This document shows positions 1 through 64,000 of a stretch of DNA of 64,000 nt, piece after piece (within the stretch, counting starts at the first letter, position 1; each line of letters opens with the position of its first letter). The DNA comes from Salpingoeca rosetta. Taxonomy: Eukaryota > Protista > Choanoflagellata. Below the pieces are notes generated by a model. The model was given only the letters and a program-made list of their open reading frames with translations. It searched no databases and was not told the DNA's origin. The translations under genes were made by a program, and so were the position numbers. The DNA is taken from NCBI GenBank assembly GCA_033442325.1, contig JAWQFM010000021.1, forward strand, positions 1,083,692 through 1,147,691, written 5' to 3'.

Positions 1-566
1 TGGCGCAAGTCTTGGTGAGGACGTGGGTGCTGGTGCTGGCGCCACGATTGAGGACGAACGCCAAGACGATGCGGTGGTGGCAGACGCCGCGGAGGGGAGC
101 GGCGATTGGGTGAAGCCTGTGAGTGCAGCACGAGTGAAGGAGTGGGTGCAGCGCCGAAAGGAGCGCCATGAGCTGCGCGAGAAGCACAAGGCTGCGCCCA
201 AGGAACGGCCCAACCGAGCGTTCTTCAAGGCGCTGGATGGCACGGTGAAGAAGACGACGGCGTTTGTGAAGAAGCTCAAGTCCGCCATCACCGAGCAACA
301 GCGGTCCTCCGTCATGGCTGACTTTGAGAAGCTCAACCTGACCAAGTTCCTGAGCGAGGTGGCAGGCTCGCTGGCAGAGGCTGGGCTCACCAAGAACGCG
401 GATCTGCAGACAGCCGTCACCCTTGCGTCCGCCATGCACTGCCGGTACGCGGAGTTTGATGAGGCCTTGCTCGACGCCCTCAAGAACACCCTCACTCTCC
501 CTGAGCCAGACGACAAGGATGCCATGGCGTCCTTCAGGTGCGGCCACTGCGTGTGTGTGTCTGTGT

Positions 567-620
<54 letters not shown>

Positions 621-2259
621 CGGTAGAGGGGAGCGTGAGCAGTGATGCAGAGCAGTGCAAGAGCTAATCGATGTGAGTGCAATACACACACACACGAGTT
701 CACATGGCTTGTGTTGTTGTCCCTTCTTTTGGGTTTGCACAGGTTTGCCTTCCTCCTGTACAGTGAGTGCGTTCTGCTGGGCATCTACGATGAAGCCGAG
801 GGGAAGGTCAGTTTGGACAATGGTGGTAGCCTACACTTTCCAACAACAGCACGTGTCTGCCCATTCTTCATGCACACACACACACTTCTTGCACACACGC
901 AAGCACGTTTGAGCTCGTGACTTGCCGGGTTGTCGACACTCGATAACGACTGCTCACACACTTCGCCTGTCGTGCTTGCGTTTCCCCACTGTCAAACCGC
1001 CTTGTCTGTAGCAACTGGCCAAGCAAGTTGCTGGCGTGGTGCAAAACGACAAAGCAAAACACCACGTGTACCTTCCGCTCGTCATTGACGTGCTGGGGGC
1101 CATAGCGGAGGAGCTGGTTGGCATCACCGCACGTGCGATGCGTCTTGGCGCTGCCGCCCAAGGCGTCGACACTCACACGGAGCCCCTCTTCCCCGTCGTC
1201 CAGGGCAAGGTGGGCACCTGCGTTTGCTTGGTTGCTTGGTGTCGTGTCGTGATTTTGTGTGCTGATGTGTGGTGTGTTGTGGTTTTGTGTAGTGGTGTAT
1301 GGTGTGCTGTGTGTAGTGTAGTGTAGTGATGGATGGTGTGTTGTGTTCGAGTGTGTACTCATAGACGCGGCGCTGTGGTGAGCGTACACCTCACACCGGC
1401 TGTCTCCACACCACGTGCAGCTTGTTCCGTTCCTGGACCAGTACTACGAGACGGTGTCTGCTGCGCTGATCAAGAGGAAGGAAGTCCTCAACGAGCGCCT
1501 CAAGCTCAACCACGCCACATTCGAGACAAAGGTCGCAGCTCTGTGTGGTTACACGTGCATCCGGTGTGCATGCGTGTATTGTCCTTTTGTGTGTGTGTGT
1601 GTTTGCGTGCGTGTATGTGTGTGTTTGCGTGCGAATTTCGCTGTTCTGCGTTAACTCGGCTGCGCCGTGAAGCTGTTCGTAGCCACCCCTCCCTTTGTTT
1701 TGACATTCGTCGGCATGTCCATGTATGTGCGTGTGTACGTGTGTACGTGTGTATACATGTGCGTGTGGTGCAGGGTGAGCTGCGGGCTGAGCAGAAGGAG
1801 CAGGAGGAGAAGCTGCAGGCTGCATTTGACGAGTTAAACGGCCACGTGCGCTCTCTCGCCAATATCATCGACAAGGTGACTTTTGAAGTTTATGTGGAGC
1901 AGTGAAACTGCAAAGTGCTGCCGTGACTCGTCTTTTCTGTCTGTCCGTCTGTGTGTGCGTGTTTTCCCTCTGCTCGCACAGGCACACACACACACACACA
2001 CGTACACGTACATGAACATGCACACACACACATACATTGATACACACAAACACACAAACACACACACATGCGTGCTTTGTCCTGTTCACACCCCTCCTGC
2101 CGTCGTGCGTCAGGACCTGCCGGAGCTGCCCGAGTTCAAGCCGGAGGATGTGCTAGCAGAGATGAGCATGAGCATCACCAACCCGTACTTGGTCTGTCAA
2201 CACTCGCGTGCTTGTACCCGGTTCTGCCAAATGCGTGTAAACGAGTGTGCCAATGTGAC

Positions 2260-2309
<50 letters not shown>

Positions 2310-3064
2310 GCGCGCAAGTTCTCACCATCACCATTGTTCCATCCCTCCCTCCCTCCTCATACACGCGTGTGCAGCACGCGAGCGAGGACGAAGTGGCTGC
2401 GGGCATCTGGGGCGACGTTGAGACGCGGGAGTTCTACGAGTCGCTGATTGAGCTGGAGCGGATCATGCCGGCGGTGCTCTTCAAGGGCGCAAAGCAGCGG
2501 CGGCAGGCCGTGCGCGAGTTGGAACAGCAACAGCAGCAGCAGAGGGAGGCGGAGGAGGGAACGGTGAAGGGTGCTGATGGTGATGGTGCTGATGATGACG
2601 AGGACGCGGAGGGGAAGAAAGAGGACAACGAGGAGGCCGAAGAAGGTACGGTGCATATCACGGGAGACTGGCGTGTTGCATTGGCTCGCACTCTTGTCTT
2701 TTGCTGCGCCTACTGTTTGATTTGACGCTTTCAAATACTTTTCATGTATCCTGCATCACAACCGCCATATGAGAAACAGCACCCCACGGTCTCACACCTC
2801 ACACCTCACCCCTTCACGACCATCACCATTGCACCTCACACCTTCACGACCACGGCTGCGGCGCTGCATCAGCTGTAATGGAGGACGCAGATGCGGTGGC
2901 GCGGGAGCTGGCAGCAATGGGGCTGGACCCATCGGCCGACGACGACGACGATGATGATGATGATGGAGAGGAGAACGCAGAGGATGTGGAGGCTGCTGCT
3001 GATGTTGGAGATGACGATGAGGAGGATAAGGAAGGTGGGTTCGCTTGGCGCAAGTGGGAAGTGG

Positions 3065-3142
<78 letters not shown>

Positions 3143-3434
3143 CGTGCGTGCGTGTGTGCGTGCGTGCGAATGTACGCATTTTCTTGTGCCCAGCGCGCAT
3201 GGTGCTTACACACTAGAGATTCTAATTGTCTGCATCCCATTCACCCCTCATCATCCATGCTCCTGTGCACGTTCCCCCCCCCCCCAATCGTTGCAGCGGA
3301 GGCGGCGGTGTCCGGGTACTTGACGGAGGGATCGCTGGACGCGCGGCCCGACCTGACACTCTCCACCATTGCAGAGATCATTGAGCAGCTGCCAAGGTCC
3401 TCCGAGCATGACAATGCATGATGATGATGATGAA

Positions 3435-3484
<50 letters not shown>

Positions 3485-4166
3485 CGGCTGCTTGGGAGGT
3501 GGTTTCGTGCACATACGCATTGAGATGATGACAGGTTGATGAGAGGGAAACACCTCAAACACACCATATTGCGAGCCGCGTTCACTCACGGTGATGTGTG
3601 TGTATGTCATGTATGTGTGTTCTTGGGTTGAATTCCTCCCAGGTCGTCGACGGCAGCGAGTGTGGACGAGATTGCAAAGCAGTTTTGTTACAAGAACAGC
3701 AAGAACGCTCGCTCCCAGCTCATTGAGGTTTGGGCGCCTGTCGCAATTTTGCTTCGCGCAACCTTTCACGCCCACTGATTGTCGTTCACGCACAGTCGTT
3801 CTCTCTCCCTCACGTGTTCTCACACACACACACACACAACCGTTCACACACAATCGTTCTCACCCTCCCACACCCCCTGCCGTTTTCCCGCCTTCCTGAA
3901 TTGCCCCCACAAACACAATTCCCCCGAACACCAGCGGCTGTATTTCGTGTCGCGGGAGGAGCAGGACCTGCTGCCGTACTACTCGCGACTCGTCGCCACC
4001 CTCCAGCCCGTCATCCCAGACATAGCAGACACACTCGTGCGTGCTGAGCACATACACACACACACATGTACACACACACACACACACGTACACAATTGCA
4101 CACAGGGCGCGATGCTGGTGCTGGTGCTGCTCTCATGTCGCATGTTGCGTCACCTTAACACACACG

Positions 4167-4197
<31 letters not shown>

Positions 4198-4729
4198 CAT
4201 GCACACACACACACCATACACACACCATACACACACATACACACACACACACACCATACACACACATGCCTGACCGACACCATTAGGCGAACCGGCTGTG
4301 TGCGACCTTTCGCTTCCTTCGCCGCAAGTTCCCCATCAGCCATTACGAGAGCAAGGTGCCGCCCAACTGCACTCTTATGTCCGCATTGCACCTTCTTGCA
4401 CCAGCACGAGCGTAGGAGTTGTACATCAGGGGGTTGGGAACCCGGCTTTGTTTGCGTTGGTGCTATCCAGGCTCGTCTCACTTGCAAAGCGACACACGCA
4501 ACACACGCAACACACGCAACACACGCACACACATGTGCACGTGCGCGCATGCATACACAGTTGCGCAATGCGCGATACATTGGCGAGTTGACGAAGTTCC
4601 GCGTGATTGACGGAATGAAGACGCTTCATCTGCTGCAGGTTAGGGCACCCGAACACATTTTCGCCCCTTTATTGTTGGTTTTCTGTTTACTCTGGTTGCA
4701 CTCCAGCACGCGCGAGTGTGCACACACGC

Positions 4730-4783
<54 letters not shown>

Positions 4784-5535
4784 TCACTCACTCACTCACT
4801 CACCACGTTTGTACAAACATCCCACTTCGCTGCTCACCCCATGACTGCACTGCAACCACCGCCAGCTGCTGCTGCGGACCTTCAAGAACCACGAGGTTGA
4901 CACGGCATGCATGCTGCTGGAGACGTGCGGGCGCTTTCTCTACCGCAGTCCCGGCACACACGTCCGCACCCACTTGCTCCTCGAGGTGCGCTCATCGACG
5001 GCGTTGAACCCCCCCCCCGTTGAACTTGTTTGCGTGCGTGTGTGTGCGTATGTATGTATGTCTGTAAGTATGTATGTATGTATGTATGTATGTATGTATG
5101 TATGTATGTGTGTATGTATGTATGTATGTATGTATGTATGTATGTATGTATGTATGTATGTATGTATGTATGTATGTATGTATGTATGTATGTATGTATG
5201 TATGTATGTATGTGTGTGTACTCGTGTGCTCGTATCACGCTGAGACGCGACTACCTCGCACTCCACTCTCCCCACACCCTCACTCCCCATCATGCACACT
5301 TCACCACAGGTGATGAAGAAGAAGGCAGCGCGACTGCGGCTGTCGGAGCACCACCGCACCCTCATTGACAACGCCGTCCTGTACTGCAACCCGCCCGCGG
5401 CCAGCGCAATGAAGAAGAAGGTGCCATGATGTTGCTGGCCATGGTGTGGTGGTGGTGGCGGTGGCGGCGGTGGTGATTACATTTGCGTTCCGTGGAAGAC
5501 CTCCTTTCAGCTGACACTGCAACACACACACACAT

Positions 5536-5605
<70 letters not shown>

Positions 5606-5622
5606 ACGCACGCGCACACACG

Positions 5623-5676
<54 letters not shown>

Positions 5677-6772
5677 CATACACACGTGTGCACTGTGATT
5701 GCAAACGACAGGAGCGGCCACCACTGCACGAATACATCCGCAAACTTCTTTACACGGACTTGAAGCCGACGCCAGCAGCCATCAAGACAGTCGCAACGGT
5801 GGGCAATGTGGATTTACACGCGTGTCTGCGTGTGTGCATTTGTTTGTGTGCGCGTGTGTGTGCATTTGCTTGTGTGTTTCCTGGCGTGGATTTGTTTTGT
5901 TTCCAAGCCCTGCATAGGTCTTCTCATGCAATGCTCTTTCGCTCTCCCCTCACGCTGCTCCCTCTTGTTCGGTTCGGTGGTCTGCAGCGCTTGAGGAAAC
6001 TGCCGTGGAACGACAAACCGTTCTTGCAGTATGGCGTCAAGTGCCTGACACGGTAAATGCCGTTGCCATGCAAGTGAATTGTTGCGGCTGGATGGATGGC
6101 TGGATGCATGCTTGCATGGCTGGATGGATGGTGGGCTGTTTCATTTCAAGGGTATCCGACTGCAAGTGCCATGCCACATCACAACACCTCACCTCCCTCC
6201 CGTGTGCCTCCACAACTGTTGCAATTCTCCACCACGCCACAGCGTGTGGATTGTGACGTTCAGCTCCATCCCCGCGTTTGCGAGTCTCCTCGCCCTGCTC
6301 AAGGCACACATCCCCAACGTTACCGCCATGGTAAGCAGTGGACACACACACATGCACACACGCACACACACACATACGCACATCAGCGAAGAGGATGAGG
6401 GTGTGGTGCCTTCAGGCACAGAAGGGGATGTTTATCCTCTTGTGTTTGTTGCCCAAGCAATTCTGAGCTCCCAACTCACAATCGCCATGTTGTTGCATCA
6501 GGTTGTGGATGCGGTGTGCGAGGAGATTCGACTCGGGATGGAAATCAACGACCCGAAACTGCGGCAGCGGCGCGTGGCAACTGCGAGATACTTTGCAGAG
6601 GTACATGCTTGCTTTGAGTATTGCTTTGGGGAGGGGCAGGAGGAGTGGGGGAAGAGGTGGAGGGAGGGCACGAAACCAGGCCAGCTGCTGACTTTGTGCT
6701 CTTGGCACACCTCCACTTCCGTTTCCCGCACGTACAGACAGCTTCACACGCACACACTCTGGCACTCATTCG

Positions 6773-6808
<36 letters not shown>

Positions 6809-7181
6809 CTCACTCACTCCCACTCACTCACTCGCAGATGTACATGTTTGGACTGGTCACCGACGCGTTGGTGATGAAAGTGCTGTATTCGCTCATCACC
6901 TTTGGCGTCAACACACCCCTCGATCCACCGAAGCAGTACTTCCGGTGAGAGCTCACGTCACACACACGCACACACATCCATGCAAGAACTGCATGCATTT
7001 CTCTTTCCTGTGTGTGCTCATGACCCTCTGCGTGTGTTGTGTGTGCATGTGTGTGCATGGCAGCGCTCGTCTCGTGTGCGAAATCATCAACGCAACAGCA
7101 GAATATTTCTCTCCGCGCACCAACAGGAAGTGAGTCAATGTTCAGACGCCTCATTGACATTCACGCCATGCAGTGAATTGC

Positions 7182-7228
<47 letters not shown>

Positions 7229-7621
7229 CACACACACACACACACACACACACATGCACGCTCGTGCCTTGTCACCTGTGGCTTATGTCCACCATCCCCT
7301 CTGCAACCATCCCCACCTCATCCACCACCACTGCCACTCGTGACTGCGCAGGCTGGACAGCTTCCTCGTGTTCTTTCAGCGGTACATGCTGTTGAAGCGG
7401 CAGCCGCTGCCCATTGACATTGACTTCACCGTCTCGGAGATGCTGGAGAACACACGGCCGAAGCTGAAGCCGTTTGCAACTCCGGAGGAGGCGGCGGCGG
7501 CTGTGGAGCACCTGCGGGCGCAGCAGCTGCGGAAACACGCGGCGGCACGCGGGGTGACGGTGGAGGCGTTACAGCGGGAACTTGGGGTGGAGGGGGCCAG
7601 GCAGCTGTCCCTGCAGGACGC

Positions 7622-7654
<33 letters not shown>

Positions 7655-8236
7655 CGACGACGACGACGACGACGATGATGATGATGATGATGAGGATGGC
7701 GAAGGCGGTGTGAGGACGAAGCGAACTGTTGCTAAGGAATCACCAGAGCCAGAGGAGCAACAAGAGGAAGAAGATGCAAAGAAGGAAGAGGAGGGCGATA
7801 TTGCGAAGGTGAGGCTCTCGCATGTGTGCTTTTGTTTGTAGCTGTGTGGTTGCCCATGTCTGGATTGCTGCATGCATGCATGAGTGTTTGTGACATTTCT
7901 CCTGCGGCTCTCGTTTACGACCCATCACCAATGTCATCGCCACAACATCATCGCCACCATCGCCATTGTTGTTGGCAGCCGGCCCCCGAGGACGAGAAGT
8001 TTGTGCAGCAGTTCAATCGGCTTGTCGCTGACGCCGGCCGCTCGACAAAGAAGACTGTACGCGCTGTTGTTGCGATTGTTGGTTCTTGTTGCATGTGGTT
8101 GTCACTCCTCGTCAATATCACACACACACACACTCTCTCTCTCTCTGTCTCTCTCTACTCACACACACTCACACACACACACACACACTCACACACACGC
8201 ACTCACTCACTCACTCACTCACTCACTCACTCACTC

Positions 8237-8274
<38 letters not shown>

Positions 8275-8594
8275 TCACTCACTCACACTTTCACATAGGC
8301 CACCCCACTCGAGATCCGGGTGCCAATGCACCTGCAGTCGAAAACGATTGCGCGCACAGCGGACGAGGAGGGTGAGAAGGTGCACTTTACGCTCTTCACA
8401 AAGAAGAAGACGCACACGCTCGCGCTCCCGGCCGACATTGAGTTTACAGACACCGTTCTCAAGCGACATGCGGTAAGAAGGCCGCCCTGCGTGCATTTGC
8501 TCGGGATGGGGCAATCGTACTGTTGTTGTTGTCATCGGTGTCGTTGCTGATCCCACGGCTGTGATGTTTGCATTCCCGTATGCCTGCGATACCC

Positions 8595-8632
<38 letters not shown>

Positions 8633-9218
8633 GAGGGCTTGTTTGGCAAAGACGGCACTGCATTGTGTGCGCAAGACTCACCACCGCGGTGATGGTTGCT
8701 GGTGGTGGTGTTCAGGCTGAGCAGAAGGCGCGAGAAGAGGAGAAGCGGCGCATCATTCGTCTCGAGCACCGCGCGCAGAAGGAGGACATTGACCAGGCCG
8801 CAATGGAAGAGGCAGCTGCAGAGGCCGTGAGTTCAATACCCCCCCCCCCTTTTTTTGCACATGTTCGCTTGTCTCACGTGGTGACGATGTTGCTGCGACG
8901 TTGCTGCGATGGTGTGGAGGCTTGATGGTGGCGAGAGCGAATATGATGGTTGACATCGAACTATTCTGACATGGAGTGCTCAATACCCTGGGTTTTGTTG
9001 TGTTCATTACCCCGTCATGTCGTCATGGTCGTCGTGTCGTCGTCGTTGCGATTGCAGCAGCGGCAGCGGCGTGGTCGTGGTCCTGGCCGCGGTGGTCGCG
9101 GTGGACAGGTGGGTTTGTGAGTGTGGCGCACGGTGATGTGTGGGAATCTTCTATCCTTGATGTAGTATTTACACACGCACACATCCTCACTCACTCACTC
9201 ACTCATTCATTCACTCAC

Positions 9219-9252
<34 letters not shown>

Positions 9253-9332
9253 ACTCACTCACTCACTCACTCACTCACGCATTACTGCTGCAGTCGTCGC
9301 GCGGTCGTGGTCGCCAGCAGCGTCGCCCATAA
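1..9332 (+). CDS. UPF2: Regulator of nonsense transcripts 2 (UPF2), multi-exon, 5' end probably upstream of the window
   Basis: Spliced exons give UPF2/MIF4G motifs: LDGTVKKTTAFVKKLK, IWGDVETREFYESL, DLLPYYSRLVATL, RYIGELTKF, LLETCGRFLYRSP, QRLRKLPW, EEIRLGMEIN, FFQRYM, then an acidic tract and an RGG tail ending RRP-TAA at 9330-9332. The GT-AG junctions checked are phase-consistent. Frame 2 is open from base 2. Confidence 0.93.
5049..5212. repeat. (TATG)n intronic microsatellite
   Basis: Direct observation. One example of many intronic microsatellites. Confidence 0.95.
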
Positions 9333-10242
9333 CACTCCAATGCACGCGTACTCAAACAAGCACCGGCTTGCTCTCCACAGGCTTGACCAGGCGAGAGCCT
9401 CGTTCTGCTCGCACTTGCACCCCTCGCACAAACGTGCATTTCCATCACACACGCACACGCGCTCAAGCCACACAGTCACAGCTGCTGTCGGAGCAGTTGA
9501 CACATGCACCAGCAGCCCGACCGTTCCCATTGTCACCAGCGCCCCAGCATCAGCCTTGAAGCGCATGGCAGTCGTTGTTGAAGGGTTACCAGGCAGGCAC
9601 GATGAACAATGCTTTGCACTGTGTCAACATTAGTCAAAGACTAACGTCATGTCACATTCGTGCCCTCCTTCCATCTCTCTGTCTTGTCCGCTGCCTATTG
9701 TGTGGCATGAATGCGTGATGCTTGTGCCTGACTGATTGTGCGAGTGCCTGACCTGTGCGTGTAGGGGTTGGGGTTTGTGCCATGGGCGTCAGTGTACTCC
9801 AGCCTCTTTGTGGCCGTTTAGCGCACTGGTGTTACAAACCACCCTCCACTACATGTCACACCACCTATTACACGTTAGCTGGGTGAACAAGGGAAATTAC
9901 ACAGTGATTTTTGTGGTGCATGGAGTGGTGACGCGGCTGCAAAATGAACGTAATGTAACAGGGTTTAATGCGGTTTTTTTGATGTGTTGGCGAACTCTTA
10001 TGGCAATGAGGGAATTGCCTTCACGTTGGCATGGCACGGTAGCTCGACGGTAACTCAGGCACAGAGAAAATTCGACGGCTGCCACGACCTCAAAGCAGGG
10101 GCGGATGTCAACGCGACGCCAAGTCGCGCGTGCGTGCATGTATGAACAATACAGAACAAGTGGTCAGACGGCGCAAGCCCTTCATGTGAAACGCATGAAG
10201 ACGAAGATGAATAACCAAGTGGGACACCCCAACACGCGATGA

Positions 10243-14199
<3,957 letters not shown>

Positions 14200-14521
14200 C
14201 CTTGCTTGTTGTTTGCACATGAATTGCGTTTTGCAAATTGCGTGAGGAGCGAAGACCCACTCCTCCGGACACCTCGTTTCCTCGCTATCACTTGCACAAG
14301 CTTTGTTCACGCGTCTGACATTGTCGTGTTCACTTGTACGCATGTTAAACGACTCATCAAAGGACGACAGTAGACATGCATGCTATGATTGAAGACACCA
14401 CAACGTAAACACACACACACACACAAAACAAAGCAACAAACAACACAAGCGACAAATGAACTGCGATCACACACCACACCACGCAACAATGACAGCCACA
14501 GCTCGACGTGGGTCGCACGAG

Positions 14522-16016
14522 TTAATCATCGAGCTGGGTCAATAACGCAACGCCACGCTGGATCCAGTGGTCCTGTTGGGATGTCACAGGGAAGGAAGGG
14601 AAGGTAGCGAAGGTTGGGAAGGGAGGGAGGTGAGTCATCGAGGTGAAACAGGAAGAGCAGATCTTGGAGGTGGAAAACACAAAGGTACACACAGACACAC
14701 ATACACACAGACACACACCACATGTACACACGCACACGCACACACATTCACACACACACACACACATACACACACACACACGTCACTGCACGATTGCAAC
14801 AACGCACCTGTGGCTTGTCTGAAGGGATCTTGATGGCGACAACATAGTTGGAAGAATGACCAGTTGTGGACAGCACACCACGACGATCACTCGTTTTGTA
14901 CACGGGGCAGTTGTAGTGCGGCGGCGGCTCAATCTCAGAGCGCTTCGCAGGCTTGAGCTGGATCACAGGCATGCGGTTGGCCAGGACCTTGGGCTCCTGC
15001 TCACCAAGCACACCGCGCTCGGCGTCCCAGCGCGCGCCATCCAGGAACAGTCCGTTGACGTATGCGCCGTCCTCCGGCGGCTCATCGTACTCGCGGTCCT
15101 CCTTCACCTCAAAGTCAAACGCAAGCAGGTCAATGGGGATGGTGTACTTGCGCGCGTAGTTCTGCTGCACGCCCGTGAGGAACGCCTGCGTGAAGTAGAA
15201 GCCCGAGATCCAGAACACGGGCGGCTGGCCGTTCTCGTACCACCGCTGCAGGAAGCTGAGGCGGGCAAGGAGGTCGTTGACGTACCCACCAAGTGGCTTG
15301 AGCGACGGGTAGCTCTTCTTCATCCACAGCTCGGGAATCTTGCCATTGAGCATCGAGTGCGCCACGGCCTCCAGCTCCGCGTTCATCACCACCAGGCCCT
15401 TGACGGCCTTCTGGATGTTGATGAGGCTGTCCCGCACCACCGCCGTCAGCCGGTTGAAGCGGCCCATCTCCTGCACCAGCACCGTGTTCATGCTCTCCTC
15501 GTACGCCGTCGGGTACTTGCGCAGCGCAGCCGCCGTGTCAAACGCGGGCGGCAGCTTGGACAAAATGTCCGTGGCAATCTCCGTCATGCGCTCGTCCTCG
15601 GACTTGCCCTCCTGGCCGCCGCCACCACCGCCGCCAGAGGCCTGAGTCAGCAGAATCGAGTCGAGCAGCTCGTGCGTGGCCTTTTGGTCCTTGGTGATGT
15701 CGGCGTTGCTGTGCATGCCAAACACCTCCGGGTCCGGGATGAGCGGCAGCGCCCGCGCAAACTCGAGATAGTCCTCGTACTCGCCGTGCGGCGGGGCCAC
15801 GTAGTTGCCAGAGGGCGAGAAGGCATACTTCTCCGTGTCCACCATCTCCTGATTAAGGATGTTGTTGAGGATGCTCACGAGCGTCCGGCGATCCCAGTCG
15901 TCCGTCACGCGACCACCGTAGTTGCACTGCCCAATCAAGTATCGAATCGCCTCAAAGTCCACGCTCTCATACTGGTTCAGGAACTGTCACCAAGAACAGT
16001 ACAATTGTGTGCATGC

Positions 16017-16087
<71 letters not shown>

Positions 16088-19000
16088 GGTGGGCGGGTAG
16101 GCGGGTGAACAACAGTGACGGTTCAGAATATGCACACAACCACATGCAGGAGCAAGCAAACAGGCTCAAAGCAAAATGCGCACTCATACTCTCACAAGTC
16201 AACTAAAAAAACACTCGCGTACCATTTGAATCTGCCGAATGCTGATCTGGAAATCCGTGTCGTTAAACTCGTAAGGGATGTTCCAGCCAAGAGCGCCAAA
16301 GCCGCGCCGCTCCTGCACCAGCGCATGGAAGAAGCACAGCCCAAACAACAGCTTGCGGAACGCCTGTATGTATGTGTGCGTGTGTGCGTGTGTTGGTGAC
16401 ATGAGGTGCAATGCGTGGGTATGTAAGTGAAGAGAAGAGAAGAGAAGAAAAGAGAGCTACTGTTCAGTTTCAACAGTTCACAACAGAGCAAAGAAAATGC
16501 GATCAAAACTTTACCTCGACAATACAGCACCCACACACCCACACACCCACACCCGCACACCCACCCACACCCACACCCACACCCCCACCCACACCCACAC
16601 ACACACACACACACACACACCTTCTCCTGCTTGCAGTTGTTGAAAAAGTCCATGTCTGAAATGGGGTGGAGGAGGTACGAGCGGATGATGTTGTTGCGCA
16701 GGCCCTTTGGCGGCTCGTTGGTCATCTTCACGCCGTTCTGCAGCACGGCCACGGGGAAGTGTGGCGACGGGTAACTGGTCAGCCACAGCCGGAAGTTGGG
16801 GTGCGTGGTATCTGGGTTGAGGTCCTCGCACAGCCGCTCGAGCGTGGGCATCCAGCTCACCGCCAAGTGGCAGTTCTGCAGCACAACCCACGTGCCGTCC
16901 TTGATGGCCTTCTCCACCATCTTCATGGCAATGGGGCCCTGGCCCTGCCCGAGCGACAGGGTCTCCATAGTCGACCCGTACCCTTGGTCGTCCGCAAACT
17001 TGAGCAGCGCGCTCATCGGGTCACCGCCAGGCGACAGCACAAAGATGAGCGGAATGCAGCTGTGCGAGTCTGCAAACGCGCCCGCCAGGTCAAACGGCGG
17101 CGGCTCAATGAACTTGCGGCCCATGTGCTCCTCCACAAAGTTCTGCACCGCGGGCACCACCTTGTCCGGCCGCACCGCGCGCAGCACGCACAGCCGCTGG
17201 AAGGAGGTGAAGCGCTCCCCAAACGTGGGTGGCGGGTCGTTGTGCGGCTGCGACGAGTCGTACATCTTCTTCCACTCGGACGTGTTGGTCTCCACATCCT
17301 CGCGCAGGCCCACAAACGCAGGCAGGTCATTCAGGCGGCACAGCTCGTCCCAGGCCTTGGAGGGCAGCCACTCCTCGGCCGGGTTGGCGTGCGGGTTGTC
17401 CAGGCCGACGCCGCCCGTGAGGAAGAACATCCACTCGCCCGCGTCGATGTTGCCCTCCTTGCGCATGATGTTCACGCACAGCAGCATGGCAAACAGCAGC
17501 TTGTCCTTCTCAAACAGCGAGCGGCACACGTTCTTGTACAGCGAGTACGTGAAGTAGTCCCGCAGGTTCTCCAGGCGCTTGGCCAGGTCCTCCGAGGGCT
17601 TGCTCTGCTCAATGGCGTTGAGGAACAGGTTGGTGAACCACGGCAGCGAGTACTGGTACATCGGGTCGATGTTGGCCAGCTGCGCAATGGTGAAGAACAG
17701 CACGGACGAGTGGGCGGCAATGGGCTTGTACCCGGCGCGCGCCGTGTCAATCTTCACCTCCGTCTCCTCGGCAACCTGCTGCTTCTCGCTAATCTCGTTG
17801 GCCAGCACCTTGGACGAGGACAGCACGTTGATGGCGCTCTCGTCCTCCAAGATGTTGCCCTCCGACGACGACAGCACCTCCAGAATCTTGTCCTCAATCT
17901 CCTTCAGCTGGCGCTTGTTCTTGGCAGACTGCACAATGAGCGCGTTCTTCTCCTCCTCCAGCTCGGGCCGCTCCTCCGCCACAACAATGCCCAGCAGCTG
18001 GTCCTCCAGGCCCGCGGGCGTGATCATGAAGTTGAGCAGCGTCACCTTCACCGCCGTCTCGGGCAGGTAGTGCGGGTTGGGCAGCTTGGTCGTGATGTAC
18101 AGCCGGAAGTCCTTGGAGTACTCGATGGTGGTGTCACCGAGGCGGATGCACATGGTGCCGGCCTGCTTGAACGTCTGCTTGAGCAGCACGGGCTCCAGGA
18201 TGGAGTCGAGCTCCTCCCCAACGTTCTCCAGCAGGATGGGCGTGCCAAACTGGATGGCGTTCTCCAGCGAGCGCACAAAGTCCGAGTCCGACAGCTTCAC
18301 CACCGTCAGCTTGTTCTCCTTCTCCATGTTCTTCACCCACTTGTTCGCCTGCCCCTGCGGGTCAATCATGAGCGGCCAGCGCCGCGAGTACTGCACGATG
18401 ATGCCGTTGTCCACGGAGAAGCTGTCCGTGGGCAGGCCGGCAATGTTCCACTCGCGAATCTTCACGGGGTCACCCAGCGTGCGTGCCAGCGAGAACGTCT
18501 CTGAGCACGGGATGTGCAGCGCCTGGCACCGCTGCATCCATTCGTCGCACTGCTCCTGGCGCAGCTGCGACGGGAACGCGCCCAGGTACGCCACCAGGCC
18601 CGAGGACACCAGCACGTCGCCAGTCAGGTTGGTGTACGTCACGCCGAGCGCGTCGGCGGTGGCCATCCAGCGGTCCTTCTCGTCACCCAGGCTGGACATG
18701 AGCTTCTCCGCGCGCTTGAGCTTGGTGGCACACAGCTCCACCTGCGCCTCCAGGCTCTCCTTCTTGTCGTTGAGCTCCTTGAACTTGTCCTTGAGGTCCT
18801 GCAGCTTCTTCTGGATGGCGGCCAGGTTGTCCTGCTTCTCCTTGAGCGTGGCCATGGCCTGCGCCAGCTCGCCCTCGGCCTGCTTGAGCGCCTCCTTCTT
18901 GGGCGCCACCACCTTGGCCACGCGGTCGTACGCCTCCATGGCGCGCACCCACTTGCACAGGCCCTCCGCGGCAACCGAGGCCTTGGCCACCTTCTCCGGC

Positions 19001-22000
19001 ACAAAGTTCTCGTCCGGGATGAAGCGGTCGCGAATCTCCTTCATCACCTTGGGCGAGATGTTGTCCTTGTCGTAGTCCTTGAGCGACTGCAGGAACTTCA
19101 TGTCGCCGAGCAGGCGCAGCGAGGGCCCCCAGTAGTCGGTGATCTTCTTCCCGCTGCCGCTCGGGTCCGGCACGCGGTCGGGCTTCTCCCCCTTGAGGAT
19201 GCACACGGCCTCCATGACCAGCCGCACAATGTCTGGCGGGCGCTTCATGGCCTTCACCTCGCCAATGTCGCTGGGCTTGAGCGTGTCCAGCGCAGCGAGG
19301 GCGCCGTTGAGGATGGGGATGGCCTCAGCCAGGTCGGCGTCGCACTCGTCCTTGATGGCCTTGGCCGCCTGCGCCTGCTCGTTGGCCACGGCCTCGTCCG
19401 CGGCCACAATCTTCTGCTGCTCAGCCACGTCCTTGGACGACGCCTCAATTTCCACCATGGCCGCGTCCGTCTCCTTCTGCGCCGCCTGCAGCTGCGGCTG
19501 CAGCGCCACCAGCTCCTCCTTCATGCCGTCGACCTGCGACGCCGCGGAGCGCAGCTTCTCCAGGCCCACCTCGTACCGCCGCTTCTGCTTGGACACGGCC
19601 TGCCGCCGGTTGTCCAGCATCACCTTGTACGTGTTGATGAGCTCGAGGTACGACGTGGGCGTGACGTAGTTGTGGCGGCGCAGCTGCGCCAGCATGCGCT
19701 CGGACAGCGCGCGCGTGCTCTCGTGGAACTCCTGGCACAGCTGCACGCAGTGGTGCCGCAGGTCCTCGCCCATCTCCACGTCCTCCAGGAAGCGCTGCGC
19801 CACAATCTGCAGGGCGTCCGCGGGCCAGGCCTGGAACCAGTTGATGGTGCAGCAGTTGACCAGCGAGGGGAACTGCCGCAGGTTGTTGCGGAAGGCGTCG
19901 CCAATGGGGCTCATGGCCAGCACAATGTGCAGGTAGTCGCGCACGCGCGAGATGAACAGGTTGTAGAGGGCCAGCGGCGTGCCGTCCGTCTTCATGTGCT
20001 TCGGGCGCGACTTGTCCACGGTGCGCATCTTCTCGATAATCTCCGTTTTCTCGTCCAGCGGGAAGATGTTGGGCACCTCGCCCGAGTTGAGCAGGTTGGA
20101 GATGTCCTCCAGGAAGGCCGCCTCCTTGATCTGCATGTCCGTGAAGAGGAACACCGTGTGCTCGCCCTTCTCGCCGGCCGTGCGCATGATGCGCTTGACG
20201 TCCTCGCGCCAGTCCTCCATGTTGTAGCTCTTGCTGATCTCAATCTGGATCACCTCAAAGTCGTTGATGTACGCGGCGAGGCGCGTGAGGGACTGCCGCC
20301 CGCTGCCGCCCACGCCGACCAGCAGGCCGTGCGACCGCGGCTGCCGCACGATGCGCGCGATGCGGGTGATGTGCTCAATGGCGAAGCGGAAGAGGACGAG
20401 GTCCATGCGCTTCTTGCTGATGTTGTTGTACTCGTCCAGGAAGCCCTCGCAGACGCCGCGCAGCGTCTCCACGTCCTGCACCATCATGTAGTCCTTGGCC
20501 TCCGCCTTGGGGTTCTCAAAGTCGCAGAACATGAGGGAGCGCAGGTCGTCGTCGGTGACCTCGCCGTCGCCGTCAAAGTCGAGGTGCGACATGAGCGTGT
20601 TGAAGGGCGTGCCCAGGTGCTCCTCGCACGTCTGCTTCACGTACCCAAACAGCCAGGCGCGGTCCTCGTCAAAGACCAGGCGGTCGTAGAAGACGCGGTA
20701 CACCTCGTGCACCCACAGCCGCTGCATGTCCGTCACCTCCGGCAGCGACGCCGGGCCGGACATCATCACGCCCGCAATCACGCGCCCAAAGTCGCGCAGG
20801 TTGAAGAGGTAGTGGGACTTGGCCGGCGTGGGCAGGAGGCTCTTGATGGCCGCCTTGTACACCTCGGCCGTGGCGCGCACGATCTTGTGCGCCACGTCGG
20901 AGAAGCCCGCCTCAAACCCGCGCGCGTCAATGTGCCACTCCATGATGCGGCGGAAGATCTGCTGGTTGGTCTCGTCGTCAAACTCGTTGATGGTGATGCA
21001 GTGGAGGTGGCGCATGAACCGCTGCGTGACCGTGTTGCGGCCGCCGCCCGGCGGGCCCATGGCGCAGATGAGCTGGATGTCGACCAGGCCAATGTTGGAG
21101 CAGTCCTGCAGGTCGTACCAGTTCCAGTGGTCCAGCCACTGCCGCAGCAGCTCAATCGGCGGCTGCGCGCCGTACTCCTCCTTGGCCGGCATGTTGAGGT
21201 CGTCCACAAACACGACCACGCGCTGGCCCATGGGCGGGCCAAACACGCCCTTGCGCCGCTTGTCGAGCTTGCCCAGCACAATCTCCTGCGTCTGCTGCGC
21301 GGACGTCTGCGCGGAGAAGTTGACCACCAAGGGCTTGAACGTGTCCTTGGGCAGCTGGTGCTGCAGGAAGCCGTTGATGTACACGGACTTGCCCGTGCCC
21401 GTGGGGCCGACGAAGACGGCCAGCTTCTGGTGGCGCACGAGCAGGTCCATGAGGTACTGGTAGCGCGCCGTGTCGATGGTGGGTACGGTGATGGTGTTGA
21501 ACGACGCGTCCTTGGGGAAGGGCGAGGTGTCCACGCGCGAGCTCCAGTGCACCCACTCGCCGGTGGTGCCCTCCTTGTGGAAGAAGTAGTTGTACACGAG
21601 CCCTTCCTCCGGGATGGTGGCGGCGAGCGGCTCGTCGGGCGGGCCGCACTTGGTGAGGATGTTGTACTCCGCCATAATTTGGGCGTCCAGGCCCGTGGTC
21701 ATGAGGCGGCGCATGAGCACGTCAAACTTCTGCCGCCCGTCCGTGTTGGTGCTGCCGCCGAGCGACCACATAAACGCAAAGAAGAAGATGCCGTCGAGCC
21801 AGTTGCACACCTGCGCCTCGGACAGCTGCTCAAAGGCCTTGGGGTCCCGGAACTCGTCCATGAGCGCGTCGCACATGTGCATGCACGAGCGCACGAGGTT
21901 GATGTCGCCGGCGTAGGAGAGGTGGCGGTAGCCCGCGTGCGCCACAAACTCGAGCGTGGGCGGGACGACACGGTGGAAGTGCTTGGACAGGCGCTCGTGG

Positions 22001-23385
22001 TGGCTCTCGCTGAGCGTGTCCGGCAGGGTGGCCAGCCAGGACGTGAGCAGGGGCTCCCAGCCAAGGTTCTGCGGCTCCATGTAGATCATGCCGCAGCGGG
22101 ACACGGTGGCGGGGGAGGCGACCTCCAGGTCCATGGGCTCGAAGATGAGGTTGGTGGTGTCGGCGAGCTGGATAATCTCGCCAGACATGAGGCAGAGCTT
22201 CTTGTTGTCGTCGAGGACGGTGTTCATGTTCTCGATCCAGATGGCGTCGACGGGCCCGTCGAAGATGAGCCACTTGCGGTCGGGCGTGGTGGACGTGGCA
22301 AAGTGGCGGTAGCTCACGGCGAGCACGCCGTCAGACCACTCGTGCGACACGGGGTCGAAGCTGCCGTAGAGCTGGCCCATGGTGATGGCCTTTGGGTTGA
22401 TGACGGTGATCTCCACGGCGTTCTCCTCCATGAGTTTCTGCTCGTGCAGGTCGTGCAGGGCGCCGGCCAGCACGCGGTACGCCTCCGTCTTTCCGCCAAA
22501 CCCTTCGCCCACGATCATAAAGCCGTGGCGCACAATCATCATCTCGTAGATCTGCAGAATCTTCTCGATAAAGGCCGGGTGCGGCTGCAGGTTGCGCTTG
22601 GCGCAGTTCTCGTGGATGGCCTTGAGCATGACCTCGTAGTCCGGCTCCGGCAGCTTGATGCCCGGGAAGAGGTCGGAGATGATGCCGCGGAAGAGCGGGA
22701 GATCGTGCGACAGGAACTTGGGCAGGTTGACGTCCGTGATGGAGCGCAGCATGAGAATGTCCTCGCTCTGCTCCGGGTACTTGAGCTTGAGGTTGCCTGC
22801 GGCGGTGAGCACAGACTTGACGGCGCGCATGCCGTAATCGTAGTGGTACTGCGACGACAGCTGCTCCGAGCACAGGCGGTACGTGGCCACAATCTTCACG
22901 GAGAGCGAGCGTGCGTTGCGGAAGCCAACAGAGTACAGCACAATCTCAGCAATGAGGGCGTAGTCTGGCACCATCATGGCCACGGTGCGGAAGAGCGCCT
23001 TGAGGTTGTCTGGCAGCTCGGAGCGTCCGGCGTAACCGGGATTCATGGTGATGAACACGGAGCTCGTGGGGATGAGCCGGATCTCCGTGCCCTCAAACAC
23101 AATCTTGTCCATGCCCGCGTTGATGCCACGCTGGATTGTGAGGATCTGCTGTGCAACGACGGAGAGCACCTCCAGGTCGATGCGGTTGAACTCGTCGAAG
23201 CACGACCAGGCGCCAGAGGACGCAAGGCCCTTGAAGAACTTGCCCAGTGCCTTGTAGTCAAGACCATCCGAGCCTATGGGGGGGGGGGGGGTGGAAGGAG
23301 AAGGGAAGAGATGGAAGGAGGAGGAAGGAGGCAGGAGGAGGTAAGTCAGCATGATGGCTCAGGCCCTTTGTTGTTGTGCTGGTTT

Positions 23386-23454
<69 letters not shown>

Positions 23455-23754
23455 AGGTGTGTGTATGCAAAGAAAGCAACTTACACTACAAGCGTGGGCG
23501 GATGTCGTCAGAGGTGGCGGGATACGTCACACGGGGCCAACGCGGGAAGGAGTAAGCGAAACATGGCAGGTGTGGCAGCAGACGGGCAAGCAAGTGCGAC
23601 CGGTGAGCGAACGCCAGCTGATATACATGCAAAGTGGTGGCAGGACCAACCCAGGAAACACGCACAATTGAAATGCAAGGCACAAGGGCTTACGCTGTTG
23701 TTGTTTAAGTTGTTGTTGTTGTTTAAGTTGTTGTTGTTGTTGTTGTTGTTTAAG

Positions 23755-23795
<41 letters not shown>

Positions 23796-26700
23796 GAAGG
23801 AAGACAAAGCCATGGAGAAGATTATGGTGAGTAGGAGCGTAATAAGTTGATTTCAGGAGCAGGAGGATGGAGGGTGAGAGTTCGCAACAGCATCAGCGAC
23901 ACCAAGCACAAGCACAAGCACAAGCACAAGCACAAGCACAAGCACAAGCACAAGCACAAACAACAACAACAACAACAACAACTTAAACAACAATAACAAC
24001 TTAAACAGCAACTTAAACAACAACAACAACTTAAACAACAACAACAAAAGGAGCCCCTACCCCACGAATCAAGGATGAAACAACGAGTGACTCACTTGAA
24101 GACGACGCACTGGACGGCGACGGCTTTTGCGAGATCCTTGACAGTCTCGGTCTTGCCGGTACCGGCGGGGCCTTCGGGCGCACCACCGAGATGGAGCTCC
24201 AGCGCACCAAAGAGGGTGCGGTAGCAGCGATCTGTGAGCGGCGTGACGACGAGGCGGCCGGTGTTGCCCAGGTACTCGTAGCCGTAGTTGAGGGTGGAGT
24301 TGATCATGCGGGTGACCACTTGCTCCTCCTCAAAGTAGTAGCGCAGCTGGCACAGCCAGGCAAACTCGTCGTCGCGCTGGATGCCGTCCTTGATCAGGCC
24401 CGTGAGCACGTCGCGCGAGTGCACGTCAAGCACGATGAGGGCGCTGAGCGTGGTGCGGATGTTCTTGCTGAGCTTGCCGCGCACCAGCTCCACGACGTCG
24501 TTGATGTCCTCGTTGCAGCTGTTGAGGTACTTTGTGAGGGCGTCAGGCCCGCCGCGGATGGCCTCGTGCACGCTTGTGGTCCAGTACTTTTGCGTAACGG
24601 CGAGGACGACCTGGCCCGGCCAGGACTGGATCCAGTCCGTGCGCTTGGTGTTGGGGTAGGAGGCAATGCCCTCGACCATAATCTTGCGAATGGACGAGCG
24701 CATGATGGACTCGAGCTGCAGCAGCCACTTCTCGACCTGGCCGCGCGCCTCCGCCGTGGAGATGACCGTGTCCAGCTCCACCTCCTCGTTCTCGCTCGAG
24801 CGCATGTGGGTGATGTCCAGGTCCTCTGTGAAGGTGAGCTTGGCAATGCCCTCGAAGCACTTCTTCAGGTGCGGCTGCACGCGCGTCGGGTCCTTGGTCT
24901 CGGACAAGATCTCCAGCATCTCGTCGTTGGAGAGGAAGAAGAAGCGGGAGAAGTAGAGGCGCTTCTGTTCGAGGTAGCGGTTGAGGCCCTTGAGGATCAG
25001 CTCCAGCAGGTCGTTGGCCTTGGTCAGCTTCTCAAGCATCTTGTCCAGCTCAATCACCACCAGAACGTGCTTGTCCTTGATGGCCTGCTTCATGAGGTCG
25101 CGCCAGGTGCCGTCCACGACCTTGAAGCGGCGGCCTTCCTCCGGCATCTGCGCCATAATGTCTGGGGAGCTGAAGATGGGCTCGAGGTAGAGCCACGTAG
25201 CCTGGACCTTGAGCCAGGCGTCGAGGATGTCCTGCAGCTTGATGAGCGTGGCGTTCCACTCGCGCATCTCCTCCTCAAACGGCTTGACAAAAGGCGAGCC
25301 GAGCATGGTCTGCGTCTTGACAATCTGGTCGTCAAGCAGCAGCTGGATCTCGTCCACGGAGGAGAGGATGGTGGTGCCGGTGTCGCGGTACTCGACCATG
25401 CCAAACTCCATGTCGCTCCACTCCTCCTTCATCTTGCGCAGCGCCTTCTCCAGGGAGAACTCCTTGGTGGCCGCCTCGGAGATGCCCTCAAACTGCTCCA
25501 GGTGCGGCTCCAGGTTCATCTCCAGCAGCTTGGACAGCGTCGTGTCCTCGTCCGGCATGAGGTCAAAGCCGACAATCTCGCTGATCTGGTCCCAGTGGCG
25601 GTCGCGCAGGCCCGGGTTACACAGGGCCTGGATGAGCGGCATGTGGTCCTTGAACTCGTCGACGGACGTCTTGACGTTGGCGGCGATGCTGCGCGGCGCC
25701 TCCTTCTCGGAGAAGGTCTTCTCCAGCTTGTACAGGTTGCGCCAGGTCGTGCCCACGGTGTTCTCCACCTCCTCCGGGTCAATGGCAGAGAAGTCACCCT
25801 CCATCCACTGCTCCAGCTGCTCGTTGAAGCCCACAACCGCCTGGTACAGGGTGAGGAACGGCGCGAGCTTGCTGGCGGCCTTGTGGCGCAGCGGGTACTG
25901 CGTGTTCTCCCAGTCAAAGGCCTCCTCCTCCTTGTTGATGGCCTCGATGCGGTCCACGGCGTCCTCGAGCTGGGCGTTGAGCGCCTCCGCCTGCTCCTTG
26001 TACTGCGCAACGGCGTCCAGGTCGCCCAGGGACTCAAACGCATCCAGCTGCTCAAAGTACTCGTCGAGGTCTGCGTTGAGCTGCTCCCTGCGCTGCAGCA
26101 GGGCCGCCTCTGCCTTCTCACGCGATGAGCGGATCAGCGCCTTGTGGTCGTCGATGATCGGCTGCATGCGCGTCGTCCACTGCAGCGTCCGTCCCATCAG
26201 CACAATCTCCTCCCTGCAGGTGTGGTAGTGTGAGATTGTTGGTTTTGGGGCCGGGGGGAAGGGGCGACGGTAAGAGAGGGGGATGCACATATAAGTCAAC
26301 AAGCAAACCGATCAGCAATGGCAAAACGAAGAGATAGAGACAGCCACAGGCACTGAGACGGACTGAGACGGACTGAGACGGACTGAGACAGCAACACAGA
26401 GATTGAGAGAGTTCGAGAGAGACAAGGAGCCGGTGCTGAGCCAACAGTTGATGAATCAACCGACTAAAGGCGGGGACATACATGTCGATGGACGCGTGAT
26501 CGATGAGGTAGTCCATCTTCTTTCTGGAGTCTGCCACGGCGAGCTCAAGCTTTGGCAGGCGCTCCATCTCAACCTTCTCCATAAACTCGCGCAGCTGCAT
26601 GAGCTCATCGGTGTTCTCGGGCACCTTGGCCGCCTTCTCTGCAATCTCAGAAAACTGCTCGCACAGCTCTTGGTTCGCGACCTGGTGGAGTGAACAAGGG

Positions 26701-27043
26701 CATGGGCGCACGGGTGTTGAGAGAAACAGAAAGCATGATGAGCGGTGCATATGGCGGTGGGCAGCGGCGCTGCGAGGGCGGCGACAGTGTGTCAAACAGA
26801 GACAGCACATGCACAAAAGCGTCTTGATGCGAAAAAAGAAAGGCACAATGGAAGAAACAGACAAAAAAAGAGAGAGAAACAAAGAGGGAACCAAAGAAGG
26901 GGGGGCTTGGCGCGCGCACATATCACGTGGCAAATGAAGGGAACACACGCACACCAACACACAAACGCACACACACGCACACCAACACACACACTCACGC
27001 GCGCACACACACACACACACGCACGCACACACACACACACACG

Positions 27044-27100
<57 letters not shown>

Positions 27101-29224
27101 ACACGACGCGGCAACGCGATGCCTCACCTCTGTCTCCTTTGCAATCTTCTGGAAGATTGTGTCGACGAGGCGGGTGGCGCGGGAGGTGAGCTCGATGTTC
27201 GCCGGCTCTGCGCGCACCTCGAAGATCTCAATCATCTTGACGCGCGGGAGAATGTACTGCGTCTCCTCGGCCAGCTTGCGGTAGCGTGCGGCCTCCTTGA
27301 TGCGCGCCTCAAAGGACGTGTTGGCGGCGAAGAATTCCTGCAGATCGTCCTCCGCCTGCATGGTGATGAGGCGCTCGTACGGCGCGTACGTCTCCAGGTA
27401 GCGCTGTGGGGCGCTGGCGTGGTGCTCAAAGTGCTCCTCCACGCGCTGCCGCAACGCCGCAATGAACGACTGGTCAAGGTTGGCGTGCAGGTAGCGCTCC
27501 TTGCCGAGCGGCCTGTCCTCGTTCATCGTGTACTCCACGCGGGGCAGGCCGGAGACGCTCTGCACAATCTTGTCCATGGCGCGAAGGACCACCGCGGCCG
27601 CCGCCTGCGCACCGGGTACGTACGACAGCTGCGTGTCTGTGAGGGAGAGCTTGAGCACGTAGCCCGGGAAGCGGTGTGTGGCATGCGGCTGGTTGGTCAG
27701 CAGGTCGACCAGCTCTGTGAGCGAGTTCATGGCCAGCTGGCGCAGCTGCGCGCTCATGAGGGCATACGCGGCCTCGTACAGGGCCTGCATGGAGTGAGCG
27801 CGGAGCATGGCCTTGGCCTTGAGGGCGTCGAGGAGAGCACCCGCCCGCTGGATCCACTCGCGCTGCAGGGAGTGGCGCGCCTCGTCAATCTGCATGGTGA
27901 TGGTCTTGTCGAGGAGGTTGACGTCGAAGGCGGCGCCCTTCTTGCACAGGTCCTCGGCGCGGATGAGCGACTTGACGCCAAGGTCCGCCCACAGCATGAG
28001 CAGGCTGGCCATGCCCGGGCTGCACAGCACCAGGTTGCGCTTCATGTGCTTCCGCGCGGCGTAGAAGCGGTCGGTCCACTCCTTGGGCACGGTGGAGAGC
28101 TCCGGGTGCTTTGCAAACGCGGGCCAGGTGGCGAGGTGGCTGGCGTCGGCGGCCCCCTTGGCGCGCTTTGCATCGGGGCCCGCGCTGGACGATGCCGCGG
28201 AGGACGCGTCGCCCTGGCCGCTGGAGGAGGAGTCGTGCAGCACAAAGTCGACAATGGACTTCTTCACGCCAAGCACGTAGTCGTCGCGGATCTCCTCTGC
28301 GAGCGAGTCGACGAGGCCCGCGCAGCGCTGCTTGAGGGACGCGTCCAGCAGCGCCTTGATGTTGTTGAGCCACGAGTCCTCCATCGGCGTCACGTGCTCT
28401 GTGTCAATGCCGTTGTTGATGTAGTAGTAGTAGCGCATGAGCTCCTTCTCCGCGTCGCTGGCGTCGGTGGGCTCGCCGTCATCATCAAGGCCAGGGGTGG
28501 CGGCGTCGCCAGACGACTTGCGCTGCGATGCTGCGACGAGCGGGTCTGCAGGCTGGGGCGGGCTCGGCAGGCGGCCGCGTGGGTCCGTGGCAGGATCCAG
28601 TGGGGGCAGCTCGCCCCCGCGTCCACGCGTGCGTTGCTGAGAGTCGGCCTGCATGATGATGGACACCAAAGATGCGCGAAACTGGTCGCGGTCCTTGAGG
28701 GCGCGCGACACGGCTTGCCGTGTGCTGGGCGCTGGTGCCACGGGCTGCCGCTTGCGCGTGTTGTGTGGGCGGGTGCGTGTGAGCGTCATTGTGCCGACGT
28801 CCGACGCGTCGGCAGCGCGTCGCTGCTGCTGCTGCTGCTGCTGGCCGTGTTGTGCATGCTGTGGGGAGTGCAACAGCGAGGTGCCCCCTGGCACGGCCTC
28901 GTTGCGCAGGTTCTTGGACGCGGCATCTGTTGGCCAGACGCGCCTCGTTGGTGCTGTGGCTGAGGCCGAGGCTGTGGCTGTGGCGCCAAGGGGCCCCGTT
29001 CTCGCGAGGGAGGCTGTGAGATCGAGGGCTCCGCCCGTGCCCGGTGGTGCGCCTTGCAGGCGCCTGGCTGGGGAGGCAAAGTCTGACGACCCGAGCGTGG
29101 GCAGTTTGAATGCCGTGGACTGGGAAAACATGGGTCGCTTGCGCTGCCCCGACGATGCTGTTGGGTTTGTTGTCAATCCGGATGCTGTGTCTCGCGGATT
29201 CGGGGTCGGCCGTGGATCATCCAT
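14522..29224 (-). CDS. Axonemal inner-arm dynein heavy chain (DNAH7-like). Exons approx. 29224-27128, 26681-26483, 26214-24096, 23694 (1 nt), 23485 (1 nt), 23273-16622, 16364-16223, 15983-14809, 14572-14522
   Basis: P-loops [33 protein letters not shown]; [53 protein letters not shown]; C-terminal [15 protein letters not shown]-stop. Confidence 0.96.
23485..23485 (-). other. Predicted 1-nt microexon (T) of the dynein heavy chain
   Basis: Minus strand reads cttgtAG|T|GTAAGT with a CTGAC branch-like motif about 20 nt upstream. It supplies the first base of the TGC (Cys) codon. Confidence 0.8.
23694..23694 (-). other. Predicted 1-nt microexon (C) of the dynein heavy chain
   Basis: Minus strand reads caacAG|C|GTAAGC. 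It supplies the third base of the AAC (Asn) codon in FNCSDG. Confidence 0.8.
23696..24047. repeat. Intronic inverted repeat: (GTT)n arm 23696-23797 and (CAA)n arm ~23960-24047, both interrupted by TTAA, with (AGCACA)n in the loop
   Basis: ACTTAAACAACAACAACAACTTAAACAACAACA in one arm is the exact reverse complement of sequence in the other arm. Confidence 0.85.
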
Positions 29225-30141
29225 GGTGCCGGCTTCCCCTGTTGAAAGTGCGACGTTGCGGTGATAGAGGTGAGGGGGAGGGCGAGGGAGGGCCGAGGGT
29301 TGAGTGTGATGTTGTGGTGTGATGTTGCGTTGTGGTGGTGGTGGTGGTGGTGGTGGTGGTGGTGTGTGTGTGTGTGTGTGTGTCTGTCTGTGTGTCTGTC
29401 TGTGTGTCTGTGTGTCTGTGTGTCTGTGTGTCTGTGTGTCTGTGTGTGTGTGTGTCTGTGTGTCTGTGTGTGTCTGTGTGTGTGTGTGTCTGTGTCTGTG
29501 TGTGTCTCTGTGTCTGTGCGTGTGTCTGTGTCTGTGCGTGTGTGTGTCTGTGTCTGTGTGTGTGTGTGTTGCGCTGTGGTGGTGTGGTTGTGGTGTGGTT
29601 ATATGTGTGGGAAGCGGTACTTGTCACACAGCACACGGCAGCACAGCGGCCTGGCAGCTCAAACGAAAGGGTGTACATGACAAGCATGGCACTTGATCAC
29701 TTCAGTCGCACCTGCTGTGTTGTTGTTGTTGCTCTTGTGTGAAGAGCGCAGTCACCGTTGTGTTGCTCCACACAAACACACACACAGCAACACGATAAGA
29801 AGACGACGACGGTGATCAGCCTGCGTGTGTGTGCGTGTGTGAGTAAGTGAGAGGGTGTTGGGGGCGGGGTGGAGGTGTCGTTGCGGTCTCTGCAAGCGAG
29901 ACACGATCCGCGCTGCTCAACGCTGCTGCTCAACGCTGCACACTGCCTCCCTCACCAGAGGATTGTTGTTGGTTTGGTTGGTTGTCTTGGTTGGTTGCTG
30001 GGGCTGGCTTGTCGTTTGGTTTGTGCGGGCATCTATGTTTGGTGAAGCAAACCCTTGTGGCTAATGCGCAATTTTCTGCCCAGTCTTACGATCCACCACA
30101 CAGCCTTGGCAACGGCGACTGATTTCAGTTTTGTGTGTGTA

Positions 30142-30197
<56 letters not shown>

Positions 30198-30633
30198 CTG
30201 TTTTGTGTGGATGTGTGGTTGTGTGTGTGTGTGTGTGTGTCCAAAACGAATGAGCACCACCACGACCAAACACACACACACACCCTCTCTCTCTCATCAC
30301 TCCCTACCATCCCTTTTTCCGCACTCAGACATGGTTTTGAGAAAGGTTCAAGGACGTGAGTGGACACAGGTGACACGGAGCGAAAAAGGAACAAACACAC
30401 ACGTGCGCGCAAGCACGCACGCACGAACACACGATCACACGAACACACGAAGCGAAGAGTCTCGAGGAGCATGAAGAATGTGGCATGAGCCAATGACGTT
30501 GGATGCAGCCCAAAAGGAGGGACACGCACGCATCTCGCGCGCACACGCACGCACACAGGTCACAAAAAGCGAATGCTGTCACGCTTGGTGGCCGGGCACA
30601 ACTGCACGAGCGGACGCGTCAAGAAGGGCAGGT

Positions 30634-31403
30634 TCACTGGGGCGGCTGTTGTTGTTGCTGGTAGTAAGCAGAGTAGTCCTACACGCAGAAATACAGAAAG
30701 AGAGAGCGGGTGAGAGGAGGTGGTGGGGGGGCATACGTGAGCAGCATGTCCACAAAATACGTGAGCAGCATGTCCACAAATGGAAGGGATTGCAGCAAAC
30801 AACGAGCCACATGCGATGGGCCAAGACAAAACATAACGATGAAACGGAAAGCAAACCAGATATGACAACAAAACATGCATGCATGCAGACTTACGTAGGC
30901 CTGCTGCTGTGGATACTGGCCGTAGCCCTGCTGGCCGTAGCCTTGCTGTTGTGGGGCCTGCTGGGCCTGGGGCTGCTGGCCCTGCTGGCCCGGCTGGCCC
31001 TGCTGGCCGTACATGCCGTACTGACCGTAGCCCTGCTGCCCATAGCCCTGCTGGCCGTAGCCCTGCTGCCCATAGCCCTGTTGTCCATAGCCCTGCTGGC
31101 CGTAGCCTTGCTGGGCCTGCTGCATCATCTGCTGCTGGCGCAGCTGGGCGTACATGCTGCCCATGTTGGCGGCTGCGGTGAGGACCTCCGGCGGGCCCTC
31201 GACAAAGTTGCGCGTGTAGTCGCCCGTGAGCTCAGCAATCTTGGTGTTGATGAGGTAGGTGCAGTACGCAATCTGCTGTGGCTGGCCACGGACCACAATC
31301 TCGCGCTTGTTCGTGCCAGGGTTGGGGGCCTGAATATGATGCGGATGAATAAGAGTGAGCAAGGCGGAGTCGGTGTGATCCAAGGGTGGGCAGATCAGTG
31401 TGT

Positions 31404-31484
<81 letters not shown>

Positions 31485-33361
31485 AAAGGGAATGCCCATG
31501 TACCTTGGCGACGTCCATGTGAGCACCAGAGTTGTCCTGGAGCTCGCGGATGGTGCAACCGCCCTTGCCAATGATCCTGTTGCCAGGGAGAAGACAGAGC
31601 AGAAGGTAGGAGAGTGAGCACGACGCACAACTGGCGAAGACAAATACACGTGTGCATGGTGCGTCGACAGCACAAAATGCCACACGGGCGTCAAGGCATA
31701 CAAACGCAAGCCGCACCACACGGCGTCAAAGCACCACACGGCGTCAAAGCACCACACGGCGTCAAAGCTTGTAGTCAAACACACACACACACAAAGAACA
31801 CACACACACACACGCACGCACCTGCCAACCATCTCGTCGGGGATGGTGATGATGGTGTCGTTGGCGGAGCGGGTAGGGGCAGGGGGCAGGCTCTCGCCGG
31901 AAACCTTCTTGCGAATGAGCTCCTCACACTTCTCAACCTGCGCCGGTGTGCCCGTGACGGTGACCTCGCGCTGGTACTCGCCAGGACGGCACTCCTTCGC
32001 AATGTCCATGTGCGCGCCAGAGAGCTCCTGGATCTGTCGGATGGTGGATCCCTGTCGGCCAATCACACGGCCAACGTGGTCGTCGGGGATGTACGCAATC
32101 TTGGTGATGGTCTCTGTGGCGGGGGCCGAGGGGTCGCCGCCATCCTCGCGGATCTTCTGCTCAAGCATCTGCTTGCAGTAGCGGACGCTCTCCGGGCTGC
32201 CGCGCAGCGTAATCTTGCGCACGGAGGTGCCTGGCTCGCACTCCGCCGGCACGTTCACCTGGCACCCGGAGAGGGCCTCCATCTGGCGGATGTTGGAACC
32301 CTCACGGCCAATCAGGCGGCCAACCTGGTGGTCCGCGACGTTGACTGTCTCCAGCACGTGGCCCTCGGCAAGCGGTGCATCGGCCGGGTTGCTGTTGGCT
32401 TGCTCCGTGGCTGCTGTGCCGTCAGCGGGGGCGGCGGGCGCGCCCTCAGCAGGCGTGGCAGTGGCGGGAGCTGCAGCTGTGTCGGTGGAGGCCGTCGTGG
32501 CTTCGGCTGATGCCTCTTGCGGCGCGGGCTTGTCCTCTGCCGCGGCCGTTGTGGCCGTTGTGGTTGCTGCTGACGTGGTGGCAGTGGGATCAGCCGACTG
32601 CTCGTCCGCCGCGGTTGTTGCCGTCGAATCCTGCTCGGCAGGAGCCACAGGTTCGGTTGCATCTTTGTTTGTGGGTTCGGATCAAACAAGGAGATGTGGA
32701 GGTTGTTGTTTTGGGGGAACGGGTGGCGCATGATGGTGCGAGTGCAGGAGGAGGAGGAGGAGGAGGCGTGGGCACGACCAGCACCAGCACGGAGCAGTGG
32801 GCAGAGCACAGATGCAGCGCCAGCAGACAAGCCAAATGTCCAAATGGGGCGGATGATGTTCGAGCAGCAGCATGCAAACAAACGGGCAGGAAGAGCAAGT
32901 CGATCAAAGCGTGCAACGTGTATGTGCGTGCGTGCGTGCGTGCGTGCATGTGCTTTTGTTTGTTTGTTGGTTGGTGTGTGCTCTTGTGTTTGTGCGTGTG
33001 TGTGTGTGTGTGTGCATGCATGTATGGATGTATGCATGTATGGATGGATGTATGTGTGTGTGTTTGCTTGTGTGTGTGTGTGTTTGCTTGTGTGTGTGTG
33101 TGTGTTTGCTTGTGTGTGTGTGTATGTGTTTGCTTGTGTGTGTGTGTGTGTGTTTGCTTGCTTGTTTGTGTGCATGAGCCTGTTGTGCATGGGATGAGTG
33201 GCGACATGCTGGACTTTGGGCTTGTCGAGTGACTGCGTACATACCAGGGGTGGCGGTGGTGGCGGCGGTACCGTTCTGTTGTCAATAAACACAAAGCAAT
33301 AGTGCGCGAAGAGCAAGGGGAGAACAGTGAGTTATTGGGGGTGTGTGGGTGTGTGTGAGTG

Positions 33362-33443
<82 letters not shown>

Positions 33444-33989
33444 TCGTGTGTGTACGGCATGTGTGTGTGTGTACGTCATGCGTGTACGTCGTGTGTGTAC
33501 ATCGTGTGTGTGTGGATTGTGGTGGCTCATCTTGTGATGAACTGACCATGCTGTCGGTGCCTGCGGCTGTCATCGTGGCGGAGAGCAACAGCAATCGCGA
33601 GGAACACAGAACATTGATTGGTGTGAGCGACGTGGGAAGTGTGTTGGTAGAATCACGACAAACAAGCACTCACAACCACATACACGCAACGCGGGCACCA
33701 AGACACGGCAAACACGCACTGAGACACACAACCACGCGCTCACAACCACAGCCACTGGCCAATATCACACATGGACGAAGAAAACACAGACGCACGCGCG
33801 ATACACGTTTTGGCAGATATGGCGCGTGTTTCCCTCTCGCTCTTTCTCTCGCTCTCTCTCGCCTTTCTCATCCCTGCCTGCTTTCTCTGCAAGGCACTCA
33901 CGCTCGGCGTTGTCGTCCTTCACTGCTGGTCGCTTGGTGTCGAGGCCCTCGCTCGTGTCCTCCTGCTTACGCTTCGCTGTCTCACTCAT
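30634..33989 (-). CDS. KH-domain RNA-binding protein (3 KH domains, FUBP/PCBP-like) with Q/G/Y-rich C-terminal tail. Exons 33989-33902, 32662-31822, 31576-31504, 31329-30895, 30657-30634
   Basis: Three GxxG loops ([27 protein letters not shown]). Phase-consistent splice sites. The first exon MSETAKRK is inferred. Confidence 0.87.
30915..31112 (-). repeat. Coding 15-bp tandem repeat encoding QQGYG units
   Basis: Repeated ctgctggccgtagcc / ctgctgcccatagcc on the + strand; translates as (QQGYG)n. Confidence 0.85.
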
Positions 33990-34459
33990 TGTGTCGACAA
34001 AGTGAAGGAGGTTGTGTCGGTTGTGTGGTGATTCGTTGACAAACGCGGCGGCACACGCGCAGAAGCAGCGGGCGGGGGAGAGGAGCGGGAGAGGAGAAGA
34101 AGAAGGCACAAGAAAGGGCAACAACAGCAGGAGCAAGAAGCAAGAAGCAACAGACGGGAGGCAGAGAGGCAAGCGGGGTGAGAGGCGAAGGCGTGGGAAC
34201 AAGCAAGGCGCGAACGAACGATTGGCCGATCAAAACTTGGCACATGCGCCACCAACAACGACAAGAGGAGGTTTCGCCAAAGACTCCCACCAATCCTCTT
34301 ATTCGTCTCAAATCTTCCGCCAACATTCGCCTGTGGGTCTTTGTGGGCGGAACAGAAGGAGGACAACGAACAACAAGTTGAGCGAGCAGAGTGGAGCACC
34401 AACACAGCAGCATCAGTGGGCACAGGATCGCACACACCCCACCTTGAGACCTTGCCACC

Positions 34460-41883
<7,424 letters not shown>

Positions 41884-41929
41884 CATGCCCCTCTTGCGTG
41901 AGCGCACACACTCACAGCCACGCACACTA

Positions 41930-42007
<78 letters not shown>

Positions 42008-44381
42008 ACATCATATCACGTCACATCACAAGGACGCAGTTCTTTCTCTTCTGACGTGATATGTTGCGTGCCACCTCTTGTCGTTTCTCACGCACACTTC
42101 CCTGTTTCCTCCTTTCCCACCTGTCTGTGGCGCGGCCTTCTGCTTGTGTGCGCATTCTTCTTGTTTGTGTGTTGTTGCACCATCCGTGACCAACAGACAG
42201 CAACAGCAGCGTTGAGCTTGCACCACCCTGGCACCACTCGCAACCTGTCACTTGTACCCGTTGCATGCATACACATTTACTGAACTTCTTCCTTTCACCA
42301 GCCAGCCAGAGCTCATTCGTGCACACGCACCGGCAAGCAAGTCCAACACGAACTGCCAAACAAACAAACAAACAAACAAACAACAGCAGCAGCCGCCGCC
42401 TTGCTTGTCTTGTGTCCACCGTGAGCCCGGCCAACGAGACGCCCGCTCCGTGTGATGGCGCTCTCCACAGCACAGGAAGCGGAAAGCAGGCCCTGCAACA
42501 GATGCAACAGGAGAGAGAACATGCATTGCGTGCATGTGCCAACGAGTTGATCAACATGACAGACAATCCCATGGGGCATGAGTGCAAACACGCAATGTCA
42601 ACAAAGACAAAAGAAACACAATGCTAACATGCACACAATGCTAACATGCACACAATGCTAACATGCACATACACACACGTGTGGAGAGTGAAAAGAGGGA
42701 CAACAAAGAGGTGGTGTGTGCAGACAGCCAGCGTGCTCAAAGATTGGTTGTGTTCTTCCCAAACCCAAGAGAGTGTGTGGTGGAAAACTAACGCACACCC
42801 TCTCTCAGCCTCACTGGAGGACGAGAAGAACACAAACACGCAGGACTGCAAGCACGGAAACACGATGGTTTTTGATCTCGCAAGCTTTGGACACTCGCCG
42901 CCACACGTAAACGTTCAAGGCGGAGAGCATGGCATACTCGCTTTGGGTCCAACACAGTGGGAGAGGGGGAAAGTGGACAAGAAAGGACGCGAAATGACAA
43001 AAGGGGGAAGGGGGAGGGAGAAAGCGTGGCAGATGGGGAAAGGCAAAGAGGAAGGTAACACAGAGCCGAGCTGGGTACAAACAGTCAAACACACAAACAC
43101 AACCACACCCACAAACACAACCACACGCACACTTACCATCCATGGACATGGTGAGCTTGATTCGCTGCATATGAGACGCTGGCCGCTGGTCAGCAGTCAA
43201 GATGCCCCTGTCCCAGTTCAGCCATCATATCACGCCTGCATGGTAACTGTTGCCAATTCAACACGCACACACACAAATACACATTCACACACACATACAC
43301 ACACAAATACACATTCACACACACACACATGCGCGCACACACAATATACACACATGCACACATACAATACACATACAAACATATCAAGGAAGGGTGAGTG
43401 ACACGCGGAGGAACAACACGCAAACACCAACCACATCAAAACAACACGACACATGATTGCCACGTGGTAGGGGATGTATGCATGCAGCCAACGCGCAAGC
43501 GCTCTTGTTGGCACGAGAGCGGATGTGTGTGCATGCGCAACACACGCCACCACCACAAGAGCAAAGGCGAGACCACAAGCAACAAGAGGAATTGGTGTTG
43601 CAAGCTTTGGACGCTTGCCGCCACACGAGAACGTTGAAGGCGGAAAGCAATTTGACACACTTGCATGAGAAAAGGTGAAAGAAGGGAAAAGGGAGGGCAA
43701 ATGTGGAAGAGGACACGGGAGAACAAATCATGTGCTGGCAAGTAGAAGAGAAAAGGAAGCAGCAAAGCTGCCATGCGTGCACGCATGCACATATGCACAT
43801 GCAAGTACACACACACACGCGCACGCACACGCACACGCACACGCACGCACAAGCACACGCAAGCGTACCTCGTTCGTGATGGTACGTCGAGCAGCGTCGC
43901 TGTCGCCGCGGCATGCCATCATGGGTGATCCTGGCCGTCATGGCAGCCGTGCTTGATCGCTTCATCCACTGCACATGCTGTCTGTTGCTGTGAGCGAAAA
44001 AAAAATGGGCGAAGAACACACGTGCACAGAAAGGAAAGGAAAATCAGGGGAAGAAAAATGCTGGGGCTATTTTTAGTAGTTTGTACTGTTTGTAGACAGC
44101 AGTCGAATTTTTGTTGGCACAAAAAGCCGCCACAGAGACACAGACACAGAGACACAGAGAGAGTCAGAGAGAGACAGAGAGAGAGAGAGACAGAGAGACA
44201 GAGAGACAGAGAGACAGAGAGACAGAGAGACAGAGAGAGAGAGGAGAGACAGACCGACACAGACGACACAGACGACACACGAAGACGAGACAAGAGGCAG
44301 TGTGAAGAGCACGATCAGGTGCAGTCGGTGATGGGGAGGCAACGTCCATGTCCGTGCCCTTCGTGGCATCCGTGGTCTGAT

Positions 44382-44814
44382 TGTTGCAAGTTCATGGTGG
44401 TGGTGCTGTTGTTGGAGACTTGTGTGTGTGTGTGTGTGCTGTGTGTGCTGTGTGTGCTGTGTAGGAGATTGTCTTGGCAGGAGAGAGTTGTGTGTGTTTA
44501 CTTGAGTTGTGAAGCAAACAAGGATGTAGGATGAAAGAACACTCCAACAGAAAGAAACAGAGCACAAGACAAAAATTTGTCGACAACGCAAAGTGGTGAC
44601 GTGGCAGTGTTTGTTGAGAGTTGTGTGGTTATATGGTGTGTTATGCAAGAGCATGTAACATCGAGCAACCACACAAGCTAAACACTGCACGTGCAACAGG
44701 TTGGAGGGAAATCACGTGAACATTCCAGAACACAAGAGAGGTGAATGTAAATTTGTGGTGTCGTAAAGAAGGGAGGTCAATGATGACTCAGCAGACAGGA
44801 CTTGCCTGTCAACA
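44382..44814 (-). mobile_element. 3' LTR of copia element A (433 bp, TGTTG...CAACA)
   Basis: TG..CA termini. On the minus strand it is directly preceded by the purine tract GCGGGGGAG (PPT, 44815-44823). Near-identical copies lie at 58363-58780 and 59069-59505. Confidence 0.9.
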
Positions 44815-45041
44815 CTCCCCCGCATTGACCTACCTCTCTGTTGCGTTGATGTTCTGAAACGTGATGATGATGATGATGATGATGATGTCATGCATGTAGG
44901 AGTGGCATGGGCAGAGGTAGGTGAGATGTGAGTAAGGACGTGTGTTGTGGAACACGTTTAAAAAATGGTTGGTGCCTGTGGTGCGCAGCCTGTTGTGGAA
45001 GGCTGGCCCGAGTGAAGGCGTGTCCTGTGGTGCGCGGCCGC

Positions 45042-48000
45042 TCAGAGGTCCTGACGCGGAGTCGAAGGACGTGGCGACCGGCCCGAATGAGGACGGGCCC
45101 GTGGCTGGCAGCCTGGCAGAGGACGCTGGTCGAACAGCATCGTGCAGAACTGAGCCGTCTTGGGCCGAGGGAGGATCTTCGTGAGGAGATCTGCGATCAT
45201 GTGCTCCGTGGCGAGGTAGCTCAGCACAATCCTCTTGGTGTCGACGCACTCGCGGATGTAGTGGTATTTGACGAGGATGTGCCGCATGCGCGAGGCGGCG
45301 TGTTCGGCAACGCGCTGCGCCGGCTGGTTGTCCGTGTGGACGAGCGTGGGCTCGCACAGGACGGCGCCGGTGAGCTCCTCCTGGAGTTGGCGAAGGAACA
45401 TGAGTTCCTGTGCGGTGGCTGCGAGAGCCATGTACTCCGCGTCGGCGGAGGCTGTGGCCACGGTGGCCTGCAGCTTGGAGTTCCAGGACACGGGGCCCGT
45501 GGAACANNNNNNNNNNNNNNNNNNNNNNNNNNNNNNNNNNNNNNNNNNNNNNNNNNNNNNNNNNNNNNNNNNNNNNNNNNNNNNNNNNNNNNNNNNNNNN
45601 NNNNNNNNNNNNNNNNNNNNNNNNNNNNNNNNNNNNNNNNNNNNNNNNNNNNNNNNNNNNNNNNNNNNNNNNNNNNNNNNNNNNNNNNNNNNNNNNNNNN
45701 NNNNNNNNNNNNNNNNNNNNNNNNNNNNNNNNNNNNNNNNNNNNNNNNNNNNNNNNNNNNNNNNNNNNNNNNNNNNNNNNNNNNNNNNNNNNNNNNNNNN
45801 NNNNNNNNNNNNNNNNNNNNNNNNNNNNNNNNNNNNNNNNNNNNNNNNNNNNNNNNNNNNNNNCGTGTCAATGTCGGAGGCGAACGACGCATCCGAGTAC
45901 GCTGAGAGCACGCCGTCGGCAGTGCTTCCGTTGCTGGCGTCGCCAGTGGCGGCGTACTTGATGGTGTAGGACAAGGTGCCCTTGATGTAGCGAAGAAGGT
46001 GCTTGGCAGCCTTCCAGTGGTCCATGCCGAAGTGCTGCATACGGCGAGACAGGATGGAGACAGCCGCCGAGATGTCTGGGCGCGTCATCGTCGCAGCATA
46101 GAGGAGGGAGCCAAGCAGCTCGCGGAACGGCACATCCGGGAGTGGCTCCTCCTTGTCGGCTGGCTTGTCGACGTAGCCCGTGCAGAGCGGCGTGCCGACA
46201 GGCTTGCAGTCAGCCATGCCGAAGGTCTCCAGCACGTTGCGCAGGTAGTGCACCTGGCTCATGGTGACGGTATTGGCCTTGCGGTCGTGCTGCACCTTGA
46301 TGCCGAGACATATGTCTGGGCTGCCCAGGTCCTTCATCTTGAAGCGCTTGGAGATGGCCTTCTTGAACGCGGCCATGTCGCTGTCGCCGTCGGCGAAGAT
46401 GAGCAGGTCGTCCACGTAGACGGCAACCCACATCACTTTGCCACCCTTGCAGGTGCGGCGGTAGATGCAGGCGTCCGTGGCTGTGGCGACGAAGTCCTGC
46501 TCGCGCATCCAGGCGTCCAGCGTGTGGTTCCACAGGCGCGGGCTCTGCTTCAGCCCATACAGCCCGCGCTTGAGGCGCAGGACCGTATTCGGCGAGAAGA
46601 TGCCGTCGACGGCCGGTGGCTGGACGTAGATCTCGTGATCTACGGGCGCGTTGAGGAAGGCCGTGTTGACGTCCATCTGCTGGATGTCCATGCCACGCGC
46701 GACGGCCATGGCGAGCATGGTGCGGATGGCTGCGATGGTAGCCGTCGGAGCAAAGGTGTCCGTGTAGTTAACACCGTGGACCTGGGAGTAGCCCTTGGCA
46801 ACCCAGCGCGCCTTGTACTTGATTACCTTGCCCTGGTCATCGCGCTTCTTCCGAAAGATGACCATGCTGCGGAGCACCTTCTGGCCCTTGGGAAGGTCAG
46901 CGCGAGGCACGACGTCGTAGACGTCATTGGCCTGCATTGCCGCAAACTCGTCCAGGATGGCTTGGCGCCACTCCTCAGAGTCTGGCGAGGCAAGCGCCTC
47001 CTTGACGGTGGCTGGCTCAGCTGACGTGACAGCACTGCCAGCAGCGATGTCTGGTAGATGACCACCCACTGCTGATGTCTTCTCCCCCGTACCAGCAGCG
47101 CTGGTGGCAACGTGACACGTGGTGGTTGAGTCACCAGAGGTGTCCTTGTCGCCGAGGGTCTCGGACACCAGCAGCTGGTCCCAGACGGAGCCGCCAAGGG
47201 CGCGTGGCTGGAGCTGCGGCTCCCCCGCACGTGGTGCAGTGGGAGCGCCGGTGGCACTGTCCTCGGTCGAACGCTGAGCGGTCTTATTGGCATGCGAAGC
47301 AGAGGCACCGCTGTTGTCCTGCTCTTGCTGCTGCTGAGAGGAGGCGACGTCCTTGTTCTTGATGGCGCCGAAGCGAGCGTGGATGGTGTGGACAACGCGT
47401 CGCGTGTCCGGCATCCAGACGACGTGGGCCTGGTCCTCCTCGGCGAAGCCGACGTAGACGCCGACGCGTGAGCGTGGGTCAAGCTTGTGCCGCGTGCTGC
47501 TCTTCTCCACATGCACGTAGGCCGGCGAGCCGAAGACGCGCAGCAGGCTGACGTCGAAGGCGTGCCCAGTCAGGGCCTCGAACGGTGACTTGTCCTTGAG
47601 GCTCCTGCGTGGCGCGATGTTGTGCAGCAGCGTGGCGTGTTGCACGGCGAAGTCCCAGAACGGCTTGTCCAGGTCCGCAGCAAACAGCATTGTGCGTGCC
47701 GTCTCGAAGAGGGTGCGGAAGGTGCGCTCTGCGGATCCGTTCTTGGCCTGCGAGTGCGGTGGCGAGAAGCGCTGCTTGATGTCGAAGGCCAGGCACAGGT
47801 CGGTGAAGTCCTGGCTCTTGAAGACGGCGTCGCTATCCGTCTGCAGCGTGGCGTTGACGATGTGACGGTCCTTGCGCAGTTGCTCCAGGGCCGCACCGAC
47901 CTCGTTCTTGTGCCGGATGAGAAACGTCCAGGCGAAGCGCGTGCAGTCGTCGATGAAGGTCAGCGCGTAGCGTGCACCTCGCAGCGACGTCTCCTCCAGC

Positions 48001-48048
48001 GGACCGGCGATGTCGGCGTAGAGCAGCTGGCATGGCCCAGCGCTACGT
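45042..48048 (-). mobile_element. Ty1/copia element A pol (integrase, RT, RNase H), broken by N gaps
   Basis: Integrase ADIAGP..FIDD..QTDSD..KNGSAER; RT YKARWVAKGYSQ, QMDVNTAFLN, LYGLKQ, YVDD; RNase H ADLLTK. Integrase precedes RT, the copia order. Confidence 0.93.
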
Positions 48049-49009
48049 NNNNNNNNNNNNNNNNNNNNNNNNNNNNNNNNNNNNNNNNNNNNNNNNNNNN
48101 NNNNNNNNNNNNNNNNNNNNNNNNNNNNNNNNNNNNNNNNNNNNNNNNNNNNNNNNNNNNNNNNNNNNNNNNNNNNNNNNNNNNNNNNNNNNNNNNNNNN
48201 NNNNNNNNNNNNNNNNNNNNNNNNNNNNNNNNNNNNNNNNNNNNNNNNNNNNNNNNNNNNNNNNNNNNNNNNNNNNNNNNNNNNNNNNNNNNNNNNNNNN
48301 NNNNNNNNNNNNNNNNNNNNNNNNNNNNNNNNNNNNNNNNNNNNNNNNNNNNNNNNNNNNNNNNNNNNNNNNNNNNNNNNNNNNNNNNNNNNNNNNNNNN
48401 NNNNNNNNNNNNNNNNNNNNNNNNNNNNNNNNNNNNNNNNNNNNNNNNNNNNNNNNNNNNNNNNNNNNNNNNNNNNNNNNNNNNNNNNNNNNNNNNNNNN
48501 NNNNNNNNNNNNNNNNNNNNNNNNNNNNNNNNNNNNNNNNNNNNNNNNNNNNNNNNNNNNNNNNNNNNNNNNNNNNNNNNNNNNNNNNNNNNNNNNNNNN
48601 NNNNNNNNNNNNNNNNNNNNNNNNNNNNNNNNNNNNNNNNNNNNNNNNNNNNNNNNNNNNNNNNNNNNNNNNNNNNNNNNNNNNNNNNNNNNNNNNNNNN
48701 NNNNNNNNNNNNNNNNNNNNNNNNNNNNNNNNNNNNNNNNNNNNNNNNNNNNNNNNNNNNNNNNNNNNNNNNNNNNNNNNNNNNNNNNNNNNNNNNNNNN
48801 NNNNNNNNNNNNNNNNNNNNNNNNNNNNNNNNNNNNNNNNNNNNNNNNNNNNNNNNNNNNNNNNNNNNNNNNNNNNNNNNNNNNNNNNNNNNNNNNNNNN
48901 NNNNNNNNNNNNNNNNNNNNNNNNNNNNNNNNNNNNNNNNNNNNNNNNNNNNNNNNNNNNNNNNNNNNNNNNNNNNNNNNNNNNNNNNNNNNNNNNNNNN
49001 NNNNNNNNN

Positions 49010-52000
49010 TCTACAGATTATGAGACCCAGCCACTCCTGATCATCATCGCCACTTGTCTCACACTCGCTTGTGCTTCTTCTCTCCCTTCTGCTTGTTCCC
49101 CTCTCTTGTTTCTCCATCACCCTTCTTGAGCGTGCAGTATGTCTGACCCGTCGGACCACGTCGTTTCCACGCCAGGATTCAAGATGGACCTGCCCAAGTT
49201 CTCTGGCTCGCCCGGCACCTTTCATGCGTGGAGCATTCGCATGAAGATGGCGCTCAATCTGCGCGGCGACGACGTCTGGGCAGCTGTGGAGGCAGGAGCA
49301 TCGTCATCGGGAGGTCCAAGCTCAGCGACACGCTCAAGTGCAAGGAGACCGACAGCAGGAGATCACGCCAACCTCACCGCTGCAAACCTCATCGCGTCCA
49401 CGCTCTCAGGCTACCCCCTTCTCCTGTTCACCAACGGAGAAGCAGACGTCAACGCCGGCCAAGGATGGGCCCGGCTCAAGGACCACTACGCTTCGCAGGA
49501 CCGCCTCCGCATTGCAGAGCTCAAGGAGGCGCAGCTTCACGTCCCCTGCGGCAACCTCGCCCGCTTCTTCGAGCGACACATGGAGCTGCAGCAGCAGTTG
49601 CAGGACGCGGGCGTGCGTCAGGACAACGAGGACCTCTTCACCATCGTCTGGAAGCAGCTGCCACGCTGGACAGCCCCGCTCACGCTTCCCTACTTTGCCA
49701 GTGGCCGCTTTCCCTCCCTCCTCGAGCTCAGCATCAGGCTGCAGCAGCTGGAGCAGCAGATGCGTGGTTCACGCACANNNNNNNNNNNNNNNNNNNNNNN
49801 NNNNNNNNNNNNNNNNNNNNNNNNNNNNNNNNNNNNNNNNNNNNNNNNNNNNNNNNNNNNNNNNNNNNNNNNNNNNNNNNNNNNNNNNNNNNNNNNNNNN
49901 NNNNNNNNNNNNNNNNNNNNNNNNNNNNNNNNNNNNNNNNNNNNNNNNNNNNNNNNNNNNNNNNNNNNNNNNNNNNNNNNNNNNNNNNNNNNNNNNNNNN
50001 NNNNNNNNNNNNNNNNNNNNNNNNNNNNNNNNNNNNNNNNNNNNNNNNNNNCCTTCGTCGCTGCCACAGCTACTACACCCACGCAGCTGCATGACCCACT
50101 CACGTGGCTTGCAGACACGGGTGCTTCACACCACCTCACCTTCGTCAAGGACGCCTTCGTGGAGCTGACACCGCACCTGCAACAGCACCATCCACGCCAC
50201 ATCACTGCGTTTGGCGGCACACGTGTGCCCGTGCGCGGTGTTGGCTCTGTGCTGTTGCATGCACGCACGACGAGCGGAGCCAGGATGCAGGTTGTGCTAC
50301 AGGAGTGCCTCTACGTGCCCGAGGGCCAGGCCAACCTCATCGCCCTCGGTCGTCTGACCAGGGACAGCAGCGGCAGGCCAACGGGCCACTCGCAGCGTGA
50401 TGGCGCTGATGGGCACTACGTGCGCTTCAGCCACGGAGCCGAGGTCAAGCTGAAGGAGCGCAACAGCCTCCGGTGCTGGCCCATTGTTGCTGTTGGTCCA
50501 TCCACGGCACACGGTCTCACCGCCGATGCCTGCAAGCAACCACAGCAACCCGCAGCAGCTCCTGCAGCCCAGAGCAAGGTGCAGACACCATCGATGCATG
50601 AGGTACTTGGCCACCGCAACGACAACGACGTGCAGCAGTACTGCAAGCTGATGGGCATCGACGATCGCAACGTCATCAGCAGCAAGCAGTGTACAACGTG
50701 CGCAGTGACCAAGAGCACTCGTCACAGCGTCAGCAAGCACGCGGAACGCACACAGGTGCCCGGCGAGCGCATCCACGCCGACATCGTCGACTGGACCGCG
50801 GACTCGCCCACGGGCAAGCGCTACAGCCTCGTCATCGTCGATGAGGGAAGCAAGCTCCTGCATGCAGTCCATCTCAACGCCAAGAAGGACGCAGTTGCCG
50901 CGTTCCAGTCTTTCCTGCGCGAGACCAAGCTCCCCATCTCACCCACAACAACAGCACTCCAGACGGATTCCGATGCCATCTTCCTCGGAGCTGACTTCCA
51001 GGCCATCGTCAAGAAGCACCTGAAGCAGCACCAGCAGTCCCCGCCGTACACCCAGGCGCAGAACGGCATCGTCGAGCGACAGGTGCGCACCCTCTCCGAC
51101 ATGGTGCGAGCCATGATCACGGGTGCAGGCCTCGACGCATCGTACTGGAGCCTCGCCTGTAACCACGCCCTCCACATCCTCAACAACATGCCTCGCCCTT
51201 CCCTCCACGGCAAGACACCGCTGCAGATTGTCACGGGCTCGCTGCCCAAGCACGTGCCGCAGCTGCACGTCTTCGCGCAGCCGGCCGTCGTCCACATCAG
51301 CACACAGCGCGGACGCCTGCAGCCCAAGGGCCGCCGAGGCATCTACGTCGGCCACAACAGCAGCAGCAACAGCCACCTCGTCTACTTTGAAGACACGAAC
51401 ACCGTTGTGTCCTCCATCCACGTCCGCTTCCTTCCCTTCTCCAAGGCCGATGATGTCGTGGATGAGGGGGAGGAGCAAGTGCAGACATCCACGACATCGT
51501 CCATGCTCCAGCTTCCCAGTGCACGTGACAGCAGCAACAGCACCACTGACGGTGAGCCACCAACGGTTCACATCGATGAGGACCAGGACGACGATGTCGA
51601 GACAGACTCCCTGCTCACGGACTTCGACAACGACAGCAGCAGCGACACCAACGACGCCAACTACGACCCCGACACAACAGATGCAAGCGACACCGAGGCA
51701 GGCGCGTTCACAGCAAGCAGCAGTGACGACACCAGCCTCACGGAGCCTGCAAGCATCAAGCAGGCACTCAAGAGCCAGCAACGCAAGCAGTGGACTCAGG
51801 CATGCTTGGAGGAGATCGGGGCCATGGAGCGCAACGGCGTCATCAAGCTCATCCCACGCAGCGCCGTGCCACGACAGCACACGCCTCTCAAGTCACGCTT
51901 CGTCTTCAAGGTGAAGCGTGACGCTGAGGGCGCGCCGACGCGCTTCAAGGCACGCTGGGTCGCCAAGGGCTTCAGCCAACGACCGGGCATCGACTTCGAC

Positions 52001-53457
52001 CAGACCTACGCCCCAACACCAGCAGCCAAGACCATCCTCACTGTACTCGCCGTCTCCCTGCAACGACAGCACCAGCTGCACCAGCTCGACTTCAAGTCGG
52101 CTTACCTGCAGGCTGATCTCAAGGAGGAGCTGTACATGGAGCTGCCGCCGCACTTCACCGACATCGGCGACGGCGCTCAACGCTACGCGGGCAAGGTGTG
52201 CCGGCTGCTCAAGCCGCTCTACGGCCTCAAGCAAGCTGGCCGTGCATGGGCCAAGAAGCTGCACACCTTCCTCAAGACCAACGGATGGGCGCAGAGCAAC
52301 GTCGACGCCTGCCTCTTCACCAAGCTCCACGACGACGGACAGCGCACATGGATCATCACGTACGTCGACGACCTCATCATCAGCGGCAGCAGCGAGCGCC
52401 ACATCCGTGCCTGCAAGCAGCAGATCAAGGAGAGCTTCGAGGCAGAGGACCTGGGCCCGCTCACCTGGTACCTGGGCCTTCACCTGACGTCACCAGCTGA
52501 CGGGGTGTTGCATATTGCGCAGACACAGGCCATCAACGACATCGTCAACGACTACAACCTGGCAGCGGCAGCCAGCGTGTCCACGCCCATGCGTGTTGGC
52601 ATCGACGCCTCCAGCATCAGCGAGCAGCCCGACCAACGCCTGCCTTTCCGCAACCTCGTCGGCTCGCTCCTGTACCTGGCCAACCGCACGAGACCAGACG
52701 TCAGCTTCGCGTGCGGACTGCTCTGCCGTTACATGGACCGTTACACGACGGTCCACTGGCAGGCAGCCAAGCACGTCGTGCGGTACCTGAAGGCGACGAG
52801 CGAGCACGGCCTCCTCTTCAAGCGACGCAGCGGCACGCGCAAGGACCAGCCGCTGGACCTTGTGTGCTACAGCGATGCCAGCTTCGGCACCGACCAGCTG
52901 ACGGGCCGCTCCACGACGGGCTTCACCTGCTACATCAACGGCNNNNNNNNNNNNNNNNNNNNNNNNNNNNNNNNNNNNNNNNNNNNNNNNNNNNNNNNNN
53001 NNNNNNNNNNNNNNNNNNNNNNNNNNNNNNNNNNNNNNNNNNNNNNNNNNNNNNNNNNNNNNNNNNNNCCTACACACGTGAGTTGTGTGCCATGTGTGTG
53101 TGTGTGTGTGCATGCCCGTCATGCTTGGCAAATGCCATGTGTGCGTGCCATGCAGTGTTGTGAAGTGTTGTCTGTTGTGTATGCTTGCCTGCAAGCATTC
53201 ATGCCATGCTTAGCATTGCTCTGCGCGCATGTATGCATGCTGCTCATTGTTTAGATTGTTTATGTTCGTGCACACTCTGCTCATGTCGCCTTGGCAGCTC
53301 TGTTGACTGTGTGTGCACTTGTCGAGTGTTTGTTTGAGCGTGCTGCCCGAGTTGATTTGGCAGCCGCTTGTTGTGCTTGTTCATTCTCCTTGTGTTCTTG
53401 TTTGTTGCGTTTGCCTACAGTAAACACACACACACACACACCTGTCGTGTCTCAACA
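49010..53457 (+). mobile_element. Ty1/copia element B: PBS-like site ~49016-49030, gag-pol 49139 to at least 52942, probable 3' LTR 53069-53457
   Basis: gag LPKFSG..FHAW; protease WLADTGASHH; HEVLGH..CTTC; integrase QNGIVER; RT FKARWVAKGFSQ, YVDD. GATTATGAGACCCAG resembles the copia GGTTATGGGCCCAG PBS. The LTR-like segment ends CTCAACA exactly where a minus-strand gag ORF is cut. Confidence 0.88.
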
Positions 53458-54125
53458 AAGTTGCAGAACGCGCAAGTCACGCGCTCTGCAGGTGGACAGC
53501 ATGGTCCACCGCTCGTGTCGGAGGGCGACGTGCCAGCGTGCATCGGCGATGCAGCGAAGGAGCCAGAGCCTGGCCCACCGATGGCGAGCACAGGCGTGCG
53601 CTTCTTGGGACGATGCAGGCGGCGCTCTTCCTGGATGAGGTCCGCCGTCATCTTGGACAGTGACGGCGGCGGGTCCTCGCGCTCCATGAACCGCATCGCC
53701 ACATCAAACTCCGCGGGGAGTTCGTTGCGGACGAGGGTGCGCAGGTCGTCCTCCGGGATGGACACGCCGGCAGCAAGGAGCTGCGAGTTGATGTCCGTGA
53801 TGCGGGACATGAACGTGTCGACGGTATCCGTGGGCAACCAGGTGGTTGAGGAGAGCTGCTGCCTGAGGCGGCTGACGTGGTCCTTGCCGCTGCGGATGTA
53901 GCGCTCGCGGAGACGGCGCAGCGCAAGCACACCGGAGCGGCCACGGTTGTTGGTGATGGCCAGCCGCAGCGGGTGTCCCGTCAGGACGCCAAGGAGGAAC
54001 GCGAAGCGAAGATGGCTGCGTCAACCTGTGGATCACGGGGATCCAGCAGGCCAGAGGCTCGGGACGCCACCTGCGCTCCTCCGCTCGGAGTGGCGGAAGA
54101 ATGGAGAGAGGAAGAGGACGAAGAT
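53458..54125 (-). pseudogene. Copia gag fragment (probably element A), cut at the zinc knuckle by element B and upstream by the Harbinger element
   Basis: LALRRLRERY..SRLRQQL..TVDTFMSRITDI..LPAEFD..LIQEERR..VTCAFC resembles retrotransposon gag. Frameshifted by a duplicated GCGAA at 54001-54010. Confidence 0.75.
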
Positions 54126-54289
54126 AGAGGATTTCTGCGACACAAGTTTGACAGACGAAATCTGACAAACAGCTCTTTTTTGTCGAGTCAGCAACTTTTA
54201 TTTGTCAGACTTGAGTGAGTGCGCCGTCAAACTTGTCAGATCCGATCCAACGTCCAAAGTTTGACAGAGGCAGGTTGTCTAAAGAAATC

Positions 54290-54648
54290 ATGGAGAATCC
54301 TCGCAAGAAGCGCAAGCGATCGCAGCTCACGCCACAAGAATGGGCGCAAGCCATTACATGGGCCGTGGAGGCAGACCTTCCACGTCTCAAAAGCAAGCAC
54401 GGCGTTGGAGCTAAGTGGCATGATGTGAAAGACCGGCTCGTGGCTCTAGTTCAAAAGAGGGACCGTTCGTTCAACATTACAACAGAAACCATGCAGGTAT
54501 GTCAGCGCGTGCGTGATTCTGTCCCTGTTTGTTGTGAGCGTGATGGAGAAGCATTGAACGTTGATGCCATCGATGGCGATGGCTGCTTCGGGGGTGCGCT
54601 CTCTTAATATACTGTGGTGTTTCTGGATTGTGTGTGTGCGTGTGTGCG

Positions 54649-54713
<65 letters not shown>

Positions 54714-55358
54714 CATTCGCACACAGAAACACATATTACGCCAGGTAGCTACCGCTCGTGATGCAGACAGCGCCAAGTCTCGGACCGGTTTGGGAGCTGA
54801 CATTCTTCACCCCGACATTCTGCAAGCAGCGAGGACATTTTACGAGATGGAAGACAAGCTCGTTCAGGACCGCCGCGAAGATGAGAAGCGCAGAAGCGAA
54901 GAGGATGCGCAGCTTGTGCGAGCTGCCATGGAGCGCCGTGCCAAGGAGTCTCGCTCCCCCGTGCATGAAGACGAGGAGCCCATTCCAGCGAGATTAGTGC
55001 AAGCAATGACACAGGCGCAGACACGGTGCGTCATACGATTGCGTGTGGCTGCTATTGCCGTTGCTGATGTTGTATGGTTGTGCGCCCCTCATTCACGATT
55101 GTTGCGTTGTTTAGGGCACTTGAGCTGGAGGAACAACGGGTGCAAATCGAGAAACAGAAGCAGGTACAGTCAGTTGCCTTCAGCGCGGTTTGTCGGTGTG
55201 CTGTCATGTTTTTATTCACCTGTGCTCATTTCATGCATCCGTTGCATCATCTGATTTCTGCACAGGAGGATAACAGCAAGGTCCTCGCAGCGATGCTGAA
55301 GAGCTTGGAAACAATGACCAAGACAATCGATGCGCTTTCCAAGGGGCGTGCACAATAA
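54290..55358 (+). CDS. Harbinger 1 accessory Myb/SANT-like DNA-binding protein, 4 exons
   Basis: MENPRKKRKR (NLS-like), Trp-spaced helical region (QEWAQAITW..AKWHDVKDRL), coiled-coil tail; phase-consistent introns; position inside the TIRs. Confidence 0.7.
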
Positions 55359-55476
55359 CCGTCCACCGCATGTTCTTCTCGGCGTCGTGTATTCTGTGTT
55401 CATGTTACCAAGCGCTTCGTGAAGCTTGTCACGGGTACCTTTACTTTCAGTAAACGCAAATACACAAAAGACACAG

Positions 55477-57088
55477 TCAATCATTCAAGAGGTATTCCTC
55501 GAGAGAAGGGGGGTGGCAAGCAAAGTACTTACTTGTTTGACTCCCGTAGAGACAATTCAAGCAGTTTGCAAGCAAGAAAGCGCAACGAATGAAAGAAGCG
55601 ACAGGGCCTTGCCCGACCTTCAGGCTCCTGCTGTATGTAATAAAAGCAAACGAGTTTCCAACACACCCGAACTCCCACTCCACACTGACCCTTACTGACG
55701 AAAGGTGTCTTCGAAGGTCAGCCTCAGGTGTTCCATTTTGTACGTTCCGAGGCAAGGGCAGTAGTCTTGCGGACCGAGCATATGCAGCATCTCCCAGAAC
55801 TTTCAAGGACGAGGAGAGGTGCTCAAGCTTGTCCGTTACGTGGGAGGCGGAGTAGATTCTGGCATCATGCCAGCGACCTGAAGCACCCGCACACAGAGAG
55901 AGTACCACACATATCAGCGTGATCAAGACTGTTGAGTGGGCAGGGGTTGGTTTGCTGTAACGAGAGTCTTCATCATGTCCGGCAGCGAGAACAAACCTGG
56001 TGCTGGTCCAAAGAGCGCGCCGATCATACCATTGGGAAGGGATATGGCCTGCAGCTTGAGTCCGTTGTGCCGTTTGTGCCTTACAGCAGCGAGGTTCGTG
56101 AAAACGCAGCATGAGCCCACTCAAGCACCCGATGAAGACACAATCTCCTCACACCTACACATATATTCATCACGAGCACGCAAACAATTAGAAGAACACA
56201 CCCATTGTAAGAAGCAATCTGATGGCGCCTATGTCGGGGGCGAGATATGGCAATGAGTGTCCCATCCACGAACCCTATGTGACACACACAAACGCAGGGA
56301 ACATATTGAGTTCTGCATGTCACTCGATACAACAACGACAACGAAAGAGATCTCCTGTGTTATCTGAAACTCATGTGCCTTCTTTGCAGGTGTAATGGTC
56401 TGGTTGCACTGGCTCTGTTGATGCATCGTCTGTCGTATCCATCCAGGCTCAGCACGATCCTACGGAGCTTCTGTGAGTCGCATTTTCATGCTCGTGTTGA
56501 CAATTGCATGCGGTCTATCTCAAATAAGCCCTCACCCACCTCTCGTTGCGATGTTTGTAGGCCTTAGCTGGTCTCCAGGGAAACTTTCAACGATCCTGTT
56601 GGACATTGCTGGGGATCTTTCGAGCAAGCACGCCTCCAGGCTGGAGTTCTCACGATACTTGTTTGCACAGCATAGGCTTCACGAGTACGCCGCATCTGTG
56701 CAGGAAAAGGGCGTGTCGTTGCCTGATAGCCAATTTATTTTCGGTGAGTGGACAAGGGGTGCAACGCAATATCGCCGTGAACGTCAAGCGTCAGTGCAAC
56801 GTACTTTGTGCGATGCTCTCGGCCATACCAAGGTCGAACATTCAGATTGATTGCCAGACGACGAAAATGGCTCAACGAGTGCACGCGAAAGAAGTACTTG
56901 AACTCCTTGTTGGTGAAGATGGTTAAGTCAAGGGTGTTGGACATGTCAACCCAGGCACGTGGCACACTCGCCAGTCGCCGATACATAAAGTAGAGTAGCA
57001 GAGCCTGACGCTGCTGAAACGTCTTGTGGGGCGATGCTGCAATTATCATCATCTGCTCGTCCACACCCCTCCAGGTCACTGCAGCCAT
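55477..57088 (-). CDS. Harbinger 1 DDE transposase. Exons 1, 4, 5, 6 on -, exons 2 (56390-56472) and 3 (56561-56743) on +
   Basis: GFVDGT, YNGHKRHNGLKLQ, GPAPGRWHD, LGDAAY, SSVRVSVEWEFG on -. The N-terminal part ALALLMHRLSYPSRL..LHEYAASVQEKG is on +. Confidence 0.82.
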
Positions 57089-57237
57089 GGTGCTTGTCTT
57101 GCTTGTGGATTCGAGTGGTTGGCGGGATCATCAACCTCTCTTGTCTGTCTGAGCTTTGTCAAGTTTGACTTTGACGACATTGCTAGCCCCGAACTGTCAG
57201 ATTTGATTTCGTCAAACTTGTGTCGCAGAAATCCTCT

Positions 57238-57445
57238 GATGGCTGAGCGCCGTGGTCGTCGCCATCGCCCTCGTCGTCATCATCGTCATCATGGTCCTCC
57301 ACGTCGTGGCGGGCGCCAGTGCGGCGCGGGCCGCGTTGAGCGCAGGAGCGAGTGCGGGGACCCGAAGCACCGTGGGTGCTTGGGCTCGGCGATGAGGCAG
57401 CTGCTGGAGCCTGCCCGTCTCCTTGGTGGTCAGCACCACCCTCGG
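57238..57445 (-). pseudogene. Upstream continuation of the copia gag interrupted by Harbinger 1
   Basis: Removing 54126-57237 and one GAT gives the continuous frame DDHGAQPSSSSSSLHSS. Confidence 0.6.
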
Positions 57446-57776
57446 TGTTGACAGGCAAGTTGTAACGTCGCTCGCCTGTCTCTTTCTGTCTCTCCCCTCT
57501 GCCTCTCCGACTCCCTTACCACTGCACCTTGTCCCGCTGTGTCCCACTGTTTCCCCCTTCTCGCCCTTCGAGGCATCGTATTGCTCTGGATGTTCTTTGT
57601 TCTCCTAATGTTCTGATGTCATGTTTAGTCTGATTGACGTCATGTTTAACTCGTGAGTGTCGTATAGTAGCGTTTGCCTGTGTCGTGTCACGCCGTGCCC
57701 AGTGCCTCGGAACTGCTTGCCTCTCGGCGGCGATCCCGTCATCAACTAAGATGACGGCACGACACATGCCTGCATG
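57446..57776 (+). mobile_element. First 15 bp of a family-A LTR (TGTTGACAGGCAAGT, opposite orientation) followed by a probable different LTR starting TGTAACG at 57461
   Basis: Exact 15-nt match to the LTR-A 5' terminus, then an abrupt switch to unrelated sequence beginning TGTAAC that runs into a gap. Confidence 0.55.
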
Positions 57777-57876
57777 NNNNNNNNNNNNNNNNNNNNNNNN
57801 NNNNNNNNNNNNNNNNNNNNNNNNNNNNNNNNNNNNNNNNNNNNNNNNNNNNNNNNNNNNNNNNNNNNNNNNNNNN

Positions 57877-58138
57877 GGTGACCAGCAGAAGACAGGATTT
57901 GTCGACATCGCAATAGTGGTGTCGTGGTCAGTGTTTGTTGAGACTTCTGTGCTTATATGGTGTGTTACCCAAGAGCATGTAACATTGAGCAACCACACAA
58001 GCTAAACACGGCACGTGCGACAGGTTGGAGGGAAATCACGTGAACGTTCCAGAACACAAGAGAGGTGAGTGCAAATTTGTGGTGTCGTGAAGAAGGGAGG
58101 TCAATGATGACTCAGCAGACAGGACTTGCCTGTCAACA
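57877..58138 (-). mobile_element. Partial family-A LTR beside a gap
   Basis: Aligns to ~44560-44814, is more divergent near the gap, and ends TGTCAACA. Confidence 0.8.
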
Positions 58139-58362
58139 GTAGTACTTCCAGCATACCTCACTCGCGTACTTTCCTCAAGTAGCGTTTCAACGGTACTGTG
58201 CTGGACTCAATTGTGACCTTTTTTCTTTCACCCAGTAGCACCGTATGCCGTAGCACTCATATGGGTGCAGGGTAGCTGAGTGTGCGTTGTAGCACTAGTG
58301 TCACTGTTTCGTTAACACAGGAGAAGATTCCTGACGCACAACAAAACACAACTGTAGAACAC

Positions 58363-58780
58363 TCATGGTGATGGTGCTGTTGTTGGAGACTTGTGTGTGT
58401 GTGTGTGCTGTGTGTGCTGTGTGTTGTGTGGGAGATTGTCTTGGCAAGAGAGAGTTGTGTGTGTTTACTTGAGTTGTGAAGCAAACAAGGATGTAGGATG
58501 AATGAACACTCCAACAGAAAGAAACAGAGCAGAAGACAAGAATTGTCGACAACGCAAAGTGGTGACGTGGCAGTGTTTGTTGAGAGTTGTGTGGTTATAT
58601 GGTGTGTTATGCAAGAGCATGTAACATCGAGCAACCACACAAGCTAAACACTGCACGTGCGACAGGTTGGAGGGAAATCACGTGAACGTTCCAGAACACA
58701 AGAGAGGTGAGTGCAAATTTGTGGTGTCGTGAAGAAGGGAGGTCAATGATGACTCAGCAGACAGGACTTGCCTGTCAACA
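58363..58780 (-). mobile_element. Family-A LTR with a degenerate left terminus
   Basis: Near-identical to 44392-44814. Confidence 0.85.
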
Positions 58781-59605
58781 GTAGTACTTCCAGCATACCT
58801 CACTGTCTTACCATAAAGCTGTCATGACAGACACCAGTGTTGTGGAAAGTATGTAAGCTCAGAATAACCACAAAGAAACATGTGTACCACAGAAGTCAAA
58901 CATGCATGTCAGCTTACCTTCAAAGCCACTGGCAACGAAGCTGAACGTCCGATCGTGGCGAATCGCGACAAAAACGTTCATTGCATAGAACTTCTTGCGG
59001 CACATCCAAGCTGACGTTTCTTCTTCGGTCATCCCAATGTTTCGAAAAGGCACCAAGGTACCATCTGCTGTTGCAAGTTCATGGTGGTGGTGCTGTTGTT
59101 GGAGACTTGTGTGTGTGTGTGTGCTGTGTGTGCAGAGTGTGCTGTGTGTTGTGTGGGAGATTGTCTTGGCAAGAGGAAGTTGTGTGTGTTTACTTGAGTT
59201 GTGAAGCAAACAAGGATGTAGGATGAATGAACACTCCAACAGAAAGAAACAGAGCAGAAGACAAGAATTGTCGACAACGCAAAGTGGTGACGTGGCAGTG
59301 TTTGTTGAGAGTTGTGTGGTTATGTGGTGTGTTATGCAAGAGCATGTAACATCGAGCAACCACACAAGCTAAACACTGCACGTGCAACAGGTTGGAGGGA
59401 AATCACGTGAACATTCCAGAACACAAGAGAGGTGAATGCAAATTTGTGGTGTCGTGAAGAAGGGAGGTCAATGATGACTCAGCAGACAGGACTTGCCTGT
59501 CAACATCTGCAGCGCCAATGCAGCATGCGAAGTACGGGTCTTGGTCAGTCCAAGCGGCCAGTTCATTGGCAATATCTTCGGCCGTTTGCGGAAACGCAAA
59601 CAGCG
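58781..59605 (-). pseudogene. Harbinger 2 transposase relic disrupted by LTR insertions
   Basis: FPQTAEDIA..YFACCIGAA|DGTLVPF..WMCRKKFYAMNV..HDRTF..SGFEG..CHDSFM, then TGA. Clearly paralogous to 59932-62134. Confidence 0.82.
59069..59505 (-). mobile_element. Solo family-A LTR with 5-bp TSD TCTGC
   Basis: TCTGC at 59064-59068 and 59506-59510 flanks TGTTGCAAG...TGTCAACA. Confidence 0.93.
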
Positions 59606-59931
59606 TCGCTGTTGACATCACGGTTCCAGTGTCAATGCTTGCTGAGTCAGCAAATTCTGCTGTAAACGTTTCTGTTCACGTGCGCCCAGAAACGGGCGTT
59701 TCTGGTTGTTTTGCCACGTGGCACTTCTCTCTCTCCTCCAGTTTTCTGTCTATGGGCGAATTCGAAGGCGAACCAAAGCTGGCCAAACTGATGCACTTTG
59801 TCACAAAACCATTCGAAGGAACCACTTTTGCAAACCAAACTGGTCGCCAAACTTTTGCGAAGGGTGAGGTTTTGGTGGGGCTGTGCAAAGCTGGGCAAAC
59901 CGTGAGCGGGCTACCCGGCTGCCCGCCAAGA

Positions 59932-60848
59932 ATGCTGACTCAGCAGCGTAAGCGAGCCGTGCTCGTGACGGTGTGGATGATGATGAGACAACGGCTGGCG
60001 ATGTTGTGGTTGCTGTTGGTCGCTGGGGGCGAGGCCAAGCGGACAAGGATCCACAGCTCTCAAGGCGTGCAGCTCACCGTTCCAAACAGGTAACAGTACA
60101 AGGGGCAACAGCCGCGTGTACGCTTGCCTTTCTGTGATAGTGAACACTGGAGTTAGCGAGTGTAATCACTGTTCGTCACACTGTCACAGACGTTTTCAGG
60201 AGCATCTTCAGTTGCAGAACAGTGCGTTCAGACGCAAGTACTTCATGAGCAAGAAACAATTCAAGACACTGGTTCGGATGATTCGCCCATGGCTGCCTCA
60301 GCGCAAGCACAAGCAGGTGAGTCCGTGTGAGTGAGAGCGCGCGCGCGCGCGTGTGTGTGTGTGTTTGCAAGTGTGTGTGACTCCTGTTCGCTGTTTGGTT
60401 CAAATGTTCTGCTTATGCAAGTCATTGTTGATACGATTGCAGGTGGACATGAATGTGATTGTTGCTGCTGTTGTCAATCATCTTCAGGCGGGCAGCTCTT
60501 ACTGGAGGTGCGCCGATCACTATGGTATCAGCACGTCATTACTGTGGGAATACGAAGAACACGTAAGTCATGTACTTGTGTGTTTCGGTTCTCAGCTTGG
60601 GTTGGTTGCAAGTCACTACAAGTACCGGTGAACGCTTAGTGTGAACAATGTGTCCTTGTTGTGCAGGTTCTCAGGGGCATAATTCGTGGCCTCTCACATC
60701 TTGTTCGCTTTCCTTCGACCCCAGAAGAGATTGCACGAGAGACAGAGTATTGGTCGGAGCACGATGAGTACTTTAAAGGGTGTATTGGAGCTGCCGATAG
60801 AACGCTGGTCACATTTCGACCTCGACGTATCCATGCATTCAATGCTCA

Positions 60849-60908
<60 letters not shown>

Positions 60909-62134
60909 TGTGTGTGTCTGTCTGTCTGTGTATTTGTGTGCGTATGTGTGTCTGTGTATTTGTGTGCGTCTGTGTGTCTGTGTATTTGCGTGCGTGCGTG
61001 CGTGCGTGTGTGTGTGTGTGCGCGTCTGTGTGTGTCTGTGCGTGTGTGTCTGTGCGTGTGTGTCTGTGTGTCTGTGCCTCTGTGTGTGTATGTATTTGTG
61101 TGCGTCTGTGTGTGTGTGTGTGCGTCAGCAGTCGCTGACCTACCTCAGCAGTCGCTGACCTACCTCGCAAGCACAGTGTATGCTCACGTACTGCATGAAC
61201 CTGTGCCTGCCTGCGTGCGTGTACGTTCGTGTTTGTGTGCGCGGGTATGTGTGTATGTGCATGTGTGGTCGTGAAACAGGTATCTCCGAGTCAAAGCGGA
61301 AAACGTGGTTCTGCAGAAAGGAAAAGCAGGCAATGAATGTATTGGTTAGTGTAAACCATGACCGCACTTTCCAGTATGTCAGCGCGGGATTTGAAGGTAT
61401 GCATCATCTCTCGTATTGTTTTAACCTCCTTTGCCCGGTAGTCTGTCAACTAGACATCGTAGCTCCTTTCATCGTGTGTTACATGGATGTTGCAGGTGCT
61501 TGCCATGACTCCTTCATGATCACCAAAGTTGGGTTCGTCGACCGCATCCCTACTGGAACGTATGTCCTGTTTGATGCGGGCGGTCCGCTTGTGGAGCATC
61601 GCATCCTCGTTCCCTTCAAAGGTATGATAGATGGGTGTGCGTGCATGCATACGTGTGTGCGTGCGCATGGCTGTATGACGTATGTACGTGCATGTGTGTG
61701 TATGCTTCGTGTGCGTGCACGGTTGTATGATGCGTGTGGATATTCATTCACTTGTGTTGTGACTCCATTGGCCGTCCTGCATCGCAGCAACACGCTACCA
61801 TGTCAGTGCCTTCACAGATAATCCACCACTCAATGCAAAGGAGGCATTTAACTGGAGACACTCCAGCAAACGCATGAGAGTGGAGCAGGCAATAGGCCAC
61901 CTCAAGCAGCGTTTCCAGATACTAGCACAGGAGAAGCTGACATGCACGCCCGAACGGGCAGTCGACTTCGTGCTTGCAAGTGCTGCACTTCACAACTACA
62001 TCGGGGCACCAGACGACACTGAAGTACCCCTCTACCAAGATGCTCCGATACCCACAAACCAAGCACCCACCCAACAAGCGATGCAGTGGCGCCAACACAT
62101 TGCTGATGCTTGCTTTGAACAGTGGTGTTCATAA
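59932..62134 (+). CDS. Harbinger 3 DDE transposase (HARBI1-like), 7 exons
   Basis: [88 protein letters not shown]. Confidence 0.87.
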
Positions 62135-62238
62135 ATATATTTATGAGTGAGAAGCCATCAATCGTAAAACGTGCTGCACACACAACAAACACAACACCAC
62201 AGAACAGGCAGCAGCAAACCACAGCAACGACATCAGCA

Positions 62239-63998
62239 TCAGCAAACCACAGCAACGACATCAGTATCAGCATCGCTGTCAACATCACCACTATCATCGT
62301 TACATCTGGCGGTGACTGAGTCGTCTTGACTATTGTTGTCACTGTCCTCCTCCTGTCCGGCGCGGCTGGTGGTGCGTGGGCTTTCGCGTGGGCCATCGTT
62401 CATCCCAGAGTCGGGCGCCTGTGTTGTTGGTGGTGCGGAGGTATGTTGTGCAGGAGGCGTTCCGCCCAGCACCTGTATCAGTGCAGCGAACTGCACTGAT
62501 GTCTGGTGCATAAACTCCCTAAAGAGCTCAAGTTTTGGGTCTGGGCTAGCGGTCGATGCTGCAGGTCGAGGTTTCCTCCGTCTTCGTTGTTCGACTTCGT
62601 CACCGACCTCCCTTGCCTGTGAGCCTACAACACAAACGAGTGCATACAAGCGTACGCGTGTGAGCGCGTGAGCTTCGTGTACAAGAAAGTGTGCATGTGA
62701 GAGGCCCATGTGAATACCTGTGGGTACGGCGTCGTTGAGGATCTGATGGAGAAGCAGGAACTTCTCCTCTCCAAGTTCGTCTAGCTTCTGGGCGCTCTTC
62801 TGCAGTACGTGCTTTCGTGGCTCCTCATCGAATTCAGGCCATTGCAATAGCCTTTCCTGCACGAGATACATGCAAACAACGAAGGTGACACTCACGCGCA
62901 CGCTCAGTCACACACACACACATACACACAGCCAGACATACACTCGCATACACACACAGTTAGTTCGACACGCGCACACGCACACACACACACGCACATG
63001 CACATACGCACATACACACACACGCACGCGCACGCACACACACGTACACACGCACATACACACACGCGCGCTCACGCACACACACGTACACACGCACATA
63101 CACACACGCGCGCTCACGCACACACACGTACACACGCACATACACACACACGCGCGCATGCACACACACGTACACACGCACATACACACACACAAACACA
63201 CGCACATACACACACACACATACACACACATACACACACACAAACACACAGACGCACAGACGCACAAACACACACGCACACGCACGATTCAATTGCCATG
63301 CAAGAAGACACCCTTACCTCGTATCCATCCCCTTGCAGATTGCCAAGGCCCGATTTCTTGGTGAAGAAGGTGTGCGCGTCTGTTGCGTGCCTGTACAAAT
63401 CTTGCATTTCTCGAAATTGCCGATGTGCACGCGTCCCCAGGCCACTGTTCGCAAGCCTCTTCATCTTCGACTTTGCGCCAACTCTCTTCTTCATCATCTC
63501 TCCCACCCTCTTCCACGTTGCATCATCACCCTTTCGAATGTCGTCCACGGTTGCAAGACCGGTGGACATCAGATCTTGCACGCACGTCAACAACAACACT
63601 CGCGTCTCGTCCGTCCACCGAATGTTGACACGGCCTGCATCCTTTCCATCCTGTTTTGGTGTCGACGTCAAGGAAGAAGCGGGCGAGGTCACTGGGGGCG
63701 AAACAGGCGATGTTGTCAGCACCGAGTGATGTGCTGCCACTGGCGTTGTTGTCTGTGCAGGGGGTGGGTGAGGGTGGAGAACAGTTGCCGCAGGGATTGA
63801 TGCTGCAGAAACCGAGGCCACAGACGGTGAAGTTTCAGGGGCAGTTGCAGTTGATGCTGTCGGGGCCGAGCTCACGGGCGACGACGTTGCAGGAGCAGTC
63901 ACGCATGACGTTGACGCTGAAGACGTGGAGTAGAGTGCTTCCTGCGCAAGCATTGCAGCGATGGACACGGGCTCGTGCACAGGTTCGTGTAAAGCCAT
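62239..63998 (-). CDS. Harbinger 3 accessory Myb/SANT-like protein, spliced; start may lie beyond the window
   Basis: [23 protein letters not shown] Myb-like spacing after an S/T/P-rich region; GT-AG introns; convergent with the transposase. Confidence 0.7.
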
Positions 63999-64000
63999 AT

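What the first reader, a model, noticed from the sequence alone, without database searches (positions are those of the whole stretch)
23273..24096. Two consecutive single-nucleotide exons rebuild the dynein FNCSDG motif
Seen: the upstream exon ends ...GTC TTC AA|GTGAGT (24096, phase 2) and the 6.6-kb motor exon starts catAG|GC TCG GAT GGT (23273, phase 1). Direct joining shifts the frame and lacks 2 nt. Inside the 822-bp interval, in the correct order on the minus strand, are caacAG|C|GTAAGC (23694) and ttgtAG|T|GTAAGT (23485). Including both gives TTC AA-C T-GC TCG GAT GGT = F-N-C-S-D-G. Established: VVFNCSDGLD is highly conserved in AAA1 of axonemal dyneins just after the P-loop. Inference: three introns (401, 208, 211 bp) are separated by 1-nt exons, which exon definition cannot recognise, so ordered or recursive-like splicing is implied. 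Skipping either base would truncate the motor and could act as an NMD-coupled switch. Single 1-nt exons are rare, and I do not know of a tandem pair.
Basis: partly seen in the sequence, partly recalled or inferred. Interest (0 to 1): 0.93.

Follow-up and report, generated by a model that had tools for sequence, protein, structure and literature searches.

The report
Two back-to-back one-base exons in dynein
In a ciliary dynein motor gene of a protist (probably a choanoflagellate), two exons of a single base each, with ordinary introns on either side, supply the two letters needed to spell a conserved ATPase motif. RNA data confirm it, and three sister genes in the same genome are built the same way, which is the first tandem case I could find.

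Summary
Confirmed. On the minus strand the upstream exon ends ...TTCAA at 24096, and the 6.65-kb motor exon starts GCTCGG at 23273.

- **RNA evidence:** Contigs from two RNA-like runs of two different studies join these two points with exactly two extra letters, CT. The mRNA therefore reads TTC AAC TGC TCG = F-N-C-S.
- **DNA evidence:** DNA runs show no such joint and reproduce both exon edges and both candidate sites without change. The joined 21-mer is absent from the genome.
- **Source of the CT:** The 822-nt interval has only two AG-N-GT sites, C at 23694 and T at 23485, in the right order. It has no AG-CT-GY site. That gives three introns of 401, 208 and 211 nt, normal sizes for this gene.
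- **Paralogues:** The same AA|intron|C|intron|T|intron|GC layout occurs in the DNAH3-, DNAH12- and DNAH5-type genes of this genome, in introns that otherwise cannot be aligned. The DNAH2-type gene has only the T exon, and the DNAH10-type gene has only the last intron.
- **Other species:** Related species and sampled animals have no intron or a single intron here.
- **Literature:** Papers describe only isolated 1-nt exons (plants, Fusarium).

Stepwise splicing is inferred, not shown. The proposed NMD (nonsense-mediated decay) switch has no evidence. I rate this a new variant of a known kind, of high interest.

The parts
24096..26213 (-). Upstream coding exon (linker to the AAA1 P-loop, GPAGTGKTE...QCVVF). 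It ends with AA, the first two bases of the Asn codon. The 5' boundary is approximate.
   Evidence: An RNA contig ends this side of the joint at 24096.
23695..24095 (-). Intron 1, 401 nt, GTGAGT...CAACAG. A CTTAAAC branch-point-like motif lies about 13 nt before the AG.
   Evidence: RNA runs X17 and X19 have no depth at this intron's unique sequence; the depth binned at 23904-24091 comes from short TTG/CAA-repeat contigs.
23694..23694 (-). One-nucleotide exon C, the third base of the Asn codon AAC.
   Evidence: One of only two AG-N-GT sites in the interval. The CT is present in RNA contigs. The same AG|C|GTRNG site is found in three paralogues. A DNA contig covers 23468-23695 and stops one base short of it, so the DNA check covers only its acceptor AG.
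23486..23693 (-). Intron 2, 208 nt, GTAAGC...TTGTAG, with CTGAC about 27 nt before the AG. It is unique in the genome.
23485..23485 (-). One-nucleotide exon T, the first base of the Cys codon TGC.
   Evidence: The same AG|T|GTRAG site is found in four paralogues.
23274..23484 (-). Intron 3, 211 nt, GTAAGT...CCCATAG. It contains a (CA)n tract, then CTGAC, then a long AG-free pyrimidine tract.
16621..23273 (-). The 6.65-kb motor exon. It starts GC TCG GAT GGT (the last two bases of Cys, then S-D-G-L-D-Y-K).
   Evidence: The RNA joint is at 23273.
23959..24050 (-). 5' arm of a roughly 92-nt inverted microsatellite repeat, (TTG)n TTTAAG, inside intron 1.
   Evidence: pair I1, 85% complementary. 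Folds give z of about -11 to -13.
23689..23780 (-). 3' arm, CTTAAA(CAA)n. It runs through the intron-1 acceptor, the C exon and the first bases of the intron-2 donor.
   Evidence: Not seen in the paralogues.

Best explanation
The gene is a DNAH7-type inner-arm axonemal dynein heavy chain. Between the exon ending ...TTCAA (24096) and the motor exon starting GCTCGG (23273) lie three ordinary U2-type GT-AG introns of 401, 208 and 211 nt. They are separated by two exons of one nucleotide each, C (23694) and T (23485). Splicing all three introns yields TTC AAC TGC TCG, restoring the frame and the AAA1 motif F-N-C-S-D-G. That the CT is in the mature mRNA is shown. That it comes from these two sites is strongly inferred.

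How it most likely works (inferred): introns here are short, so they are recognised by intron definition. Each has its own branch-point-like motif and pyrimidine tract. The AG of one intron lies inside the -3..+6 footprint of the next 5' splice site, so neighbouring introns cannot be engaged at the same time and are removed one after another. Each step leaves a single base in front of a fresh 5' splice site, much as at a recursive-splicing ratchet point. The donors that follow the 1-nt exons lack the usual exonic G at -1. They compensate with near-consensus intronic GTAAG(T/C). Inclusion of both bases is obligatory for a functional motor.
For: - **RNA:** In one search, one contig in each of X17 and X19 (studies P8 and P9) skips 822 nt between 23273 and 24096 with AG (+ strand) = CT between the sides. 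Flanks match perfectly. These runs have no depth at the unique parts of the interval (23340-23903). Their share of sampled words (0.79-0.80) equals the exonic fraction of the query.
- **DNA:** Runs X2 and X5 have no such joint. Their contigs run from exon into intron at both edges, and contigs spanning 23468-23695 cover the T site and the AG acceptor just upstream of the C exon (23694 itself lies one base beyond them), with 0 differences. The joined 21-mer is absent from the 55.4-Mb genome at up to 1 mismatch.
- **Uniqueness:** These are the only AG-N-GT sites in the interval, and there is no AG-CT-GY site.
- **Paralogues:** The same layout occurs in the DNAH3-type (C7), DNAH12-type (C20) and DNAH5-type (C23) genes. 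The DNAH2-type gene (C3) has the T exon alone. Their introns are not alignable apart from microsatellites.
- **Protein:** Transcript-derived relatives all read VVFNCSDGLDYK. tblastn of P0004 leaves exactly the N and C residues unaligned between the two exons.
- **Intron and donor features:** Other introns of this gene are about 210-460 nt. Donors after 1-nt exons are GTAAG in 7 of 9 cases, against 0 of 4 readable ordinary donors in this gene.
Against: - The RNA evidence comes from assembled contigs, not raw reads. It shows only the end product and cannot show minor isoforms.
- The runs' RNA status is the tool's guess, though their coverage pattern fits RNA.
- No mutational or lariat evidence ties the C and T to 23694 and 23485 specifically.
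- No RNA was examined for the paralogues.
- Close relatives lack the arrangement. L037, 90.5% identical in protein, has FNCSDG contiguous. The arrangement is therefore not needed for dynein expression as such.
Confidence: 0.9

Rival explanations
1. The CT comes from one 2-nt exon, or from non-canonical splice sites elsewhere in the interval, rather than from two 1-nt exons.
For: The RNA contigs show only that CT is inserted, not where it comes from. CT dinucleotides are common in the interval. One paralogue (C20) has an AG|CT|GT site with a poor donor, GTCGAG.
Against: The window interval has no AG-CT-GY site, and the C7 and C23 intervals have none either. The AG|C|GTRNG and AG|T|GTRAG sites are the only elements shared by four otherwise unalignable intervals.
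Confidence: 0.03
2. The genome assembly has lost a genomic CT at an exon edge, or the joined form exists as a processed DNA copy, so a single 822-nt intron suffices.
For: A homopolymer C run sits just before the acceptor, and microsatellites in the interval are not covered by short-read contigs.
Against: Independent DNA runs reproduce both exon-intron edges (22967-23291 and 24021-24245) without differences and show no joint. The joined 21-mer is absent from the genome. Four other genes would need errors at the same place.
Confidence: 0.02
3. The two bases are added after transcription, by insertional RNA editing or polymerase slippage.
For: None beyond the fact that the mRNA carries two letters not adjacent to either exon in the DNA.
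Against: The inserted letters are exactly those sitting between perfect AG and GTAAG signals, in order, in four genes. No other insertions or deletions were reported in the 2.8 kb laid (table 4).
Confidence: 0.01
4. Functional rival, not an anatomical one: the tandem 1-nt exons are used as a regulated on/off switch. Skipping either base sends the transcript to nonsense-mediated decay. On this reading they are not a constitutive, selectively neutral relic.
For: Skipping C or T gives a stop 77 codons after the junction (97 in the construct, which begins 20 codons upstream), and skipping both gives one after 5 codons (25 in the construct), upstream of several exon junctions. Four ciliary motor genes share the feature, which could allow co-regulation.
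Against: Only the fully joined form is seen in two RNA studies. Relatives and animals do without these introns. Contigs cannot show minor isoforms, so this is untested rather than refuted.
Confidence: 0.1

Closest known systems
Single-nucleotide exon of Arabidopsis APC11 (Guo & Liu 2015, PMC4674806), and the conserved 1-nt microexons of plant APC11 and VPS55 (PMC8831610)
   Same: A constitutive exon of one base lies between two GT-AG introns and is needed to keep the frame. Gene annotation misses it. Plant VPS55 also has a conserved strong donor (GTRAGT) after the exon, like the GTAAG donors here.
   Different: The plant cases are single 1-nt exons. Here two sit in tandem, three introns within two coding bases, and the layout recurs in four paralogues of one genome. 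The host is a holozoan protist, not a plant. The nearest plant case reported is adjacent 5-nt and 12-nt microexons.
One-nucleotide exon in Fusarium CYP621A P450 genes (PMC12940212, 2026)
   Same: The site is AG-N-GT. The exon restores a conserved catalytic-domain motif. The case rests on an intronless homologue and SRA reads.
   Different: [quoted passage not shown] It is conserved across orthologues in a genus. Here the feature is shared by paralogues but absent from the orthologues of relatives sampled.
Recursive splicing at Drosophila ratchet points (PMC8605326)
   Same: A 3' splice site lies directly against a 5' splice site inside a long non-coding interval, which implies stepwise removal in which each step regenerates a donor.
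   Different: Ratchet points leave zero nucleotides and subdivide very long introns. Here one coding base is kept at each step, and the introns are short (about 200-400 nt). Stepwise order is inferred here, not shown.
Placozoan mitochondrial cox1 single-base-pair exon (PMC5436844)
   Same: A 1-bp exon confirmed by deep RNA sequencing.
   Different: That exon is in a mitochondrial gene with organellar introns and trans-splicing, not nuclear spliceosomal introns.

Membership tests
Spliceosomal single-nucleotide exon (APC11 / VPS55 / CYP621A kind) | The mature mRNA carries base(s) at an exon-exon joint that are not contiguous with either flanking exon in genomic DNA. | tested here: met
   CT lies between 24096 and 23273 in RNA contigs of two studies; the joined 21-mer is absent from the genome.
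Spliceosomal single-nucleotide exon (APC11 / VPS55 / CYP621A kind) | The base lies in the intervening DNA directly between an acceptor AG and a donor GT, in the right order and with plausible intron signals. | tested here: met
   these are the only two AG-N-GT sites, C then T. The donors are GTAAGC and GTAAGT, and pyrimidine-rich or CTRAC-like motifs lie upstream of each AG.
Spliceosomal single-nucleotide exon (APC11 / VPS55 / CYP621A kind) | The site is conserved in homologous genes while the surrounding intron sequence diverges. | tested here: met
   three paralogues carry both sites and one carries the T site, and their introns are unalignable. The feature is not conserved in orthologues of relatives.
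Spliceosomal single-nucleotide exon (APC11 / VPS55 / CYP621A kind) | Mutating the genomic base changes the mRNA base (reporter or minigene proof, as done for APC11). | not testable with these tools
   This needs a wet-lab experiment.
Recursive (stepwise) splicing | Juxtaposed acceptor and donor (AG|GT) that regenerate a 5' splice site after the first step. | tested here: not met
   One coding base separates the AG and the GT. The site works like a ratchet point but is not a zero-nucleotide one.
Recursive (stepwise) splicing | Detectable partly spliced intermediates, separate lariats, or a sawtooth read profile. | not testable with these tools
   Only assembled contigs were available, and there are no RNA contigs on the unique sequence inside the interval.
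Axonemal dynein heavy chain, DNAH7 type (AAA_6, PF12774) | AAA1 P-loop GPAGTGKTE followed by the FNCSDG motif, with the best match to DNAH7 chains. | tested here: met
   PF12774 match of 385.7 bits; 83-87% identity to animal DNAH7; the best PDB hits are DNAH7 chains (1189 bits, against 1020 for DNAH3).

The most novel reading that the evidence does not exclude
The three introns at AA|C, AAC|T and T|GC may be older than the duplications that produced the DNAH5, DNAH7/3/12, DNAH2 and DNAH10 lineages. Tandem 1-nt exons would then be an ancient state retained in this genome. The single introns seen at neighbouring positions in other eukaryotes would be its remnants: AA|C in L030 and L031, AAC|T in L039, T|GT in the DNAH10 type. 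Piecemeal loss around 1-nt exons would then explain apparent one-base 'intron sliding'. It would also give shared intron positions among ciliary paralogues, a class for which a survey reported none (PMC9120149).
Probability: 0.25. Interest if true: 0.9.

Novelty: new variant of a known kind. Interest (0 to 1): 0.8.

Why it matters
- **Limits of splice-site recognition:** Isolated 1-nt exons have been reported only a handful of times (plants and Fusarium). Here two sit back to back, with three introns inside two coding bases, and the layout is maintained in four essential ciliary motor genes. The spliceosome must then use an acceptor whose AG lies inside the next donor's recognition window, twice in a row and accurately enough to make a 4000-residue motor. 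That gives a natural substrate for studying ordered or recursive-like splicing.
- **Gene annotation:** Any gene model lacking 1-nt exons will break or distort AAA1 in at least five dynein genes of this genome.
- **Intron evolution:** Four adjacent intron positions are used singly in other eukaryotes and together here. This bears on intron sliding, parallel gain and pre-duplication introns.

Tried and rejected
- **Shared RNA structure:** Only intron 1 of the window gene has a strong hairpin (z about -13). The other 11 introns are unremarkable, so I rejected structure as a general mechanism.
- **Recent gene conversion between paralogues:** The introns align no better than shuffles apart from (CA)n and (GT)n tracts.
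- **Introner-like mobile element:** Intron 2 matches only itself in the genome.
- **Animal orthologues:** Trichoplax, Oscarella and Pocillopora DNAH7 and Apostichopus DNAH5 have the motif contiguous. They give no support for conservation in animals.
- **Loci not retrieved:** The Saccoglossus locus was too long to fetch. The P0271 contig had no DNA on file.
- **P0005 contig:** It is one open frame and probably a transcript, so it says nothing about introns.
- **Genome-wide motif count:** I did not count AG-N-GTAAG across the genome. Ordinary donors give the same string, so counts without gene models would mean nothing.
- **Literature:** Searches for tandem 1-nt exons, choanoflagellate microexons and dynein microexons found nothing relevant.
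- **Human sequences:** Human proteins appeared in hit lists. I fetched and compared no human contig.
Full report
**1. Observation.** On the minus strand the upstream exon reads ...CAG TGC GTC GTC TTC AA and is followed by GTGAGT. Its last exon base is 24096. The long open frame resumes after CCCATAG as GC TCG GAT GGT CTT GAC TAC AAG, with its first base at 23273 ([15 protein letters not shown]...). Joining the two directly loses the frame and two bases. Inside the 822-nt interval are CAACAG-C-GTAAGC (C = 23694) and TTGTAG-T-GTAAGT (T = 23485). A scan of the interval found these to be the only AG-N-GT sites. It found no AG-CT-G(T/C) site that could act as a single 2-nt exon.

**2. RNA and DNA evidence.** The look-up of sequencing runs listed 20 runs of one organism that hold the stretch. 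Four of them, guessed to be RNA, hold 0.79-0.80 of the sampled words. That equals the exonic share of the 4001-nt query (3179/4001).

I laid two of these (X17 and X19, from different studies) and two DNA-like runs (X5, X2) on 22400-25200.
- X17 and X19 each have one contig of about 460 nt that matches 22967-23273 and 24096-24246 without a mismatch and skips 822 nt.
- Each contig has two letters between the sides, AG on the + strand, which is CT on the gene strand.
- Both runs have zero depth over 23340-23903. The depth binned at 23904-24091 comes from short TTG/CAA-repeat contigs.
- The DNA runs show no such joint. Their contigs run from exon into intron at both edges (22967-23291 and 24021-24245). 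Contigs spanning 23468-23695 cover the T site and the AG acceptor just upstream of the C exon, with no differences; 23694 itself lies one base beyond them.
- The joined 21-mer is absent from the whole 55.4-Mb genome even with one mismatch.

Assembly error and a processed DNA copy are therefore unlikely. One limit remains: these are Logan contigs, not reads. They prove the product exists but cannot show minor isoforms or intermediates.

**3. What the gene is.** PF12774 (dynein AAA1) matches both exons. The motor exon is 83-87% identical to animal DNAH7 over AAA1, and its best solved-structure matches are DNAH7 chains. tblastn with a full-length transcript-derived relative (P0004, 4021 aa) gives seven coding blocks on the minus strand from about 29149 to 14525. 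It leaves exactly two residues, N and C, unaligned between 24098 and 23271. The other introns of this gene are about 210-460 nt, so 401, 208 and 211 nt are ordinary sizes.

The organism is hidden. The genome size (55.4 Mb in 68 contigs), the GC content and the nearest relatives suggest a choanoflagellate of the Salpingoeca rosetta kind. That is my inference, not a tool result.

**4. The same structure in paralogues.** Searching the genome with PF12774 gave about 13 dynein heavy-chain loci, and several split at model position about 64-66. I read the loci and named them by their best PDB match.

| Paralogue | Layout at the N-C codons | Intron lengths (nt) |
|---|---|---|
| DNAH7 type (window) | AA, intron, C, intron, T, intron, GC | 401 / 208 / 211 |
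| DNAH3 type (C7) | TTCAA, GTAAGT..CAACAG, C, GTAAGT..GAAAG, T, GTAAGT..ACCAG, GCTCGGAT | 261 / 210 / 214 |
| DNAH12 type (C20) | same layout | 185 / 238 / 394 |
| DNAH5 type, outer arm (C23:470k) | same layout, preceded by an 18-nt exon | 231 / 247 / 242 |
| DNAH2 type (C3:816k) | AAC, intron, T, intron, GC (one 1-nt exon) | 296 / 342 |
| DNAH10 type (C27) | only the intron T, intron, GT | not measured |

Three other axonemal loci and the cytoplasmic and IFT (intraflagellar-transport) dyneins have no intron at these positions.

- The paralogous introns align no better than shuffles, apart from microsatellites. The small AG-C-GTRNG and AG-T-GTRAG islands are what is kept.
- In shuffles, an ordered C/T pair of AG-N-GTR sites appears in about 2% of intervals. 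Four out of four is far beyond chance.
- Donors after the nine 1-nt exons are GTAAG seven times, GTACG once and GTGAG once. The four readable ordinary donors of the window gene are GTGAGG, GTGTGT, GTACGC and GTGCGT, each with G at -1.
- Two other first-stage notes on this genome had flagged the C23 and C3 genes. I reached them independently and agree with both.

**5. Other species.**
- Transcript-derived proteins of relatives all read FNCSDG or FNCSDQ.
- Genomic DNA of Trichoplax, Oscarella and Pocillopora DNAH7 and of Apostichopus DNAH5 has the motif contiguous.
- A metagenome contig from a close relative (L037, 90.5% protein identity over 1834 aa, with introns elsewhere) reads [14 protein letters not shown] in one exon. 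It has an intron at K|A instead.
- A DNAH5-type contig from activated sludge (L038) is also contiguous at this motif.
- A further relative (L039) has a single 150-nt intron at AAC|TGC.
- An AT-richer organism (L040) has one intron at TG|T.
- A pattern scan of metagenome contigs found two dynein genes of a GC-rich organism with about 30-nt introns (L030, L031). Each has a single intron at AA|C.

So four adjacent positions are used singly elsewhere, and three of them together here. There are three candidate histories: retention of an old triple with piecemeal loss elsewhere, old gene conversion among paralogues, or parallel gain. I cannot decide between them. A survey of pre-LECA (last eukaryotic common ancestor) paralogues reported no shared introns for cilium duplications (PMC9120149). 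Shared positions among these dynein classes are therefore worth a proper phylogenetic test.

**6. Mechanism.** Shown: the product carries CT, and only canonical signals at 23694 and 23485 can supply it. Inferred:
- There are three independent U2-type introns, each with a plausible branch motif: CTTAAAC about 13 nt, CTGAC about 27 nt, and CTGAC about 78 nt followed by an AG-free pyrimidine tract.
- They are recognised by intron definition.
- The acceptor AG of one intron occupies positions -3 and -2 of the next donor. The two cannot be bound at once, so removal must be stepwise, in the manner of recursive splicing (PMC8605326) but keeping one base per step.
- Strong GTAAG donors offset the missing exonic pairing. 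The same was noted for plant VPS55 (PMC8831610).

In the window gene only, a roughly 92-nt inverted (TTG)n/(CAA)n repeat within intron 1 is predicted to pair across the C exon and the start of the intron-2 donor (z about -11 to -13). It could delay use of that donor until intron 1 is gone. The paralogues lack such a stem, so I treat this as a local curiosity.

Skipping C or T gives a stop 77 codons after the junction, and skipping both gives one after 5 codons (codons 97 and 25 of the construct, which starts 20 codons upstream). NMD of mis-spliced forms is therefore plausible, but I saw no evidence of regulated skipping.

**7. What is known.** Full-text searches found single 1-nt exons in four settings:
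- Arabidopsis APC11 (PMC4674806);
- plant APC11 and VPS55 (PMC8831610);
- a placozoan mitochondrial gene (PMC5436844).

The closest tandem case found is adjacent 5-nt and 12-nt microexons in rice. I found no report of two consecutive 1-nt exons, of 1-nt exons in a holozoan protist, or of any in dynein genes. The library misses most subscription journals, so "not found" is not proof of absence.

**8. Verdict.** It is a new variant of a known kind, of high interest to people who study splicing, intron evolution and genome annotation.

Noticed in passing
L030:7925-9166 (metagenome contig PPCM01001673.1): A dynein heavy-chain AAA1 gene carries an in-frame insertion of about 414 aa between SEQLQQ and CDHYDFGMR. 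It starts with Cys and ends with HN followed by Cys, and contains LAGLIDADG-like blocks. Pfam matches Hom_end_hint (E 1.2e-10). This looks like an intein with a homing endonuclease in a nuclear dynein gene.
   Followed up: partly
L011:760-777 (G000 C23, about 470820-470837): In the DNAH5-type paralogue the exon just upstream of the two 1-nt exons is itself only 18 nt (GCTTTGCGTCGTTTTCAA). That makes three consecutive microexons of 18, 1 and 1 nt.
   Followed up: partly
window 23689-23780 and 23959-24050: A roughly 92-nt inverted microsatellite repeat, (TTG)nTTTAAG / CTTAAA(CAA)n, lies inside intron 1. The predicted hairpin (-163 kcal/mol, z -11) covers the C exon and the intron-2 donor. The paralogues have no counterpart.
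   Followed up: partly
L039:2535-2690; L040:2664-2731; L030:7409-7441; L031:8752-8781: Dynein genes of other organisms each have one intron at a different base of the same two codons: AAC|TGC, TG|T and AA|C (twice). Together with T|GY in this genome, four adjacent intron positions lie within four bases.
   Followed up: partly
L037:1-50 and L004 (G000 C3, about 731 kb): The close relative's DNAH7-type gene has an intron at KDLAK|AVAV. This is the same position as in an outer-arm-like paralogue of this genome (KDMAK|ALGN), and the window gene has no intron there.
   Followed up: no
window 24288-24779: One X17 contig skips 490 nt inside the upstream exon, with non-canonical ends TG..TC and only 22 nt on the shorter side. 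It is probably an assembly artefact between similar dynein sequences.
   Followed up: no
window 24247: C>T is seen in all four runs, DNA included. The RNA-like runs show it on a short 65-nt contig with 3 differences (X17 record 6, X19 record 11). It most likely comes from a paralogue's near-identical P-loop region, not from editing.
   Followed up: no
window 45507-45863, 48049-49009, 49778-50051, 52943-53068, 57777-57876: Five runs of N total 1818 bases (gaps or withheld stretches). They explain the apparent GC dip at 48-50 kb.
   Followed up: no
L031:9105-10100: The second PPCM01 dynein gene has a long non-dynein stretch after KALFRPVT. It may be a large intron or another inserted element.
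   Followed up: no

Follow-up and report, generated by a model that had tools for sequence, protein, structure and literature searches.

How a transposase gene comes to have two of its six exons on the opposite strand while every splice site and reading phase is intact, and whether such a gene can still be used, are the questions raised by a PIF/Harbinger element of the choanoflagellate Salpingoeca rosetta. The element lies within the window, a stretch of 64,000 nucleotides of contig JAWQFM010000021.1 (assembly GCA_033442325.1), and all positions given here are those of the window unless another contig is named. An earlier note on this DNA had offered three readings of the arrangement: a one-off inactivating inversion, a reversible ON/OFF cassette, and trans-splicing between transcripts of opposite strands. 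The first fits all of the evidence described here, and the switch and trans-splicing readings are unsupported by it. The locus is best read, and very probably correctly so, as the product of one inactivating inversion that is fairly recent and whose two breakpoints lie in introns.

A transposase reading frame divided between two strands

When joined in the order 1-2-3-4-5-6, the transposase exons (Table 1) form a frame of 1107 nt and 368 codons with no stop, and this stop-free frame requires that exons 2 and 3, on the plus strand, be read between the minus-strand exons 1 and 4. The exon coordinates, strands, splice readings, and joined frame as first described all hold on re-extraction from both strands. 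Exon 6 matches the Pfam family DDE_Tnp_4 (PF13359) with an E value of 8.9e-8 and 32.3 bits (cut-off, 24.8), covering profile positions 52 to 158. A Pfam search with exons 1, 2, 3, and 5 as single sequences gave no match; these exons are too short for Pfam, and their homology was therefore tested through paralogues and full-length relatives, as described below. The motifs VDGT (residue 187), GDAAY (265), and VEWEF (302) of the joined protein, which we take to be the D-D-E triad of the transposase, line up with the corresponding paralogue motifs. A joined frame of this length that also has the order of its family is far beyond chance.

Table 1. Positions of SrosHar, its genes, and the sequences at its ends and breakpoints
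Feature	Position	Strand	Description
Left flank, dispersed repeat interrupted by SrosHar	53726-54125		continues at 57238-57451
TSD GAT, left copy	54123-54125		flanks left TIR
Whole SrosHar PIF/Harbinger element	54126-57237	-	3112 bp; ends set by the TIR pair
Left TIR, 27 bp	54126-54152	+	27/27 complement of 57211-57237
Second ORF, four exons	54290-55358	+	215 aa, intact; exons 54290-54496, 54727-55025, 55115-55163, 55266-55358
Transposase exon 6 and stop codon	55477-55877	-	second D and E of the triad; Pfam DDE_Tnp_4
Transposase exon 5	55997-56079	-	homology to L003 and L008
Transposase exon 4	56202-56274	-	after CACATAG; first catalytic D, in GFVDGT
Left composite spacer, 115 nt	56275-56389		two diverging acceptors (CTATG..., ...TTTGCAG); holds the left breakpoint
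Transposase exon 2, inverted	56390-56472	+	aa 95-122; after TTTGCAG, before GTGAGT
Transposase exon 3, inverted	56561-56743	+	aa 123-183; after TGTAG, before GTGAGT
Right composite spacer, 61 nt	56744-56804		two facing donors (GTGAGT..., ...ACGTAC); holds the right breakpoint
Inverted repeat arms, 9/10 match	56303-56312 and 56763-56772		equal or better match in 10% of shuffles
Transposase exon 1	56805-57088	-	aa 1-94 plus 2 nt; ends CGC ACA AA, donor GTACGT; common to the published model
Right TIR, 27 bp	57211-57237	-	pairs with 54126-54152
TSD GAT, right copy	57238-57240		flanks right TIR

The element is SrosHar, an insertion in a dispersed repeat

The gene belongs to SrosHar, published in 2019 as a Harbinger element present once in the Salpingoeca rosetta genome (Southworth et al. 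2019, Mob DNA 10:44, PMC6875170). The element in the window equals the entry in Table 2 of that survey in its length (3112 bp), its 27-bp ITR, and its 3-bp TSD, and two exact 60-mers of published SrosHar are found on the minus strand at 57178-57237 and 56758-56817. The transposase is coded on the minus strand, and the plus strand carries the second ORF. Similarity between the TIRs reaches about 42 nt at 91%. A narrow TIR search, in which 55300-55500 was compared with 57080-57300, found none; the left TIR lies farther out, at 54126, and was found by a wider search. A repeat search of 54720-57737 returned weak pairs only.

SrosHar interrupts a repeat that is present in more than 20 genome copies, 93 to 97% alike. 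The left flank is 96% identical to three paralogues of this repeat (L021 to L023), in which it is contiguous with the right flank; these uninterrupted copies represent empty sites, and the two flanks of SrosHar overlap on them by exactly one GAT. Perfect TIRs, the duplicated GAT, and the empty sites in the repeat paralogues mark SrosHar as a true insertion. The usual TSD of PIF/Harbinger elements is TAA or TTA (TWA), and that of SrosHar is GAT. Several other copies of the host repeat (53726-54125 and 57238-57451) are located near Harbinger-like paralogues on contigs C23, C44, C16, and C20.

The transposase region is present as a single copy in a DNA search of its own genome, which found no other copy of the region and no uninverted one; the published survey also describes SrosHar as single copy (PMC6875170). 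The sole other trace of the element in the genome is a relic of 296 bp (L018, at C26:378577-378872) that is 96% identical to window positions 55095-55390, corresponding to the last part of the partner ORF and the region 3' to it. This relic appears as a second "allele" in both DNA and RNA contigs.

The partner gene, the second ORF of the element, reads without a stop when its four exons are joined, and the junction between its exons 2 and 3 (55025/55115) is present in an RNA contig of run X19. Raw reads of run X31 cover it at low depth on the plus strand, which is the expected sense. A Pfam search of the correct second-ORF exons gave no family and no Myb/SANT match, and no paralogue of this ORF was found in the same genome; because there is no Pfam match, a Myb-like label for it would reflect its position in a Harbinger element alone. 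A (GT)n/(GTGC)n microsatellite occupies 54613-54716, within intron 1 of the second ORF. The TIRs, TSD, and intact partner gene reported in the earlier note are thus all present (27-bp TIRs, GAT, and a 215-aa ORF).

A copia-type LTR retrotransposon frame of 1371 aa (49139-53254, plus strand), with RVT_2 (E, 4e-55), rve, and gag pre-integrase matches, lies just to the left of the repeat interrupted by SrosHar, and SrosHar may be in or beside the terminal region of this copia-type element. To the right, a second high-copy repeat (57454-57737) extends up to an N gap (57738-57877) and has copies 89 to 97% identical on many contigs; its DNA k-mer depth sums to thousands, and its RNA depth is strong, at 60 to 130 in X31. 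Because the X31 reads on this repeat are 95 to 99% alike, this RNA comes from other copies of the repeat. Directly after the N gap are three tandem units of about 640 to 725 bp (57880-59540) that are 86 to 98% alike. Two ORFs in this neighborhood, at 58862-59365 (minus strand; weak DDE_Tnp_4 match, E 5.6e-5) and 61180-61818 (plus strand; DDE_Tnp_4 match, E 4.9e-7), are further diverged Harbinger-like fragments.

Relatives of the transposase are collinear

A six-frame search with exon 6 identifies paralogues in the same genome at about 40 to 46% identity, and a tblastn search with the joined protein shows that in four of them (L003, L005, L008, and L010) the part homologous to exons 2 and 3 is on the same strand as the rest. 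In the alignments of this set of four, no gap falls at the exon 1/2, 2/3, or 3/4 junction; exon 1/2 is spanned without a gap in L003 and L010, and exon 3/4 in L005 and L010. L003 and L004 (C1:2311513 and C1:2317099) are identical last exons of a paralogous Harbinger-like gene located 5.6 kb apart, and within the flank examined, upstream exons are found near L003 only and not near L004.

The same order is found in other organisms. A search of 1.84 billion representative proteins yields 2236 relatives of the joined protein, 36 of which are full length (330 to 400 aa) and from other organisms, and the joined protein aligns with these end to end. A single HSP spans both strand-switch junctions in 22 of the 36, with E values down to 4e-53. 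None of the relatives among the 1.84 billion representatives exceeds about 50% identity or, in the database search itself, has an E value below 1e-30, leaving no orthologue for comparison. Judged by these alignments, the order of the family is collinear, with the middle turned over in the SrosHar copy alone. The earlier note had proposed alignment of other genomic copies as a check, and this came out on the side of an inversion: the paralogues in the same genome, at about 40 to 46% identity, are collinear, and there is no second SrosHar transposase copy.

The inverted order is present in independent DNA data

An inverted block of this size could also be a product of assembly, with the assembler having flipped 0.5 kb of a gene that is really collinear, and some plausibility comes from the N gap (57738-57877) and from repeats, collapsed or in tandem, at a distance of only 0.65 kb. 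However, there is no repeat at the breakpoints long enough to mislead an assembler, and k-mer assemblies from two different studies, made in 2018 and 2025, each recover the region as one contig with no more than one difference. In run X4 (2018, study P2) this is a contig of 1959 nt that corresponds to 55293-57251 with 1 difference, at a depth of 163 relative to 164 for the flank, and in run X8 (2025, study P4) it is a contig of 1999 nt that corresponds to 55269-57267 with 0 differences. Because independent contigs cross both breakpoints and keep the inverted order at single-copy depth, misassembly, which had been named as the way in which the observation might fail, is excluded for practical purposes, and an artefact of this kind is barely conceivable.

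Among the available data, 18 runs from 7 studies contain 93% or more of the words sampled from 55400-57400, and three runs of a third study contain 100% of the sampled gene words. No alternative joints within 54740-57737 are reported in any of four runs, in reads or contigs. The contigs of the two DNA runs (X4 and X8) hold a single orientation, with the qualification that Logan contigs drop rare variants; all sequencing runs are probably from one isolate, and the data speak for that isolate and not for natural populations.

Both breakpoints lie in introns

The strand switches had been placed within introns in the earlier note, and the two composite spacers agree with this, with donors that face each other in the right spacer and acceptors that diverge in the left. 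The left spacer is made up of the 3' parts of the old intron 3 (minus sense) and the old intron 1 (plus sense), and the right spacer of their 5' parts, with intron 3 in plus and intron 1 in minus sense. Together the spacers come to 176 nt, close to two ordinary introns of the transposase gene, the others of which are 88, 122, and 119 nt. In L003, L005, and L010, the positions of introns 1 and 3 are without an intron, and the evidence that these introns existed before the inversion consists of the splice sites, all four of them intact, and the lengths of the spacers. As there is no uninverted copy or allele, and the ancestral order derives from the paralogues, the exact breakpoints cannot be placed within the spacers.

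The history of the element would then begin with the insertion of SrosHar into a copy of the dispersed repeat, with duplication of GAT, and the inversion would have followed. We infer one inversion of about 0.45 to 0.53 kb with breakpoints somewhere in 56275-56389 and 56744-56804; the inverted block would comprise exons 2 and 3 with intron 2 between them, together with the 3' part of intron 1 on one side and the 5' part of intron 3 on the other. Two breaks that were rejoined, or template switching at microhomology, could have produced it. Because both breaks lie within introns, the four splice sites and all of the phases are left unchanged, and selection is not needed to account for them. In neutral terms the event was probably fairly recent, as ten splice sites are intact along with the two ORFs, the TIRs, and the TSD. 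As a rough estimate, if about 15% of neutral changes disable the frame, this suggests that neutral divergence since the loss of constraint is less than about 1 to 2%.

The order of these two events could also have been the reverse, with an inverted, non-autonomous copy moved to this site by the transposase of another copy that has since been lost. Mobilization needs the TIRs only, and the 96% relic at C26:378577-378872 implies that other copies once existed. Such a course is less simple than an inversion in place, however, and no other copy of the transposase region is left for comparison; we consider it unlikely, and it alters only the order of events and not the nature of the feature. An inversion of the inserted element is therefore retained as the preferred reading.

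The breakpoints have little in the way of repeats. The 9/10 inverted repeat described in the earlier note is present at the two places given for it, one arm in each spacer, but its role as a mark of the breakpoints is unsupported, since shuffled sequences give an equal or better match in 10% of cases; it may represent breakpoint microhomology, and at this chance level it is not evidence of it. No other inverted repeat of at least 14 nt is found within both spacers. There are also no direct repeats longer than 15 nt flanking the inverted exons, the longest in 55400-57237 being 15 nt at 80% identity.

These observations also bear on a reversible cassette, in which a recombinase would flip the exon 2-3 block, the collinear state being ON and the state seen here OFF. 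Breakpoints in introns would allow both states to splice cleanly, and the inverted 10-mer does have one arm in each spacer. However, the frequency of such matches in shuffles and the lack of any longer inverted repeat speak against a recombination site, contigs of two independent DNA studies show one orientation at full single-copy depth with no joints, and no recombinase gene is seen in SrosHar, which has two ORFs only. To our knowledge, programmed inversion of the exon-cassette kind is not established in opisthokont nuclear genes, and a switch at this locus is exceedingly improbable.

The transposase gene is not seen to be expressed

Raw RNA reads of run X31 (about one-fourth of the run) have a depth of 0 over 55440-57139, while a few fall on the partner ORF. 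Run X19 has two short stretches of low-depth RNA within the transposase, one at 55626-55879, inside exon 6, and one at 56721-56873; the latter is unspliced, because it matches the genome continuously across the right breakpoint. That X19 is real RNA is indicated by the spliced junction in the partner ORF. The joined mRNA for which the earlier note had suggested a search did not come to light, with no exon 1-2 or exon 3-4 junction seen in RNA reads or contigs of any of four runs. In 11 transcriptome runs, the published survey found a single 20-bp read on SrosHar, and the element was called silent (PMC6875170).

On the transposase strand, exon 1 to exon 4 is the one splice still possible in cis. 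This shifts the frame and leads to a stop after 109 residues, so that no transposase can be made, and the gene has almost certainly been killed by the inversion. Because the sole copy cannot encode its transposase, the SrosHar family is dead in the sequenced strain.

The intactness of the dead gene could also mean that it is still used. One way would be trans-splicing, with plus-strand exons 2 and 3 transcribed separately from minus-strand exons 1 and 4 to 6 and the pieces joined in trans. The four splice sites and all phases are intact and the frame has not decayed, low-depth RNA pieces are present in the gene in run X19 (55626-55879 and 56721-56873), and there is a precedent for inverted exons repaired in trans (PMC11414722). 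Intact sites are expected anyway after a recent inversion with intronic breakpoints, however, and the RNA gives no sign of the process: there are no raw reads on the gene in X31, no joints in any run, and the single 20-bp read in the 11 transcriptomes (PMC6875170), and the X19 piece at the right breakpoint is unspliced. No flanking direct repeat exceeds 15 nt, compared with about 930 bp at eri-6/7, and two trans joins would be needed rather than one. Rescue by trans-splicing is accordingly very improbable.

More generally, continued use of the inverted exons, either through two trans-splicings or through a flip back in rare cells, would yield a working transposase and would explain why there is no decay, and we give it an equally small chance. 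If this is true, choanoflagellates and transposons would each have their first example of a repair like that at eri-6/7. The switch and trans-splicing readings are unsupported and even when taken together are quite improbable. A gene expressed by trans-splicing would be remarkable, and nothing points that way; a one-off inactivating inversion is the reading kept here.

The published gene model requires correction

The inversion is not reported in the 2019 survey, and its 378-aa model (Additional file 2) keeps exons 1 and 4 (PMC6875170). For the gap between these, the model takes the minus-strand reading of window positions 56676-56540, antisense to exon 3, from which the published peptide is reproduced exactly, and the model also runs through the two introns around exon 5 (within 55480-56119). 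About 46 residues of the published SrosHar protein are thus from the wrong strand, to which the intron read-through is added, and about one-third of the published 378-aa protein does not belong to the real protein. The region of the partner ORF is labeled as 3' UTR in the survey, which states one gene per transposon family (PMC6875170). In a literature search, SrosHar is named only by this survey.

The correction is the main value of the present analysis, as the published protein served in a superfamily tree and in codon-usage statistics. The true protein is a normal Harbinger transposase of 368 aa that is split by an inversion, and the second ORF of the element had been overlooked. Two details, the inversion and the second ORF, are thus added to a known element; they involve no new mechanism, and the change is an ordinary mutation. 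An inversion with intronic breakpoints can nevertheless mimic an engineered cassette, and SrosHar provides a clean test case for gene finders.

Comparison with known systems

SrosHar resembles other members of the PIF/Harbinger superfamily in its DDE_Tnp_4 domain, D-D-E residues, TIRs, 3-bp TSD, and two ORFs, and it differs from them in that exons 2 and 3 of the transposase are inverted and the second ORF has no detectable Myb/SANT domain.

The closest parallel to the arrangement is eri-6/7 of Caenorhabditis elegans (Fischer and Ruvkun 2008; Zhang et al. 2024, PMC11414722), in which the exons of one ancestral gene are likewise on opposite strands after an inversion. There, a Polinton-caused inversion is offset by trans-splicing, in which direct repeats of about 930 bp assist, and the collinear gene is kept in some strains and species (PMC11414722). 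The block at eri-6/7 is the 5' end of a host gene, whereas that in SrosHar is internal and would require two trans-joins; the eri-6/7 repeats derive from Polinton TIRs, whereas SrosHar has no flanking repeats; and a fused mRNA is observed at eri-6/7, whereas SrosHar has no joined or abundant RNA.

A second comparison is with Drosophila mod(mdg4), for which the account in PMC4387717 describes coding exons of one protein on both strands, as in SrosHar. In that account, mod(mdg4) is a conserved and expressed host gene with dedicated intronic trans-splicing signals, in which it differs from SrosHar.

SrosHar is most like the micro-inversions that arise as spontaneous structural mutations, with a single sub-kilobase inversion, little or no homology at the breakpoints, and a disrupted gene. 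Its only special feature among these is that both breaks are intronic, such that whole exons were flipped intact.
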